Notes under the pieces: model-generated
The model's input: only the letters and a program-made list of their open reading frames with translations
What the model was told of the DNA's origin: nothing
The model's database searches: none
Position numbers and translations under genes: made by a program
In this document: positions 1 to 64,000 of the stretch, in pieces
Layout: the number at the start of each line of letters is the position of its first letter
Numbering within the stretch: position 1 is the first letter of the stretch
Assembly: GCA_964586515.1 (NCBI GenBank)
Contig: CAZPGJ010000001.1
Coordinates: 158,390-222,389 of the forward strand
From: an uncultured Dehalococcoidales bacterium
GTDB taxonomy: Bacteria; Chloroflexota; Dehalococcoidia; GIF9; AB-539-J10
Length of the DNA stretch: 64,000 nt
Direction: 5' to 3'

Positions 1-2425
1 CCCCTACGGGATCGACATCTATAGTCCAGCCCCGCGGTAAAGTGAGCTGGGATAATATCCGAGTAGGGTCAGGGCCGCGGATGAAGAGTTGCCAGCGATA
101 CCTGCCCCTGGCTCTAAAGGCAAAAGCCGGCACAGGGCCAATCACACTGAAGTTAGTTATGCCCTCTCGCGCCTTTTCATCAAGAATTAGATGATACACC
201 CTCTCTACTTCATGGCGACATAGCTCTTCATTGGTATGGCTATAAACCAGCCGGACTAATTGGCTAAAAGGGGGATAATTGTATCGGCGGCGATAATCTA
301 TTTCTTTATAATAAAACCCAAGGTAATCATGCTTGGCAGCAGCTTCAATAATGTAGTTATCGGGAGAGTAAGTCTGGATGATAACCTTCCCGGCTTTAAC
401 CCCACGCCCAGCCCTGCCGGCTACCTGACACAGGAGCTGAAAAGTGCGCTCGCTACTTCGGAAATCAGGAAAATTAAGGCCGGTATCAGCATTGATTACC
501 CCGGCCAGGGTCACTTGAGGCAGGTCTAGTCCTTTGGCTATCATCTGGGTGCCAATAAGCACATCTGCCTTGTGGTCACGAAAATTCTTTAACAACTCCT
601 CATGAGCATATCTCCTGGTAATCACATCTCTGTCCCAGCGAAGCAACCTGGCTTCAGGGAAGAAATGCCTTATCTCTTCTTCTACCCTCTGCGTGCCAAT
701 GCCCAGAAGCCTGAGATTGCGCCGAGAACAGCGGGGACAGCTTGGAGATACGGGAATAGAATAGCGGCAGCGATGGCAAATTAGCCTTTTCTCCACTGAA
801 TGGTAAGTTAGCGCTATGGAACAGCGGGGGCAACGAAAGACAAAGCCACAGTTACGACATCGAACAAAGGTAGCTGTGCCCCGACGGTTAAGGAAAAGAA
901 TTATCTGCTCGCCCTGCGCCAGAGTCTCTTCCATGGCAGCTAATAAGGAACGACTAAACAAGCTTGTATTTCCAGCTTTAAGCTCTTCTCTCAAATCTAC
1001 TATGGTTACTTCGGGGAGAGAGGAATAACCACGAGGAGTAATTCTTTCCTTTAGCTCTATAAGTTGATATTCGCCTTGCTGTGCTTTATGGAAACTGCCA
1101 ATGTCAGGGGTTGCACTTCCCAGGATGACAACGGCATCACTGAGTTGAGCCAATTTAATGGCCACGTCGCGGGCATGATAGCGAGGCGATTTATCTTCTT
1201 GCTTGTATGTCCACTCATGCTCTTCATCAATAATGATAAGACCGAGGCTGGGCAAGGGCGCAAATAAGGCGCTCCTCGGCCCGATGACGACATCACAGTT
1301 TCCCTCCATTATCCACTGCCATTCGTCAAACTGCTCACCTGGAGAAAGGCCGCTATGCAGTACTGCCACACGCCCGGGGAAACGACTAGCAAATCTCTCT
1401 ACTGTTTGTTGGGTCAAAGCGATTTCCGGGATAAGGCAAATGCCTCGCTTACCTGCGGCAATAACCTGAGCCAAGGCTCGCAGGTAAATCTCAGTCTTGC
1501 CGCTGCCAGTGACGCCGAAAAGGAGGAAAACCGATGGCTTGCTAGGTTGCCTCGCTTCCTTCACAATGACATCTTGGATCGATTCCCAGGCAGCTTGTTG
1601 AGATGAAGTGAGAACCGGAGGTGGAGAAGTTGTGAGGCTGAGGTGAGATAAGGGGTCACGTCTTATCCTGAGTCTTTCCACTGAGACCAAATGGTGGCTC
1701 TCCAGGGCTTTGATAGTGGCAGGAGAGCAATTGAGACGTTTCCTCAGTTCGCTAATTGAAATAGGTTGAGTCTGCCCGGTCAGAAATTCTAAGAGCTTTG
1801 CCTGTTTATAGGCTCTGGACTTATGCAGGCGAGCCTTCATCACTTCGATTTCCTCTTTGCCAGCTGTTAGCTTAATATAAGGAAGCGTTTTGGGCTTTAC
1901 CTTTGCCTTTTCCAATTCCAGAGTTTGTGTAATTAGCTGATGAGCTAGCAACTGGTCGGTGATTTGCCTGGCTTTTCTTTTGCCAATCGCTTTCTCCAGC
2001 TCAGGCAAGCTTGTCTTCTTTTTCCCTCTCATAATATGAAGGACTTGCTTTTGTTCCGGTGTTAGGGGCAAATCTGCTTGGGAATCCGTTAGCTGAAAGA
2101 AAGTAATAGCCCGCCTCTCAAATCCCGGAGGCAGCATTAAAGCCAGGGCATCGAAAGGAGGGGCAAAATAGTGTTCGCTTATCCACTGGGCAAGCTTTAT
2201 TTGTATCGGGGAAAGCAAAGGAAAGTCAGCAACAATGCCAGCTATTTCCTTGGTTTCTTCAACCGCTGGCTCGTCTGCTAATCGGAGCACAATCCCCTGA
2301 ATGACCCGCGAGCCAAAGGGCACCCATACTGCTTGCCCGGCACTAATTTTGAGCCCCGGCGGTATGGCATAGCAAAAAGTTGACCGGCTCCCCGGTGAAT
2401 TGACTGCCACCTCGGCGTAGTTCAT
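1..2425 (-). CDS. priA: Primosomal protein N' (replication-restart helicase PriA). The 3' end is cut by the window edge; start is the ATG at 2423-2425, overlapping the rplS stop as ATGA.
   Basis: Minus-strand translation is open from 2425 to the window edge with no stop. It carries the PriA N-terminal 3'-DNA-binding region ([12 protein letters not shown]...), helicase motifs (GVTGSGKTEIYL, DEEHE) and the Cys-rich zinc region CRNCG...CPRCS...CHRC...CPRC. It is absent from the ORF track because it lacks an in-window stop. Confidence 0.8.
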   Translation of the reverse strand, partial: MNYAEVAVNSPGSRSTFCYAIPPGLKISAGQAVWVPFGSRVIQGIVLRLADEPAVEETKEIAGIVADFPLLSPIQIKLAQWISEHYFAPPFDALALMLPPGFERRAITFFQLTDSQADLPLTPEQKQVLHIMRGKKKTSLPELEKAIGKRKARQITDQLLAHQLITQTLELEKAKVKPKTLPYIKLTAGKEEIEVMKARLHKSRAYKQAKLLEFLTGQTQPISISELRKRLNCSPATIKALESHHLVSVERLRIRRDPLSHLSLTTSPPPVLTSSQQAAWESIQDVIVKEARQPSKPSVFLLFGVTGSGKTEIYLRALAQVIAAGKRGICLIPEIALTQQTVERFASRFPGRVAVLHSGLSPGEQFDEWQWIMEGNCDVVIGPRSALFAPLPSLGLIIIDEEHEWTYKQEDKSPRYHARDVAIKLAQLSDAVVILGSATPDIGSFHKAQQGEYQLIELKERITPRGYSSLPEVTIVDLREELKAGNTSLFSRSLLAAMEETLAQGEQIILFLNRRGTATFVRCRNCGFVFRCPRCSIALTYHSVEKRLICHRCRYSIPVSPSCPRCSRRNLRLLGIGTQRVEEEIRHFFPEARLLRWDRDVITRRYAHEELLKNFRDHKADVLIGTQMIAKGLDLPQVTLAGVINADTGLNFPDFRSSERTFQLLCQVAGRAGRGVKAGKVIIQTYSPDNYIIEAAAKHDYLGFYYKEIDYRRRYNYPPFSQLVRLVYSHTNEELCRHEVERVYHLILDEKAREGITNFSVIGPVPAFAFRARGRYRWQLFIRGPDPTRILSQLTLPRGWTIDVDPVG

Positions 2426-2826
2426 TCAGAGGACTGTTCTTCTTTGCGAGGTTCTTCCTCTTGAGGCATGGCTTGCTCCAGTGCCCTTTCTCGCCTTTCC
2501 TTAAGTCGGGCCTGTTTAACGCTGAGCCTGCGCATATAATAGAGTTTGGCTCGGTGCACCTGCCCATGCCTGAGCACCACCACATCTTGCACAGAAGGGG
2601 ATTGGAAGGGAAAAGTACGTTCCACTCCAATGCCGTAAGACACCCTCCTCACCGTAAAGCTTCCACCATCAACGCCCTTCCTCATTTTAATCACCACCCC
2701 TTGAAAGTGTTGCAGTCGCTCTTTATCCCCTTCCATAGCCTTCAAACTAACCTTGACCGTGTCGCCAGGGGAAATTTGAGGAATGTTGGGGTTCATTTTG
2801 GGTTTAACAAATTCTCTAACATCCAT
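2422..2826 (-). CDS. rplS: 50S ribosomal protein L19
   Basis: 134-aa ORF whose N-terminus ([26 protein letters not shown]...) matches the L19 pattern. Adjacent to trmD in the conserved order. Confidence 0.85.
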
Positions 2827-3533
2827 TTCCTTTCCTCATCGCAGATATTGCCCTTCTCCAAGAGGTCAGGGCGTCGTTTCGCCGTACGCAGGATAGCCTG
2901 ACGGCGTCGCCATTGAGCAATTTCGCCATGATTCCCTGAAAGCAAAACCGAGGGGACTGACCAACCTCGATATGACGGAGGTCTGGTATATTGGGGATAC
3001 TCTAAAAGCCCGTTGCTATGAGAATCACTACTGACAGAATCCTGTGAGCCAAGCACTCCCGGTATAAGCCTGACGACAGCATCCACCACAACCAAGGCAG
3101 CTAATTCCCCCCCACTAAGTACATAATCCCCGATACTGATTTCATCAGTAGCCAAGTACTCACACACTCTCTCGTCTAAACCTTCGTAATGGCCACAAAT
3201 CAACATCAGACGAGGGTGGAGGGCGAGTTCCTGAGCCACTGATTGAGAAAAAAGCCTGCCCTGAGGAGTGAGTAATATGATGGGCATCTCACTTACACCA
3301 AGCTGCTGTTTTATCGTCTCTGCTGCCTCAAAGATAGGCTCGGGCTTGAGCACCATACCAGGTCCACCGCCATAGGGATAATCATCCGCAGTATGATGTT
3401 TGTCATGGGTATAGTCGCGAATATCATGAATGACGATGTTCACCAATCCTTGCTCTTGAGCACGCTTAATGATGCTTTGGTTAAGTGGAGAGTCAAACAT
3501 TTCAGGGAAGAGACACAAAATATCAATACGCAT
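2793..3533 (-). CDS. trmD: tRNA (guanine37-N1)-methyltransferase TrmD
   Basis: ORF 2793..3575; conserved N-terminus [13 protein letters not shown] begins at the internal Met (start ~3533). SPOUT-class TrmD motifs present ([15 protein letters not shown]). 3' end overlaps rplS. Confidence 0.8.
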
Positions 3534-3722
3534 GGATTCCCCCAATAAAAACCTTCGAAATGCATATCTTACCATGCAGACGGCGATAAAAGAAAGTCTG
3601 GTGTTTCTCAGCGACTTTGGCTTTCAGAGAGCCGTGTATCCCTTAGACCACATTTAGCACTACTTTTTCTTAATCCCCAACACGAAATTTATTCAAAAAT
3701 TCAAAAAAAGGTGCAAAAAGTA

Positions 3723-3750
3723 TTGACAAAATAAAGACAGGGTTTATAAT
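3723..3750 (+). promoter_or_regulatory. Putative sigma-70-type promoter of the mraZ-rsmH-ftsA-ftsZ operon (-35 TTGACA 3723-3728, 16-nt spacer, -10 TATAAT 3745-3750)
   Basis: Exact consensus hexamers read directly from the sequence, about 100 nt upstream of the mraZ start. Confidence 0.5.
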
Positions 3751-3757
3751 TAGGATT

Positions 3758-3781
3758 GTGGGGAAAAGTGGGGAAAAGGGG
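3758..3781 (+). promoter_or_regulatory. Putative MraZ operator: direct repeats GTGGGGAAAA GTGGGGAAAA GGGG (10-bp period), with a further GTGGGGAAC at ~3829
   Basis: TGGGG direct repeats with one-helical-turn spacing just downstream of the -10 and upstream of mraZ. MraZ in other bacteria is known to bind arrays of GTGGG-type direct repeats in its own promoter. Confidence 0.4.
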
Positions 3782-3852
3782 TAAATAAGATATAATAGAC
3801 GAGATAAGCGTGGTAAGAGCGAGAGGTTTTGTGGGGAACTGAGGTAAGTAAG

Positions 3853-4278
3853 ATGTTTTTCGGTGAGTATCCATATAAGGTTGATGAAAAGGGAAGAGTC
3901 CCTCTGCCGCCAAAATTCCGGCGAGAGATGAAGGACGGCGTGATATTAGTCAAGGGAATGGGAGAGAAATGCATCGCCGTTTACCCAATATCAGAATTGA
4001 AGAGATTGTCCGACAAGCTTGCTGAGAAGGCAGTAACTCCAGCTAACCTGAGGAAATTGAACCGCGCCATCTTCGGCTCCGCCTTCAGTGCCTCCTTTGA
4101 TGGGCAAGGCCGGATAAAATTGCCAGACCCCTTGCGTGACTACGCTAAGATTGCTGACACAGCGATTGTTGTCGGCGCCAATACCCGTGTTGAACTCTGG
4201 AGCGACGAGGGATGGAAGGCTGAGCAAACAGCGGCCGAGGAGCAGGCATCACAGATAATTGAGAGTTTTGGAGCATAG
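3853..4278 (+). CDS. mraZ: Transcriptional regulator MraZ
   Basis: ORF 3829..4278. Likely start is the ATG at 3853 (MFFGEYPYKVDEKGRVPLP...) preceded by GAGGTAAG. Duplicated MraZ/SpoVT-AbrB-type halves and position upstream of rsmH support the call. Confidence 0.85.
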   Translation: MFFGEYPYKVDEKGRVPLPPKFRREMKDGVILVKGMGEKCIAVYPISELKRLSDKLAEKAVTPANLRKLNRAIFGSAFSASFDGQGRIKLPDPLRDYAKIADTAIVVGANTRVELWSDEGWKAEQTAAEEQASQIIESFGA

Positions 4279-4281
4279 TGA

Positions 4282-5220
4282 ATGAGCGTCGCCATGTCCG
4301 TGCCCGTCCACGTACCTGCTCTGCTTGATGAAGTTATAGCAGGGCTACAGCCTCGTCGAGGTGGTTACTTCATTGACTGTACCGTCGGTCTGGGGGGACA
4401 CGCAGCAGCCATACTGGAAAGAATCTTACCATCAGGAAGGCTTCTAGGCATTGATGCCGATCCTGAAGCCATCAAAATAAGTCAAGATAGACTTAGCAAC
4501 TATGGCGAAGCAGTTATTTTAGTTAATGACAACTTTGTTAACCTTGAGGCCATCTGCGAAAGATACCACTTTCATCCAGTTGATGGTATTCTTTTCGACC
4601 TTGGTGTTTCTTCTCTGCAACTGGATACAGCCGAACGTGGCTTCAGCTTCCAGCTCGATGCTCCCCTAAATATGAGGTTCGACTCAAGGCAAGAGTTAAC
4701 CGCAGCGGAGATCGTCAACAGCTTCTCCGAGCAAGAGTTGGCCAAGCTCATAGAAAGATACGGTGAAGAGCATCACAGCCGGCGGATAGCGCGGTACATC
4801 GTTCAAAATCGCCCTGTCGCTACCACTATGGAGCTTGCTCGCTTGATAGAGCAAGTTTCAGGCGGCAAGCGTACCAAAATTCACCCTGCCACAAGAACCT
4901 TCATGGCGCTTCGCATCGCGGTCAACAGTGAACTACAGAATCTGGAGCTGGCTCTCCAACAAACTCTCAACCTCCTTCGCCCCGGGGGGAGATTAACAGT
5001 CATTAGTTATCATTCTCTGGAAGACCGTATAGTTAAGCAATTCATGCGATACGCAGCCAGCAGTTGCCTGTGTCCCCCGGGAACAGTAATATGCCGCTGT
5101 GGGCATGTGCCTACCTTGAAGCTCATCTCACGGAAGGTTATCAAACCTACCTCGTTGGAGATAGAATCCAACCCACGCAGCCGCAGCGCCAGATTAAGGA
5201 TAGCTGAGCGACTCAACTAG
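4282..5220 (+). CDS. rsmH: 16S rRNA (cytosine1402-N4)-methyltransferase RsmH (MraW)
   Basis: 312 aa with HVPALLDEV...GGYFIDCTVGLGGHA SAM-binding motif; conserved position after mraZ. Confidence 0.9.
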   Translation: MSVAMSVPVHVPALLDEVIAGLQPRRGGYFIDCTVGLGGHAAAILERILPSGRLLGIDADPEAIKISQDRLSNYGEAVILVNDNFVNLEAICERYHFHPVDGILFDLGVSSLQLDTAERGFSFQLDAPLNMRFDSRQELTAAEIVNSFSEQELAKLIERYGEEHHSRRIARYIVQNRPVATTMELARLIEQVSGGKRTKIHPATRTFMALRIAVNSELQNLELALQQTLNLLRPGGRLTVISYHSLEDRIVKQFMRYAASSCLCPPGTVICRCGHVPTLKLISRKVIKPTSLEIESNPRSRSARLRIAERLN

Positions 5221-5249
5221 GCAGCATTCTCTCAAAAAAGGAGGTGAAA

Positions 5250-6467
5250 ATGGCAAAGAAAATCATTTCAGCTATTGATGTGGGCACAACTAAAATAGCC
5301 ACTCTCGTGGCTAATGTCAAAGCGGAAGATGACATTGAAATTTTAGGAGTGGGAGTCGTTCCCTCTCACGGCCTACATAAAGGCATCGTAGTTAATATGG
5401 ATGAAGCCAAACAATCCATTGCCACATCTATAAAGGAAGCTCAAAGAGTTAGTGGCATACGTATAGATTCTGCCTATGTTGGGGTTACCGGCAGACATAT
5501 AAGTAGTCTGAATAATCGGGGGGTAATATCTATCCCGCGAGATGATCGACTGGTGCGCACTCAGGACCTTAAGCGGGCGCTATCTGCGGCTCGTAATATC
5601 ACCGTCGCCGAAGGAAAGAAGGTGCTCCATGCTATTCCTCGATACTACGCCCTGGACGGACAGGAGGGAGTGAAACAGCCGGTAGGCATGCATGCGCACA
5701 GGTTAGATGTAGAAACCCATATCATCACTGCTTCAGTGACTTCGATACAAAACCTGGCTAAATGCGTCCGCAGTATCGGTGTTGACGTTGAAGACCTCAT
5801 CCTTGAGCCCCTGGCTAGCGGAGAGGCAGTATTGACTCCGGAGGAAAGAGACACGGGTGTTATTATGGCTGACATGGGGGGCGGGACCACGGATATAGCG
5901 GTATTTAAGAATGGCAGCATCTATCACACCGCTATCATTCCAGTAGCCGGTTACCAGGTAACCAGCGATATCTCTATAGGCTTGGGCCTGCCTTTTAATA
6001 TTGCGGAAAAGATGAAGAAGAGATATGGCAACGTCACCCCCACTTTAGAGCTTGACGAAACGGTCCAAGTGGGTATCGAAAATGGTCATAGCGCCTCTTA
6101 TAAAGACCTATGCAATATCATCCGGGCTCGCATGGAGGAGTTGCTCCAACTCATATTAATGGAGATGCCCACTAGCGATTATAATGCTTTGGCGCCTTGT
6201 GGTTTAGTGCTCACAGGTGGCACAGCTAACTTACCCGGGCTTGACGAGTTAGGACAGTCAATTTTGCGAATTCCGGTACGCAAAGGCCGACCTCTGAACA
6301 CGGGTATCTATGGCATTTCCGATATCCTTCACGACCCGTCTTACGCTACCACCGTGGGATTAGTCCTCTGGCCGGTACGGGGTAAAGAGGGCTCGGATTT
6401 ACAAGTAAAAAGCGCTGGTGTCTGGGGCAACTTTGTAAATCTATTTAGAAGGCTGTTCCGTGCCTGA
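5250..6467 (+). CDS. ftsA: Cell division protein FtsA (actin-like ATPase)
   Basis: ORF 5244..6467; start ATG 5250 after AAAGGAGGTG. N-terminal ISAIDVGTTKIATLVA phosphate-1 motif and actin/Hsp70 fold signatures. Confidence 0.85.
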   Translation: MAKKIISAIDVGTTKIATLVANVKAEDDIEILGVGVVPSHGLHKGIVVNMDEAKQSIATSIKEAQRVSGIRIDSAYVGVTGRHISSLNNRGVISIPRDDRLVRTQDLKRALSAARNITVAEGKKVLHAIPRYYALDGQEGVKQPVGMHAHRLDVETHIITASVTSIQNLAKCVRSIGVDVEDLILEPLASGEAVLTPEERDTGVIMADMGGGTTDIAVFKNGSIYHTAIIPVAGYQVTSDISIGLGLPFNIAEKMKKRYGNVTPTLELDETVQVGIENGHSASYKDLCNIIRARMEELLQLILMEMPTSDYNALAPCGLVLTGGTANLPGLDELGQSILRIPVRKGRPLNTGIYGISDILHDPSYATTVGLVLWPVRGKEGSDLQVKSAGVWGNFVNLFRRLFRA

Positions 6468-6486
6468 TTTGTGAAAGGAGGTTAGA

Positions 6487-7617
6487 ATGGCAAAACAAAT
6501 TTATACTCCAAGTCCAGCAAAAATCAAAGCTATAGGTATTGGGGGCGGCGGCTCCAATGCTATTACTCGTATGGTCCGCGAGGGTATAAAAGGCGTTGAC
6601 TTCGTAGCCATGAATACCGATGGTCAAGCACTAGCTTTGGCCGAGGCTCCTACCAGAATTCAACTGGGCGAGAAATTGACCAAGGGTCTGGGCGCTGGTG
6701 GTGACCATAAGGTTGGAGCCAAGGCAGCGGAAGAAAGCTGCGACATAATTGAAGACCTCGTGCAAGGTGCTGATATGGTGTTTATTGCCGCCGGTATGGG
6801 CGGTGGCACTGGCACAGGTGGCATCCCTGTAGTGGCTGAAGTAGCTAAAAAGAGTGGTGCTCTCACCATCGCAGTGGTGACCAAACCCTTTAATTTCGAG
6901 GGGACGCATAGAAAACAAGTAGCCGAGGAAGGACTGATTAACCTCTCGAACAAGGTTGATACACTTATCATCATACCTAATGACCGCCTTCTTCAGCTTT
7001 GCGATGCCAAGACGAGTATAGACAACGCCTTCAGGCTGGCTGACGATGCTCTTCGTTTGGGGGTCCAGGCTATCTCCGAAGTAGTTACCGTCCCGGGACT
7101 GATCAACCTGGACTTCGCTGATATTAAATCGGTAATGAAAGATGCTGGCCCAGCCTGGATGTCTGTGGGTAAAGCCGGTGGCCAAAGTCGCGCTGCTGAA
7201 GCGGCTAAGGCTGCTATGGCTAGCCCCTTGCTTGACGTATCCATAAGCGGAGCCACAGGGGTGCTATTCAATATTACTGGTGGCCCAAGTCTTACCCTGT
7301 TTGAGTGTAATGAGGCTGCTCAGGTAGTTGGTCAAGCAGTGGACCCCGACGCCAACATAATCTTCGGCGTGGTCTTTGACCCCAAGATGGATAGCGAGGT
7401 TCGAATTACCGTTATCGCCACTGGCTTCGCTAAGACACCCGGCGGAGGAGTACGCAGCGCCGAGGAACTGCGTCGTCTGATAAGAGGCGGCACCGATGCT
7501 CTTGATATGCCCTCGTTCCTGCGCCGCACTCCCCGTTTTCCAGTTTCCCGTCTGGAGAGCAAGTCCCAAACTAACACACCGGCTACTCCAGAGCCGACCC
7601 AATTCTCTCGACAGTAA
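6487..7617 (+). CDS. ftsZ: Cell division GTPase FtsZ
   Basis: Tubulin signature GGGTGTG, T7 loop NxDxAD, 376 aa. Confidence 0.95.
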   Translation: MAKQIYTPSPAKIKAIGIGGGGSNAITRMVREGIKGVDFVAMNTDGQALALAEAPTRIQLGEKLTKGLGAGGDHKVGAKAAEESCDIIEDLVQGADMVFIAAGMGGGTGTGGIPVVAEVAKKSGALTIAVVTKPFNFEGTHRKQVAEEGLINLSNKVDTLIIIPNDRLLQLCDAKTSIDNAFRLADDALRLGVQAISEVVTVPGLINLDFADIKSVMKDAGPAWMSVGKAGGQSRAAEAAKAAMASPLLDVSISGATGVLFNITGGPSLTLFECNEAAQVVGQAVDPDANIIFGVVFDPKMDSEVRITVIATGFAKTPGGGVRSAEELRRLIRGGTDALDMPSFLRRTPRFPVSRLESKSQTNTPATPEPTQFSRQ

Positions 7618-7631
7618 ACCTAAACCTCATT

Positions 7632-7665
7632 GGGGAAAAGGGTAGCTCACGCTACCCTTTTCCCC
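7632..7665 (+). terminator. Perfect 15-bp-stem hairpin GGGGAAAAGGGTAGC-tcac-GCTACCCTTTTCCCC directly after the ftsZ stop
   Basis: Inverted repeat read from the sequence. No T-tract follows, so this is a structured 3' element rather than a canonical intrinsic terminator. Confidence 0.4.
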
Positions 7666-7686
7666 AACAACGCTGTAACAAATCCC

Positions 7687-7728
7687 CCCAGCACTCAGAG
7701 CTCTGAGTGCTGGGTTGCATTATTTTTA
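7687..7728 (+). terminator. Intrinsic terminator downstream of ftsZ: palindrome CCCAGCACTCAG-agct-CTGAGTGCTGGG followed by a T-rich tract. This is copy 1 of the CCCAGCACTCA palindromic repeat family.
   Basis: 12-bp perfect stem with a 4-nt loop and a TTGCATTATTTTTAT tail, at the end of the dcw operon. Confidence 0.6.
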
Positions 7729-7743
7729 TAATTGTGTCATAAT
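7715..7743 (+). promoter_or_regulatory. Putative pyr operon promoter (-35 TTGCAT 7715-7720, 17-nt spacer, extended -10 TGtCATAAT 7735-7743)
   Basis: Hexamers with canonical spacing, upstream of the PyrR-binding leader. Confidence 0.4.
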
Positions 7744-7760
7744 TAATTAGACCTTTAAAT

Positions 7761-7858
7761 CAGTCCAGTGAGGCTGGTAAGGGGTGATATGCTTAAGCCC
7801 ACCGCAATAAAAGCATCAACTGAGACCTCTTGCCAGTTTGAAGGCAGGGGGTTTTTTT
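7761..7858 (+). promoter_or_regulatory. PyrR-responsive attenuator. Binding-loop motif CAGTCCAGTGAGGCTGG at 7761-7777. Terminator hairpin CCTCTTGCC-agtttgaa-GGCAGGGGG plus a T7 tract at 7826-7858, immediately before pyrR.
   Basis: The motif matches the conserved PyrR RNA-binding loop (ARUCCAGAGAGGCU-like) known from Bacillus pyr leaders. A stem plus U-run lies just upstream of the pyrR start. Confidence 0.55.
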
Positions 7859-7859
7859 G

Positions 7860-8405
7860 ATGCCTGAAAAGATTCTCCTGACCTCAAGGGAGATGGAGCG
7901 GGCGTTAGCTCGTATCGCCCACGAGATTGTAGAAAAAAATAAGGGTGCGGAAGGAGTTGTGCTCGTAGGCATGCGAACTCGGGGAGTGCCTTTAGCCAAG
8001 CGCATAGCTAAAATAATCGAAGGCTTCGAAGGAATCCCGATTCCCGTGGGTGCTCTGGACATTGGCCTTTATCGCGATGACATCTCACCCTCGGAATTAA
8101 AGTCGGCGAACCAGAGCCATACTGATATCCCTACTGGAATCACCAATAGGCAAGTAATCCTGGTTGACGATGTTCTCTATACTGGACGGAGCATTCGCGC
8201 CGCTATGGATGCCCTGATAGATTTGGGGCGTCCGAAGGCTATCCAATTAGCTGTGCTGATCGACCGTGGCCATCGAGAACTTCCCATTCGGGCCGATTAT
8301 GTCGGTAAAAATATACCAAGCTCTAAAGACGAAGAGATACAAGTTCAACTGGCGGAGGTTGATGGTGTAGACAAGGTGGTAATCGTTAATATGTCCAACG
8401 GGTAA
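7860..8405 (+). CDS. pyrR: Bifunctional pyr operon attenuation regulator / uracil phosphoribosyltransferase PyrR
   Basis: ORF 7857..8405 (TTG then ATG; ATG 7860 preferred). PRTase motif [17 protein letters not shown] and PyrR-family N-terminus. Confidence 0.85.
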
Positions 8406-8431
8406 CTAGAGGAAATTGAGGGGGAGACATC

Positions 8432-9835
8432 ATGAATCTGGCAAATAGAAATCTGGTGACCATAGACGATTTATCCAACGGGGAAATCGAAGCATTGTTT
8501 TCTCTGGCAGACGAGATGGCGAACTCCCCAAATGAGCAGGCCGGACTATGCCAGGGGAAGATCATGGCCAGCTTGTTTTTTGAGCCAAGCACCCGGACCA
8601 GGCTGTCTTTTGAAGCTGGGATGCTCAGACTCGGGGGGCGTGTCATAACTGCCGTGGACATAGGGGCAAGCTCTCTGGCCAAAGGCGAAAGCATTGCTGA
8701 TATGGCGAAGGTGGTCGGAAGCTATGCCGATATAATTGTTATCAGGCACCCTTGGGAAGGAGCTGCCAGGGTGGTTGCCGACTATGCTGGTGTCCCCGTG
8801 ATAAATGCTGGCGACGGGAGCCATGAACATCCCACCCAAACCTTATGCGACCTCTACACTATTAGAAAAGAAAGGCAGACCATTAAGGGCCTCAGAATTG
8901 CTCTGTGGGGAGACTTGAAACACGGGCGAACAGTACATTCCCTGATCTATGCCTTAGCTAGGTTTGGTGCCACTATCCTTTTCTGTCCTGGCCCAGGGTT
9001 TGAGATGCCGGAGCATGTCCTCAGGAGACTAAACACAGAGTATAAAGGTGAGTTGAAAAATTGTAGGCATCTGAATCAAGAACTTGGAAGGAAGCTCTTC
9101 CCTATCGATGCCATATACTTGACTCCAAGTAGCCCGCATCAACTTGCCATGTTGCCTGACATAAGTATCCGAGTGGAACTGAAGGCGGGGGTTGACGCCC
9201 TTTATGTCACCAGGCTTCAAAAGGAAAGGCAGGCGCCCACGGTGGAGGAACAAGGGTTGAAAAAAGGCTACCCTGTGGTAGATAAAAAACTCCTTAAAGG
9301 AAAGGAGTTTAAGAAAACACTTGTTATGCATCCGCTGCCCCGTGTTAATGAGTTGACCCATGATGTGGATGCTGACCCCAGGAGCATGTATTTCAAGCAG
9401 GCAGCCTATGGGGTGCCCGTCAGAATGGCGCTCCTGGCCCTTTTATTGGGCGCCAAGGAAGTCACAATGCCTGAAGAAGAAGATTCCTTTATCTGGAAGA
9501 TAGATTATCCCGTTTATAAGCGGGATTCCGGTATTAAGTGCCCCAATAGAAACTGCGTCTCAAACCAGGAAACAGAAGTAAGATATATAAAGCCTGAGTT
9601 CAAAATAGTGAGTCGCGAGCCTTTGACATTGCGGTGCGTCTATTGCGACCATGAGCTTCATCCTCAATATGTCGCCAGCTCAGATTGGCATGAAGGGAAG
9701 CTGGAAAATAAGAAATATCACAGCGCTGACAGCCACTTCAGCCGGAAGATTAAACCCGAGAATCTGATTATTTTTGCCTCGGAAAAAGAAGCTGAGTCTC
9801 AGGGGTTCAAGCCCAGCAGCTATGTCAGACAATGA
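8432..9835 (+). CDS. pyrB: Aspartate carbamoyltransferase catalytic chain fused to a C-terminal PyrI-like zinc-ribbon domain (467 aa)
   Basis: ATCase motifs (STRTR, HPxQ, HPLP) in residues 1-~330. C-terminal ~135 aa contains CPNRNC...RCVYCDHE, resembling the PyrI zinc domain. Confidence 0.8.
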   Translation: MNLANRNLVTIDDLSNGEIEALFSLADEMANSPNEQAGLCQGKIMASLFFEPSTRTRLSFEAGMLRLGGRVITAVDIGASSLAKGESIADMAKVVGSYADIIVIRHPWEGAARVVADYAGVPVINAGDGSHEHPTQTLCDLYTIRKERQTIKGLRIALWGDLKHGRTVHSLIYALARFGATILFCPGPGFEMPEHVLRRLNTEYKGELKNCRHLNQELGRKLFPIDAIYLTPSSPHQLAMLPDISIRVELKAGVDALYVTRLQKERQAPTVEEQGLKKGYPVVDKKLLKGKEFKKTLVMHPLPRVNELTHDVDADPRSMYFKQAAYGVPVRMALLALLLGAKEVTMPEEEDSFIWKIDYPVYKRDSGIKCPNRNCVSNQETEVRYIKPEFKIVSREPLTLRCVYCDHELHPQYVASSDWHEGKLENKKYHSADSHFSRKIKPENLIIFASEKEAESQGFKPSSYVRQ

Positions 9836-11265
9836 ATAATGAAGCTATCTTTCTGCTTATCCGTGGCGGCCATATAATTGACCCCAGCCAGGGCATAGAC
9901 CAGGTTGGTGACTTGCTTATTGCTGAGGGCAAGGTTGTGCACTTGGGAGGCGAAATACCAACTGTCATTGCGAGTGACCTGCCCGCCTGCTCGCCGCACG
10001 ACTTCGGCAGGCGAGCCAAGGCTTGGCAGGCGGGAGCGAAGCAATCTCAAGCAATTGATGCCACTGGATTGATTGTCTGCCCCGGATTCGTAGACCTCCA
10101 CTGTCACCTCCGGGAGCCAGGTTTTGAGGATAAGGAAACAATCGCCACAGGGACAAAGGCAGCCGCCATAGGCGGCTTTGCCACTGTCTGCTGTATGCCG
10201 AATACCAATCCTCCCCTCGATAGCTCCTCTGTTCTAGACCTGGTGAAGAGAAATACGAGCAGGGAAAGCTTCATCACGGTTCTTCCCATAGGCTGCATTA
10301 GCAAAGGTAGGAAAGGCAAGGAATTGACCGATATGGCCAGGCTGGCAGAGGCCGGGGTGGTTGCTTTCAGCGACGATGGCGACCCAGTGAAAAGCTCACA
10401 GCTCCTGCGTCGTGCTATGGAACATAGCCGCGACCTGGGCCTGCCAATCATTGACCATTGCGAGGATAGAGCGCTGAGCGACAATGGAATCGTAAACGAA
10501 GGCCAGATATCTGCTAAGTTAGGTCTAAAAGGAATTCCTGCAGCCGCAGAAGAGGTCATTGTGGCGCGTGACTTGATTCTGGCAAAGTTGACCAGGGCCA
10601 GACTTCACATAGCCCATGTCAGCACCAGGGGCTCTGTAGAGCTTATTCGCCATGCCAAGGAAGAAGGGGGTTCAGTAACCGCTGAGGTTACACCCCACCA
10701 CCTGACTCTGACCGAGGACGCAATCACAGGCAGGTCTCACAATGACTCGCTTAATACTAACGCCAAGGTGAACCCACCTCTACGCACCAGCGAGGATATC
10801 GAAGCCTTAATCAGGGGACTCAATAACGGTGTAATCGATGCTATTGCCACCGACCACGCACCTCATACTCTGGCCGATAAAAATTGTGGGCCAGAGCTAG
10901 CCGCTTTTGGCATCAGCGGCTTTGAAACCGCTTTTGGCTGCCTCATGAGCCTGGTGCATGAAGGGAAAATAGACTTGACCATGCTGCTCTCCAAGCTCAC
11001 CTGTGAGCCAGCGAAAGTCATCAGTAGAAATGGTGAACTAGGCACCTTAAAGGCCGGCGCCCCGGCTAATATCAGCATACTCGACCCTGACCGGGAATGG
11101 ATAGTGGATAGCCGCAATTTTGCCTCTAAGGGCAAGAATACTCCTTACGATGGCTATAAGTTTAAGGGCAAGGTGATGGCAACCATAGCAAGCGGCAGGA
11201 TAGTTTACACTGATAACTCCCTTGTCATTGCGAGGAACAAAGTGACAAAGCAATCTCATGGCTAG
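9832..11265 (+). CDS. pyrC: Dihydroorotase carrying an in-frame ~85-bp palindromic repeat insertion near the N-terminus
   Basis: Amidohydrolase motifs (PGFVDLHCHLREPG, DHAPH). Residues ...VIASDLPACSPHDFGRRAKAWQAGAKQSQ... are encoded by the repeat at 9964-10048. Confidence 0.85.
   Translation: MNNEAIFLLIRGGHIIDPSQGIDQVGDLLIAEGKVVHLGGEIPTVIASDLPACSPHDFGRRAKAWQAGAKQSQAIDATGLIVCPGFVDLHCHLREPGFEDKETIATGTKAAAIGGFATVCCMPNTNPPLDSSSVLDLVKRNTSRESFITVLPIGCISKGRKGKELTDMARLAEAGVVAFSDDGDPVKSSQLLRRAMEHSRDLGLPIIDHCEDRALSDNGIVNEGQISAKLGLKGIPAAAEEVIVARDLILAKLTRARLHIAHVSTRGSVELIRHAKEEGGSVTAEVTPHHLTLTEDAITGRSHNDSLNTNAKVNPPLRTSEDIEALIRGLNNGVIDAIATDHAPHTLADKNCGPELAAFGISGFETAFGCLMSLVHEGKIDLTMLLSKLTCEPAKVISRNGELGTLKAGAPANISILDPDREWIVDSRNFASKGKNTPYDGYKFKGKVMATIASGRIVYTDNSLVIARNKVTKQSHG
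9964..10048 (+). repeat. Copy of the ~85-bp GC-rich structured repeat (GTCATTGCGAG...GCGAAGCAATCTC), in frame inside pyrC
   Basis: Near-identical to copies at 16497, 17207 and 26456 and to the inverted copy at ~34843. Internal complementary arms CCCGCCTGC/GCAGGCGGG and CTCGCC/GGCGAG. Confidence 0.85.
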
Positions 11266-12445
11266 GAAAGCGATTTTAGTCCTCGAAGATGGCTCGGTTT
11301 ACGAAGGCGAGGCCTTTGGCGCCAAGGCTACTACCTATGGTGAGGTAGTATTCAGCACGAGCATGACCGGCTACCAGGAGATGCTCACAGACCCTTCTTA
11401 TGCTGGTCAAATTCTAGTCCCCACCTATCCTTTAATTGGCAACTATGGCATCAACGAGTCCGATTTTGAATCTAAGCAAATTCAGGTCAGGGGCTTTGTT
11501 GTTCGAGAATATTGTCCTCGGCCCAGTCACTGGCAAAGCACCCGTACTTTGCACGAGTTTCTGTTGGCTTACGGCATTCCTGGCATCAGCGGCATAGATA
11601 CCCGTGCCTTAACTCGCCGCCTGAGGTCAAGCGGGGTGATGATGGGCATTCTCAGTTCAGAGATGACCATTGAAGAGGCATCGGCGGAGCTAAAAAGCTT
11701 ACCCAGATATGACTCTGTTAATTTTGTCCATCAGGTTAGCACTGAAAAATCATATGAGTGGCAATCCGGTATGCCTGTCACTGCGACCCCATCTTCCCTG
11801 TCATTGCCAGGAGCGTCAGCGGTTGCGAGGCGAAGCCGAAGCAAACTCGGCGAGATTCCTCGCTCACGCTCGGAACAGGCTCCGCAATCCCGTATAGTAG
11901 TTATCGACTACGGTCTGAAATACAACATACTGCGCATTTTGAGCCAGCTTGGCTGTCAGGCAACTGCTATCCCGTGCACTGCTTCAGCAAAAGATGTCCT
12001 AGCCTTAAATCCCGATGGTATTGTTCTCTCCCCTGGCCCTGGCGACCCTGCCCTCCTTGGTGACATAGCGGAGACGGTAAGAAATCTTATAGGTAAGAAG
12101 CCGATAATGGGCATATGCCTGGGGCATCAGCTTATAGGCAAGGCTTTAGGAGCACAGACATTCAAATTGAAGTTTGGACATCGTGGTGGTAACCATCCTG
12201 TGCGGGATTTGACTACCAGCAGAGTTTATATCACCGCTCAGAATCATGGCTATGCCCTGGATGCTGATACCTTGAAGGAAGGACTTGAGGTCAGCCACAT
12301 AAACCTGAACGATGGCACGGTGGAGGGGCTCCGCCACCGGGACTTGCCCATCCTATCCATTCAGTACCACTCCGAAGCTTCCCCCGGTCCCTGGGATAAT
12401 AAGTATCTATTTGAGAGATTTCTGGAGATGGTGGGGAGAACATGA
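11258..12445 (+). CDS. carA: Carbamoyl-phosphate synthase small (glutaminase) subunit, with a ~35-aa repeat-derived insertion in the interdomain linker
   Basis: N-terminal CPSase small-chain domain and class-I GATase triad region (GICLGHQ, HGYA). The linker PSSLSLPGASAVARRSRSKLGEIPRSRSEQAPQSR is encoded by degenerate repeat sequence. Confidence 0.85.
   Translation: MARKAILVLEDGSVYEGEAFGAKATTYGEVVFSTSMTGYQEMLTDPSYAGQILVPTYPLIGNYGINESDFESKQIQVRGFVVREYCPRPSHWQSTRTLHEFLLAYGIPGISGIDTRALTRRLRSSGVMMGILSSEMTIEEASAELKSLPRYDSVNFVHQVSTEKSYEWQSGMPVTATPSSLSLPGASAVARRSRSKLGEIPRSRSEQAPQSRIVVIDYGLKYNILRILSQLGCQATAIPCTASAKDVLALNPDGIVLSPGPGDPALLGDIAETVRNLIGKKPIMGICLGHQLIGKALGAQTFKLKFGHRGGNHPVRDLTTSRVYITAQNHGYALDADTLKEGLEVSHINLNDGTVEGLRHRDLPILSIQYHSEASPGPWDNKYLFERFLEMVGRT
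11776..11870 (+). repeat. Degenerate/composite copy of the GTCATTGCGAG...GAAGCAATCTC repeat family (GTCACTGCGACC...GTCATTGCCAGG...CGAAGCAAACTC...GAGATTCCTCGCTC), in frame inside carA
   Basis: Terminal motifs of the family are recognisable with mismatches; the interior has diverged. Confidence 0.5.
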
Positions 12446-12735
12446 AAAATCCAGAGGTATTTATTAACATTTTAAAAGAGAATTGGCTTCACGCCCGGCA
12501 CATAGAGATTGTGAGGATGCTGTTTGCCAACATATATGCAGCAATTATTGCTGGGGTGTTAGCTTATCTAGGTAAATCGGGATTACATATTATGCCTCTC
12601 GCTGCTCTTCTTGTGATATCAATATTTTGGCTTTGTTTTACATTAAAACAAAATGCTGAATTTGCCAATCACATGAAATCAATCGAAAATATTTTTAACG
12701 ATGGGAAAATATCTCTGGGAGAGCAAAATGAGTGA
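12442..12735 (+). CDS. Hypothetical small membrane protein (97 aa, two predicted TM helices) between carA and carB
   Basis: ORF overlaps the carA stop (ATGA). Hydrophobic segments IYAAIIAGVLAYLG and LAALLVISIFWLCF. Low-GC segment. No recognisable family. Confidence 0.35.
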   Translation: MKNPEVFINILKENWLHARHIEIVRMLFANIYAAIIAGVLAYLGKSGLHIMPLAALLVISIFWLCFTLKQNAEFANHMKSIENIFNDGKISLGEQNE

Positions 12736-12913
12736 AGAAAATATGTTGGCATGCCTCTCTCAGCCAAAGGGGGAATATGGAGGATACTCAGAGTAAGCAC
12801 CATATTTGTCGTTTTTTATGTGGCGGTTATTATAACACTCGTTTCACTGATAATTTATGTTTTGGTGCGTTAGTTAAGTGAAGAAATACCCAGAATTCCC
12901 TATAAGAAACAAA

Positions 12914-15900
12914 ATGTCCAAAATATCTAAAGTCTTAGTCATTGGCTCGGGGCCGATAATCATCGGACAGGCGGCGGAGTTCGATTATTCCGGGACTCAG
13001 GCATGCCGAGCACTGAGAGAAGAGGGCGTGACCACGGTCCTGGTGAACTCGAACCCGGCCACCATCATGACGGACGAGGGCATTGCTGATATCGTTTATA
13101 TCGAGCCGCTCACGGTGGAAGTCCTGGCTCGCATAATTGAAAGAGAGCGTCCCGATGGCTTATTGCCTACACTGGGTGGGCAAACAGGGCTCAATTTGGC
13201 GGTGGAGTTAGCCGATGCCGGCGTACTCGACAAGTATCATGTGCGGTCTCTGGGCACACCTATAGAAACGATAAAGAAGGCTGAAGAAAGGTCTTTGTTC
13301 AAGCAGCTTCTTCTTGATATTGGCGAGCCTGTGCCTCCAAGCAAAACTGTAAAATCGGTGGAAGAAGCAAAAGAACTGGCAAGGTCCATAGGTTTGCCTC
13401 TCATTGTCCGCCCTTCCTATACTCTGGGAGGCACTGGCGGCGGCATCACTTACACTATGAAAGAGCTCGAACAGACCGTTGCTAATGGTCTGGATTCCAG
13501 CATGAGCCACGAGGTTCTGGTGGAGCAATGTGTTTTAGGTTGGAAGGAAATTGAATTTGAAGTCATGCGAGATGCTGCCGACAACTGCATCGCTGTCTGT
13601 ATCATGGAGAACATTGACCCCATGGGCGTTCATACCGGGGATAGTATCGTAGTAGCCCCCAGCCAAACTCTCACCGACAAAGAATACCAGATGCTCAGGT
13701 CGGCCAGTTTAAAAATCATAAGGGCGCTGAAAATCGAGGGTGGCTGCAATATACAGTTCGCCCTTACTCCACATCCCATAGTTGCGGAAAAATGGGCTCC
13801 GGACCAGAAGGGAGTCACAAGAAGCCAATATCACGTAATTGAAGTTAACCCTCGTGTCAGCCGTAGTTCGGCTTTAGCCAGTAAAGCCACGGGCTATCCT
13901 ATTGCCCGGGTCGCTGCCAAAATAGCCATAGGCAAGAGACTCGATGAAATCCCCAATAGGGTCACAGGCAAAACACTGGCGTCTTTCGAGCCAGCTCTGG
14001 ATTACTGCGTAGTCAAGATTCCCAGATGGCCCTTCGATAAATTTGCTTTGGGTGACCGAAAAATTGGCAGTCAGATGAAAGCCACTGGTGAGGTAATGGC
14101 CATTGACAGGTGTTTTGAGGCTGCTCTGCAAAAGGCAGTGCGCTCCCTGGAATTCGGCAAACGCACCCTGCTCTGGGAAGACCTCAGTTGGAGTAGAGGG
14201 GAGGGGCTTAATTCCTATCCGCTTTACCCTAACGACTTAAGACTATGGGCGATCATGGCAGCGCTGCGAAGGGAGGCCAGGCCCGAAGAGCTCTCACAGG
14301 TCACCGGCATAGACCCCTGGTTTATTTATAAGTTCCAGAATATTGTGGACATGGAGAGGAGGCTTCTTTCCGAACCGTTGACACCGGAGCTTTTATGGGA
14401 GGCGAAGAGGCTGGGCTTTTCCGATGAGCAAGTAAGCACTTTGGCCGATAGGTTGCCAGAGCAGGTAAGACAGGCTCGCCATCAATGGAAAATTTGTCCG
14501 GTGTACAAGATGGTGGATACCTGTGCCGCCGAATTTGATGCTGAGACCCCTTATTTCTACAGCACTTATGAAAGAGAAAACGAAGCTGATTCCCTGGCAG
14601 AGAAGAAAGCTGTGGTTATCGGCAGCGGGCCGATACGCATCGGGCAGGGAATTGAGTTCGACTATTGCTGCGTTCATTCAGCCTGGGCGCTTCAAGAGAT
14701 AGGCATAAAGAGCATCTTGGTCAATTCTAATCCCGAGACAGTTTCCACTGATTTTGACACCAGTACTCGCCTCTATTTCGAAGCATTGGACGAGGAAAGC
14801 ATCCGAAATATACTTCAGAATGAGAGTAACAACGGTTCTGCTCCACCATCCATCGTCCAGCTTGGTGGACAAACACCTATTAATTTGGTTGGAGTCTTAG
14901 CTCGCAACAATTTGCCGATACTTGGCTCGAGCGCCGAAGCTATAGACATAGCTGAAGACCGCCGTCGCTTTGAAGATTTCCTGGACAGACTAGGTATTCC
15001 TCAGCCGCCAGGGGCTGGAGTAACATCCATTGAAGCGGCATTAAATGTAGCCAAGTCCTTAGGTTATCCTGTGTTAGTGCGCCCTAGCTATGTCCTGGGG
15101 GGCCGGGCTATGGAAATCGTGTATAACGAGCCTGAGTTAATCCGCTACCTGACATTAGCTCTGGAGATGGATAGCCAGCATCCTGTGCTTATTGATAAAT
15201 ACTTCCAGGGTAAAGAAGTCGAGGTAGATGCCATTTGCGATGGCGAAAAGGTTCTTATTCCTGGCGTGATGGAGCATATTGAAAGAGCTGGCGTACATAG
15301 CGGTGATGCCTTGGCTATCTACCCGGGAATCAACCTGACTCCGGAAGAAGTAGATACTATGGTGGATTACACCATGAGGATTGGACCGGCCCTGGGAATT
15401 AAAGGGTTGATGAACGTTCAGATGGTAATAATGAGGGACCCAGCACTCAACTCGTTGAGTGCTGGGCGCTCAACGGTATATGTTTTTGAGGTAAATCCCC
15501 GCGCCAGCCGAACCGTACCTTTTATCTCCAAGGTAACTGGCGTGCCCATGGTAAGAATTGCCACTAAGGTCATGGCTGGGATTAGCCTCAAGGAGCAAGG
15601 CTATGAAGGCGGGTTATGGAAGAGACAAAAGTTGGTAGGTATAAAGGCTCCCGTTTTTTCTATGTCAAAATTGACTGGAGTAGATAGCTACCTCGGTCCT
15701 GAGATGAAATCCACAGGCGAGGTTATGGGGATTGATTACAGCTTTGAGGCGGCCCTGGTTAAGGCCCTTTTAGCTGCTGGATTGATGCTGCCTCAAGGAG
15801 GTAGTCTGCTACTTAGCATTGCCGACAAGGATAAAACTGAAGCCGAGCCTCTGATTAAGCAATTGCATTCCCTGCGCCACGAGCTCTACGCCACGGAGGG

Positions 15901-16213
15901 GACCGCAGCGATGATTGAATCTATGGGGTTCCCGGTAAAAATGGTGACCAAGAAGCTAAGCGAAGGACATCCTAACGTTGTTGATGTTATTCAAGATAAT
16001 TCTGTGAGCGGAGTGATTAATACTATCACTGGAGGGCGCATTCCGCTAAAAGACGGCTTAGATATCAGGCGCGCCGCGGCAGAAAAGAGGATACCATGCT
16101 TCACCTCATTAGATACTGCTCGGGTAGCTATAGGAGCATTAGTAAATAGTAGACAAATCTTTAACGTTCAACCACTCAGGGAGTACTTAAGAAAATCAAA
16201 AGGCAAAAGTTAA
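12914..16213 (+). CDS. carB: Carbamoyl-phosphate synthase large subunit, carrying an in-frame 30-nt palindrome insertion
   Basis: ORF 12878..16213; conserved start [20 protein letters not shown] at 12914. Two ATP-grasp halves and an MGS-like C-terminus. Residues [10 protein letters not shown] are encoded by the palindrome at 15439-15466. Confidence 0.9.
15439..15466 (+). repeat. Copy 2 of the CCCAGCACTCA palindrome family (CCCAGCACTCAA-ctcg-TTGAGTGCTGGG), in frame inside carB
   Basis: 28-bp near-perfect palindrome. The G>A change on the left arm is compensated by C>T on the right arm relative to copies 1 and 3. Confidence 0.7.
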
Positions 16214-16316
16214 AAATCAAAATTACAATTCAAAATGGAAAAATGCTTCGTTTTTGATTTTTGCTCTGTCATTTTGCTTTTTTATCTTTAAATTTTGATA
16301 TTGTTTAGGTTTTAGC
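16214..16316 (+). repeat. AT-rich intergenic repeat (family with ttttgatttttg / gtcattttg / caaaatg motifs) between carB and pyrK
   Basis: Shares motifs with the spacers at 32584, 45087, 45636, 47752 and 50380. Confidence 0.45.
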
Positions 16317-17195
16317 ATGAAACAAACCTTGTGCTCCGTAACCTCTAATGTGGAAGTCATGCCCGGCATACACCTCATGTGGATTGAGGCACCAGATATA
16401 GCAGTGACGGCTCAGCCGGGGCAATTCATCACAGTGCGGTGTGGAAGTTTTACATTGCGCCGCCCTTTCAGCGTCCACCAAGTTGGGAGTAATAATGTCA
16501 TTGCGAGCGACCTGCCCGCCTGCTCGCCGTACGACTTCGGCAGGCGAGCCAAGGCTTGGCAGGCGGGAGCGAAGCAATCTCAAGTTGCCCTTCTGTTCAA
16601 GGTAACAGGCAAAGGTACCCTCTGGCTGTCGCAGCGACAAATAGGTGAGAGGATAGACATTCTTGGCCCCTTGGGTAAGGGGTTTAGTATCGAACCAAAA
16701 TCTAAACATTTGCTGCTGGTGGCTGGGGGAATTGGCATTGCTCCGCTTGTTTTCTTGATGCAGCATGCTTCATCTCAGCACCAGATAACTTTAATTCACG
16801 GGGCGAGCACTGCTGCTCAACTCTATACCGAGCGCTGTCAGCTAACAGCCATCAGCTATCAGGGAGTTCAATTTATTCCTGTCACCGAAGATGGCACCAT
16901 GGGCCAAAAAGGCATGGCCACGGATATCCTGCCTGATTTCCTAGACTGGGCTGACCAGGTGTATGCCTGCGGGCCTGTAGACATGTACAAGGCAATGGCG
17001 GAGATGTCATTGCGAGCGGAGCGAAGCAATCTCAAACTGAAGAAATGTCAGGTTTCCCTTGAGGTGCGGATGGGGTGTGGTTTTGGAGCTTGCTACGGCT
17101 GCACTGTAAATACCAAGAAAGGCTTAGAACGCATATGCCGTGATGGACCTGTATTTGAGTTGGACGATATCATATGGCAGGAGATAAAGATATGA
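16317..17195 (+). CDS. pyrK: Dihydroorotate dehydrogenase electron-transfer subunit PyrK (FAD/NAD-binding, 2Fe-2S), with two in-frame repeat insertions
   Basis: Ferredoxin-reductase fold motifs (RRPFSV, GGIGIAP) and a C-terminal Cys cluster CGFGACYGC. Repeat copies at 16497-16581 and 17006-17033 are translated in frame. Confidence 0.8.
   Translation: MKQTLCSVTSNVEVMPGIHLMWIEAPDIAVTAQPGQFITVRCGSFTLRRPFSVHQVGSNNVIASDLPACSPYDFGRRAKAWQAGAKQSQVALLFKVTGKGTLWLSQRQIGERIDILGPLGKGFSIEPKSKHLLLVAGGIGIAPLVFLMQHASSQHQITLIHGASTAAQLYTERCQLTAISYQGVQFIPVTEDGTMGQKGMATDILPDFLDWADQVYACGPVDMYKAMAEMSLRAERSNLKLKKCQVSLEVRMGCGFGACYGCTVNTKKGLERICRDGPVFELDDIIWQEIKI
16497..16581 (+). repeat. Full-length copy of the ~85-bp structured repeat, in frame in pyrK
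   Basis: GTCATTGCGAGCGACCTGCCCGCCTGCTCGCCGTACGACTTCGGCAGGCGAGCCAAGGCTTGGCAGGCGGGAGCGAAGCAATCTC. Confidence 0.85.
17006..17033 (+). repeat. Minimal 28-bp copy holding only the two terminal motifs (GTCATTGCGAGCGGAGCGAAGCAATCTC), in frame in pyrK
   Basis: Termini of the family abut with the interior deleted. Confidence 0.6.
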
Positions 17196-17206
17196 CCACC
17201 CACTCC

Positions 17207-17291
17207 GTCATTGCGAGCGACCTGCGCGCCTGCTCGCCGTACGACTTCGGCAGGCGAGCCAAGGCTTGGCAGGCGGGAGCGAAGCAATCTC
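17207..17291 (+). repeat. Full-length copy of the ~85-bp structured repeat, intergenic (12 nt after the pyrK stop)
   Basis: One mismatch (CCTGCGCGCC) relative to the consensus. Confidence 0.85.
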
Positions 17292-17310
17292 TTTGGAAGG
17301 AGGTAAGAAT

Positions 17311-17730
17311 ATGACCGTGGTAACCAAGGATATCACCCTTCAATCAAGAGGTAATTGTGACATCATCGATATAACCTCTCAGGTGGCCAAGAATGTCGAG
17401 AAATCTGGGGTTAATAGTGGAATAGTCACCCTGCTTATAGTCGGTTCAACAGCGGGAATAACCACCATAGAGTATGAGCCAAATCTACTTTCCGATTTCA
17501 AGAATATGTGGGATAGGGTGATACCCCAGAATATTCCTTACGAGCATAATAAAACCTGGGGGGATGGGAATGGCCATTCCCACGTGCGTGCTTCCACGCT
17601 CGGAGCTTCACTAATAATACCTTTTGTGAATAAGAGGTTAACTCTGGGCACCTGGCAGCAGATAATTTTCGTAGATTTCGATAATCGTCCCAGGTCCAGA
17701 AAGATTGTTATTCAGATATTGGGCGAGTAA
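17311..17730 (+). CDS. YjbQ/UPF0047-family protein (secondary thiamine-phosphate synthase-like)
   Basis: ORF 17266..17730; likely start ATG 17311 after GGAAGGAGGT. Family pattern visible (ITLQSRGNCDIIDIT...GIVTLLIVGSTAGITT...HSHVRAS). Confidence 0.6.
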   Translation: MTVVTKDITLQSRGNCDIIDITSQVAKNVEKSGVNSGIVTLLIVGSTAGITTIEYEPNLLSDFKNMWDRVIPQNIPYEHNKTWGDGNGHSHVRASTLGASLIIPFVNKRLTLGTWQQIIFVDFDNRPRSRKIVIQILGE

Positions 17731-17913
17731 GCATATATCATGTGCATATACAGGCCTTTCTGCTATCTCTTGAACTAAAGCCCACTCTTTTCCGAATATA
17801 CTTTATTTCCTCCAGGGAACACGCCCTAAATTGTCGGTTAAGTTATGTCTCCTAATCGTCTCATTTCCCTGATGCTGAACAGCTACCCTGGTAGGCAGAT
17901 ACCTTGTAAGACC

Positions 17914-18540
17914 TCATTTTGCTTTGGTGAAAATCTTCACATCATAAGTCAGATATTTACACCTGATATCATGCCATTCTTTATATTCAGAATTCTGCGC
18001 TAACCGGCCAAGGTGTCTTAGTATCAAGTAATATATTCCCATGACAGGCCTCGTCTTAATATTAATTTGATTCGATGTGACAAAGATACCGTTATTTTTC
18101 ACAATTTGGGTTATAGATCTTAGATAATGTATCAAATTCAGTTGAGTGAACAATCTAGGGAACAAATAGTAGAGCAATTCACTTTGGATAATAACATCAA
18201 AGGTATTTTCTGGAAAATGGGCCTGCTTGAATAGCTCTATTATATCTGCTTCAATAATGTTTACATTCTGACAATACTCGCAATTTTGTTTCGCCCTCTC
18301 AACGGCATTTTCTGATATATCTATGCCTAATATGCTGGCCTCTGGAAATGCTCTTGCTAGCATCAGCGTATGAGCCCCCTCGGCGCATCCTATTTCGAGA
18401 ATATTCTGAGGGTGAACAGCATATTGTTTGATAGCCTCTATCTGCCTAACGTATTTTCCTTTTTCATATTCACATGAGAAATACCTCCAGGGATCTTCTT
18501 TCTTAAATCTTTCTTCAAAATATCCTTTCCCGAATATCAT
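17914..18540 (-). CDS. Class I SAM-dependent methyltransferase (low-GC gene)
   Basis: Motif I ILEIGCAEGAHT and post-I DISENAV. The surrounding ~800 bp is markedly AT-richer than the rest of the window. Confidence 0.7.
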   Translation of the reverse strand: MIFGKGYFEERFKKEDPWRYFSCEYEKGKYVRQIEAIKQYAVHPQNILEIGCAEGAHTLMLARAFPEASILGIDISENAVERAKQNCEYCQNVNIIEADIIELFKQAHFPENTFDVIIQSELLYYLFPRLFTQLNLIHYLRSITQIVKNNGIFVTSNQINIKTRPVMGIYYLILRHLGRLAQNSEYKEWHDIRCKYLTYDVKIFTKAK

Positions 18541-18573
18541 CTTGATATCTTCGCAATTTGAGAGTCATGCTGA

Positions 18574-19293
18574 CTAGCCTTGTGCCTCTCGATTCAAGGC
18601 GACTTCCTTCAATGTTATGAATCTTGTCCCTCGGGCATGCAGATAACTTATCGCCCTGTCTAGCATATTCAATGCTTTATCCCCAGTGGCAAATCTCATG
18701 TCGAATCTGACATTCGACATTTTGACCAGCTCCCAGGGATGGTAATCCAGGACGACCAAGGGCAAGAAGCAAAGACATAGACTTAACCCTCGCCGGGAAA
18801 GCCAGCTCGGCAAACGAAGAAAGCTAGATGGCAAAGTATTAGGAATTTCTACAAGGCTGGACCTGTTCTTTTTCGGAGCCCGTTTATAACTCACTTCCGA
18901 AGCATCATAGATATATCCAATTTGCTCTAAGATGGCAAGGGTTTGCACGGTCAATTTGAAATTAGGCGCCCTGAATCCCAGAGGCTTTGTCCCTGTTACT
19001 TCTTGCAAAATCTGTGTTGCCTTCTGAATCCGCTTCCGTTGCTCCTCCACAGCCAACATGTCAAACCTTTCGTGCTCATATCCATGACACGAAATTTCAT
19101 GCCTCTGCGAAATCTCAGCAATAAGTCCAGGAAATCTTTCTGCAGCCAGTCCCGTTATAAAGAAGGTAGCTGGCACATCGTGTTTGGCGAGAACTTCTAG
19201 CATTAACGGTAACCCTTTCTCTACACCCTGCCATGTGTTGAGAAAGGGTGGAGCGTCTTGCTCAACGTCAATAGTGAGGGCGACTTGAGTCAT
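18574..19293 (-). CDS. Polysaccharide deacetylase (NodB-homology / CE4 family)
   Basis: NodB motifs (TIDVE.D; HGYEH; RAPNF). Confidence 0.7.
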   Translation of the reverse strand: MTQVALTIDVEQDAPPFLNTWQGVEKGLPLMLEVLAKHDVPATFFITGLAAERFPGLIAEISQRHEISCHGYEHERFDMLAVEEQRKRIQKATQILQEVTGTKPLGFRAPNFKLTVQTLAILEQIGYIYDASEVSYKRAPKKNRSSLVEIPNTLPSSFLRLPSWLSRRGLSLCLCFLPLVVLDYHPWELVKMSNVRFDMRFATGDKALNMLDRAISYLHARGTRFITLKEVALNREAQG

Positions 19294-20422
19294 TTTCTTG
19301 TAACACTTCTTCGTAAACTCGAAACGTCCGTTCGGCAGCCAATTTCCACGTAAATCTGCCAGCGGTTTCCACGGCGTTTGCGCTAATCTTCTTTGCCAGC
19401 TCCCTATCTTGAATCAGACGAATTATTGCCTTTGCCATAGCATTATCATCTCCCGGAGGATACAGGAGCGCATTGAAACCGTCTTGGAAAACTTCGGGAA
19501 CCCCACCTGAGTTTGAGCATACTACTGGCACACCCGCGGCTGAAGCTTCCAGCAATGCTAGCCCAAAGGATTCCACTTCAGATGGTAAAGCAAAAATATC
19601 AGCCGCTGCCAGGAGCTGAGCGACTCTTTCCTTCGACAGTCCTCCCACCATGAATACTGAATTTGTAATGTTCAAACTTCTGATCTGGCGAGATAAATTA
19701 TCCTTTTCCCGGCCGGAGCCGGCGATAACCAGCTTGGCATCTGGAACGACTTTCAATACCTTGGCAAAGGCTGATATGAGCAGTTCCGGGTTTTTCCGCT
19801 TGATCAAACGCGACACCGTCACTACAAGAGGCTCGTCACCAATACCCAATTCCTCTCGCATCAGGGAAGCATCTAGCTTCCCATTGAAGCACGACAGGTC
19901 AACACCATTTGGGACAACTGTTATTCTCTTTTCGGGAAAGCCCAACAAATGGGAGAAGCGCGCCGCCGCCCGACTTACGGCTATCAGCCGGTCAGCCCTT
20001 CTGAGCGCCCAGTCTACTAAGGGGCGCTGCAGGAATATCGAAAAACCTGAGTTCATCACTGTGTGGCAGGTTATGACACAAGGGATTCGGTGTCTGTGTG
20101 CAAAAGCGATCACTATCAACGCCATAGAAGAATAAATATCCAGCCCATGGACCACATCGAATTTCCCGTCCAGGATGTATCTATGGCAGTGGCGAAAAAT
20201 AAGTGGCGAAGCGGCACGGTGGAGATTATTTAGCACCAAGCCTTTAACCCGCTTGATTTTAACCCCAGCAATTTCTTCTTCTTCAGGTTGCCCAGGATGT
20301 GCACGGGTGATCACCACAACTTCTATACCTAGCTTAACCAACTGAAGACTTAACTCAAAAGCATAATGAGGGGCACCACCTATATCAGGGTAGTACTCGT
20401 CACCAACTAATGCTGCGCGCAT
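19268..20422 (-). CDS. Glycosyltransferase family 4 (GT-B)
   Basis: C-terminal E-x7-E-like motif PSEVESFGLALLEASAAGVPVV and an N-terminal GT4 domain. Confidence 0.8.
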   Translation of the reverse strand: MRAALVGDEYYPDIGGAPHYAFELSLQLVKLGIEVVVITRAHPGQPEEEEIAGVKIKRVKGLVLNNLHRAASPLIFRHCHRYILDGKFDVVHGLDIYSSMALIVIAFAHRHRIPCVITCHTVMNSGFSIFLQRPLVDWALRRADRLIAVSRAAARFSHLLGFPEKRITVVPNGVDLSCFNGKLDASLMREELGIGDEPLVVTVSRLIKRKNPELLISAFAKVLKVVPDAKLVIAGSGREKDNLSRQIRSLNITNSVFMVGGLSKERVAQLLAAADIFALPSEVESFGLALLEASAAGVPVVCSNSGGVPEVFQDGFNALLYPPGDDNAMAKAIIRLIQDRELAKKISANAVETAGRFTWKLAAERTFRVYEEVLQENDSSRPHY

Positions 20423-20428
20423 CTATAC

Positions 20429-21613
20429 TCAACTCTGAACTTCAGGTTTTGCTGCCATCTTGACTCCCAGATAGGAGAAGACTACAGCCCCTACTATAGT
20501 GCTCAAAACAAACGAGATTCCTCGTTCAATCACTGTTGCTGCCATTGCCAGATCTAGAGGAACACCGAAAAGGGCAAAAACCGAGATTAACGACCCTTCA
20601 ATAAGAACTAAACCTCCGGGTAGAAATGGAATAAGACCAACGATAGTCGGAAGTGAGGAGGCAATTAACAACATGGAAATTGGGGGATGATAGCCCAAGG
20701 CTAGGAATATAGTGTAAAGTCGAAAAACGTCAAGCGCCCCAATTAATAATGCCAGACTCCCTATCACCAATACCTTCTTCCATTTGTCTATCGTTGCATA
20801 AGAACTTGAATAGAAAGCCTCAATTCCTTCTATTGTTTCTTGAACTTTCCCACGCTTTCCAAACCAACCGAGAACACGGCTTGTAATGCTGCTTATACCC
20901 TTCACTGCAACCCTTTTTCTGAAAAAGATGCGGGGAATAAAGACTGCTGCAAAAGCGGCTAAAGCCCATACTGCTATGAGAATCAAAGTTAACTGGAGTG
21001 ACCCTCTCCCAAATTGCAGAAGCAAGCCTGCCATAAAAAAAGAGATAACAATCAGAGGAGTCAGAGCGTGCTCACCAATGATAGAAGCCATGCCTGACGA
21101 ATAACTCGTATTCTCCAGTCTATGCATCATATAAACTCTTCCAAATGGGTCGCCACCAACACGTGCTCCAGGAGTAATATTATTAAGGAAAATGGTTGCG
21201 CACAGTATCAGGTAACGAACACCGAAGCTTATTCGACTGTTTATGAAAGAAAGTGCAACTTGCCAGCGGCTAGCCCAAAGCCCCACGCTGAGAAAATATA
21301 CGGCTATGGCTGCTACAATAAGTAAGCGGTTGGCACTCCTGATAGCTCCAAACATCTGATAAAAATTCTCACGCGATAGAAGCCATCCAGCTACTGCCAT
21401 GAGAACAATAGCGAGAACCGCCAAGAAAACCGCCCTGCGCAGGTTTATCTTTGGCTTATACTCATCCATGCTGACACCGAAGTTACCACCGGCACCGAAC
21501 TTTGGCAACAGTCTGTCAAAAATATGAATAATATGTATCCTAGTTGGAGCCCAAAACAGCGACCAACGTTTGAGAGCTAACTCACCATTGTGTTTGCCGG
21601 TTTTAGTCGCCAA
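20429..21613 (-). CDS. Integral membrane protein, UPF0104 / lysylphosphatidylglycerol-synthase-TM-like (flippase-like) family
   Basis: About 8 predicted TM helices; family-like topology; adjacent to the GT4 and CE4 genes. Confidence 0.55.
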   Translation of the reverse strand: MATKTGKHNGELALKRWSLFWAPTRIHIIHIFDRLLPKFGAGGNFGVSMDEYKPKINLRRAVFLAVLAIVLMAVAGWLLSRENFYQMFGAIRSANRLLIVAAIAVYFLSVGLWASRWQVALSFINSRISFGVRYLILCATIFLNNITPGARVGGDPFGRVYMMHRLENTSYSSGMASIIGEHALTPLIVISFFMAGLLLQFGRGSLQLTLILIAVWALAAFAAVFIPRIFFRKRVAVKGISSITSRVLGWFGKRGKVQETIEGIEAFYSSSYATIDKWKKVLVIGSLALLIGALDVFRLYTIFLALGYHPPISMLLIASSLPTIVGLIPFLPGGLVLIEGSLISVFALFGVPLDLAMAATVIERGISFVLSTIVGAVVFSYLGVKMAAKPEVQS

Positions 21614-21805
21614 AGCTATTGCCGCATATTATAGCCTGCTCCAGTAATTTGTGGAAGGGGTCAAATTAAATCGTCCACTCTAGTTCTTAAAGTCCTGCTT
21701 TTGCCCTCGTTCCCTCTGGACTATCAATTCTTCCCTTTGCAATTGCCTGAATGTCTCGCTTTCTCCTTGCCTGAGTTGTCAGTAGGGGTTAAAACTGCTA
21801 GATTT

Positions 21806-22924
21806 ATGTCAATGTCTTACCGTCGCATAGTGGCTAAATTCGGCACAAGCCTCCTTACCTCGGGCACTGACCACCTCGACTTGAAAGTTATGTCAAGTTT
21901 GGTGGAGCAGCTAGCCCGACTCCATGGCCAGGGGAAGGAGATAGTCATAATCTCTTCCGGAGCTATCGTCTCAGGAAGACAGAAGCTCAAGAAAGTTCCA
22001 GAACGCAAGAACACTCCTTTCAAACAGGTACTGGCTTCGGTGGGCCAAAGCCACCTCATGTATACCTATGAACAACTTTTCAGCCAGTATGATATAACCG
22101 TGGCCCAGGCATTGCTCACCAAGGGAGACCTCTCCGACCGGAGTGGCTATCTTAATGCCCGCAATACCCTGCTGGCCCTTATCGAGCTGGGCATAATCTG
22201 CATTGTCAATGAGAATGACGTTGTCGCCATTGATGAGATTGAAGAGCTCAAATTCGGGGATAATGATAACCTTTCCGCCATGGTGGCTAATCTGGTTGAC
22301 GCTGACATTTTAATCATGCTCACCGACATCGGCGGGTTATACACTGCCGACCCGCATTACAATCCCCAAGCTCAACTTATTCGCCGGGTGGACAAGATTG
22401 ACGCCAAAATTGAACGCATGGCTAGCGATACTGCCAGCCACCAGGGGATCGGCGGCATGGCGACTAAGGTTGAGGCAGCCAAGTTAGCTACTTGTTCAGG
22501 GGTAAACGTAGTCATCGTCAATGGACGAGAACCTGACATACTGGTGAGGATTAGCCAGGAAGAAGACATAGGCACTTTCTTTCCTGCGCCGGTAAATAAG
22601 ATGGAGAGCAAAAAGAGGTGGATGCTCAGCGGGCTGGCTTCCAAGGGCAAGGTCACGGTGGACAAAGGCGCTGTCTTAGCCCTCAAGGAGCACAATAAGA
22701 GCCTGCTCCCTGCGGGGATTATGAAAGCTGAGGGGAAGTTCCAGCGCGGCGATATTGTGGATATACTCGACGAGAAGGGCAAACACATCGGCTGTGGTAT
22801 TTCCAACTATAGCTCTTCTGATTTAGCTATCATCGGAGGGAAGCACTCTGATAAAATCCCCAGTCTCCTCGGCTACGATTATGGCGACGAAGTGGTTCAC
22901 AGGAACAATATGGTGATATTATGA
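21806..22924 (+). CDS. proB: Glutamate 5-kinase with C-terminal PUA domain
   Basis: ORF 21701..22924; conserved start MSMSYRRIVAKFGTSLLT at 21806. Amino-acid kinase fold plus PUA domain. Confidence 0.85.
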   Translation: MSMSYRRIVAKFGTSLLTSGTDHLDLKVMSSLVEQLARLHGQGKEIVIISSGAIVSGRQKLKKVPERKNTPFKQVLASVGQSHLMYTYEQLFSQYDITVAQALLTKGDLSDRSGYLNARNTLLALIELGIICIVNENDVVAIDEIEELKFGDNDNLSAMVANLVDADILIMLTDIGGLYTADPHYNPQAQLIRRVDKIDAKIERMASDTASHQGIGGMATKVEAAKLATCSGVNVVIVNGREPDILVRISQEEDIGTFFPAPVNKMESKKRWMLSGLASKGKVTVDKGAVLALKEHNKSLLPAGIMKAEGKFQRGDIVDILDEKGKHIGCGISNYSSSDLAIIGGKHSDKIPSLLGYDYGDEVVHRNNMVIL

Positions 22925-22957
22925 ATAGCTTTGTTGAGAGTTAGATAAGCAAAGGAA

Positions 22958-23218
22958 ATGCCAAGGTACACTCGAGCTCCTGCTTTAAGTGGCAAGCAAT
23001 TAATCAGACTATTACGGAAAGATGAGTGGATACTCAAAGGACGAACCAGGCATGGTGTGGCATTGGCAAAGCATTTTGGAGACCGCACCAAAGTTACAGT
23101 AATACCGGATACCAACGCATCACTCGATGATGGCACACTAGCCGCAATATTAGGTGTCAAACAGACAGGTATCGGCAAGAAGGGCTTACTCGATTTACTT
23201 AATAAGTTTGGATTATAG
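22958..23218 (+). CDS. hicA: HicA-family (YcfA-like) mRNA-interferase toxin
   Basis: 86 aa; the C-terminal pattern VTVIPDTNASLDDGTLAAILGVKQTGI matches HicA (..vP.H....l..GTl..Ilkqagl). Confidence 0.55.
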   Translation: MPRYTRAPALSGKQLIRLLRKDEWILKGRTRHGVALAKHFGDRTKVTVIPDTNASLDDGTLAAILGVKQTGIGKKGLLDLLNKFGL

Positions 23219-23220
23219 CA

Positions 23221-23553
23221 TCATGCAGCACTGGCTTTGGAGAGCCGCTGCACATGCGGTTCGACAAAAGTACTTGTTCTGGGTGATACGCAAACTGTAA
23301 TATTCTTCCTGGGTCTAGTACGATGAAATTCTATATTATTCTCCCTGAAAAACCGTTGCCGTTCTCCCACATCCTCAAGAGTGTTTAGATGAAGCAATAC
23401 AGCTTCCTTAATCCTTTTGTCTGCTTCTGGTAGAGAGCGACCGAAGGTTGCTGTACCAAGCTCTTTGCAATATGCAGTCCACCGCCTACCGACTCTGCGG
23501 AATTCGAGCGTCAAAACTACATATCCTGGAACCCCCACAATTCCCTCCTTCAT
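23221..23553 (-). CDS. hicB: HicB-family antitoxin (N-terminal RNase-H-like/UPF0150 domain); convergent with hicA
   Basis: GYVVLTLEFRRVGRRWTAYCKELGTATFGRSLPEADKRIKEAVLLHL matches the HicB N-domain pattern. Confidence 0.55.
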   Translation of the reverse strand: MKEGIVGVPGYVVLTLEFRRVGRRWTAYCKELGTATFGRSLPEADKRIKEAVLLHLNTLEDVGERQRFFRENNIEFHRTRPRKNITVCVSPRTSTFVEPHVQRLSKASAA

Positions 23554-24057
23554 TGTTTATTCAGGCAATTAAGACCCTTGCGTAGCAATCTGTACATCAA
23601 TATAATAGCATTTGTCAATATTTACGGCAAATTATTACTTGTCTTTAAGGGGTAGTTGCAGAATGATATATAAAAATAGCTCCCGGTGGTAGGACCCCAC
23701 GCCTGTACAGACGCTGCCATCTTCAGCAGATGACCAACCATTCCCCAGGAGCTTTTCTTACTACTATCAAAATTATAGTAAAATGTTATAGTATTGTCAA
23801 TATTTGATTGGCATTTGCAACGAGGTGGGGTTATGGATAAATTGAAAACCAATGTTTTGTATTATGGCTACAAGGTGATTCACGGGAACACCATGGTGTT
23901 TATCGTGAACAGTATGAAAACAAGTTTAAGGAGTATAAGTGAATAGTCATCTCATAGAAATCCTTGAGGACGAAGAACTCAAAGCTAGAATACAGAGGAA
24001 ATTGCCCTACTTATTTAACATTGCTGAGCTAGAAAGCTCCCGAGCAGGAAAAATTGG

Positions 24058-24570
24058 ATGCAGGTGGGCTCGCTTAGGGAAAACGTTATAATAGCTCTAC
24101 TTATATATAAATTCGGAGAACAAAACGTAGAAACCGAGATTCCCATTACCGAGCCAGAAGTTGATGTCAGATTATTTGGTCAACCCGTGTCTATCAAGAC
24201 AATTACAGGTAAAAGGTTTAGTGGAGTTAAGATTATATGGACAGTTGATGCTCAGAAAGCACGGCAATTTCGACAGAGCTACTATCCTCGATGTGATACT
24301 TTATTCGTGCAGGTTAATTGGGGTGGTAAGGGCGGACTTTACTACTTACCATTAGAGGTTCAAACAAAGGTATTTAATGCAATAGGCAGAGCAGCGTATA
24401 TTAAACTTCCTAAGCCAGGGACAAATCCGAGAGGCGTGGAAATCACTAACGAGGCGTTAGAGGCTGTAGTTACCGATAAAGAGTCCAAAGCTATTGAGAT
24501 ACGTTGGCAAAGAACAGAAATAGACTATGATCCATACCAGAGATGGGTTGACCACTGGAGGGAGGAATGA
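24058..24570 (+). CDS. Hypothetical protein, candidate small type II restriction endonuclease; possibly frame-disrupted at the 5' end
   Basis: 170-aa ORF overlapping the downstream methyltransferase start by 4 nt (ATGA). A further ~40-codon open frame (VNSHLIEILEDEELKARIQRKLPYLFNIAELESSRAGKIG) runs into its start in another frame. No confidently recognisable catalytic motif. Confidence 0.35.
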   Translation: MQVGSLRENVIIALLIYKFGEQNVETEIPITEPEVDVRLFGQPVSIKTITGKRFSGVKIIWTVDAQKARQFRQSYYPRCDTLFVQVNWGGKGGLYYLPLEVQTKVFNAIGRAAYIKLPKPGTNPRGVEITNEALEAVVTDKESKAIEIRWQRTEIDYDPYQRWVDHWREE

Positions 24571-25595
24571 AGATGAAAAGAGGGACTAAGACAAGTTCAT
24601 TTGGTTCGCCAGGGCGCATAAACCACGATTCCACTCGCTTCTACGCCAGCAGACTCTATGAAAGTCTGCCTAAAGAAGAAAAAGGCGCATATGTAGAAAA
24701 TCCTATTCCTCCCGAATTCCTTGATAAAGTATTCTGTAAATCAAGCGAAAAGATGGCGGAATTACCTGACAATAGTGTTCACATAATGGTAACTTCTCCA
24801 CCCTACAACGTAGGCAAACAGTATGATGAGGATTTGACGCTCGAAGGATACAAAGAGTTTCTAAAAAGGGTATGGCAAGAAGTCTACAGAGTGCTTGTGC
24901 CCGGTGGCAGAGCTTGTATAAATATCGCCAACCTCGGGAGAAAACCATATATTCCACTCCACGCTTTTGTCGTTGAAGATATGCTTGAGTTAGGCTTTCT
25001 TATGCGAGGAGAGATTATCTGGAACAAGGCTTCAAGCTCTAGCCCCTCCATGGCTTGGGGAAGCTGGCTTTCTGCGGCTAACCCAACACTGAGAGATATT
25101 CACGAATATATATTAGTTTTTTCTAAAGGAACTTTTGCTCGAAAGAAACAGCCGAATAGAAATAGCACTATATCTAGAGAAGAATTTCTTGAATTAACCA
25201 AGAGTGTGTGGACATTCCCTGCAGAGCAGGCAAAGAGTATCGGGCATCCCGCGCCTTTCCCCGTGGAGTTACCATATAGGCTCATCCAACTCTATACTTA
25301 CGAGGGAGATGTTGTCTTGGACCCCTTTATGGGAAGCGGGCAAGCAGCTATAGCCGCGATAAAAACGAGACGACACTATATAGGCTATGATATAAATGAG
25401 GAATATGTTAAGCTGGCAGAGAGACGAATTAGAAGATTTAGCTATGTCCAAGATGTTCCTGCAATGTTTGATTTCATAGTCAAAGAGAACAGAGCAGACA
25501 TAGCTATAGAGGAAGAGTCAGAAGGCGAAAAACAGGGGAAGGCGAACTATGAAATCAGCCGTAAAAGAGCTGGAAGAGAAGGGAAAGGCAGCTAA
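24567..25595 (+). CDS. DNA methyltransferase, beta-class N4-cytosine/N6-adenine family (TSPPY motif IV preceding DPFMGSGQAA motif I); likely m4C
   Basis: Motif order IV then I with SPPY and FxGxG, typical of the PF01555 N4/N6 methyltransferases. Confidence 0.8.
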   Translation: MKMKRGTKTSSFGSPGRINHDSTRFYASRLYESLPKEEKGAYVENPIPPEFLDKVFCKSSEKMAELPDNSVHIMVTSPPYNVGKQYDEDLTLEGYKEFLKRVWQEVYRVLVPGGRACINIANLGRKPYIPLHAFVVEDMLELGFLMRGEIIWNKASSSSPSMAWGSWLSAANPTLRDIHEYILVFSKGTFARKKQPNRNSTISREEFLELTKSVWTFPAEQAKSIGHPAPFPVELPYRLIQLYTYEGDVVLDPFMGSGQAAIAAIKTRRHYIGYDINEEYVKLAERRIRRFSYVQDVPAMFDFIVKENRADIAIEEESEGEKQGKANYEISRKRAGREGKGS

Positions 25596-26907
25596 GGCAG
25601 CTTCGAGAAAGCTGGCGTTCCTTTCTACGGAAGTTAAGAATAAGGCTTTGGTCAATATCGCTGAGGCTCTTATCGCTAGAAAGGACGAAATCTTAGCTGC
25701 CAACAAGATTGATTACGAGGAGGCGAAGGCTTCAGGGATGAATGAAGCCATGCTGGACAGGCTTATGCTGTCGCCATCTCGCCTGGAAGGCATAGCCCAG
25801 GATACAAGAACAGTGGCGGCGCTGCCTGACCCGGTAGGCGAGGTGTTCGAGATGCGGACCTTGCCCAATGGTTTACAGATAAGCAAGAGGCGAGTCCCCC
25901 TGGGAGTCATTGGTGCGATATATGAGAGCCGCCCCAATGTCACCATAGACATATCGAGCCTGTGCCTTAAATCAGGCAACGCCGTCATCCTCCGTGGTGG
26001 CAAGGAAACCATAAATTCGAACAAGGCCTTAGCCAGGGTAGCTCAAGAAGCCTGTGACCAGGCCGGCGTGCCCCAGGGAGCCATCCAGCTTATCGAGTCC
26101 ACAGAACGGACTTTAGTCAATCACATGCTCAAGATGAAGGGAATAATTGACTTGATGATTCCCCGCGGCGGCGCTGGTTTGATAAAGCTTGTCTCGGAGA
26201 ATGCCGCTATGCCGGTAATTACCGGCGGCATCGGTGTCTGCCATACCTATGTGGACAAGAGTGCCGACGTGAACAAAGCGGTTGCCATCGCCTATAATGC
26301 CAAAGTCCAGCGCCCTACCGTGTGCAATGCTCTCGATTGCATTCTGGTCCATAATCAGATTGCTCAAGCTTACCTGCCGGCTATCGCCAAAGAGTGGGCC
26401 AAGGCCGGCGTGGAAATGCACTGCGACAAGCGAGCCTTGGCTATACTTAAGCAATGTCATTGCGAGCGACCTGCCCGCCTGCTCGCCGTACAACTTCGGC
26501 AGGCGAGCCAAGGCTTGGCAGGCGGGAGCGAAGCAACCTCCCCACCCTTAAAGCTAGTCCCGGCCACAGATGAGGACTGGGGGAAGGAATATCTATCCTT
26601 GAAAGCGGCTATTAAAGTGCTTGACTCTCTGGACGAAGCTCTGGAGCACATTGAGAAATATGGCTCGGGGCACTCCGAAGCTATCGTTACCGAAGACCAT
26701 TCGGCAGCAATGCGCTTCCTCAACGAAGTGGATGCCGCCTGTGTTTATGCCAATGCCAGCACTCGGTTCACCGACGGGGGGCAGTTTGGATTAGGCGCTG
26801 AGATAGGCATAAGCACGCAGAAATTTCACGCCCGCGGTCCCATGGCATTGAAAGAGCTAACCAGTTACAAGTGGATTATCGTGGGCAGCGGGCAAGTTCG
26901 GCCTTAG
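25549..26907 (+). CDS. proA: Gamma-glutamyl phosphate reductase with an in-frame ~85-bp repeat insertion
   Basis: Aldehyde-dehydrogenase-fold ProA motifs throughout. Residues CERPARLLAVQLRQASQGLAGGSEATS are encoded by the repeat at 26456-26540. Confidence 0.85.
   Translation: MKSAVKELEEKGKAAKAASRKLAFLSTEVKNKALVNIAEALIARKDEILAANKIDYEEAKASGMNEAMLDRLMLSPSRLEGIAQDTRTVAALPDPVGEVFEMRTLPNGLQISKRRVPLGVIGAIYESRPNVTIDISSLCLKSGNAVILRGGKETINSNKALARVAQEACDQAGVPQGAIQLIESTERTLVNHMLKMKGIIDLMIPRGGAGLIKLVSENAAMPVITGGIGVCHTYVDKSADVNKAVAIAYNAKVQRPTVCNALDCILVHNQIAQAYLPAIAKEWAKAGVEMHCDKRALAILKQCHCERPARLLAVQLRQASQGLAGGSEATSPPLKLVPATDEDWGKEYLSLKAAIKVLDSLDEALEHIEKYGSGHSEAIVTEDHSAAMRFLNEVDAACVYANASTRFTDGGQFGLGAEIGISTQKFHARGPMALKELTSYKWIIVGSGQVRP
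26456..26540 (+). repeat. Full-length copy of the ~85-bp structured repeat, in frame in proA (a different reading frame from the pyrC/pyrK copies)
   Basis: Two substitutions (GTACAACTTCGG, GCAACCTC) relative to the consensus. Confidence 0.85.
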
Positions 26908-27093
26908 CCTTCGCATCCTTAAGACAGAAGCATCACGAGACCGAGCCGTACATTCTCAAGAGTTCGGCTCGGGAGGGCCAAACCGCCTTAACCTTCACGG
27001 TTTTACGAGAGGGAGTATGCCCCTCAAGTATTCATCGGCTCCAGGCGAGGAGAACTTCTGCCAAAAGCGGCAGGCTGAGAATACTGCCTGAAG

Positions 27094-27972
27094 CTAATCC
27101 TTTTTCTTAGGAAAATCCGGTAAAGGATTGCCAAAATACACTTTGGTATGGGGCCAAGGTATTTCTATACCCTCAGCATCAAAAGCTTTCTTGAGGCGAA
27201 GCCTCAACTCCCCCATCACATCCCACTGCCGTATAGGTTCAACATCCCCCAGAATCTTGATGTCTATTCCAGAGTCACCCAGATTATCAACTCTCAGCAC
27301 CTGGGGAGGACTTTTGATTATCTTACGCCAGTTGTCATCCTCAGCGAGTTCCTTGCCCACTCGGTTTATCACGCTTATGGCGTGGTCAAGGTCGGTGCCA
27401 TAGCCTACCGAGATATTGAGATTGACCCTGGAAAAGCCCCTGGTGAAGTTACTGGCTACTCTGATCTCGCCATTGGGTACATGGTGGACTATGCCATCCA
27501 GGTCACGGAGCACCGTCTTTCTCAAAGTTACTTCCTCCACCAGCCCGGCAATATCAGCCACCCTAGCTACATCACCCACCCTGTACTGGTTTTCCAAAAT
27601 GATGAAGATGCCAGCGATGAGGTCCCTTATCAAGTACTGAGCGCCGAAGCCAATGGCTATGCCAGCGACGCCGAAGCCAGCCAGGACTGGCGCGATGGGT
27701 ATTCCCACCTCATCCAGGACCATAATTATGGCAACTATGACAATGAATACCCGCCCCACCCCTTTGAAGACAGAAAGAAGGGTATTTGTCCTTTTCTCAA
27801 CCGCTGCTTTGCTTTCCTTATACCCCGTTCGGGACACAGTACGGCGTACAATAGGCGGGAGAAACTTATTTAAGGCAAACCACAGCACAGCCGCCACCAC
27901 TGCTATGACAAGGATGCGGATGCCATGGCTTGCTAACCAGGCGACTACAGTGGCCCAACTCAGTTCCGACAT
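27094..27972 (-). CDS. mscS: Small-conductance mechanosensitive channel (MscS family)
   Basis: Three N-terminal TM helices followed by an MscS beta-domain (NQYRVGDVARVADIAGLVEEVTLRKTVLRDLDG). Confidence 0.8.
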   Translation of the reverse strand: MSELSWATVVAWLASHGIRILVIAVVAAVLWFALNKFLPPIVRRTVSRTGYKESKAAVEKRTNTLLSVFKGVGRVFIVIVAIIMVLDEVGIPIAPVLAGFGVAGIAIGFGAQYLIRDLIAGIFIILENQYRVGDVARVADIAGLVEEVTLRKTVLRDLDGIVHHVPNGEIRVASNFTRGFSRVNLNISVGYGTDLDHAISVINRVGKELAEDDNWRKIIKSPPQVLRVDNLGDSGIDIKILGDVEPIRQWDVMGELRLRLKKAFDAEGIEIPWPHTKVYFGNPLPDFPKKKD

Positions 27973-28197
27973 TTCCTACCTCCGTTGCTCTACACTTTCT
28001 ACACAGACTAACCCTATATTATTTTAAACACAATAGAGCCCTCTGTATAGTTGCTGTGCTCGTTCAGAGCCTTGGAACTGAATCAGACGCCCTACTACCC
28101 CTCGATAAGTTACTCGATGTTGGAAACCTGGTCAACAACTTGTGCTGCGTAGGCAAAAACCCCTATCTTAACCTATTACGCAACTATATCATGGCCG

Positions 28198-28419
28198 CTA
28201 ACTTGCCGGAGTTTTGATATTTGCCAGTTTTACTTCAGACAGAGTCAAGATAGTAATAGGCTCGTCTGTTTCACCATAATGAACAGATACTGCTTCCTTA
28301 ATATTTTGGTACAAATCATCCAAAGTGTTGCCCTGAGTAAATATATCCTCTCCTATTCCACGGGCACACCAGAATTCACCGTCGAAGTAAGTTTCTATCT
28401 TTACCAGCATATTTACCAC
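28198..28419 (-). CDS. HicB-like antitoxin-domain protein (UPF0150/DUF1902-like, 73 aa)
   Basis: YFDGEFWCARGIGEDIFTQGNTLDDLYQNIKEAVSVH matches the HicB N-domain pattern (G.y.a.cpe..g...qG.T.eea..n.keA). Confidence 0.5.
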   Translation of the reverse strand: MVNMLVKIETYFDGEFWCARGIGEDIFTQGNTLDDLYQNIKEAVSVHYGETDEPITILTLSEVKLANIKTPAS

Positions 28420-28589
28420 TCTCGAATCTCAACATCAATTATAACAGAAAACTCAAGTGTTTTGCTAAACAATTTGCGATATACAGCATATCATAAAGCA
28501 GGACTAGCCAAATTTAGTTTGCCTTGTTCTGACAATGCGTGGGGGGCGATTTTGCATCCGGTTGGATTCGGAAAGCGCAAGACTGCTTC

Positions 28590-28625
28590 CCGGGCAGGGG
28601 AAATCCGAACTTTTGTGGATTTCTG
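28590..28625. repeat. Conserved ~30-nt motif copy A (CAGGGGAAATCCGAACTTTTGTGGA), lying 3' of the degraded hicA (read on the minus strand)
   Basis: One of three near-identical motifs (28590, 29205, 29912), each just downstream of a minus-strand gene. Confidence 0.6.
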
Positions 28626-28655
28626 CTCATCACGTGCCTACAAAAGGGAAAACCA

Positions 28656-28892
28656 CTATTTATTCTCAAGAATTTTTATGAAATCCTCTTTGCTAAGCTG
28701 TGCGTCCTTTAGAATGCTAGATAAGACTTTTGGGTGCAAAACTCTGCCCTTATGGTAAGGAACTGTGACGCGCTTGCCTGCAGGATTCTTGTAGATTCTG
28801 TGGCTACCACTCTACCGCGATAATTTGAAACCAGCTCTTTCTAATATGCGAATTACTTCATCGGCGGTGACCCTGGGTAGCTTCTCACTCAA
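28656..28892 (-). pseudogene. HicA-family toxin gene with an in-frame TAG stop (minus codon 27, plus coordinates 28812-28814) and a TTG start overlapping the upstream hicB stop
   Basis: Minus-strand translation LSEKLPRVTADEVIRILERAGFKLSR*SGSHRIYKNPAGKRVTVPYHKGRVLHPKVLSSILKDAQL is a clean HicA match; the GSH motif region is interrupted by the stop. Confidence 0.5.
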
Positions 28893-29113
28893 ACCATCAC
28901 CTCTAGAGTAGAAAGACTCACCACCTCTGAGGTTGGAATAGTTTCATTACTGGCTAGCCTGTCCTCGACATGGAGCCTTATAGCATCCTTGATATTTTCC
29001 ATGACCTTTTCAAATGTTTCCCCTTGGGTGTAGCACCCCTGTAATTCAGGGCAATAGGCAAAATAACCATGTTCGTCTTTCTCTACCACCACAACGAAAT
29101 GATACTCAGCCAT
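28889..29113 (-). CDS. HicB-like antitoxin-domain protein (74 aa)
   Basis: HGYFAYCPELQGCYTQGETFEKVMENIKDAIRLHVE matches the HicB N-domain pattern. Confidence 0.6.
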   Translation of the reverse strand: MAEYHFVVVVEKDEHGYFAYCPELQGCYTQGETFEKVMENIKDAIRLHVEDRLASNETIPTSEVVSLSTLEVMV

Positions 29114-29204
29114 TTTCTCAGCCTCCTAATTTGAGTCTTAAGCCCTTGTTCAAAAGGGGCGATTGTCCACTCGTCTATTATAACACACGCTAGTTAGAAG
29201 TATT

Positions 29205-29245
29205 AACCGGACAGGGGAAAATCCGAACTTTTGTGGAGACGCAGG
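29205..29245. repeat. Conserved ~30-nt motif copy B (CAGGGGAAAATCCGAACTTTTGTGGA)
   Basis: Immediately 3' of the HicA-like ORF at 29251-29484 (minus strand). Confidence 0.6.
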
Positions 29246-29250
29246 ACAGC

Positions 29251-29484
29251 TTATAGTAGTTCGGAAAACCCTTCGGGACTTATTGTTGCTTGCCTTAAGA
29301 TGGAACGCAATGTCTTCAAGGCAAGCTCCCGCCGATGGTAAGGGATTGTTACCCTCTGCTTTGTTTCCGGATTCTTAAGAATATAATGGCTTCCTCGGAT
29401 ACGATGTATCTGGAAACCCGCCCGCAAAAGTGCCTCTACACAGTTTGCTTCCCGCTTATCCGTGGAAGCCTCACACTGGAACCT
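29251..29484 (-). pseudogene. HicA-family toxin-like reading frame lacking a canonical start codon (possible pseudogene or non-canonical/coupled initiation)
   Basis: Translation ...ANCVEALLRAGFQIHRIRGSHYILKNPETKQRVTIPYHRRELALKTLRSILRQATISPEGFSELL matches HicA. The frame opens just inside the hicB 3' end; the only in-frame canonical start is a TTG about 20 codons downstream. Confidence 0.45.
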
Positions 29485-29695
29485 CTATAACAGTTTCTTC
29501 GATAGCTTCTTCACTGGGAATTGGTTCGCCGTCTGCCTGCAAGCTTTCTATATAAAGTTCTATAGCTTCCCTGATGTTAGCTAAGGCTTCGTCCCTGGTA
29601 TCGCCCTCACTGATGCATCCAGGCAACAAAGGGGCTGTCACGGTATATCCACCCAGCTCATTAGGCTCAAGAATCACCCGAAACTTTCTTAACAT
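29471..29695 (-). CDS. HicB-like antitoxin-domain protein (74 aa)
   Basis: GGYTVTAPLLPGCISEGDTRDEALANIREAIELYIE matches the HicB N-domain pattern. Confidence 0.6.
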   Translation of the reverse strand: MLRKFRVILEPNELGGYTVTAPLLPGCISEGDTRDEALANIREAIELYIESLQADGEPIPSEEAIEETVIEVPV

Positions 29696-29865
29696 AATTC
29701 CTCACCCCGCTCCCTACGATATTCAAGGCAAAGCTCAAGCACTTCCTTGATATTAGCCAGACACTCCTCATATGTTTCACCCTGAGCCCTTGCTTCTGGA
29801 ATCAAAGGACAACTGGCTATATAGAATCCGTCAGGTGCTTTTCTTATGATAACACTATATTCCAC
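29689..29865 (-). CDS. HicB-like antitoxin-domain protein (58 aa, GTG start); its stop overlaps the start of the next gene (ATGTTAA)
   Basis: Translation VEYSVIIRKAPDGFYIASCPLIPEARAQGETYEECLANIKEVLELCLEYRRERGEELC. Below the 60-aa ORF-track threshold. Confidence 0.4.
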   Translation of the reverse strand: MEYSVIIRKAPDGFYIASCPLIPEARAQGETYEECLANIKEVLELCLEYRRERGEELC

Positions 29866-29911
29866 CCTTGTTTTCCCTAGCTCCGATTATAGCACAATGG
29901 CGGAGGGAGCA

Positions 29912-29950
29912 CCTGTCCAGGGTAGGGGAAAATCCGAACCTGTGTTGACT
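29912..29950. repeat. Conserved ~30-nt motif copy C (TAGGGGAAAATCCGAACCTGTGT), 3' of the 238-aa hypothetical gene
   Basis: Third copy of the motif; more diverged in its 3' half. Confidence 0.5.
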
Positions 29951-29971
29951 TGCAATTTATCGTCACCACTT

Positions 29972-30688
29972 CTATCCGAAAGAATTCGTGCTGCCACTAC
30001 TTGGCGCTTGGCCAAAATCCTGCCATAGGGTATTAACGATTGCAGCAGCGAGTTGAAGCTCTCTATTTTGCACAAGTTGAAACACTCCACGCTCGACATC
30101 CACGGCGAGGTATCCTTGGCTTGAATAATAGGCGAACGCAGCCCTACGACAGATGATACACCAATCTCCATACCGTTGTTCATTCTCCAACGTGCACGGA
30201 ATGTAAGTTTGATATTCCTTGATACGATGAAATGGCTCAACCTTAGAACCGGCCAGCTTCATGAGACTGCGATCCAGAACCACCCAGTTCGTGGGATCAA
30301 GAAACATACGAACTTTGGACAGAAAAGACAAATTAGAGAATTCAGGCATATTTAGATTTTTAAGCGCCTGCAATCCAATACCAGCCAATTGAATCAATAC
30401 TTGAGAAGCTTCCCGGAGACGACCTTCTGTGACGCCATTGCGAAAGTTTGTCACTCTTTTCCAATAATAGGGCCTACTGCGGTGTCCCCAATACAGGATA
30501 TTTGACAACCCATTCTTTACCACAACAGGGTCACCGGATCTCAAATCACCTCTGACAGTTGCCTCTAGCTCGCGCATTGAAGGATAAGAAACCTCCTTAT
30601 TCACCTTGAAGTCATACAACAGCTTTGGGTAAGAGTAACAGCGCATAGCTTTATCTAATTCTCTGATTTGGTCGTTGTTAAGAAACAC
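29972..30688 (-). CDS. Hypothetical protein (238 aa), no recognisable domain
   Basis: Long ORF with ordinary coding composition. Located between hisB and the HicB array and followed by motif copy C. Confidence 0.5.
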   Translation of the reverse strand: MFLNNDQIRELDKAMRCYSYPKLLYDFKVNKEVSYPSMRELEATVRGDLRSGDPVVVKNGLSNILYWGHRSRPYYWKRVTNFRNGVTEGRLREASQVLIQLAGIGLQALKNLNMPEFSNLSFLSKVRMFLDPTNWVVLDRSLMKLAGSKVEPFHRIKEYQTYIPCTLENEQRYGDWCIICRRAAFAYYSSQGYLAVDVERGVFQLVQNRELQLAAAIVNTLWQDFGQAPSSGSTNSFG

Positions 30689-30804
30689 TCTAGTATAAAT
30701 CCTTAACCCATAAGCTCAGGTGATTCTGTATATATCTAGTTCTGAGATGCCATAATCGCTTCCCAAGCATGATTTGAGATTAGTTTCATATTCAATATCT
30801 TTCC

Positions 30805-31395
30805 CTATCCCTCGATAACCTCTTTGGTGCTGGGAATCCTGCCCAGGATGCGCTCGTCAATGCGGGTGGCTGAGTCCAGGGCTCGGGCCAGGGCTTTGAA
30901 TAAGGCTTCGGCTTTGTGGTGGTCGTTGATGCCGCTGAGCACTTTGGCATGGAGGTTGATTTTGGCTTCGGAGGCAAAGGAGACCAGAAAATGGCGGACT
31001 AAATCAGCATCCAGGTCACCTATGCCGGCTTCGTTAAAGTCTACCTCAACTACGCTGTAGACCCTGCCCCCAATATCCACTGCTACCTCTGCCAGAGCTT
31101 CATCCATAGGCACAACAGCATGGGCCATACGAACGATGCCCTGCTTTTTCCCTAATGCCTGGTTAAAAGCCTTGCCCAGCGAGATAGCCACATCCTCGAC
31201 TACGTGGTGCTGGTCGGGACCAGAGGCTGAGATTTTTATGTCAAATACTCCATGCTGAGCTAGCTGGCTAAGGAGGTGGTCGAACATCCTTATGCCGGTG
31301 GTGATTTGAAATTGTCCGCTGCCGTCAATGTTGAGCTCTACCCTGACATTTGTTTCGGCAGTCTCACGAGCTACTTTTGCTTTTCTTTCAGCCAT
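30805..31395 (-). CDS. hisB: Imidazoleglycerol-phosphate dehydratase
   Basis: IGPD metal-binding motifs (DxHHxxE...) present: GPDQHHVVEDVAISLG, HLLSQLAQHG. Confidence 0.85.
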   Translation of the reverse strand: MAERKAKVARETAETNVRVELNIDGSGQFQITTGIRMFDHLLSQLAQHGVFDIKISASGPDQHHVVEDVAISLGKAFNQALGKKQGIVRMAHAVVPMDEALAEVAVDIGGRVYSVVEVDFNEAGIGDLDADLVRHFLVSFASEAKINLHAKVLSGINDHHKAEALFKALARALDSATRIDERILGRIPSTKEVIEG

Positions 31396-31428
31396 ATTTA
31401 ACCCCCAATATTTTATTTCACCCTCACC

Positions 31429-32583
31429 TTAATCCTCTCCCTTCAAGGGAGAGGGGAATGCTTGGGATTGCTTCCTCTTCGTTTTACTCAGAGTCGCAGT
31501 GACAGGTAGGGTTTTAAGTGCCTCAATTAAGACATCGGTATCCTCAGGTCTGCCCACGCTGATTCGCAGGCAGTCTTTCAATCTAGAAGTATCAAAATAG
31601 CGAACAAAGATGCCTTTCTTCCGCAGTTGTTGCCAGATTTCTTTGGCCTTTCCTTCGGGCAGAGAACAGAGAATAAAATTAGCCTGGGAGGGGTGAGGCT
31701 TTAGCCAATCCAGTTCCTTCAGTTTGCCAAATAACCGCTCCCGTTCCGTAACTATCCTGGTAACATTAGCACGAAGATACTCTATATCTGCCAGGGAAGC
31801 TAACACCGCAGCCTGGGCTGCGGCATTGGCATTATAGGGCTGCTTAATCTTCATCAGATAACCAGCAATTTTTGCGGGGAAGAAGCCGTAGCCTATCCTT
31901 AAGCCGGCTAGCCCGGCCCATTTGCTGAAGGTGCGTAAAACTATCAAGTTGGGATAACTGGGTACCAAGTTGGCCACGGTCACATTGCTGAATTCAAAAT
32001 AGGCTTCGTCCACGACAACAACCTTCCCCGTATCAACAAGCTCCATAATCTCTTTCTCAGAGGCGGTGTCGCCGGTAGGATTATTGGGCGAGGCGATAAA
32101 GATAGCCTTTGTTCTCCTAGTCAAGGCCTTCTTCATACCAACAATATCAATGGTAAAATCTTTGGTCCGGGGCACATCAACCACCCTGCCCCCACAGATA
32201 TCGGTGCTAAACGGATACATGCCGAACGTCGGTGGACAATTGATGACCTCGTCCCCCGGCTTGAGGAAAAGCCTGAGGATAAGGTCAATAAGCTCATCGC
32301 TGCCCATGCCACAAACAATGTGCTGGCGTCCCAGGCCGGTATATTCTTCTAAAGCCTTCCGCAGCTCCCTTTGCTCGGGGTCGGGGTAATTATGATAATA
32401 GGGATAAGTGGCCAGAGCTTGATAGACCTTGGGGGAACAGCCATAGGGATTCTCGTTGCCATCAAGCTTTATTACCTTATTCGCAGGCAATTCAGCTTGT
32501 TGGCTCAAAACTTCCGTAGGCTCGATAGGGATGTAACCCTTCATGGTCACGAGCTCAGGCCTGATAAGTTTTTTTATGTCCAT
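31429..32583 (-). CDS. hisC: Histidinol-phosphate aminotransferase (PLP fold type I)
   Basis: Class-II aminotransferase pattern; TFSKWAGLAGLRIGY has the PLP-lysine context. Confidence 0.8.
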   Translation of the reverse strand: MDIKKLIRPELVTMKGYIPIEPTEVLSQQAELPANKVIKLDGNENPYGCSPKVYQALATYPYYHNYPDPEQRELRKALEEYTGLGRQHIVCGMGSDELIDLILRLFLKPGDEVINCPPTFGMYPFSTDICGGRVVDVPRTKDFTIDIVGMKKALTRRTKAIFIASPNNPTGDTASEKEIMELVDTGKVVVVDEAYFEFSNVTVANLVPSYPNLIVLRTFSKWAGLAGLRIGYGFFPAKIAGYLMKIKQPYNANAAAQAAVLASLADIEYLRANVTRIVTERERLFGKLKELDWLKPHPSQANFILCSLPEGKAKEIWQQLRKKGIFVRYFDTSRLKDCLRISVGRPEDTDVLIEALKTLPVTATLSKTKRKQSQAFPSPLKGED

Positions 32584-32667
32584 TTCAACCTAAACTAAAA
32601 GTCAAAAATTAAAAATCAAAATGACAAATTAAAATGTAAATATTTTTGCCTTTTGCATTTTAATCTT
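32584..32667 (+). repeat. AT-rich intergenic repeat (aaagtcaaaaat / aaaatcaaaatgacaaa / ttgcatttt) between hisC and hisD, inside the his operon
   Basis: Shares motifs with the other AT-rich spacers (16214, 45087, 45636, 47752, 50380). Confidence 0.45.
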
Positions 32668-34068
32668 TTATTTAGCCCTCATCCTTCTTTCTACTGCCTG
32701 GGCGTGGGCATCGAGCCCTTCAGCTTCAGCTATTACCACAGCAGCCCGACTCAGCTTTCGCATGGCAGCCTTGTCCAGGGCGATGATATTGGTAACCTTG
32801 AGAAAGTCGGCAACGCCCAGAGGAGAACCGAAACGAGCACTGCCTCCGGTGGGCAAGACATGGCTGGGACCGGCAACATAATCACCGAGAACGACAGGCG
32901 AGTTCTCGCCTATGAAAATACAGCCGGCATTGTGAATTTTGGGGACTAAAGACGAAGCGTTAGATGTCATAAGAGAGAGGTGTTCCGGAGCGAAGAGGTT
33001 GACCAATTCCACTGCCTGGGCTATGTCATCTACAAGCACAAGCATCCCCCTATCAATAGCTGCTCTGGCAGTAGAACGCCGCTTTAATTTCCCCAGTTGC
33101 ATCTCGATTGCCTTATTTACCTGGTCAGCCAGGTCAGCCGAAGTGGTGATTAAAATTACTGAAGCCAGGGGGTCATGTTCAGCCTGGGCCAGGAGGTCAG
33201 CGGCACAAAGTGCGGGGTTGGCTTTCTCGTCGGCGACAATTACTACCTCGCTGGGGCCCTCGAGACCATCGAGGTCCACTGTGCCATAAACCATTTTCTT
33301 AACCAGGGTCACGAAGATGTTCCCGGGGCCACAAATCTTATCCACTCTAGGTATTGACTCAGTACCATAAGCTAATGCCGCAATAGCCTGAGCGCCGCCA
33401 ATTTTAAAAATGCGGTTGACCTTAGCAATATCGGCGGCGACCAACGTGGGTGCAGGAATCCACCCACCCTTAGCAGGCGGCGAAACCATAATGATTTCCT
33501 TAACACCGGCCACTTTGGCTGGTATGGCCATCATCAGCACTGTGGATGGATAGGCAGCGGTGCCGCCGGGCACATACAGGCCAACCTTTTGTAAGGGCCG
33601 AACCTGTTGCTTAAGGTGCTTGGCGATAGGAATCAGGCCGGTTTTGTGTCCACAGGCAACATGGAAGTCCCGGATTCTTCTGGCTGCGAACTCGAGGGCC
33701 GAGATAAGTTTCTTGTCTGTTATATCGTAAGCGGCCACAACTTCCTGTCTATTTACTTCCAGGGAATCCAACCGCGCTCCATCCAGTTTTTCGGTGTAAT
33801 CAAAGAGGGCTTTATCGCCTTTATCCCGAACTTCGCCGATAATACGGTCGACCACTTCTTGAACTGAAAGCTCTCCGCCAAAGACTTGCTTTATTTGAGC
33901 TCGTAGTCTCGGTGAGGTGTTGAAAGACTCCCAGAAGTTTTCCCTGGCCAGTAATTGTTTCGCTTTGTTAAATCCTTCGACTCTTTTCACAATAATCCTA
34001 CCCGTGGCGGGGATTGCTTCGTCACTTTGTTCCTCGCAATGACGAGGGGAAAAGGCTCGCAATGACAA
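32668..34068 (-). CDS. hisD: Histidinol dehydrogenase. The annotated N-terminal ~20 codons are encoded by GTCATTGCGAG-family repeat sequence, so the true start may be downstream.
   Basis: HisD motifs throughout (zinc/NAD-binding regions, e.g. AEHDPLASVILITTS and HLSLMT). The first 60 nt (ATGTCATTGCGAGCC...GTCATTGCGAGGAACAAAGTGACGAAGCAATCC) are repeat sequence. Confidence 0.8.
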   Translation of the reverse strand: MSLRAFSPRHCEEQSDEAIPATGRIIVKRVEGFNKAKQLLARENFWESFNTSPRLRAQIKQVFGGELSVQEVVDRIIGEVRDKGDKALFDYTEKLDGARLDSLEVNRQEVVAAYDITDKKLISALEFAARRIRDFHVACGHKTGLIPIAKHLKQQVRPLQKVGLYVPGGTAAYPSTVLMMAIPAKVAGVKEIIMVSPPAKGGWIPAPTLVAADIAKVNRIFKIGGAQAIAALAYGTESIPRVDKICGPGNIFVTLVKKMVYGTVDLDGLEGPSEVVIVADEKANPALCAADLLAQAEHDPLASVILITTSADLADQVNKAIEMQLGKLKRRSTARAAIDRGMLVLVDDIAQAVELVNLFAPEHLSLMTSNASSLVPKIHNAGCIFIGENSPVVLGDYVAGPSHVLPTGGSARFGSPLGVADFLKVTNIIALDKAAMRKLSRAAVVIAEAEGLDAHAQAVERRMRAK

Positions 34069-34070
34069 AA
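34012..34070 (-). repeat. Cluster of GTCATTGCGAG / GAAGCAATC motifs (two tandem terminal motifs) at the hisD 5' end
   Basis: Plus strand reads GATTGCTTCGTCACTTTGTTCCTCGCAATGACGAGGGGAAAAGGCTCGCAATGAC. Confidence 0.6.
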
Positions 34071-34081
34071 AAGAAGACTTG

Positions 34082-35557
34082 TCATGATAGCCCCGCTCGC
34101 AATTTCTGTGTCAGAAACTTCATTTTCTCTTTTTTATCGGAAGATGCCAGACTATTTTTGCTGGCAATCAGACATGCCGAAGATTGGAAGAGCACATCAA
34201 TAATCTTCAATTTGTGCTGTTTGAGAGTCTTCCCTGTCTGGACATTGTCAATAAGCATGTCGGCATCCTCTGGTAAAAAAGCCTCGCTCGCCCCCCAGGT
34301 TGGGATTAGCTTGTAGGGGTTAATGTGATTGTCCCGAAGATACCTGTCGGCAATATTTATGTACTCCGAAGCTACTTTTAGAGGAGCAAACTTGCCGCTC
34401 TGAACAAGCGACCGCAATTCATCAACGTCGGCCGCAGGCATTTCCTGGCTCACGGCAGCGACAATTTTGACGGTGCCAAAGCCGAGAGCAAACAATTTCT
34501 TCACCGGGCTCGAGGGGAAGCGATAGAGGTGTTCCCGCAGCCAATCCTCACCGGTTATGGCTAAGTCGAAATTGCTATTAGCCACTTGCAGAGGCATATC
34601 CTGGGGCCTGATTACTTTAATGCCCAGCCAGTCTAAATCAGCGGAGGGCCGGCGGCTCACTACTTCTTCAGAATAGCCCTGAAGTGCCAGCCCGGCTTGC
34701 TTCAAAAACTGCGCAGCAGGTGCTTGCTGGTGCCCATCAGGCAAAGCCAGGTTGATTTCTTTGGCTGGCCACGAGGAGCGAGGAATCTTTAGTTTCTTAC
34801 AGATATCAAGCTCATGTTCTATTGGTGTCTGTGGCCCCGCCTGCCAAGCCTCGGCTCGCCTGCCGAAGTCGTACGGCGAGCAGGCGGGCAGGTCAGCGCT
34901 AAGCTGGGAGTCAAAACACACCAATATCTGGCTCAAATCCTTGTTCTCCAGGCTTTCTCGATTGGCTATTACAAAGGCCGTAACGGGGAGTATCTTTTCG
35001 AGGGGAATTAAACCTTGAGCTGCTATATGCGCTCCGCTCTTTCCCCAGAGCACCGCCAAATCGGCATTTTCCGGGGGATAAGCCTCAGTAGCTCCCCACA
35101 CCGGGAAAATCCTGAACCTTTTCATCCTGAGATTTAAGGCAAAAGCCTCAGCCAGATTAGGATACTCACTCACTATACGATAGCTTCTGCGGGCTGATAA
35201 CTCATTGAGACTGGTTATCCCAGCTTGAGCACTGGCAACCACGTGTATACCACCTTCGCCGTAATTTAGACTCGCTATTTTTACCAGGGCCCCAGCGGGA
35301 TATTTCACCAGAAATTCTTCAATCCAATCCAATCCACAAATTCCCAGGTCATAATTCCCGACAGCCACCTGGATGGGAATATCTTTTTCCTGAAGTATTT
35401 TGGCGGAAAGACTGGGAAACCTTGCCGAGCGCAGGCGATATTGCTTTGTTTTATCGCCATAACCATCAAATCCCACGTCTATCTGGGCAAGCAAGCTAGC
35501 TGTCGGCGATAGAAACCTGCCTTTAGGGAGAGCGAGTTTAATAGATTGATATTTCAT
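34082..35557 (-). CDS. hisG: ATP phosphoribosyltransferase, tandemly duplicated HisG-like protein (two HisG-type halves, 491 aa) with an in-frame repeat insertion between the halves
   Basis: The first half (LALPKGRFL...VAVGNYDLGICGLDW) and second half (INLALPDGHQQ...VANSNFDLAITGEDW) both match HisG. Residues ADLPACSPYDFGRRAEAWQAG come from the inverted repeat copy at ~34843-34904. Confidence 0.7.
   Translation of the reverse strand: MKYQSIKLALPKGRFLSPTASLLAQIDVGFDGYGDKTKQYRLRSARFPSLSAKILQEKDIPIQVAVGNYDLGICGLDWIEEFLVKYPAGALVKIASLNYGEGGIHVVASAQAGITSLNELSARRSYRIVSEYPNLAEAFALNLRMKRFRIFPVWGATEAYPPENADLAVLWGKSGAHIAAQGLIPLEKILPVTAFVIANRESLENKDLSQILVCFDSQLSADLPACSPYDFGRRAEAWQAGPQTPIEHELDICKKLKIPRSSWPAKEINLALPDGHQQAPAAQFLKQAGLALQGYSEEVVSRRPSADLDWLGIKVIRPQDMPLQVANSNFDLAITGEDWLREHLYRFPSSPVKKLFALGFGTVKIVAAVSQEMPAADVDELRSLVQSGKFAPLKVASEYINIADRYLRDNHINPYKLIPTWGASEAFLPEDADMLIDNVQTGKTLKQHKLKIIDVLFQSSACLIASKNSLASSDKKEKMKFLTQKLRAGLS
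34843..34904 (-). repeat. Core of the ~85-bp structured repeat in inverted orientation (termini degenerated), in frame in hisG
   Basis: Plus strand reads CCCGCCTGCCAAGCCTCGGCTCGCCTGCCGAAGTCGTACGGCGAGCAGGCGGGCAGGTC, the reverse complement of the repeat core. Confidence 0.75.
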
Positions 35558-35734
35558 AACGTCATTCTAAACATTATCAGCACCGAGTCACAACAGTGTG
35601 CCGATTACGGATGTCTTTGAAGCATTTTATCATCTACACCATCCATTGTATTACTTGCCATGTTGCCCAACATTTTGTATGTTTGTGAGGTGCTAAACGG
35701 ACTTGAGGTATCCAAGTGAACCGCAAACACCGTA

Positions 35735-36418
35735 TTATGTGCTGTACCCCTTGTTTTTCTCAATATCCACATTACTTATAGCAACATTAGGAAAGCAAAC
35801 TGCCATCATTCCCATCAGTACAATCAGGTAGCAATAAGACTGAAAGCAAATAAAGTCACATAGCTCAGGATCATTAATGATTTTTCCCACAGAGTAGCCC
35901 AATCTCGTATCATCAAGTTGAACTATGTTCCATTGTGAACCAACAGGGTCACCATGCACAATGTGACCAAAGGTTTCGCATATCTGCTTCGCTGTTGTGA
36001 TGTCGGCATTGTCGCTCATTGTTTCGAGCATTTTTGTGAGGCTTGGTCTCTCCCGCAATTGCCAACCATTTTGCCAAACTTCAACTTCATCAGGATAGGT
36101 GTTGAGATATGAAATGATGGCAGCACGTTCGATCAGCGGTCGCATAAGCACTAAGGCTCCAAAAAGGTAACCCTGCCGAATGAGTTCCCGGATTGTCAAA
36201 GCAAGGTTGATTCCCTGAGGGATGATCTGGCAAGCTGCTTTTTGAAGGTCCGATAACTCAGCTTGGTGGGTGTAAGCGGCAATATCTGCATTTGCCTCCA
36301 AGCAAGATATGATAACCTGATCGAATTGAAAAACCGACTCTCTGCCTAGATAAGGCTCATTTGATGGCAAATACACCGCTTCATGATTATTTTTTTTGTT
36401 TTCTAGGGGACTATTCAC
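35735..36418 (-). CDS. Hypothetical protein (227 aa), lower-GC gene between hisG and the hisZ-like gene
   Basis: Long ORF; no recognisable family. Confidence 0.4.
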   Translation of the reverse strand: MNSPLENKKNNHEAVYLPSNEPYLGRESVFQFDQVIISCLEANADIAAYTHQAELSDLQKAACQIIPQGINLALTIRELIRQGYLFGALVLMRPLIERAAIISYLNTYPDEVEVWQNGWQLRERPSLTKMLETMSDNADITTAKQICETFGHIVHGDPVGSQWNIVQLDDTRLGYSVGKIINDPELCDFICFQSYCYLIVLMGMMAVCFPNVAISNVDIEKNKGYST

Positions 36419-36488
36419 AAATTTACCTCGTTGCCGACATTTTGTCTAACTTGTGTGTAACTGCACTGCGGTTATGCACAACACTCTT

Positions 36489-37727
36489 TCATTTCGCGCC
36501 TATTATGTCAATAATATCTGCTGGGGAGGTTACGTTTCGCTGTCGTCCTTGCTTACAGTCCTTGAGCCTGAACGGCTTCTTGGCGGAAACCGAGACAACC
36601 CAGCGATAGGTACTCTCTTCCTGACCACCTAAGCCAAGCTCCGTGGCATATCCGGCGTCACGAAGCGATTCCGCCACAGCAAAGCACTTCTTTACTATTT
36701 CGGGAGTCGATTCCTTACCTTTAACTAAAATTCCACGTTCGCCCTTTTTCTCTTTCTCCAGCGGCAGCAATTTCATTATAGGGTCCACATATAGGGCAAA
36801 TCCGCAGGCAGGGACGTCCTTGCCATTCATAAGGGGCACAAGCTTATCATATCTTCCTCCGCCACCTATCTTTTCCCCAGCAGCCAGGAACTGAAAACAG
36901 ATTCCAGTATAATACTCAAAACCATGTATGGCCGCGATATCGATTTCATAGCTGCAACCCAGGTTATCCAGTAATGTGGTAATGCTGAGGAGGTCCTCCA
37001 GGCTGGACTTGAAGTCCTGCGACGCTTTGGGGAATGAAGCTCTGACATTGTGTAGAAAGCTGCTCGATTTCCCCTTGAGGCCCAATAACGCAGCCATGAG
37101 CCTGTCGATTTCGGGGCTAGTGGATTTCGCCCTGGTCAATGCTTGCCAATTTCCTTCTAAAATGCGGTTCGTCATCTTAGCTTCCTCAGCGGGGCTGAGC
37201 TTAAACTCCTTGAGCAGCGCCTTCACCAAGCCAGCATGGGACACTTGCAGCCCGACATTGCTGATGCCAAGGCTGCGGATAACCTCTTCAGCCAGCAGAA
37301 CTATCTCCACATCCGGGGCAGATTGGGCACCACCGAAAAACTCAGCACCACATTGCCAGCGCTCCCTGTTCTCTTTTCCCGTTCCCTCGAAAGCAAAGAT
37401 ATTAGTCACATAGAAAAGCCTGGCTAATTCTTGTCCGCTCAGATTGTCGATGTAGAGCCTGGCCACAGGAATAGTACCATCTGGCCTCAAGACGACTCGC
37501 TCACCGCTCCAGCCATCCCAATCGAGAAAGGAATATACCTTGCTTAACATGCTCGGCGTGAGTGTTCCCGTAGCTGTAAACAAATAGAGGTATTCTAAAG
37601 TTGGCGTCCTCACCTCCTGGTAGCCCCAGTTACGACAACAAGTCCGGAAGGTATCTTCAATACGACGAAAGCGCAACATGTCCTCGGGGAGCAAGTCCTG
37701 CATTCCCTTACACTTTTGGTTTTTCAT
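36489..37727 (-). CDS. hisZ: Histidyl-tRNA-synthetase-like protein with degenerate class-II motif 2; probable ATP-PRT regulatory subunit HisZ (or a HisS paralog)
   Basis: HisRS-like N-terminus (MQDLLPEDMLRF...GYQEVRTPTLE) and motif-3-like GGGRYDKLV. Motif 2 lacks the conserved FRYE/arginine (FAFEGTGKENRERWQ). Located next to the his operon. Confidence 0.5.
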   Translation of the reverse strand: MKNQKCKGMQDLLPEDMLRFRRIEDTFRTCCRNWGYQEVRTPTLEYLYLFTATGTLTPSMLSKVYSFLDWDGWSGERVVLRPDGTIPVARLYIDNLSGQELARLFYVTNIFAFEGTGKENRERWQCGAEFFGGAQSAPDVEIVLLAEEVIRSLGISNVGLQVSHAGLVKALLKEFKLSPAEEAKMTNRILEGNWQALTRAKSTSPEIDRLMAALLGLKGKSSSFLHNVRASFPKASQDFKSSLEDLLSITTLLDNLGCSYEIDIAAIHGFEYYTGICFQFLAAGEKIGGGGRYDKLVPLMNGKDVPACGFALYVDPIMKLLPLEKEKKGERGILVKGKESTPEIVKKCFAVAESLRDAGYATELGLGGQEESTYRWVVSVSAKKPFRLKDCKQGRQRNVTSPADIIDIIGAK

Positions 37728-37837
37728 CCTTAGCCTATTCTACACTAAGCTGTGTCCAGCTTCAATAATGATGAACCTGAGAGTTTTTTTGTTGCTTTTA
37801 GTCGCTTAGTTTATAATTAACTTGAGGATAATGCGAG

Positions 37838-39154
37838 ATGCTGAGAACCGGGCTTAAGGTTTTCTTCCTTGCCTGCCTTGTGATGCCAATAGTTGCGGGT
37901 TTAGGAGGCAGCCTGATTGCTGCCGCCAACCCTACTACTGTAGAAGTTCTTACCGTGGATGGCACCATTGTGCCCGTGATAGCTGATTATATTGATCGGG
38001 GTATCAGCCAGGCGGAGAAGGATGGCGCTACTGTCTGCATAATTGAGCTAAATACCCCCGGTGGGCTTCTTGACTCAACCGAGAAGATAGTCCAGAGGAT
38101 TATGAATGCCGACGTGCCCATCGTGGTTTACGTCTCACCCAAAGGCGCCTGGGCTGCCTCAGCGGGAACCTTCATTACTCTATCTGCTAATATAGCGGCG
38201 ATGACGCCGGGCACGACTATCGGCGCTGCCCATCCCGTAACTACTGGAGGAGCGAATATATCAGAAGACGAAATGAAAAAAATAGTCGAGTTCTCGGCTA
38301 AGTGGATGAGGACTATAGCTGAGGAGCGTGGCCGCAATATGGAAGAAGCCGAGCTAGCAGTTACGGAAAGCAAAGCATTTACCGATGTTGATGCCTTGGA
38401 ATGTAACCTTATCAACCTGCGAGCTGACAGTTTGGAAAGCCTTATTTCCCAAATCAATGGCTGGAACGTTACTTTAGCCAGTGGCAAGGAAGTCACCATT
38501 GATACTACGAACTATGGTTTAACTAGAAACGGAATGAATGACATTGAGAAATTTCTGCAAACCATCAGCGACCCCAACATTGCCTACATCCTCTTTACCC
38601 TGGCTACCATAGGGTTGATTGTTGAGATTTCCAGCCCGGGGCTGGTTTTTCCAGGGGTGGCTGGTGGCATCAGCTTATTCCTGGCGTTTTACTCCCTGGG
38701 TGTGCTTAATGCTTACTGGGGAGGCATAGCACTTATTTTACTTGCCGTGGGACTTTTTATCGCCGAGTACTTCACCCATAGTTTTGGGCTATTGACTGCC
38801 GGGGGGGCAGCCTCGTTGGTCATGGGCTCGTTGCTATTATTCAGCCACAGCCCGGGCATAGCGGTAGATAAGAGGCTAATTGCCGGGGTTACAGTAGGCT
38901 TTACCGCTTTCGCTGTCTTTGTCATCGGCGCCATTATCCGCGGGCAAAGGCGCCGCAAGGCTACCGGGGCTGAGGGGATGATTGGGACAATAGCCATCGC
39001 CAAAACACCCCTCGACCCTACGGGCACAGTTCTGGCCCAGGGAGAATTATGGACGGCGTCATCGGAAAGCGGCAGAATAGCACCGGGTGAAGAGGTGATA
39101 ATATCCAGAGTGGAAGGATTGAAATTATGGGTGGCAAAGAAATTAAAAGAATAG
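37838..39154 (+). CDS. NfeD-family membrane-bound serine protease (ClpP-like domain + TM segments + C-terminal OB-fold), the stomatin-operon partner protein
   Basis: ClpP-class region (IIELNTPGGLLDSTEKIV...AASAGTFI), multiple TM helices, and an NfeD-type C-terminal OB domain. Confidence 0.75.
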   Translation: MLRTGLKVFFLACLVMPIVAGLGGSLIAAANPTTVEVLTVDGTIVPVIADYIDRGISQAEKDGATVCIIELNTPGGLLDSTEKIVQRIMNADVPIVVYVSPKGAWAASAGTFITLSANIAAMTPGTTIGAAHPVTTGGANISEDEMKKIVEFSAKWMRTIAEERGRNMEEAELAVTESKAFTDVDALECNLINLRADSLESLISQINGWNVTLASGKEVTIDTTNYGLTRNGMNDIEKFLQTISDPNIAYILFTLATIGLIVEISSPGLVFPGVAGGISLFLAFYSLGVLNAYWGGIALILLAVGLFIAEYFTHSFGLLTAGGAASLVMGSLLLFSHSPGIAVDKRLIAGVTVGFTAFAVFVIGAIIRGQRRRKATGAEGMIGTIAIAKTPLDPTGTVLAQGELWTASSESGRIAPGEEVIISRVEGLKLWVAKKLKE

Positions 39155-39166
39155 GAAGCTAGTACC

Positions 39167-39472
39167 GTGGAAATACCAGGTCCAATTATCATAGCCATAG
39201 TTTTTGCCGTCGCTTTTATCATTTTCGTTATTTACGCCATCGTAAAAGGCCAGATGCGAAAACTCTCCGCTGGTGTAGAGGAAATGATAGGAAAGGAAGC
39301 TGTAGTGCAAACGACCCTCAACCCTAAGGGCACGGTTCTGGCTGAAGGAGAGCTATGGACAGCTATAGCCGAAGGTAGTAAAATAGAACCCGGAGAGGAG
39401 GTGATAATAACCAAAGTAGAAGGATTGAAATTGTGGGTGACCAAAAAATCTAAAGAAAAGGAGAAGGAATGA
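39167..39472 (+). CDS. Short NfeD-like protein (TM helix + OB-fold), a paralog of the C-terminus of the upstream gene
   Basis: GKEAVVQTTLNPKGTVLAEGELWTAIAEGSKIEPGEEVIITKVEGLKLWV parallels residues 370-430 of the preceding protein. Confidence 0.7.
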   Translation: MEIPGPIIIAIVFAVAFIIFVIYAIVKGQMRKLSAGVEEMIGKEAVVQTTLNPKGTVLAEGELWTAIAEGSKIEPGEEVIITKVEGLKLWVTKKSKEKEKE

Positions 39473-40236
39473 ACGTATTTATTTATGTTATTATCGCAAT
39501 AGTAGTAATAATACTTCTGTCAGCAGCTATCAAGATCGTTCGAGAGTATGAAAGAGGGGGTGTTTTCCGCCTGGGCAGGTGGGTTGGCCTCAGGGGGCCA
39601 GGTCTGGTCTTCATTATACCTTTCGTTGAGATTATGCGGAAACTTGACCTTCGGGTAATCACCATGGATGTTCCCCAGCAAGAGTGCATCACCGTGGACA
39701 ATGTTACTGTCAGGGTTGATGCCGTAATTTACTTTCGGGTGGTCGAGGCCTCAGATGCTATTCTCAAGGTACTCGATTATATCAAGGCAACTTCGCTGCT
39801 TGCCCAGACCACTTTGCGAAATGTTGTCGGACAATCTACGCTGGATGAGTTGTTAGGCCAGCGGGACAGGCTCAACGAAAAGATACAGACGGTGGTTGAT
39901 GAAGGCACTAATCCCTGGGGTATAAAGGTGAGCATGGTGGAGGTTAAGGATGTGCAACTGCCGCAAACAATGCAGCGGGCTATGGCAGCCCAAGCTGAGG
40001 CTGAGCGAGAGAGGAGAGCCAAGGTGGTTCATGCCGAGGGTGAAGCCCAGGCGGCAGAGAAATTGGCCGCGGCTGCCAAAATTATTTCCAGTCAGCCTTC
40101 AGCTCTACAGCTTCGCTATTTGCAGACATTGACTGCCATTGTTACAGAAAAGACTAATACCATACTGTTCCCCATACCCATAGATATAATAACTCCTCTT
40201 TTGGGCAAGGCTAGTGGGTCAGAGAAAAGTAAATAA
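39469..40236 (+). CDS. SPFH/band-7 (stomatin/prohibitin-like) protein
   Basis: SPFH domain pattern (IKIVREYERGGVFRLGRW...DVPQQECITVDNVTVRVDAVIYFRV) and a coiled-coil AEAERERRAK region. Confidence 0.85.
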   Translation: MNVFIYVIIAIVVIILLSAAIKIVREYERGGVFRLGRWVGLRGPGLVFIIPFVEIMRKLDLRVITMDVPQQECITVDNVTVRVDAVIYFRVVEASDAILKVLDYIKATSLLAQTTLRNVVGQSTLDELLGQRDRLNEKIQTVVDEGTNPWGIKVSMVEVKDVQLPQTMQRAMAAQAEAERERRAKVVHAEGEAQAAEKLAAAAKIISSQPSALQLRYLQTLTAIVTEKTNTILFPIPIDIITPLLGKASGSEKSK

Positions 40237-40283
40237 TGTGACATAACCCGTGCCAATAGCACTTAGCGAGGGCGCTTAGTAAT

Positions 40284-40455
40284 GTCATTCTGGGAGTCCA
40301 AATGAAGTTGGACGAAGAATCTCTGGACATTGTCGTGAGCTATGCGAAGGGCTCAGAATGACACATCATTCTGTCATTGCGAGGCATGAGACGGTGCCGA
40401 AGCAATCTCAGTGGGGCAGAGGATTGCCACGCACCTTTCAGGTGCTCGCAATGAC
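40284..40455 (+). repeat. Compound cluster of TIR-bounded short elements (GTCATTCTGGG...CTCAGAATGAC; GTCATTGCGAG...GAAGCAATCTCA...CTCGCAATGAC) in the SPFH-mcm spacer
   Basis: Several nested inverted terminal motifs of the GTCATT[GC/CT]GAG family read directly. Confidence 0.6.
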
Positions 40456-40517
40456 AAAAGTGATACCTGGATCCGAGAGACTCCATCGGGCAAATTTTCT
40501 TAACTCAGGGGGTAGCT

Positions 40518-42173
40518 ATGGCCAATAAAACTAAGCAGGAATGGCATGAAACTACACTGACTCCGGCTTTAAAGCGTGCCGCCGAGCGCCAGGAGAAGTT
40601 TGAAACCAGCTCCGGCGTGGAGATTGACGCTGTTTACACACCGGAGGACTTGGTAAATTTTGACTACGCTCGAGATTTAGGCTACCCCGGAGAGTATCCC
40701 TTCACTCGGGGTGTCCAGGCAAATATGTATCGGGGTAGAATATGGACAATACGCCAGTACGCTGGCTTTGGTACTGCTGAGGAAACTAACCAGAGGTACC
40801 GCTATCTCCTAGAGCAAGGGCAGACGGGCCTGAGCATAGCCTTCGACCTGCCCACACAAATTGGCTATGACTCTGACCATCCCTTAGCTAGAGGCGAGGT
40901 GGGCAAGGTCGGTGTTGCCATAGACAGCCTCCGGGATATGGAGATTCTTTTCCAGGATATACCTCTGGATAAGGTAAGCACCTCCATGACCATAAATGCC
41001 ACTGCCCCGATTCTTCTTGCCATGTATATTGCCCTGGGCAAGAAACAAGGAGTTGAGCTCGCTGAATTAAACGGCACTACTCAAAATGACATACTCAAGG
41101 AGTACATTGCCCGCGGCACTCACATCTTCCCACCCCGTCCTTCCATGCAGTTGACCACTGATATATTTGCCTATTGCGCCAAGCAAGTCCCTCGCTGGAA
41201 TACCATCAGCATCAGTGGTTACCATATACGAGAAGCTGGTTCCACCGCGGCCCAAGAAATTGGCTTCACCCTGGCTAACGGTATTGCTTATGTTCAGGCA
41301 GCTATTGATGCTGGACTTGATGTAGATACATTTGCTCCCAGGCTATCATTCTTCTTCAATAGCCATGTCAACTTTTTTGAAGAGATTGCCAAATTCAGGG
41401 CGGCACGCCGCCTCTGGGCGAAGATTATGAGAGAGAGGTTTGGGGCTAAAAATTCACGTTCCTGGATGCTTCGCTTCCACACTCAAACTGCCGGATGCAG
41501 TCTCACTGCGCCACAGCCACATAATAATATTATGCGGACAGCCATAGAAGCCCTGGCTGCAACCTTAGGAGGTACTCAATCACTGCACACTAACTCTTTT
41601 GACGAAGCTTATGCTCCGCCTTCTGAAGAAGCAGTAACCATAGCTGTGCGGACTCAGCAAATACTAGCTTATGAAAATGGCATTGCCGATGTTGTTGATC
41701 CCCTTGGTGGCTCTTATTATATAGAACATCTAACCGACAGCCTGGAAAAGGAAGCTGGGGAGTATATCACCAAAATTGATAACCTTGGTGGTGCCGTAGC
41801 TGCCATAGAGCAAGGATATCAACAGAGGGAAATTCAGGACTCCTCTTACCACTACCAGAAAGAAATTGAAAGCGAAAAACGTACCGTGGTAGGGGTAAAC
41901 AAATTCGTCTCTCCCTACCCTAAAATAGTGGGGCTGCTGCGAGTCAAGCCGGAAGTGGAAAAAAGACAGAGGGAGAGGACTGCCCAGGTTAGGAAAGACA
42001 GAAACAACGACAAAGTCAAGCAGGCGCTTAAGCGATTGGAAGATGTCGCCCGCAGCAAGGATAATACCATGCCCGCCTTTCTTGAATGTGTGGAGGCCTA
42101 CGCCACCGTGGGTGAGATATGTAATGTACTGCGCGGGATTTTTTCTACCCAAAAGGAATTCCTGGTTTTTTAG
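40518..42173 (+). CDS. Methylmalonyl-CoA mutase, large catalytic (N-terminal, TIM-barrel) subunit
   Basis: 551 aa with MCM substrate-binding barrel motifs. No B12-binding domain; that is encoded separately at 42860. Confidence 0.85.
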
Positions 42174-42341
42174 GAGGTAGTTTTACCATTTGAGGACGCA
42201 AAAAATGTAGTTGCCCAATTCATTGGGCAAAGAGCCTGATAAATCAGGCAACTACAGAAATCTGGAGGTGAAAGCCTTCAGAATGCCTAAACGTGAACGG
42301 GAAAACAAAATTAAACAGCCTATGGTTTTAAAGGAGGTGAA

Positions 42342-42740
42342 ATGGCCAAAAAAGTTGACCACATCGGTATTTTAGTCAGCAACCTCGATGAAGCGATAAA
42401 ACTTTACGAAGATTGTTTCGGTGCTGAGGTTGGCAAGATTGAAACCCTCTCGGAGCGAGGAGTAAAGGCAGCCATCCTTTCCCTAGCCCAGGGCGCCAAT
42501 CTGGAACTTTTGGAACCACTTCCCGGCAGTAATATGGCTAAAGTCCTGGAGAACAGAGGGGAGGGCCTTCATCATATAACGTTTGAAGTTGACGATGTAG
42601 ATAAGGAGCTTAGCCGCCTCTCTCAAAGGGGGATAGAATTAATTGATAAGAAGGCTCGCCCTGGTTTAGAGGGCATGGTAGCTTTCATTCACCCCAAATC
42701 GCTTAGAGGGGTGCTCGTTGAGCTTTGTCAGAAAACCTAA
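42342..42740 (+). CDS. Methylmalonyl-CoA epimerase (VOC/glyoxalase fold)
   Basis: MAKKVDHIGILVSNLDEAIKLYE...GLHHITFEVDD; VOC family, between the MCM subunits. Confidence 0.75.
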   Translation: MAKKVDHIGILVSNLDEAIKLYEDCFGAEVGKIETLSERGVKAAILSLAQGANLELLEPLPGSNMAKVLENRGEGLHHITFEVDDVDKELSRLSQRGIELIDKKARPGLEGMVAFIHPKSLRGVLVELCQKT

Positions 42741-42859
42741 ATCAACCCCCAAAAAGTCTTGCGACTCTTTGGGGATCTAGGGTAAATTTGATTCTAAATT
42801 AAAAGGGCCCTCGCGAAAATCGCAAGATTTTCGTGGGTGGTTTAGAGAGGGAGTAGACT

Positions 42860-43270
42860 ATGAACAAAGGTAGGATTCGTGTTCTGCTAGCCAAGCCTGG
42901 TTTAGATGGGCATGACCGAGGTGCTAAAGTGGTAGCGAGGGCTCTGCGGGATGCCGGCATGGAGGTAATCTATACTGGTATCCGACAAACTCCCGAGATG
43001 ATTGTCGAGGCAGCTATCCAGGAGGATGTAGATGTTATTGGGTTGAGCATCCTGTCGGGAGCTCATTTAGAGCTCTTTCCACCAATCGTAGAAGGATTAA
43101 GGAAGAAAGGAAGAGCAGATGCCCTGGTTATCGCTGGTGGCATAATACCTGAGGATGATATTCCCGCCTTACAACAAATGGGCGTAAAAGCTGTTTTTGG
43201 CCCGGGCACTTCCACAGAGGACATCATCCGCTTCATCCACAAGGAAATAACCCAGCACTCAGCGTGCTGA
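42860..43270 (+). CDS. Methylmalonyl-CoA mutase B12-binding subunit (cobalamin-binding Rossmann domain, DxHxxG)
   Basis: [16 protein letters not shown] motif. The last codons and the stop lie inside the CCCAGCACTCA palindrome. Confidence 0.85.
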
Positions 43271-43278
43271 GTGCTGGG
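43251..43278. repeat. Copy 3 of the CCCAGCACTCA palindrome family (CCCAGCACTCAGC-g-TGCTGAGTGCTGGG) between convergent mcm-B12 and pyrD; putative bidirectional terminator
   Basis: 13-bp stem. It supplies the C-terminal residues and stop of the plus gene and sits 8 nt from the stop of the minus gene. Confidence 0.65.
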
Positions 43279-44203
43279 CAACGCCAATAAGGTCAGTGAG
43301 ATTCTCCACCCCCCTGTCCAGCATAAAATGCTCTATTCCCTCCAGTATAGTAAGACAGATATCAGGACTGGTCAGGTTAGCTGTGCCAATCTGTATAGCC
43401 GTAGCTCCAGCCATAATAAACTCCAAGGCGTCCTCAGCACAAGCAATGCCGCCACATCCTATCACTGGAATACGAACCACCTTGGCTGCTTCGAACACCA
43501 TATAAAGAGCCACAGGCTTGATAGCGGGACCAGAAAGCCCGCCTGCAATATTCCCCAAGCGTGACTTCCGTTGGTCTATATCAATTGCCATGCCCTTCAG
43601 CGTGTTAATCAGAGATATGGCATCAGCTCCAGCTTCTTCCACGGCTAAAGCGATTTCCTTAATATCGGTCACATTGGGGCTCAACTTAACGATAACCGGT
43701 AAGCTGGTAGCAGCTTTAACCGCCGAAGTTACCTGTGCGGCAAGCTTGGGGGCGACACCAAATTCCATCCCACCTGTGGGAACATTGGGGCAGCTGATAT
43801 TTAGCTCAATGCCGCTGACCCCGGGCACGCCTTCTAACTTGCCTGTCACAGCCACATATTCGTCTATTGTCTCCCCGGCAACATTAACAATAACAGGAAC
43901 CCGCCACCCTGCCCACACAGGCGCTTTTTCTTCAATCAGCGCGTCGACACCGATATTTTCCAAGCCTACCGAATTAAGCAGACCACTAGCGGTTTCCACC
44001 AGTCGTGGTTGGGCATTACCCTTTTTGGGCATAAGGGTCGTCCCTTTACAGACAATAGCGCCCAACTTTTGTATATCAGCAATTTCAGCATACTCTGTGC
44101 CATAGCCAGCTATGCCAGCGGCTATCATCACAGGATTAGATAAGATTAGTCCCTCAGGGTGCCGGGGGGCTAACTGCACGCAGAGGTTGGGTAAGTTTCT
44201 CAT
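43259..44203 (-). CDS. pyrD: Dihydroorotate dehydrogenase catalytic subunit (class 1B, PyrD)
   Basis: Class-1 DHODH motifs (NxxGLxN, catalytic Cys region NISCPN, FMN-binding [28 protein letters not shown]). Confidence 0.85.
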
Positions 44204-44348
44204 TGCTTAAAACTTTATCACTGCTCAGGGCAAAAAAGAAAGGACTAAATTAACCCAAAAAGTCTGGCGACTTTTTGGGTACCCTAAGTAAAATTTGATT
44301 CCAAATTAACGGGCCCCCACGAAAATCACAAGATTTTCATGGAGTGGT

Positions 44349-45086
44349 TTAACCAAGGGGCACAATTCTCACCCTGCCCCAGACGCCCATCTTGTCGCCT
44401 ACAATAATAACTACACCACGTAGCCCCTGGATACTCTGGGCTTTTTCAATTGCTTTAGGAATATCATCAGCAGCCTTGACTATATTGCCCAGCGCTGTGG
44501 CTGCAGCGTCAGCTAAAGCTGCCGAGGATGAAAGGGCAATAACGGCATCAGCGCTGCCCAGACTTAAAGAATGTCCTACGGTTCCTGAGGACGTACATAT
44601 GCCCAATGGTGTTTCTCGTGGCATGATTTCCAGGGCAAATTTTTTGGTAAAAGCGGATTGCCCGGCATAGATGCCCACCAGCCGCTTCTTAGATATTTTC
44701 AGAAAAATATCGCCACCATTCTCCACAATCACCTCCGGCGAGAAAGCGAGCAAATCCCTGCCTACTGCTTCAGCAATGGCGCCAGCTACCGCTGCCATAG
44801 GACCAACACCTGTTAATTGAGATACCCTGGCCATCTCCTTGACGATGGCCGGGGCTTCAGCTTCAGCTTCATAACTGTCCAACGTCGTCAGGAAAAGAGG
44901 ATGCCGCCCAATATATGCCTCTAGAGAGCCACGGTGCTTTAGCACGGAATCACGAGCTTTATTCCTTAGATTACGCCGGGAGCGGATGTATAGGTCTGTT
45001 TGCTTTACCGCTACCTCAAAAGAAACCAAATCGCTGTCTTTAATCCAGTGGCGGTAGAAACGTGGCTCATGCATGGTCAGATACAA
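44349..45086 (-). CDS. Conserved protein of the UPF0280/COG2122-like (ApbE-superfamily) type, which is associated with sulfide-dependent homocysteine biosynthesis in methanogens
   Basis: 245 aa with a glycine-rich pattern. Located in an apparent operon with the NIL-ferredoxin and COG1900 genes; family assignment is from memory of the pattern. Confidence 0.4.
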   Translation of the reverse strand: MYLTMHEPRFYRHWIKDSDLVSFEVAVKQTDLYIRSRRNLRNKARDSVLKHRGSLEAYIGRHPLFLTTLDSYEAEAEAPAIVKEMARVSQLTGVGPMAAVAGAIAEAVGRDLLAFSPEVIVENGGDIFLKISKKRLVGIYAGQSAFTKKFALEIMPRETPLGICTSSGTVGHSLSLGSADAVIALSSSAALADAAATALGNIVKAADDIPKAIEKAQSIQGLRGVVIIVGDKMGVWGRVRIVPLG

Positions 45087-45224
45087 AATCCTAATTTCTA
45101 ATCTCTAAATCCTAAACAAATTCCTTCAGAATGCAAAATGCAAAGTGACAGAGCAAAAGTCAAAAATTGTTGTATTTGGATTTGTCATTTTTATTTTTGA
45201 CCTTTGATTTTTGAATTTCAGTGG
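45087..45224 (+). repeat. AT-rich intergenic repeat (aaatcctaaacaaattcc; caaaatgcaaagtgacagagcaaaagtcaaaaat; ttgtcatttttatttttgacctttgatttttgaattt)
   Basis: An ~80-bp core homologous to 50385-50460; the aaatcctaaacaaattcc motif is identical to that at 47760. Confidence 0.6.
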
Positions 45225-45635
45225 TCAGAAATACAATATCATCGCCCGAGGAGGGCAAGCCTTGACACACAGTCCGCAGACAACACACTTATTATGGTCA
45301 AAGAGCACTTTCCTGGTTCTTGGCTCCAGAGCAAAAGCCTCGGCGGGGCAAATGGTGATACAAGCTCCGCAATGAGTGCACTTGGATTCGTCACGGACAA
45401 CATCCTGGCTTAAGGACTGGATTTCTACCCCACTCTCGGTGATGTATTTGATGCCCTCATCGTAGTTTTTCTGCTCACCGCTAAGCTCCATGACCAGCAA
45501 CCCTTCTTGTCCTGGTGATATTGAAGCTTTAATGATATTAAAGGTGAGGCCAAAATCCTTAACCAGGCGGCAAACGACTGGCTGCCCTGTCATATTGGGC
45601 GGGAAGTGAAGCACTATTCTTCGGGAGACATTCAT
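45225..45635 (-). CDS. NIL-domain / 4Fe-4S ferredoxin fusion protein (MA1822-type homocysteine-biosynthesis partner)
   Basis: N-terminal NIL domain (…FNIIKASI…) and two CxxCxxCxxxCP ferredoxin motifs (CTHCGACITICP, CVVCGLCVKACP). Confidence 0.7.
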   Translation of the reverse strand: MNVSRRIVLHFPPNMTGQPVVCRLVKDFGLTFNIIKASISPGQEGLLVMELSGEQKNYDEGIKYITESGVEIQSLSQDVVRDESKCTHCGACITICPAEAFALEPRTRKVLFDHNKCVVCGLCVKACPPRAMILYF

Positions 45636-45758
45636 CTCTATAAAATCCTAAACTATAAATAAATCCAAATATCAAAATCCAAATGACAAGTAAAGTCCAA
45701 ATGTCTAAATGCCAAAACCACTCCCCTTTATCATTTGAGCTTTGTCATTTGTCATTGT
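45636..45758 (+). repeat. AT-rich intergenic repeat (aaaatcctaaac; atcaaaatccaaatgacaag; tttgtcatttgtcattg)
   Basis: Shares motifs with the spacers at 45087 and 47752. Confidence 0.5.
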
Positions 45759-46964
45759 TCAAGATATTGGTCTTTCCTTAAGTGGCTTAAAGGTTATGCC
45801 TGATTCCACTCCAGGCAAGGCAGCCACGGGCTCGGTAAGCAAAAACTCACCCTTTTCTATCCACTTTTTCAAGATACTAGCAATTTCCACCGCTTTAGGA
45901 TAGCTAGACAAGGAAGCTGTGGGCACATCTTTGCCCTGAACCTTTATAAAACCGCTCTTGAGTTCAGCGTAGCTAACCTCTCCCAGGATATCTGGCTTCA
46001 TCTGGGGATAAGCCTCGGAATAGTCCACGATGGGAGCCAAGATGTCAGCATCGCCTACCATCGTATAGCGCAGAATCTCCTCGGAAAGTATGGGGATCGG
46101 GACACCTATGCCCACAGTTAATGTGCAGCCGTAACCGAGCATGCTTGTCCCGACCAGCCATTCCGGCTTCATCTGCTTTAAGTCCCCAATCACAGCCAGC
46201 GTCCCTGCTCCCCGCCGCGGCACACCATTGTCTCCCCTGAGAGCAGTGGGATTATGCTGCGTACCATGCCAGGCCACATAACCTACTCCGCCGCCCAAGA
46301 AAATCTTTGTCCCCACACCTATAGTCTTATAGTAGGGGTCGTTCAACAGCGGTGAGAGTTGCCCCGCTGTAGAGTAGTCAGCGTTCCCCAAATTCGGCTT
46401 AAGCACCCCCATATAGGTATAGATAACCTTATCGGAGAGGTTCACCGCCACATTATAGTTCTGGTAGGCATTTCTGAGATTAAATAGAATCGCCTCATTT
46501 ATGTCCTTAATGTTAATCAGGGTCTCCAGCTTTTTCCGGGGGTAGCAGTCCGTTCCAAAAGCGGTGGCGGTAAGTATTACGTCTTTCCCTGCTACCAGCT
46601 CCTCGATTACATGTCCCCCACCATAATTGAACTCCCCCGGATAGAACTTATTCCTGGGGTCATCATCGGGAAGAGCAGTGGCCCCGAGGAAAATATCCAC
46701 AGCAGCTATCCCGGTATAGACCGGAACATCATTAAGGTAAACCTTGCCGCCGCCAAGTTTTATCCTCGGCCTGGAGTGTCCAATATTGAAGAAGGCACCA
46801 GACCCGCACATGGGGCTGAAGGTGCCAGTGGTAACTACATCAATCTCCTCGGCCGCCTTGCTTACGCCTTTTTCCTTAGCGATGTTAATCACTTCCTCGG
46901 CAGTCACCACGACAGCCTTACCTTTTCTGATTTTCTCATTGATTTCAGTTATCGTCTTTGCCAT
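45759..46964 (-). CDS. DUF39/COG1900-family protein (MA1821-type sulfide-dependent homocysteine biosynthesis enzyme)
   Basis: 401 aa with DUF39-like conserved blocks (GTFSPMCGSGAFFN; GGGHVIEEL). Operon with the NIL-ferredoxin gene. Confidence 0.65.
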   Translation of the reverse strand: MAKTITEINEKIRKGKAVVVTAEEVINIAKEKGVSKAAEEIDVVTTGTFSPMCGSGAFFNIGHSRPRIKLGGGKVYLNDVPVYTGIAAVDIFLGATALPDDDPRNKFYPGEFNYGGGHVIEELVAGKDVILTATAFGTDCYPRKKLETLINIKDINEAILFNLRNAYQNYNVAVNLSDKVIYTYMGVLKPNLGNADYSTAGQLSPLLNDPYYKTIGVGTKIFLGGGVGYVAWHGTQHNPTALRGDNGVPRRGAGTLAVIGDLKQMKPEWLVGTSMLGYGCTLTVGIGVPIPILSEEILRYTMVGDADILAPIVDYSEAYPQMKPDILGEVSYAELKSGFIKVQGKDVPTASLSSYPKAVEIASILKKWIEKGEFLLTEPVAALPGVESGITFKPLKERPIS

Positions 46965-46977
46965 AGCAAATTTAACC

Positions 46978-47751
46978 TTATTTAAGCAACTCCATAGCTA
47001 CCCGGGCAGCCTTTTTACCGGATAAAAGCATGCCACCAAAAATGGCTCCCATCCTCGGGGAACCAAAAACGGCGTTCGCTGTCATACCAGCGACTACCAA
47101 CCCGGGATAGACTTCCCTGGTGTTTTTCAATATTTCTCTTTCCCCTCTTTCAGCCCACATGGACTTCTCTCCCATAACTTCCCCCGTCTTCGTCCTTAGC
47201 TTCGGCCCTATCTTCTTCACCACGATACGGCAGACTTCAGCGTCATGCCCGGTGGCATCTACAGCCACCTTGCACCTCACAGTTAGAGGGTCCACATGCA
47301 GCTTCGACCACGAAACAGCGCTCCAATTCAAAACAAGCCCGCTTATTCTGTCATCTTCCCGAACCATGACATCTTCAACGTTAATCAAATTGAAAATCTT
47401 CGCCCCTGCTTTTATAGCCCGTGAGCAGATAGTCGAAATGGCTTCCAGCGAATCAGCGACATAATACCCTTTTTCATATTCCTTAGCTGAAACTTCAAAT
47501 TCATCCAATACCCGCTTGCCTTTTTCCTGAAGGACGATGCGGTTAAACATCATCCCTCCCCCAGACATGCCGCCGCCCACACGAAGCTGCCTTTCGAATA
47601 CTATCACCTTTATTCCCTCTTTCGCCAGGTAGTATGCAGTAACAAGCCCAGCCGGCCCCGCCCCAGCTACAGCAACATCCACCTCCATCGCCCTCATGAG
47701 GTCCTTCATGTAGCTTTCAACAATGGCACGGGAAATAATAACTTCATCCAT
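46978..47751 (-). CDS. thi4: Thiazole synthase Thi4 (archaeal/eukaryotic type; FAD-binding)
   Basis: ORF 46978..47790. Dinucleotide-binding GAGPAGL and a Thi4 family pattern (VDATGHDAEV...PGLVVAGM). Start could be 47790 or the internal Met at 47751. Confidence 0.75.
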   Translation of the reverse strand: MDEVIISRAIVESYMKDLMRAMEVDVAVAGAGPAGLVTAYYLAKEGIKVIVFERQLRVGGGMSGGGMMFNRIVLQEKGKRVLDEFEVSAKEYEKGYYVADSLEAISTICSRAIKAGAKIFNLINVEDVMVREDDRISGLVLNWSAVSWSKLHVDPLTVRCKVAVDATGHDAEVCRIVVKKIGPKLRTKTGEVMGEKSMWAERGEREILKNTREVYPGLVVAGMTANAVFGSPRMGAIFGGMLLSGKKAARVAMELLK

Positions 47752-47890
47752 AATCCTAAATCCTAAACAAATTCCAAATCCTAATTCCAAAATTCAAAAT
47801 CTTCTTGTTTCGGGTATTTGAGTTTTGATGAGAGGAATTAAATTTTTCCTTTCTTTTGTTTAGTATTTCGTATTTAGTGCTTAGAATTTT
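47752..47890 (+). repeat. AT-rich intergenic repeat (taatcctaaatcctaaacaaattccaaatcctaattccaaaattcaaaat...)
   Basis: The aaatcctaaacaaattcc block is identical to that at 45100. Confidence 0.5.
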
Positions 47891-47994
47891 CTCCCTTAGT
47901 TGACCTCACTTTAGCTACTGAAGCGGCGGTTTGGAAGAGGTGCTAGCCAGTATACCTCTATTGGCCAGCAATGTCTAGTCATTTGGGGTTTTTG

Positions 47995-48116
47995 TCAATG
48001 CGAGCCCTTTCTCTTTCGTCATTGCGGGCCCCGACTTATCGGGGTGTGGCAATCTCTGGGATTGCGGAGCCTGTTCCGAAGCATAAGCGAGGAAGCTCGT
48101 CAGCCTCGCAATGACA
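47995..48116 (+). repeat. Compound TIR element: GTCAATGCGAG...GTCATTGCGGG...GGCAATCTC...CTCGCAATGAC
   Basis: Terminal inverted motifs of the GTCATTGCGAG family with an internal degenerate copy. Confidence 0.6.
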
Positions 48117-48207
48117 AGAGGCAGGTGGTTAAAAAATAGCGGTGCCCCAAGCTAACTCAGGAACACCCCGGGCCTATCAATAGGCTACGGCCATTGCCCT
48201 GGGTGCT

Positions 48208-49788
48208 TTAAGGCTTGTGGTGGTTGATTACGTTCTGCGGTATTACGAGGGGCTTCGTGCCGTTGTACGCAAAGTTCCAGCAGCCGTACTGGTCAGTCAA
48301 CGCCTTGTCGTATTCGTCTCCGAAATACATCGGCCAGACGCCGACTTTCTTCCACTGACCAGCCGTTGCATCCCACTGCCACTGCGCGCCAATGCCAGTC
48401 AAGCGGCCAGGACCATAAACCAGGTCATGAGTGGTGTGTGGTGGCATTGTCCAGTCCTTCGCGTCATACGTATAAGTAGTATTATAACTACCAAGGTCGT
48501 ACAGTGAGCCTACTTGAGCCTCTGTCAGTGCCGGTTTCCCGGCAGCCGTAGTTCCCGGCCTGGGATAATAGGTGGTCAAGCCAGTCGTGGTTACCTGAGC
48601 GTTTGCCGGGCCTTCCAGCCACTTAATAATGTCATCAGCCCGTGCATATGCAGTTCCGTTAACCGCGTTGTACCATGCCACTGCTTCGATGGCCGCTTTC
48701 AGACCAAAAAGCGCATCATAGGTAGCCGCGGTATCGAGTGGGTACTCTCCTCCAGAAGCGGTCATGAACGCAGAAAGGAAAGCTGCTGTCTTCGAGGTCT
48801 GGTTTAAGCCTTCCGCCCAGGTATCCAGTACAACCTCATAAGCACAAGCAGGGCCACCAGGGGGGGCTGCGGTAAGGTTGCCGGCACCCCAAGGGCTCTT
48901 AAGCTGGGCCATTACGTTAAAGCCTACCGACATAGCATTCGGTACATAAGATGCACGCAGTTTATCATAGAGAACGCCAGCATTCGCGGAGAATACAGGG
49001 ATGATAAACTCGGGATCTAAGCCTGCTATCGAGGTCAGCACACTCTGCATTTCCGCCGTGTTTCCCGTTGCATCCACCCAATATGGGTCGTGGACAAGAG
49101 TCACGTTTATACCCCCTAGCAGTCCCTCAATATCTACTACTTGCTCATAGGCCCAGGGCAAATTGTCAGCGACTATGGTGGCATTCAACGTACAATTAGC
49201 CGCTACTCCCATTTTCTCCCTGAGCTTTATTGCGACCGCTCCCAGTATCCTCACAAGGCTCTGGCTTGAAAAATACTCGTTGTACGGCGTGCCCTTGAAC
49301 CAGAACCGGTAGCCCGGGTAATCGTCGACTACGCTGTGCTGGAGCGCCTCGGCGGCAACACCACAGTCGATGAAAATCACCCCCTTCTCCATAGCCACAT
49401 TGCGGTAGACCTCAACGGCTTTTGTCTGTAAACCCCCGAGGATGAAGTCCACGTCATCGTCGTCTATCGCTGTCGTAAGAGCCGATACGCCAGTGAGACC
49501 AGCAGGGTCCACGGTCTCTTCACCGGTCTCTATGGGAACCAACTCCAAGATATAGGACACGCCGCCTATGTCTACCCCGCCATTGCGGTTGATTGCATCC
49601 TGTGCCAGCGTGGCACCTGTCCATTGCATCGCGCCAGCTGTGCAGTTCTGGTCGCCAGCTATACCGATATCAATTTTCCCACCTCGGAAGGCATAGAGTA
49701 CTGGCTCGAGTTTCTCTGCACTACAGCCCGGGAGTGCCAACCCTATCACCAAAAGACTGGCCATAATCAGGAAAACAATTTTTTTCAC
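48208..49788 (-). CDS. Solute-binding lipoprotein of an ABC transporter (type I periplasmic binding fold, LivJ-like); signal peptide with lipobox LPGCS
   Basis: N-terminal MKKIVFLIMASLLVIGLALPGCS, a large PBP1-like body, and no adjacent permease or ATPase genes. Confidence 0.6.
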   Translation of the reverse strand: MKKIVFLIMASLLVIGLALPGCSAEKLEPVLYAFRGGKIDIGIAGDQNCTAGAMQWTGATLAQDAINRNGGVDIGGVSYILELVPIETGEETVDPAGLTGVSALTTAIDDDDVDFILGGLQTKAVEVYRNVAMEKGVIFIDCGVAAEALQHSVVDDYPGYRFWFKGTPYNEYFSSQSLVRILGAVAIKLREKMGVAANCTLNATIVADNLPWAYEQVVDIEGLLGGINVTLVHDPYWVDATGNTAEMQSVLTSIAGLDPEFIIPVFSANAGVLYDKLRASYVPNAMSVGFNVMAQLKSPWGAGNLTAAPPGGPACAYEVVLDTWAEGLNQTSKTAAFLSAFMTASGGEYPLDTAATYDALFGLKAAIEAVAWYNAVNGTAYARADDIIKWLEGPANAQVTTTGLTTYYPRPGTTAAGKPALTEAQVGSLYDLGSYNTTYTYDAKDWTMPPHTTHDLVYGPGRLTGIGAQWQWDATAGQWKKVGVWPMYFGDEYDKALTDQYGCWNFAYNGTKPLVIPQNVINHHKP

Positions 49789-49989
49789 TGCACATCAATT
49801 TCCTTTTTAGCTTGTAGTTGCTTGATTCATTAAGCTAACCACTGGTGCTGGAAGAAACTGGTCAACAACCAGTTACTTCCAGCAACTTAATCCTTATACA
49901 CTATATCACAAAACTATCTCCTTCTTTACCTCTGGTCTCCAGATTCTTGTAGTTGCCTGATTTACCAGCCAGGCCCCGCCCGATTTTTT

Positions 49990-50066
49990 GTCATTGCGAG
50001 CGAAGCGTGGCACTTTCATTAACCCTTCCATGAGATTGCTTCGGCTGACTTCGTCAGCCTCGCAAC
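49990..50066 (+). repeat. TIR element copy (GTCATTGCGAGCGAAGCGTGGCA...GATTGCTTCGGCTGACTTCGTCAGCCTCGCAA)
   Basis: Carries the family termini plus an internal palindrome GGCTGAC-ttc-GTCAGCC. Confidence 0.65.
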
Positions 50067-50193
50067 AACAGAAGAGGTTATCAATGCAAAAACCAATTAA
50101 ATCATAACATTTAAATATTAAGATTCTATTAAATTTAGGGGGATGTGACATCTTTTTATAGCGGCTGGAGAGGAAAGAGAATCTCCACTCCCC

Positions 50194-50346
50194 CGTCATT
50201 GCGGGCCCTTTGCCTTTTGTCATTCTGAGCCGAAGGCGAAGAATCTCACTTCTTCTCAGGCATGTCCTGAGCGAAGTCGAAGGAGTAAACTCCGCGTGGC
50301 AATCCTCCGGAATTGCTTCGGCTGACTTCGTCAGCCCCGCAATGAC
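50194..50346 (+). repeat. Nested compound TIR element (outer GTCATTGCGGG...CCCGCAATGAC; inner GTCATTCTGAGCCGAAGGCGAAGAATCTCA and ...GGCAATCC...GATTGCTTCGGCTGACTTCGTCAGCC)
   Basis: Read directly. It is the second unit of a tandem pair with 49990-50066. Confidence 0.65.
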
Positions 50347-50379
50347 AGAAGGGGGGTTGTCAATGCAAAATGCAAAACT

Positions 50380-50470
50380 AAAGGTGCAAAACGACGGAGC
50401 AAAGGTTAAATGCTTTGCGTTTTGAGTTGTCATTTTGATTTTTGACCTCTAACTTTTGAATTGTAACATC
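50380..50470 (+). repeat. AT-rich repeat copy (caaaatgcaaaactaaaggtgcaaaacgacggagcaaaggt...gtcattttgatttttgacctctaacttttgaatt), homologous to 45120-45220
   Basis: About 80 bp alignable with the copy upstream of the NIL-ferredoxin gene. Confidence 0.6.
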
Positions 50471-50614
50471 TAAATGCTAAAATTCCGTTAAGATTTATGG
50501 AGATGTGGCAATTTTATAGTGGCTGAGGTAGTAGAGGGGGGAATACATCCTCGCCTGTCCTCTCCCTTTAAAAGAGAGGGATTCCCATGGAGATTTTTGG
50601 TCATACTGTAATAG

Positions 50615-51979
50615 TTATCTCTTATACTTCCATCTTGTTCCTTGAGGGGTATCTTCAAGGGTTACTCCTAAATCGGCCAATCCACTTCTAATTTTATCGG
50701 CTAGCTGCCACTGCTGGTTTTGACGCAAATCATCCCTGGTGGATGCCAGGAGACTGATAAATGCTTCAGCGTCGGGTGTGGGCTGTGTCTTTTCCTTTAA
50801 AGTAAGACCTAGGATGCCTGCTAGCTTCAGTAGGGTATACTGCGCTTCAGTTATATTTGCACCCTGTTCAGCGCCCCGGCTTATTTCCCTCGTCAATTCG
50901 AAGAGCACTGCTATTGCCTGCGCAGTATTGAAGTCATCGTCCATGGCTTCGACAAATTTCTGCTCAAAAGGTTCCGTGTTGAGTATAGCAACTCTCTCGT
51001 CTGCATTAGCTCGATTGGTCAATGCCCAACGTAGTTTTTCTGCGCCCCTCTCGTTTGCTTCCAGAGCCTCTTCACTATAGGTAAGTGGACTTCTATAATT
51101 CGAGCTAAGGATAAAAAGGCGAATAGCATCAGGGCTAAAGCGCTCTAATATGTCTCTGACATTTACTAAATTACCAGTGGACTTACTCATTTTTTGCTTA
51201 TCCTGCTGCATCAACCCACTATGTAGCCAATATCGAACAAAAGGAGTCTCCTGGGTAAAGCTCTCTGATTGAGCTATTTCATTCTCGTGATGAGGGAAGA
51301 TGAGGTCTTGCCCGCCACCATGGATATCAATAGTGGCGCCGAGGTATTTTAATGCCATGGCACTGCACTCTATGTGCCACCCTGGTCTGCCTTTGCCCCA
51401 AGGGCTATCCCAGAAGGGTTCCCCAGGCTTTGACGCCTTCCATAAGGCGAAATCTAGCGGGTATTCCTTGTTTGCTTCACAATAAGTAGCCTTCGGAATC
51501 ATCTCTGCCAGGTTTCGGTGACTCAGTTTGCCATAGTCGGGAAAATTCCTGACGCGGAAATAAACACTTCCCTCAAACTCGTAAGCGTAACCTTTAGCAA
51601 GCAGACTTTGTATAATTTCAATAACTTTTGGTATTTCTTCGGTTGCCCTGGGATAGACATCCGCTCGCTCTACGTTTAATGCATCCATATTAGCAAAGTA
51701 CTGGTCAATGTATTTATTGGCCAGTTCTGCTGGCAGCATCCCCAACTGGTTGGCATGCTCTATAATCTTATTGTCTATGTCGGTAAAGTTTTGTACGTGT
51801 TTAACTTTATAGCCTTTGAATCCTAGATAGCGTTTGATTACATCAAAGATTATATAAGTCATGGCGTGCCCGATATGGCTTTCGTCGTAAGCGGTAATCC
51901 CACAGACATACATGGTTACCACTTCGCTGCGGGGATGAAAATCTTCCTTTTGTCCGGTTAAAGTATTAAATACTTTCAT
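50615..51979 (-). CDS. cysS: Cysteine--tRNA ligase
   Basis: ORF 50615..52015. Class-I HIGH (HIGHAMT) and KMSKS motifs and a zinc-binding Cys set. The start is probably the internal Met (MKVFNTL...). Confidence 0.9.
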   Translation of the reverse strand: MKVFNTLTGQKEDFHPRSEVVTMYVCGITAYDESHIGHAMTYIIFDVIKRYLGFKGYKVKHVQNFTDIDNKIIEHANQLGMLPAELANKYIDQYFANMDALNVERADVYPRATEEIPKVIEIIQSLLAKGYAYEFEGSVYFRVRNFPDYGKLSHRNLAEMIPKATYCEANKEYPLDFALWKASKPGEPFWDSPWGKGRPGWHIECSAMALKYLGATIDIHGGGQDLIFPHHENEIAQSESFTQETPFVRYWLHSGLMQQDKQKMSKSTGNLVNVRDILERFSPDAIRLFILSSNYRSPLTYSEEALEANERGAEKLRWALTNRANADERVAILNTEPFEQKFVEAMDDDFNTAQAIAVLFELTREISRGAEQGANITEAQYTLLKLAGILGLTLKEKTQPTPDAEAFISLLASTRDDLRQNQQWQLADKIRSGLADLGVTLEDTPQGTRWKYKR

Positions 51980-52060
51980 CTCTTTTCCCCAGAGGGTGAC
52001 TGACAACCGTCTCACTCTTATTCAGCGAATCACATCTCAGGTCGGCTAAATTTTCAAAAC

Positions 52061-52089
52061 TTGACAAGCTTATCACCCCCTGATATTGT
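52061..52089 (+). promoter_or_regulatory. Putative promoter for the rrf2-cysK... sulfur cluster (-35 TTGACA 52061-52066, 17-nt spacer, extended -10 TGaTATTGT 52081-52089)
   Basis: Consensus -35 and a TG-extended -10 about 40 nt upstream of the rrf2 start. Confidence 0.4.
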
Positions 52090-52131
52090 ATACTAAGTTG
52101 ATTAATTTGGTCAACAATTGAGGAGGACTGA

Positions 52132-52575
52132 ATGAAGCTTTCTACTAAAGGCAGATATGGAGTGAGGGCACTTTTGGATTTGGCTCTTCATCAAGGTGAG
52201 GGGTTGGTTCTATTAAAGGATATCGCCCGGAGGCAAGAGGTTTCACTGCCGTATCTAGAGCATCTGATCACTCCTCTTATAGCTGCCGGCCTGGTGAAGA
52301 GCACACGGGGGGCTCGGGGTGGTGTCTTGCTACTTAAGCCGCCCTCGGAGATCAAGCTTAGTGAAGTAGTTCAACTTCTTGAGGGCTCCATTGCCCCGGT
52401 GGACTGTGTGAATGATCCTAAGGTATGCCACCGTTCTGCTTCTTGTGTTACCCGGGATATCTGGAGTGAGATGAAGAGGGCAATGAGCCAGGTTTTAGAT
52501 TCTAAGACCTTACAGGACCTGGTTGAGCGGCAAAGACAGAAGGGACAAACTGAAACAGGGATGTATTACATTTGA
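52132..52575 (+). CDS. Rrf2-family transcriptional regulator (IscR/CymR-like) with three clustered Cys (Fe-S ligands)
   Basis: wHTH N-terminus (MKLSTKGRYGVRALLDLA) and CVNDPKVCHRSASC. Confidence 0.8.
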   Translation: MKLSTKGRYGVRALLDLALHQGEGLVLLKDIARRQEVSLPYLEHLITPLIAAGLVKSTRGARGGVLLLKPPSEIKLSEVVQLLEGSIAPVDCVNDPKVCHRSASCVTRDIWSEMKRAMSQVLDSKTLQDLVERQRQKGQTETGMYYI

Positions 52576-52657
52576 GAGGCCTTTACCCGGGAAATATGTT
52601 TAAGAACGGGACAGGCATTTTGCTGATTATTGCGCTTATGATCAGGAGGAAAGCAGA

Positions 52658-53671
52658 ATGACAAAGATAAGTCAAAATGTGGAGAGGCTTCAATACAAGA
52701 CAGTTGAGATACCGAAACTAACTAGAGGAATAGCTAAGGACTCTAGCGAGTTAATCGGGAATACACCTTTGGTCAGGCTGAACCGGATAACCAAAGGGGT
52801 AAAGGCAGAGGTAGTAGCTAAGCTTGAATCCTTTAATCCCCTGGGAAGTGTAAAGGACAGAATCGGGGTATCAATGATTGTTGATGCTGAAGAGAAAGGG
52901 CTCATCAACGAAGATACGGTGATCGTCGAGCCCACCAGCGGCAACACTGGAATCGCCCTGGCTTTCGTCTGCGCCGCCAGAGGATACCGGCTCATCCTCA
53001 CCATGCCTGATACTATGTCCTTAGAGCGGAGGCAGCTTCTGTCTATTTTTGGGGCTGAGCTGGTCTTGACCCTTGGAGTGGAGGGGATGCCAGGGGCGGT
53101 GAGGAAGGCGGAACAATTGGTGGCAGAGAATACCAATTACTTTATGCCCCAACAGTTTAATAATCCGGCAAATCCGGAGATACATCGACTGACTACCGCA
53201 GAAGAAATCTGGAGGGATACCAACGGTGAAGTAGATATTCTGGTCTCTGGTGTGGGAACGGGAGGGACAATCACAGGATTAGCTGAGGTTATAAAGAAAA
53301 GGAAGCCTGAATTTGAGGCTATTGCTGTTGAGCCGACTGATTCCCCAGTTCTCTCCGGGGGCAAGCCTGGTTCTCATAAGATTCAGGGTATTGGCGCGGG
53401 ATTTATACCCAAAATTCTCAAGCTAGACTTGGTTGACGAGATTATCAGAGTTACCAATGAAGATGCCGGAATAATGGCCAGGAGATTAGCTAAGGAAGAA
53501 GGGATATTGGCTGGCATATCTTCAGGTGCAGCAACCTGGGCAGCATTGGAGGTGGCCAAAAGAACAGGAAATAAAGGCAAACTTATCGTGGTGGTTCTAC
53601 CTGACACGGGAGAGCGCTACCTGTCTACCTGGCTTTTCCAGGAACTTTACCAGGCCTCATCAGGTCCCTAA
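52658..53671 (+). CDS. cysK: Cysteine synthase (O-acetylserine sulfhydrylase) family PLP enzyme
   Basis: PLP-lysine context SVKDR, a glycine loop (GTGGT) and a ~30-aa N-terminal extension. Confidence 0.8.
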
Positions 53672-53744
53672 AAAGCGGAATGTATTACACACTGAGCTGG
53701 AGGAATTTCCCTCCAGCCCAGCCAAAAAACGAAAGGAGGAGTAA

Positions 53745-54548
53745 ATGGAGTTTTCAGAAATATCCGAAAAACAGGTTACGAAGGCGATCATATCAGAGTT
53801 CAGCAGGGAATTTGAGGATTACATCGAAACCGATGTAATCGTAGTAGGTGCTGGACCTAGCGGGCTTATTGCCTCAAAGGAACTCGCAGAGAAGGGCGTA
53901 AAAACGCTCCTTATCGAGAGCAACAACTATCTCGGTGGAGGCTTTTGGATCGGCGGCTATCTAATGAACAAGATAACACTGAGGGCTCCGGCTCAGGGGA
54001 TTCTGAATGAAATTGGAGTCCCATATAAAGAGGCGGAAGAGGGATTGTATGTGGCAAATGGACCACACGCATGCTCTAAATTAATTGCCGCAGCTTGTGA
54101 CGCCGGCGTTAAGGTATTAAGCATGACCAAGTTCGATGATGTGATGATAAGGGAGAAGCGCGTCTGTGGGGTAGTCATCAACTGGACACCTGTATCGGCA
54201 CTTCCAAGGGCGATCACCTGCGTCGACCCAATTGGTATGGAATCAAAACTCGTCATCGATGCCACGGGACATGATGCTGTGGTTGTTCATTCACTCGCGA
54301 AGCGAGGTCTGGTGAATATCAAAGGATTCAGTGGCATGTGGGTTGCAAAATCAGAGGACGTGGTCGTTGAGTATACAAAAGAGGTATACCCGGGCCTGAT
54401 TGTAGCAGGAATGGCAGTTGCCACCACATTTGGTCTTCCTAGGATGGGTCCAACTTTTGGCGCCATGCTCTTCTCAGGAAGGAGGGCTGCAAAAGCTGCC
54501 TTGGAGCTTTTATCAAAGGGACAGTCTTTAGTCGGCATTACCTCTTGA
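53745..54548 (+). CDS. Thi4-like protein (second paralog of thiazole synthase / ribose-1,5-bisphosphate-isomerase family)
   Basis: GAGPSGL dinucleotide motif and [10 protein letters not shown]...PGLIVAGM, parallel to the thi4 at 46978. Confidence 0.65.
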
Positions 54549-54599
54549 GAAGTATATCCCTACAAGAGCTGGTTAACAGGTAACAGGGAAAAACGCTTA

Positions 54600-55313
54600 A
54601 TGTTTAAGACGTTAAGAGAAGATATTCAAACGGTTTTTGCCAAAGACCCCGCGGCAAGGAGCACGTTGGAGGTCATTTTCTGCTATCCTGGCCTCCACGC
54701 CCTCTGGTTTCACCGTCTCGCCCATTTACTCTGGCGACATAAGCTCCGATTCCTAGCTCGTCTCCTGTCCCACCTCAATCGCTTCCTAACCGGCATCGAA
54801 ATTCACCCTGGAGCCAGGATCGGCAGGAGGTTCTTTATCGACCATGGGGCAGGGGTGGTCATTGGAGAGACGGCTGAGATTGGGGATGATGTCTTGCTGT
54901 ATCAGGGAGCTGTCCTGGGGGGAACAACTTTGAAGAAAGGGAAACGCCACCCTACCATTGGCAACAATGTGGTGATGGGAACCGGTGCGATAGCCCTAGG
55001 TGCTATCACGATAGGAGACAGGGCTCGGATTGGTGCTGGCTCAGTGGTAATAAAGTCAGTGCCGCCTGGGGCTACGGTGGTGGGAATTCCAGGAAGAATA
55101 GCAGAGGACCACCGAAAACCGTCCATGGATTTGGAACATGGTAACTTACCTGACCCGGTGGCGGAAGCTGTCAGGTTCGTCTTAAGAGAGCAGGACAAAC
55201 TAGAGGAACGTTTGAGAACTTTGGAGAGTGCCAGTGGAATAGCATCTCCCAAAGACGAATTACCGGAGAAGATAATGATAGAAGCGGTATTCAGCCAAGG
55301 AGGGGGAATATGA
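54600..55313 (+). CDS. cysE: Serine O-acetyltransferase (left-handed beta-helix hexapeptide acyltransferase)
   Basis: SAT N-terminal helical domain plus hexapeptide repeats ([15 protein letters not shown]...[31 protein letters not shown]). Confidence 0.8.
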
Positions 55314-56452
55314 GATTTGAAACGATAGCCATTCATGCCGGGGATAGGCCAGATGCAACAACCGGCGCTATTTCGGTACCCATCTACCAGACATCGACAT
55401 TCGTGTTTGAGGATGTGGGCAAGACAAGGGGGTGGGATTACTCCCGCACGGCAAATCCAACGAGGAAGGTTCTGGAAGATACTATCGCTCAGCTTGAGGG
55501 AGGGAAAGCTGGGTTTGCCTTCGCCACTGGGATGGCGGCTGAAACGACAGTTATGCACCTTTTGAAAACAGGCGACCACGTGATCTCGGGAGACGATGTC
55601 TACGGAGGAACCTATAGATTATTTCAGGATGTGATGCGTGCCCTTGGTCTGGAGTTCACTTTCCTGAAAATGGACAATGGAGAAAGGATCGAGGGGGCAA
55701 TAAAGCCCAATACCAGGATGTTGTGGTTAGAGACTCCCTCTAATCCACTACTCAACATCGTTGACATTGAGATGGTGGTTGATATTGCTAAGAAACACAA
55801 GTTGCTGACAGTAGCAGATAATACCTTTGCCACCCCATATTTCTTAAGACCGATTGAATACGGAGTTGACCTTGTTGTCCACTCTACCACCAAGTATCTC
55901 AACGGGCACTCTGATGTTGTAGGGGGCGCTGTGGTGACCACCACTGATGAACTAAGCCAGAAGGTGCAATTTCTACTCAACGCCATGGGAACCTGTGCCG
56001 CCCCCTTCGACTGCTGGCTGGTGCTCCGGGGGATGGAGACTCTCCCTGTGAGGATGAAGCAACATGAGGAGAATGCCATTGCCGTGGCAAATTATCTCAA
56101 GGAGCATCCCAAGGTAAAGGGGGTGCTCTATCCTGGGCTCGAGTCCCATAAGGGACACGAAATCGCCAAGAGACAGATGAAAGGATTCGGTGGGGTAGTG
56201 TCCTTTGAACTGGGAGGTGGTATTGAGGGTGTAAATACCTTTCTAAGAAAGCTCAAGGTCTTTCCTCTGGCGGAATCGCTGGGTGGTGTTGCTTCTCTTG
56301 CCGAGCATCCGGCTACCATGAGTCATGCCTCGATGCCAAAGGATTATAGAGAGAAGGTGGGGATTAGCGATGAATTGATCAGGTTATCGGTTGGTTTGGA
56401 GAATATTGACGATTTGACTGAGGATTTAGAGCAGGCGCTCGAGCGCCTGTGA
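55310..56452 (+). CDS. Cys/Met-metabolism PLP-dependent enzyme (cystathionine gamma-synthase / gamma-lyase / O-acetylhomoserine sulfhydrylase family)
   Basis: Family pattern with PLP-lysine context [11 protein letters not shown]. Confidence 0.75.
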
Positions 56453-56552
56453 GGGAGGATCTGATGAAACTGTACCAGATAGTTGTGAAAGACGTCACAC
56501 GAAGGAAAGGCATTGATCTCGTAGCTATGTATCAAGATACCCTTGAGCCTGG

Positions 56553-57791
56553 GTGGCCTTAAAGGAGGAAGATTTGTCCTATGCTATAGCCTTGCGCTGC
56601 CGGAAGTGTGGGCGAGAGTATCCGTTGGAGCCTCTCAATCTATGTGACTTTTGCTTCAGTCCGTTAGAGGTAAACTACGACTATAAGTCTATAGCTAAAG
56701 CGGTAAGTCGGGAAAAGATTCTCGAGGGGCTGCCAAGCATGTGGCGCTACAGAGACTTGCTGCCTGTAGATGGCGATGTAGTGGATATTGGCACGGGATT
56801 CACTCCTCTTGTTAAGGCTGATAACCTGGGGCAGGAACTGGGGTTGGAGAAGCTTTATATCAAAAATGACTGCCTTAACCCAACGTACTCCTTCAAGGAT
56901 CGGGTGGTCTCGGTAGCTATCACCAAGGCACGAGAATTTGGATTTGATACCGTGGCTTGTGCCTCAACAGGCAATCTGGCTGCTAGCGTGGCGGCTCATG
57001 CTGCCAAAGCAAATATAAAGTCCTATGTTTTCGTTCCCTCTGATGTGGAACCAGGTAAGCTGACAGGAATAGCAATCTATAACCCAGTTCTGGTGACAAT
57101 TAAGGGAAACTACGACGATGTCAACCGCCTCTGTAGCCAGATAGCGCAGAGATATAACTGGGGGTTCATCAACATTAATCTCCGACCCTACTATGCTGAG
57201 GGGAGCAAGACCCTGGGTTATGAAGTAGCTGAACAACTGGGGTGGCATGCCCCTGATTGTGTAGTGGCCCCCGCTGCCTCGGGGCTCCTCTTTACCAGGA
57301 TATGGAAAGGCCTGGACGAGCTTTCTATGCTGGGTTTAATTCAACCGATCAATACTCACATGTATCTTACCCAGGCTGCGGGTTGTTCTCCCATTGTCAA
57401 TGCTTTTGAGGCAGGTATTCACCATGTGCACCCAGTGAAACCAAATACCATCGCCAAGTCTATAGCTATTGGGAACCCGGCTGATGGCTATTATGCGTTG
57501 AGGGTTGCCCGGCAGTCAGGGGGCAGTGCCTGTGCTGTCACCGATGAAGAGGTGGTTGAGGGGATGAAGCTGCTGGCCGAGACTGAAGGCATTTTTGCCG
57601 AGACAGCTGGAGGTGTGGTAATAGCGGGGTTGCGGAAGCTAGTGACCTCGGGGATAATTAAGAGGAATGAGCTTACGGTGGTTTTCATTACCGGGGCAGG
57701 ACTGAAAACCCAGGAAGTGATAGCTGAGGGGGTTCATCCCCTCGTAATCCAGCCCACCTTGGAATCCTTCGAGGAAATTTTTGGTAAGTGA
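56553..57791 (+). CDS. thrC: Threonine-synthase-like PLP enzyme with N-terminal zinc-ribbon (CxxC...CxxC)
   Basis: CRKCGREY...CDFC followed by the fold-type-II PLP motif SFKDR. Specificity (Thr synthase versus a sulfhydrylase-type relative) cannot be resolved from sequence alone. Confidence 0.6.
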   Translation: MALKEEDLSYAIALRCRKCGREYPLEPLNLCDFCFSPLEVNYDYKSIAKAVSREKILEGLPSMWRYRDLLPVDGDVVDIGTGFTPLVKADNLGQELGLEKLYIKNDCLNPTYSFKDRVVSVAITKAREFGFDTVACASTGNLAASVAAHAAKANIKSYVFVPSDVEPGKLTGIAIYNPVLVTIKGNYDDVNRLCSQIAQRYNWGFININLRPYYAEGSKTLGYEVAEQLGWHAPDCVVAPAASGLLFTRIWKGLDELSMLGLIQPINTHMYLTQAAGCSPIVNAFEAGIHHVHPVKPNTIAKSIAIGNPADGYYALRVARQSGGSACAVTDEEVVEGMKLLAETEGIFAETAGGVVIAGLRKLVTSGIIKRNELTVVFITGAGLKTQEVIAEGVHPLVIQPTLESFEEIFGK

Positions 57792-57857
57792 GCTTGAGTC
57801 TTTAATGTTCCACTCGTGTTATAATTTTAACTTTAGAAAAAATATCAGGAGGACAAG

Positions 57858-58100
57858 ATGGTCAAGCGAGGAGTAAAGTTCACCTTTCCACCGGAATTGA
57901 TTAAGGAGCCCATCATTTACAATCTCGGTCAACAGTTTAAGGTAGTGACCAATATCCGACGCGCTGATGTAAATGGAGACAAGGGCTGGGTAGTTCTTGA
58001 ATTGGAGGGGGAAGGAGAAGATATCGAGCGTGGAATTGCTTGGGTGACTGGCAAAGGGGTAAGGGTTGATCCCGTTGTCGGAGATATTGTAGAGGGTTAG
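57858..58100 (+). CDS. Stand-alone NIL-domain protein (80 aa)
   Basis: …QFKVVTNIRRADVNGDKGWVVLELEGEGEDIERGIAWV… parallels the N-terminal domain of the NIL-ferredoxin at 45225. Confidence 0.5.
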   Translation: MVKRGVKFTFPPELIKEPIIYNLGQQFKVVTNIRRADVNGDKGWVVLELEGEGEDIERGIAWVTGKGVRVDPVVGDIVEG

Positions 58101-59261
58101 ATGCGAAGGATATATCTTGACCACGCTGCCACCACGCCAACACATCCCGAGGTAGTGAAGGCCATGCTGCCTTATTTTACCGATGCCTTTGGCAATCCTT
58201 CGAGCATCTATTCTTACGGGCAAGAAGCGAAGGGGGCCGTAGAAGAGGCCAGAACTAGGGTGGCGGAACTTATTGGCGCTCGGAGCGAGGAGATTATTTT
58301 TACCAGCGGGGGAACGGAGGCGGATAACTATGCCTTAGAGGGCGTTGCCTATGCTAATGAGCGTAAAGGGAATCACATCATCACCACCTCCATTGAGCAC
58401 CATGCGGTGATGGAGGTGTGCAAGTTTCTGGAGAGAAGGGGATTCAGGATAACCCGCCTGCCGGTGGATAAATATGGCCTGGTTGACCCTGATGATGTCA
58501 AGAGAGCTATTACCGATAAAACCATCCTTATCTCAGTCATGCATGCCAACAACCAGGTAGGCACGATAGAGCCTGTGGAAGAAATAGGTAAAATTGCCAG
58601 AGAGGCAGGGGTCTATTTTCACACCGATGCCGTGCAAACGGTGGGGCATATCCCGGTGAATGTGGATAAACTTAAGGTAGACTTGCTCTCCATTGCAGCG
58701 CATAAGTTCTACGGACCTAAAGGAGTGGGGGCGCTGTATGTCAGGAAAGGCACCAGGTTAGTTTCCCTTATGCATGGGGGAGAGCAGGAAAAGAGGCGCA
58801 GGGCTGGTACCGAAAATGTTCCTGCTATCGTGGGGCTTGGCAAGGCGGTGGAGCTTGCCGGGCAGGAGATGGGCAAAGAAGCAGAACGGCTGGCTTATCT
58901 TCGGGATAAGCTAATTAAAGGTCTCTTGGAGAAGATTGACCACATCCGCTTAAATGGTCATCCCACGAGAAGGCTGCCCAACAATGTCAATGTAAGCGTT
59001 GATTTTGTGGAAGGGGAATCCATGCTTTTAAATCTTGATTTAGAGGGCATCTGTGCTTCTACCGGCTCAGCCTGTAGCTCGGCAATCCTTGAACCGTCCC
59101 ATGTTCTTCTGGCGCTGGGGCTTCCCCCCGAGCAAGCTCATGGCTCGCTCAGGTTTACCTTGGGGCGAGAGAATACCGAGGAAGACGTAGAGCGAGTTTT
59201 GGATGTCCTGCCCAGAGTTGCCGCCAAGCTCAGAGCGATGTCGCCACTGTTGAGAGGATAG
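58101..59261 (+). CDS. iscS: Cysteine desulfurase (NifS/IscS family)
   Basis: PLP-lysine HKFYGPKG, active-site cysteine loop SSGSACSS. Confidence 0.85.
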   Translation: MRRIYLDHAATTPTHPEVVKAMLPYFTDAFGNPSSIYSYGQEAKGAVEEARTRVAELIGARSEEIIFTSGGTEADNYALEGVAYANERKGNHIITTSIEHHAVMEVCKFLERRGFRITRLPVDKYGLVDPDDVKRAITDKTILISVMHANNQVGTIEPVEEIGKIAREAGVYFHTDAVQTVGHIPVNVDKLKVDLLSIAAHKFYGPKGVGALYVRKGTRLVSLMHGGEQEKRRRAGTENVPAIVGLGKAVELAGQEMGKEAERLAYLRDKLIKGLLEKIDHIRLNGHPTRRLPNNVNVSVDFVEGESMLLNLDLEGICASTGSACSSAILEPSHVLLALGLPPEQAHGSLRFTLGRENTEEDVERVLDVLPRVAAKLRAMSPLLRG

Positions 59262-59322
59262 GTTAATAAGAAAAGAGAAATTTTTAGTATGAGACTTAGA
59301 CGTCCTTGAAAGGAGGCCTTCG

Positions 59323-59952
59323 ATGACATTAAAGAGGCGCGTCAGACTGGTGATTCTGCCAATTGTGGGGGTCTTAGTGATTTTGGGCATCGCGATGGTA
59401 CTGTTGAACCACTTCAACGGCCCTCCCCAACAGCAAGGACTTGATCCGACCCCGCAGATCTGGAGCGAAATTATCCCTGAAGAAGGGACAGTGACCGGTT
59501 ACGGCACCTCGCTGTCTCTTGAGAACACGCAACAGTTCATTGATTGGTACAATTCCATAGAGCTATCCACCAAGGAGCAAGCAATCCGGGATACGGCTCT
59601 GGGTTCACTGGTGGCTCCATGCTGTGATGAGTACCCGATGAGCACCTGCTGCTGTGAATGCAACCTCGCCCGCAGTGTATGGGGATTATCGGCTTATCTA
59701 ATCGCTGAGAAGGATTATGGAGTGAACCAAGTCCAGGAGGCCGCCTCTCAATGGCTCCATTTCATTCGCCCCGATTACTATGTGGGAAGGGCGCTTGAGC
59801 AGGAAGGAATTGACCCAGGACTGTGGGGATTCACTACAGAAAGCTCGTGCGCTGCAGGTCACTGTGACCGTCCTTTCTATACCGAGACGTCATCTGGTCA
59901 CCTTGGTGGTTGTGGGGGGATGGAGGAGCTCATCCAAGTTGAACTAAACTAG
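59323..59952 (+). CDS. Hypothetical membrane-anchored cysteine-rich protein (209 aa) between iscS and iscU
   Basis: N-terminal TM helix (LVILPIVGVLVILGIAMVLL); Cys cluster APCCDEYPMSTCCCECNLARS plus CAAGHCD and GGCGG. Confidence 0.5.
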   Translation: MTLKRRVRLVILPIVGVLVILGIAMVLLNHFNGPPQQQGLDPTPQIWSEIIPEEGTVTGYGTSLSLENTQQFIDWYNSIELSTKEQAIRDTALGSLVAPCCDEYPMSTCCCECNLARSVWGLSAYLIAEKDYGVNQVQEAASQWLHFIRPDYYVGRALEQEGIDPGLWGFTTESSCAAGHCDRPFYTETSSGHLGGCGGMEELIQVELN

Positions 59953-60045
59953 CGACAGGCCCCTAAGGGATAAGGAAGGCGAGGCATATATAAGTCAGAA
60001 GCACAACATTCCCGGGAGAGCCTTAGTAAGGAACAAGGGGGAAAC

Positions 60046-60447
60046 ATGCCTGATGTTTGGTCACAGTACAGTGAGAAGGTAATGGAGCACTTCAAGAATC
60101 CCCGGAATGTCGGGGAGATGGAGAACCCCGATGGTGTGGGGCATGTCGGGAATCCGGTCTGCGGCGATATTATGGAGCTTTACATTAAGGTCAACGACGG
60201 CATCATCGTTGACGCTAAATTCAAGACCTTCGGCTGTGGAGCGGCTATTGCCACCAGCTCCATGGTCACTGAAATGGTGAATGGAAAGAGCATAAAAGAG
60301 GCTCTGAAAATCTCCAACAAGGCAGTTGCTGAAGCTTTGGACGGGCTGCCGCCGGTCAAAATGCACTGCTCGGTCCTGGCTGAGGAGGCACTTAAAGCGG
60401 CCATTGAGGATTACTTGGAACACCAGAAACTGAAGAAGCAGACCTAG
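60046..60447 (+). CDS. iscU: Fe-S cluster assembly scaffold IscU/NifU
   Basis: The three scaffold cysteines (GNPVCGD, GCGAAIA, HCS) and an LPPVK motif. Confidence 0.85.
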   Translation: MPDVWSQYSEKVMEHFKNPRNVGEMENPDGVGHVGNPVCGDIMELYIKVNDGIIVDAKFKTFGCGAAIATSSMVTEMVNGKSIKEALKISNKAVAEALDGLPPVKMHCSVLAEEALKAAIEDYLEHQKLKKQT

Positions 60448-60563
60448 TACCAGAATTTCACGATAATCCCCAAGTATGTATCTCCCTTCGTTGTCCTGCC
60501 AATTTATGCATTTTGCTGGACATGTCAGCACCAACCTATTTAAGACTTTTGACTGCGGTTTAT

Positions 60564-60600
60564 ATATGAATTATAATTCATATAAATGGAGATTCATATG
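60564..60600 (+). promoter_or_regulatory. Putative ArsR operator: 20-bp perfect palindrome ATATGAATTA|TAATTCATAT (60564-60583) plus a third half-site ATTCATATG overlapping the arsR start
   Basis: Perfect inverted repeat read from the sequence, immediately upstream of and overlapping the arsR start codons (ATG 60586 and 60598). Confidence 0.5.
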
Positions 60601-60912
60601 CCAATAGAGGAAGGCCAGGCAAGGTTTCTGAGGTGCATCGGAGAGCCGACGAGACTCCAGATACTCAAGGTGCTGGCGGAGGGCGAGAGGTGCGTTGGCG
60701 AACTCGCCTATGTTTTGAGTAAGGAGCAATCTCTGATTTCACACCACCTGAGAGCCCTTAAGGAATGCAACATTGTGAAAGAGAGGCAGGAAGCTCAGAA
60801 AGTTTACTACAAGCTTACGGATGCTAGATTAGCCAGGTTAATTATTGATAGCGAAGCTCTAATGAAGGAGCTATCGCTATGCAAATGTCAGGAGGTGAAT
60901 TATGAAAGATAA
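60586..60912 (+). CDS. arsR: ArsR/SmtB-family metalloregulator
   Basis: wHTH with the metal-binding motif ERCVGELA and family helix LISHHLRALKE. Confidence 0.8.
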   Translation: MEIHMPIEEGQARFLRCIGEPTRLQILKVLAEGERCVGELAYVLSKEQSLISHHLRALKECNIVKERQEAQKVYYKLTDARLARLIIDSEALMKELSLCKCQEVNYER

Positions 60913-61660
60913 GGAAATCAAGGAAGTGGTGAAGGGGAGATATGCTCAGATAGCTAGGCAAGACCAAGAGAGCTGCTGCCCAAGTTGTTCTGGCGGGGCC
61001 AGCTCCTTGTTGCAAGCTAAGGGTACCGAGTACTTGAGAGAGGATTTGGAACATGTTCCGGAAGAGGCGATTATGGGGTTGGGATGTGGTAACCCCGCCG
61101 CCATAGCAGACCTCAAAGCGGGTGAGATAGTCCTGGATTTAGGGTCGGGAGCTGGTGTAGATGTGTTCCTGGCAGCTAATAAAGTTGGTCCGACTGGCAA
61201 GGTTATCGGGGTTGATATGACGGAGGAGATGGTAGATAAGGCAGAAGAAATCGCCAGGAATTATGGCTACCATAACGTGGAATTCCACCTAGGGGAAATT
61301 GAGAGCCTCCCAGTCGAGGATGAGTCTGTGGATGCGATTATCAGCAACTGCGTCATCAATCTCTCGCCGGATAAATCTAAGGTCTTCCAGGAAGCTTACC
61401 GAGCCTTGAAGCCCAGGGGCAGGCTCACAGTCTCTGATATTGTCTCCGAAAGAGCGCTCCCCAATGAGATAAAGACTGACTCGAACGCCTGGGCATGTTG
61501 TATCGGCGGGGCATTGGAGCAGCAGGAATACTTGGAAAAGATAAAGAAAGCTGGCTTTGAGGATGTAGAGATAGTATCAAGCCGGGAATTTTATATAGAG
61601 AACAAAGCAAACCAGACGCAAGAGAAGCTTCTGAGCATCACGGTAAAGACATATAAGTGA
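60902..61660 (+). CDS. arsM: Arsenite S-adenosylmethionine methyltransferase (ArsM/AS3MT-like)
   Basis: Conserved Cys (CCPSC, LGCG), SAM motif VLDLGSGAG, and a C-terminal WACCIGG. Confidence 0.7.
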   Translation: MKDKEIKEVVKGRYAQIARQDQESCCPSCSGGASSLLQAKGTEYLREDLEHVPEEAIMGLGCGNPAAIADLKAGEIVLDLGSGAGVDVFLAANKVGPTGKVIGVDMTEEMVDKAEEIARNYGYHNVEFHLGEIESLPVEDESVDAIISNCVINLSPDKSKVFQEAYRALKPRGRLTVSDIVSERALPNEIKTDSNAWACCIGGALEQQEYLEKIKKAGFEDVEIVSSREFYIENKANQTQEKLLSITVKTYK

Positions 61661-61714
61661 GAAACCAGGCGGCAATATAGCCAGCCACGGCTTCAATCTG
61701 TCGGAGGTGGATAG

Positions 61715-62713
61715 TTGGTAATCCAGTATCTCATAGTATTCAAGGATTATCTCATTGAGATATTGCCCTTCCTGGCAATAGGGTTCCTACTGAGTGGCTT
61801 AATTCACGAATTTGTCCCTTCAAACTGGGTGGAGAGACGCCTCGGTGGACGAGGTTTGAAGCCAATCCTTTACTCCACCCTTATCGGGACAATCCTTCCC
61901 ATCTGCTGTTTCGGCTCCCTCCCGGTGGCGGTGAGCCTGCACCAGAAAGGGGCAAGGTTAGGACCAGTTCTAGCTTTCCTGGTCGCAACGCCAGCTACCT
62001 CCATAACCGCCCTTCTCGTCACCTATGGTCTCCTGGGATTAAAGTTCACCATATTCATCTTCTTTGCCGTGATAGCCATGGGTTTAGTCATGGGGCTGGT
62101 AGGAAATCTCATCAAGGTCAGACCTAAGGTTTTTACTCTTCAAGAGCAACAGGCTCTCGACCCGGTTTGTGGGATGAGTGTCGAGGTAGGGAAAGCGGCT
62201 AAGGCAGAATGTGGCGGAGAGACGTATTACTTTTGCTGTTCCCACTGCCAGCAGGCCTTTGAGGATAATCCAAAGGAGTATATAGGAGCTTATTCTCGGA
62301 ATGTTGCTCACAGAGTAAAGCATGTGTTCAGATATGCCTTTGTGGATATGGTCAAGGATATCGGGCCGGAGTTGCTTCTGGGTCTGGCTCTGGCGGCTTT
62401 GGTAGCAGCGGTGGTTCCGGTGGGGAAGTTCGTTGGTGCTTATCTCAGTGGGGGACTGGGGTATCTTTTCAGCCTTGGCTTTGGCTTAATCATGTATATC
62501 TGCTCCACAGCCAGCGTTCCCCTGGTCCACGCCTTCGTGTCGCAGGGAATGAATATCGGCGCCGGAATGGTGCTCCTGTTGGTGGGCCCCATTACCAGTT
62601 GGGGCACTATCCTGGTCCTGAGAAAGGAATTCAGTGGCAGGACCCTGGCTATTTATCTGGCGGTCGTCAGCGTAATGTCTCTGGCTCTGGGCTACTGCTT
62701 CTCGCTGATATAG
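61715..62713 (+). CDS. Permease of the DUF318/ArsP-like family with an inserted YHS/TRASH-type metal-binding domain
   Basis: Multi-TM protein with LPICCFGS and a cytosolic loop CGMSVEVGKAAKAECGGETYYFCCSHCQQAFEDNP (the YHS pattern). Downstream of arsR-arsM. Confidence 0.55.
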   Translation: MVIQYLIVFKDYLIEILPFLAIGFLLSGLIHEFVPSNWVERRLGGRGLKPILYSTLIGTILPICCFGSLPVAVSLHQKGARLGPVLAFLVATPATSITALLVTYGLLGLKFTIFIFFAVIAMGLVMGLVGNLIKVRPKVFTLQEQQALDPVCGMSVEVGKAAKAECGGETYYFCCSHCQQAFEDNPKEYIGAYSRNVAHRVKHVFRYAFVDMVKDIGPELLLGLALAALVAAVVPVGKFVGAYLSGGLGYLFSLGFGLIMYICSTASVPLVHAFVSQGMNIGAGMVLLLVGPITSWGTILVLRKEFSGRTLAIYLAVVSVMSLALGYCFSLI

Positions 62714-62829
62714 TGGTGTGGGGTGGCAGGAAAGGAAGGCCATCTGGTAATTGTGTATAATAAGGACATGTAACTGAACTGCGGGTGGGGCTAACGAGAA
62801 CCTCATATGCCAGAGGATAACGTAAAGGG

Positions 62830-63591
62830 TTGAAAGATAAGGGCAGGCACATGTTAACGAAGGACGATTTAACCAGATACGAACGCCAGATTTTGTATAC
62901 AAGCTTTGGTGAGAACGGTCAAAAGAGACTTAAACAGTCCCACGTAGTGGTAGCCGGACTCGGTGGACTGGGATGCTCTGCTTCTCTATATCTGACGTGT
63001 GCCGGCGTAGGGCATATCACCTTAATAGACTGTGACCGTGTAGAACTCTCTAATTTAAACCGGCAGATTCTTCATTATGAGGAGGATATTGGAGAGGGAA
63101 AGCCCTTGTCCGCAGCACAGAAGCTGGCTAAATTAAATTCTTCAATAAAGGTTACTCCTGTTTTCAAGAAGATTACTGAACGTAATGCCAGAGAAATTAT
63201 CAAAGGAGCAAATCTGGTAATAGACGGGATGGATAATTTCAAGACCAGATTTATTCTTAACAAGGCGTGTGTTGCCGGAGGAATACCCTTCATCCACGGG
63301 GGTGTCCACGGCCTCTTTGGCGAGGTTACTACTATACTCCCGAGGAGGACGCCCTGCCTTGCCTGCATTTTTCCGGAAGTTCCCCAGAGAAGAATTACGT
63401 TTCCTGTTTTTGGTGTGACGCCGGCCTTGATTGCTATCTTACAAGTGACAGAAGCAATTAAGCTGCTGGCCGGCTTCGGGTCTTTGCTAACAGGGAAGAT
63501 GTTATATTTCAATGGTGACACAATGGATTTCACATTCCGTAACCTCGTAAGAAACCCAAATTGCAAGGTCTGCGGGACGAAGGAGTTTTAA
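62830..63591 (+). CDS. ThiF/MoeB/HesA-family E1-like adenylyltransferase
   Basis: Glycine-rich GLGGLGC nucleotide-binding motif, a CxxC pair (CLAC...CKVC) and the family LSNLNRQ motif. Confidence 0.8.
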   Translation: MKDKGRHMLTKDDLTRYERQILYTSFGENGQKRLKQSHVVVAGLGGLGCSASLYLTCAGVGHITLIDCDRVELSNLNRQILHYEEDIGEGKPLSAAQKLAKLNSSIKVTPVFKKITERNAREIIKGANLVIDGMDNFKTRFILNKACVAGGIPFIHGGVHGLFGEVTTILPRRTPCLACIFPEVPQRRITFPVFGVTPALIAILQVTEAIKLLAGFGSLLTGKMLYFNGDTMDFTFRNLVRNPNCKVCGTKEF

Positions 63592-63866
63592 AAATTAGCA
63601 TCACGGTAAGGCTTCATCCGATTTTACAACACCTTGCTGGAGGGCAAGAAGTGGTTGCAGTGACCGGTCATACCACTGGTGAATGCCTTGAGGATTTGGA
63701 AAGCCGTTTCCCCGGTATTAAACAACTGATTCGTGATAAACGAGGGCAGCTACGTCGCTATTGTGAAATTCTTGTTAACTCCAAGTCCACCTATCCTAAT
63801 GAACTAACTACCCCGGTGAAAGATGGAGACCACATTGACATTGAGGTTTTTGTCACTGGGGGATAA
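63561..63866 (+). CDS. ThiS/MoaD-like ubiquitin-fold sulfur-carrier protein ending in Gly-Gly
   Basis: About 90-100 aa with C-terminal ...VFVTGG. Start uncertain (the ATG at 63561 overlaps the thiF-like 3' end). Confidence 0.5.
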   Translation: MQGLRDEGVLKISITVRLHPILQHLAGGQEVVAVTGHTTGECLEDLESRFPGIKQLIRDKRGQLRRYCEILVNSKSTYPNELTTPVKDGDHIDIEVFVTGG

Positions 63867-63867
63867 T

Positions 63868-64000
63868 GACAAGGCAAGACAGTGACTCCATGGCTAAAAT
63901 AATTGCCGTTTGTAAGAGCGAAGAGAAGGGTACCAGAAAGAAGGCTGTAGCCGAAGGCATTCTTAAGGAAGATTATGGCCTGGTCGGCGATGCCCACGCC
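63868..64000 (+). CDS. Partial gene (5' end only): MOSC-domain-like protein
   Basis: Open frame to the window edge: KIIAVCKSEEKGTRKKAVAEGILKEDYGLVGDAHA resembles the MOSC/YiiM N-terminal pattern. Confidence 0.35.

Follow-up and report, generated by a model that had tools for sequence, protein, structure and literature searches.

Introduction

CusF, the periplasmic Cu(I)/Ag(I) chaperone of the cusCFBA system, is a beta-barrel protein that uses Met, His and Trp and has no Cys. CcmH, a thiol reductase of cytochrome c maturation (PDB 2hl7), bears its CxxC on a three-helix periplasmic domain anchored in the membrane and receives electrons from DsbD/CcdA via a TlpA-like redoxin. CopG (DUF411; PDB 6WIS) is a periplasmic protein with a CxCC motif and a Cu4 cluster, is linked to copA and cusCBA, and serves in anaerobic copper resistance (PMC7558416). 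CueP, a periplasmic, Cys-based Cu(I) binder, obtains its copper from CopA and works with the Scs reductases, which are DsbD-like and thioredoxin-like (PMC10907172). SoxY binds sulfur on a GGCGG arm at its C-terminus (PMC6067878), and in Cox17 the vicinal Cys of a CCxC motif bind Cu(I), with the oxidation state gating the binding (PMC7909247).

Here we describe gene X, found in a 64,000-nucleotide stretch of DNA from an uncultured Dehalococcoidales bacterium (henceforth the window), and compare it with these systems. X resembles CopG in its predicted extracytoplasmic location, in having a cysteine run (CCCxC, where CopG has CxCC) and in its genetic linkage to both copA and cusCBA (PMC7558416); by contrast, the fold of CopG is thioredoxin-like and Met and His serve it besides Cys, whereas a helical fold with nine Cys is predicted for X, and neither Pfam nor PDB ties it to CopG/DUF411. 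The set formed by CueP with ScsB, ScsC and ScsD in Salmonella resembles the gene sets of X, CcdA, TlpA and CopA, but CueP is a soluble alpha/beta protein with no likeness to X in sequence or fold, whereas X is membrane-tethered and has putative selenocysteine forms. Like X, CusF is a small extracytoplasmic protein encoded in or directly after a CusCBA operon; X has no match to the CusF Pfam family. The likeness to Cox17 is one of motif only (C110-C111-x-C113 in X), since Cox17 is a eukaryotic, mitochondrial twin-CX9C protein of unrelated sequence and context.

A conserved gene between nifS and nifU

The open reading frame of X starts with ATG, stops with TAG and encodes 209 aa (Table 1). A preliminary description had given it an N-terminal anchor and three Cys motifs, and its coordinates, placement and motifs proved exact (APCCDEYPMSTCCCECNLARS, residues 98–118; CAAGHCD, 176–182; GGCGG, 195–199). 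We found 168 homologs by homology search (best E-value 1e-116) and 166 X loci in species-representative genomes, and comparison with three relatives gave a dN/dS of 0.22–0.30. X is a real gene: homologs and dN/dS rule out a spurious ORF, an outcome which the preliminary description had named as counting against it (i.e., no homologs and poor coding statistics), and a GC content equal to that of the adjacent genes rules out a horizontal insertion artefact.

Table 1 Gene X, its parts and its neighbours in the window
Feature	Coordinates	Strand	Basis or remark
Rrf2-family regulator, first gene of the same-strand cluster	52132..52575	+	phmmer match
NifS-type cysteine desulfurase	58101..59261	+	61 nt upstream of X; TIGR03402 607.6 bits (cut-off 530.75)
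Shine-Dalgarno aaggagg	59310..59316	+	6 nt before the ATG of X; read directly
Gene X, 209-aa membrane-tethered nine-cysteine protein, all-Cys form	59323..59952	+	ORF listing, homologs
N-terminal signal-anchor helix, ~residues 9–29, after KRRVR	59347..59409	+	AlphaFold2 helix 11–30; predicted N-in, C-out
Conserved nine-Cys domain, ~residues 66–203, mostly helical	59518..59931	+	Alignments A1, A2 and A3; soluble-domain model
Vicinal C100-C101 in APCCD, invariant	59620..59625	+	Alignments
C109-C110-C111-E-C113 (CCCxC), invariant, directly ahead of long helix 114–130	59647..59661	+	Alignments, AlphaFold2
C110 codon, TGC in the window	59650..59652	+	In-frame TGA (predicted selenocysteine) in 19 homologous genes, giving U110-x-x-C113
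C176 and C181 (CAAGHC), both invariant	59848..59865	+	Alignments
GGCGGM, invariant C197 and M200	59905..59922	+	Alignments
NifU/IscU-type scaffold	60046..60447	+	93 nt downstream of X; NifU_clost TIGR03419 214.1 bits (cut-off 187.9)
Soft-metal(loid) module: arsR/smtB regulator, arsenite-methyltransferase-like gene, permease with internal YHS domain	60586..62713	+	Directly downstream

The flanking genes are a desulfurase and a scaffold in the order first described; the pair, previously called iscS and iscU, is of the NifS/NifU type, because TIGR03402 and TIGR03419 pass their cut-offs while the IscS model scores the desulfurase below its own. Neither spacer (nifS-X or X-nifU) contains promoter- or terminator-like sites, and in the window genome the three genes are probably transcribed together. 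After the Rrf2 gene, the cluster runs on one strand through cysK, thi4, cysE, a cystathionine lyase/synthase gene, a thrC-like gene and NIL to nifS, X and nifU. A promoter-like site (60549–60577, 11 of 12 positions matched) stands ahead of the arsR/smtB module, whose YHS-containing permease has its best match, under the cut-off, in the SO_0444 family of Cu/Zn efflux transporters. CopA, CsoR, CcdA and TlpA were all absent from the window.

A nine-cysteine family with a predicted extracytoplasmic domain

Searching Pfam and NCBIfam with the X protein returned nothing at E ≤ 0.1, searching Pfam with 43 diverse family members returned nothing at E ≤ 10, and PDB sequence searches (single sequence and profile) found no match; a Foldseek search against PDB reached a best E-value of 2.5. 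The other adverse outcome named beforehand, a match to a known unrelated family, was therefore not observed, and these null searches, together with the homologs and dN/dS, back the earlier account of a conserved, uncharacterised, Cys-rich and membrane-anchored protein. On this evidence X appears to belong to an undescribed nine-cysteine family. The nine Cys are invariant across at least 10 phyla, all from uncultured lineages, including 43 aligned sequences from Chloroflexota, Bipolaricaulota, Acidobacteriota, Spirochaetia, Elusimicrobia, Nitrospirota and Hydrothermarchaeota, and the mature part contains exactly nine Cys in 97 of 110 family members. A metallothionein was ruled out, as X has only about 5% Cys and a well-folded domain.

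The X protein begins with MTLKRRVRL, followed by a hydrophobic helix of about 20 residues. Among 120 homologs, 58 carry a lipobox (defined as [LVI][ASTVI][GAS]C behind the hydrophobic core of a signal peptide) and 55 a hydrophobic N-terminal anchor or signal; the window copy has no lipobox, reading VLLNHFNG where relatives with 82–83% identity have VLSACGS. The positive-inside rule points to an N-in, C-out topology and, together with the lipoboxes of homologs, predicts that the Cys domain of the window copy faces outside the cytoplasm. Which side of the membrane the domain occupies had been left as a question in the preliminary description, and given the lipoboxes and anchors of the homologs a cytoplasmic location is not borne out. 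The twin-arginine (Tat) motif is not conserved (canonical in 1 of the 120), which rules out Tat export of cofactor-loaded X.

The soluble-domain model of X (pLDDT 92.8, pTM 0.89) is mostly helical, with its nine Cys sitting mostly in loops. In this X differs from the copper storage proteins (Csp1), four-helix bundles with a lining of some 13 or more Cys whose exported form has a Tat signal, and X also has no PDB match that would place it there.

Candidate selenocysteine forms

In 19 homologs an in-frame TGA takes the exact place of C110, the middle Cys of CCCxC, and the sequence is conserved to either side of it. These genes continue to the normal C-terminus and score 167–321 bits with the family HMM (18 of 35 matches from the metagenome pattern search had no family similarity and were discarded as chance). 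TGA and Cys thus alternate at one invariant site, and C110 therefore marks a functional residue.

The conserved peptide NLARSVWG by itself favours some pairing in the hairpin region. In the TGA forms, a SECIS-like hairpin with a stem of 6–9 bp and a loop of GGUCN or GUG/AGUGU starts 19–22 nt past the UGA, in agreement with the definition given in a recent inventory (i.e., a hairpin with a G-containing apical loop 16–37 nt after the UGA; PMC13188914). Hairpin energy was −10.4 kcal/mol in the Sec forms and −7.5 kcal/mol in 81 Cys-form genes (p = 3e-6, the sequences being related), a separation seen with a 10–45 nt region and a 9-bp stem model; the stems of the TGA forms scarcely vary and the peptide is conserved, meaning that this stability test carries no covariation support. 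Over the whole 48 nt past the codon, Sec and Cys forms could not be told apart by folding energy.

The same 2026 inventory counts 119 prokaryotic selenoprotein families, of which those in the first part of its Table 1 carry Pfam, NCBIfam, cd or PTHR identifiers (PMC13188914). X matched none of the Pfam or NCBIfam identifiers in that part of the table, and a 'CUC' motif was absent from the text. The TGA-carrying homologs hence look like a candidate selenoprotein family not listed there. The analysis covered 10-kb flanks of these genes. At one locus (L027; CcdA, X with predicted Sec, a TlpA-like gene, an ArsM-like gene, CopA), the TlpA-like gene beside X has an in-frame TGA of its own, in WUPYC, and TGA is also the true stop of X.

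Gene neighbourhoods of X homologs

Among 85 non-redundant loci, 28 have a Cu-type exporter (a Cu(I)-type P1B ATPase with CsoR, or CusCBA) within 6 kb of X, 15 have CcdA/DsbD and TlpA-like redoxins adjoining it and 22 hold it in sulfur clusters of the Rrf2-cysK-cysE-nifS-thiF kind, while 39 show none of these themes. ATPases with the Cu(I) signature CPC / YNx4P / MxxSS lie on the same strand within 20 nt of X at five loci (L009, L013, L017, L023 and L037), the first of which reads CsoR-CopA-X, and within 3 kb at four others (L003, L027, L072 and L085). The order CusC-CusB-CusA-X recurs in about 10 loci of Acidobacteriota, Elusimicrobia and delta-proteobacteria, with heavy-metal-binding domains in CusB, and at two loci (L083 and L084) tandem X paralogs adjoin CusA and CopA. 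YHS proteins occur near X at some loci and ArsM-like genes at 7. The preliminary description had offered three options, namely an Fe–S or persulfide-handling factor, a metal chaperone and a membrane-tethered cluster carrier; the same-strand adjacency to CsoR-CopA and CusCBA across phyla suggests that the metal chaperone is the best supported of these, and persulfide handling has some backing from rhodanese fusions, the near-C-terminal GCGGM and the sulfur-gene neighbours.

Adjacent CcdA/DsbD_TM and TlpA-like redoxin genes were found in Anaerolineae and actinomycete loci (12 loci), and at three Bryobacterales loci a redoxin gene stands immediately 5' of X. These neighbours bear on a reading that is unlikely, albeit plausible: X may be a CcmH-like terminal thiol-disulfide (selenylsulfide) oxidoreductase that passes electrons from CcdA via a TlpA-like redoxin to a specific extracytoplasmic substrate (perhaps protein thiols oxidised by copper, Cu(II) or a small disulfide) and neither stores nor chaperones metal. 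It is favoured by the predicted Sec form of the TlpA-like neighbour at L027, by CcmH being the top fold match of two independent models, and by U/C110-x-x-C113 at a helix start, UxxC being the commonest motif of redox selenoproteins (PMC13188914). However, the fold likeness is weak (68 residues aligned to 2hl7 at 10% identity), and neither X nor the 43 diverse members match the CcmH Pfam family. X also has seven more invariant Cys than CcmH, and nine invariant Cys with two vicinal runs exceed what a simple CxxC reductase needs. The many loci with CopA or CusCBA next to X have no reductase genes, and no genes for cytochrome c maturation or heme handling (ccm or res) were seen among the recurrent neighbours of X.

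In several phyla a PP-loop, NifS or CysE gene stands immediately upstream of X. Rrf2, cysK, cysE, nifS and thiF themes adjoin X in other genomes as they do in the window, and among Chloroflexota and Bipolaricaulota X is tied to sulfur genes (22 loci) about as strongly as to copper genes. One explanation, which we consider improbable, is that X carries sulfane sulfur, as persulfide or polysulfide, outside the cytoplasm in the manner of SoxY or Sud, with the sulfur on GCGGM and the vicinal Cys; such a carrier could supply sulfur for assimilation or cause metals to precipitate as sulfides, and reduction by CcdA/TlpA could free the bound sulfur. Like SoxY, X is extracytoplasmic by prediction and has a glycine-flanked Cys near its C-terminus, the invariant GCGGM lying 4–13 residues from the end across the family. 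In addition, about 10 homologs are fused at their C-terminus to a rhodanese that retains its active-site Cys, a fusion that suits sulfur transfer better than metal binding. (A profile from alignment A1 that included rhodanese columns gave 28,711 matches, mostly rhodaneses, and served solely to spot truncated family members.) By contrast, SoxY is a beta-sandwich with a SoxZ partner and has its motif at the very C-terminus, whereas X is modelled as helical, has eight more Cys, and shows no SoxY Pfam match; no SoxZ, sox, sqr or psr genes were found near X. The nearby sulfur genes encode cytoplasmic biosynthetic enzymes, which would not evidently need a surface carrier, and adjacency to CopA and CusCBA stays unexplained unless metal sulfide formation is added.

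We give very little credence to the Fe–S reading of the preliminary description, in which the position between desulfurase and scaffold signals a NifS/NifU accessory factor, i.e., a membrane-tethered cluster or persulfide carrier. The unbroken spacers of the window and the presence of NifS within 6 kb of X at 9 loci speak for it. However, NifU lies within 6 kb at only 3 of the 85 loci, and nifS-X-nifU is an order found only in the window and, loosely, in a relative with two genes between X and nifU (L011), while most loci of the family have no Fe–S assembly neighbour. X matches no Pfam or NCBIfam model of the ISC/NIF accessory families (IscA, HscB, Fdx, IscX, NifU domains), which are recognised by a cytoplasmic location and by conserved linkage to desulfurase and scaffold; X shows neither, its location being a prediction. 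With a Cys domain predicted to be extracytoplasmic and no conserved twin-arginine motif for exporting a pre-assembled cluster, the proposed cluster carrier did not hold up either. A direct role of X in Fe–S assembly is unlikely.

Finally, the 39 loci without informative neighbours would suit a surface protein with a purely structural role (such as an adhesin or a component of the envelope), stabilised by disulfides and without catalysis or metal, for which the neighbourhoods would be coincidental. We regard this as very improbable: selenocysteine, predicted at one invariant site in 19 genes, is not used in structural disulfides, the number of Cys is odd, and copper-exporter and reductase neighbours recur across unrelated phyla. 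Many hosts are, moreover, anaerobes, and anaerobes often lack disulfide-forming machinery.

Discussion

We propose, with a probability of roughly 40%, that X is a surface thiol/selenol protein which is kept reduced by CcdA/TlpA and binds Cu(I) or other soft metals. We infer the metal binding, the identity of the metal, the electron flow from CcdA/TlpA to X and the co-regulation. In this proposal, X would sit on the outer face of the cytoplasmic membrane and present CC, CCCxC, C-x4-C and GCGGM on a compact helical domain, with its cysteines acting as free thiolates and, in some lineages, with a selenolate at C110 in a U/C-x-x-C at the start of a helix. Reducing electrons would cross the membrane via CcdA/DsbD and a TlpA-like redoxin to reach the cysteines of X, and the reduced domain would then capture Cu(I) at the cell surface, and possibly also soft metals or metalloids such as Ag, Hg or As(III), whether the metal comes from outside or a CopA-type ATPase or CusCBA has just exported it. 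Once bound, the metal would be buffered or passed on, giving an oxygen-independent copper defence that would fit anaerobes. In the window genome, where X is part of an Rrf2-headed cysteine, sulfur-carrier and NifS/NifU cluster, its expression would be tied to cysteine supply and to Fe–S damage, a main consequence of copper stress. The proposal accounts for the sulfur-gene neighbours of X only indirectly.

A more far-reaching version, which we hold to be doubtful, is that the fold of X and its selenoprotein/Cys family are both new, and that the family assembles a multinuclear Cu(I)-thiolate/selenolate centre, possibly a copper-sulfide one, at the cell surface. Recharged by an electron relay from CcdA to TlpA, this centre would replace, without need for oxygen, the multicopper-oxidase step of envelope copper detoxification in anaerobes and would be coupled genetically to cysteine and Fe–S supply.

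For isc and nif operons, the locus means that an inserted gene need not belong to the Fe–S machinery. The candidate X selenoproteins would add to the prokaryotic selenoproteome, and recognising them would mend many genes that metagenome annotations have split. Most of what is understood of copper defence in the envelope comes from aerobes and enterics, through CueO, CusF, CopG and CueP; far less is established on how strict anaerobes (for example Dehalococcoidales, Anaerolineae and Bipolaricaulota) handle Cu(I) outside the cytoplasm. With members from uncultured lineages only, a confidently predicted yet unmatched fold, and CopA, CusCBA, CcdA and TlpA among its neighbours, the X family is a concrete candidate for this role in the anaerobe envelope.

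An undescribed family of nine-cysteine proteins

The open reading frame (ORF) that the preliminary description had placed between iscS and iscU (here X, a term also used for its family) is a genuine gene and belongs to a family not described before. All cysteine motifs reported for it are found in its translation, and its base composition is like that of neighbouring genes. A word-indexed search returned 168 homologs, all unnamed or 'hypothetical', and X has a dN/dS of 0.22-0.30 against three relatives, which argues for a real gene; when a single genome of each species was scanned by pattern, 166 X loci emerged. The window protein matched nothing in Pfam or NCBIfam, 43 diverse members had no Pfam match even at E <= 10, and neither single-sequence nor profile queries matched PDB sequences. 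Alignments extending to Acidobacteriota, Spirochaetia, Elusimicrobia, Nitrospirota and the archaeal Hydrothermarchaeota (all source genomes being metagenome-assembled) revealed nine invariant cysteines (C100, C101, C109, C110, C111, C113, C176, C181 and C197) together with invariant W120, G121, W144 and M200; 97 of 110 proteins had exactly nine cysteines in their mature part. Some ten homologs are fused at the C-terminus to a rhodanese domain that keeps its active-site cysteine (e.g. YCKSGGRS), and one source names such a homolog 'phage shock protein E'.

The iscS/iscU labels were right in kind (i.e., desulfurase and scaffold) but not in type, as the two products exceed the curated NifS (TIGR03402) and the clostridial-type NifU (TIGR03419) thresholds and the desulfurase does not reach that of the IscS model in the NCBIfam comparison. 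Spacers of 61 nt (nifS-X) and 93 nt (X-nifU) hold no promoter- or terminator-like sites; the first strong promoter-like site 3' of the three genes lies 9 nt 5' of arsR, and the 3' end of arsR runs 11 nt into the arsenite-methyltransferase-like gene.

Predicted topology and fold

X begins with MTLKRRVRL and a hydrophobic helix preceded by four positive charges and followed by acidic residues, so by the positive-inside rule its cysteine domain would lie outside the cytoplasm. This prediction, on a point that the preliminary description had left undecided, agrees with the lipobox found in 58 of 120 homologs (a hydrophobic N-terminal anchor or signal was found in 55). Where the window protein has ...VLLNHFNGPPQQQG, relatives that share 82-83% identity with it carry ...VLSACGSPPEQQG; this copy has thus exchanged lipid anchoring for an uncleaved signal anchor. 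Since a canonical twin-arginine motif occurs in only 1 of the 120, X is presumably exported unfolded and would gain any cofactor outside. AlphaFold2 models of the full-length protein (pLDDT 87.3) and the soluble domain (pLDDT 92.8, pTM 0.89) are mostly helical in this domain, with CC and CCCxC in loops and a long helix right after CCCxC.

Predicted selenocysteine forms

Three genomic homologs consist of two in-frame ORFs parted by a TGA at the middle cysteine of CCC, and three cluster representatives stop at the same residue (one verified on DNA). A degenerate DNA pattern (C-TGA-C-x-C-N-L...W-G) run on metagenomes gave 35 matches, 15 of which, when translated past the TGA, proved to be complete members of the family; the others were chance matches outside the family. 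In total, 19 X genes from two subfamilies contain the TGA, and in several of them TGA also serves as a true stop. The recoded residue gives a U-x-x-C motif; the window gene has TGC at this site and is thus a Cys form. In Sec forms, a hairpin whose apical loop contains a G begins 19-22 nt 3' of the UGA, inside the 16-37 nt of the bacterial SECIS model (PMC13188914), at -10.4 kcal/mol vs. -7.5 for the matching region of 81 Cys-form genes (Mann-Whitney p = 3e-6, kinship ignored). In one operon (L027; order CcdA, Sec-form X, TlpA-like lipoprotein, ArsM-like, Cu(I) ATPase CopA) the lipoprotein gene also has an in-frame TGA (WUPYC), placing two predicted selenoproteins side by side.

Public gene calls break TGA-form genes into two ORFs (proteins P0224, P0231 and P0238 end ...C; P0193 and P0248 begin past the TGA), and Sec-form X is therefore mis-annotated as fragments in protein collections. 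Of the 119 families of prokaryotic selenoproteins in a 2026 inventory, those in the opening part of Table 1 are linked to Pfam, NCBIfam, cd or PTHR identifiers; a CUC motif was not found in the inventory's text (PMC13188914). Lacking a Pfam or NCBIfam match, X appears to be unlisted among known selenoprotein families, as far as this comparison with that part of the table reaches. Selenocysteine predicted at one invariant site would rule out a purely structural role for the recoded residue.

Genomic neighbourhoods

For 85 non-redundant loci, we grouped every ORF lying up to 6 kb from X into clusters, checked the main clusters with Pfam and gauged enrichment against a general expectation of gene rarity. 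Three neighbour themes recurred; 39 loci had none of them.

Copper-type exporters were found in 28 loci. P1B ATPases with Cu(I) signatures (CPC, YNx4P, MxxSS) lie on the same strand within 20 nt of X at five loci, and a further four have one in the vicinity; one locus has the order CsoR-CopA-X, and about ten have CusC-CusB-CusA-X, two of these with tandem X paralogs. That exporters adjoin X in unrelated phyla makes Cu(I) or Ag(I) the candidate metal. The tandem copies in two Acidobacteria MAGs, with CusA directly 5' and a CopA-type ATPase 3', are a local amplification, which is common in metal-resistance islands.

An extracytoplasmic reducing pathway (CcdA/DsbD-type membrane proteins and TlpA-like redoxins) adjoins X in 15 loci, including three from Bryobacterales with a redoxin gene directly 5'. 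These reductase genes argue that the cysteines would act in the reduced state. That X is itself a CcmH-like terminal reductase is a serious rival reading, which we consider unlikely.

Cytoplasmic sulfur genes (Rrf2, cysK, cysE, nifS, thiF, a ThiI-like PP-loop protein) characterise 22 loci, from Dehalococcoidales, including the window, Bipolaricaulota and Anaerolineae. In the window, Rrf2 is the first of a series of genes on one strand that continues with cysK, thi4, cysE, cystathionine lyase/synthase, thrC-like, NIL-domain gene, nifS, X and nifU; then come arsR, the arsenite-methyltransferase-like gene, a YHS-containing permease, thiF and thiS. The threonine-synthase-like, NIL, MoeB/ThiF-type E1 and ThiS/MoaD-like set resembles sulfur-carrier-protein-dependent cysteine or homocysteine synthesis. 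The permease is closest in NCBIfam to the SO_0444 family Cu/Zn efflux transporters (234.6 bits, below the cut-off of 300), with SaoE as the second-best match; the ArsM-like, YHS and SO_0444-like neighbours widen the candidate range to soft metals and metalloids. Sulfur-gene neighbourhoods, rhodanese fusions with intact active sites and a GCGGM near the C-terminus (the SoxY motif is GGCGG; PMC6067878) would fit a SoxY/Sud-like sulfane-sulfur carrier, a serious rival that is nonetheless quite improbable.

The direct role in Fe-S assembly proposed earlier is very improbable: only three of the 85 loci have NifU within 6 kb of X, and in the closest genome (L011) two genes part X from nifU. These encode a small Cys-rich zinc-ribbon protein and a 4Fe-4S ferredoxin-domain protein, both missing from the window. 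At L001, a relative 78% identical has lgt (prolipoprotein diacylglyceryl transferase) directly 3' and Rrf2, cysK and cysE 5', with no nifS or nifU near X. Elsewhere in the window, one RNA was the sole Rfam match and no tRNA genes were found.

Coordinates of X, its neighbours and related loci (window positions unless a locus is named)
Feature	Position	Strand	Detail
DUF3800-VII RNA (RF02967)	23670-23756	-	Rfam 48.5 bits, gathering score 36.2
Rrf2 gene	52132 (start)	+	
Threonine-synthase-like gene and small NIL-domain gene	56553-58100	+	N-terminal Cys4 zinc-ribbon (threonine-synthase-like)
NifS-type cysteine desulfurase	58101-59261	+	
Shine-Dalgarno of X	last base 6 nt 5' of ATG	+	aaggagg, read in sequence
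X	59323-59952	+	ORF, ATG start, 209 aa
NifU scaffold	60046-60447	+	
Promoter-like site and arsR	60549-60912	+	TTGACT, 17 nt, TATAAT; near-consensus
ArsP_1-type permease	61715-62713	+	mid-protein YHS metal-binding domain, residues 149-192
MoeB/ThiF-type E1 overlapping ThiS/MoaD-like carrier	62830-63866	+	
TlpA-like lipoprotein gene, directly 3' of Sec-form X	L027:10417-11030	+	TGA 10726-10728, LLNFWATW*PYC
TGA-split X loci	L014:10214, L022:5063, L027:10226, L091:851, L094-L120 (15 loci)		
Tandem X paralogs	L083:7520-10513; L084:9884-11966		two; three
Zinc-ribbon and ferredoxin-domain genes between X and nifU, closest genome	L011:10638-11662		
X relative with lgt	L001:8726-9538		
Rhodanese-fused X homologs	P0079, P0081, P0084, P0086, P0101, P0106, P0110, P0112, P0115, P0117; L005:7001-8032		

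A putative Cu(I)-binding role

Published systems share their logic with the model we propose: CopG has a CxCC motif and a Cu4 cluster, is linked to copA and cusCBA and acts in anaerobic resistance (PMC7558416), CueP is paired with Scs reductases (PMC10907172), TlpA reduces copper-binding cysteines (PMC7558416) and Cox17 has a CCxC motif (PMC7909247). Taken with these precedents, the predicted Sec site, the reductase genes and the exporter adjacency favour, at a probability of about 0.4, a reading in which X would be a surface thiol/selenol protein, a putative Cu(I) binder that may be recharged by CcdA/TlpA.
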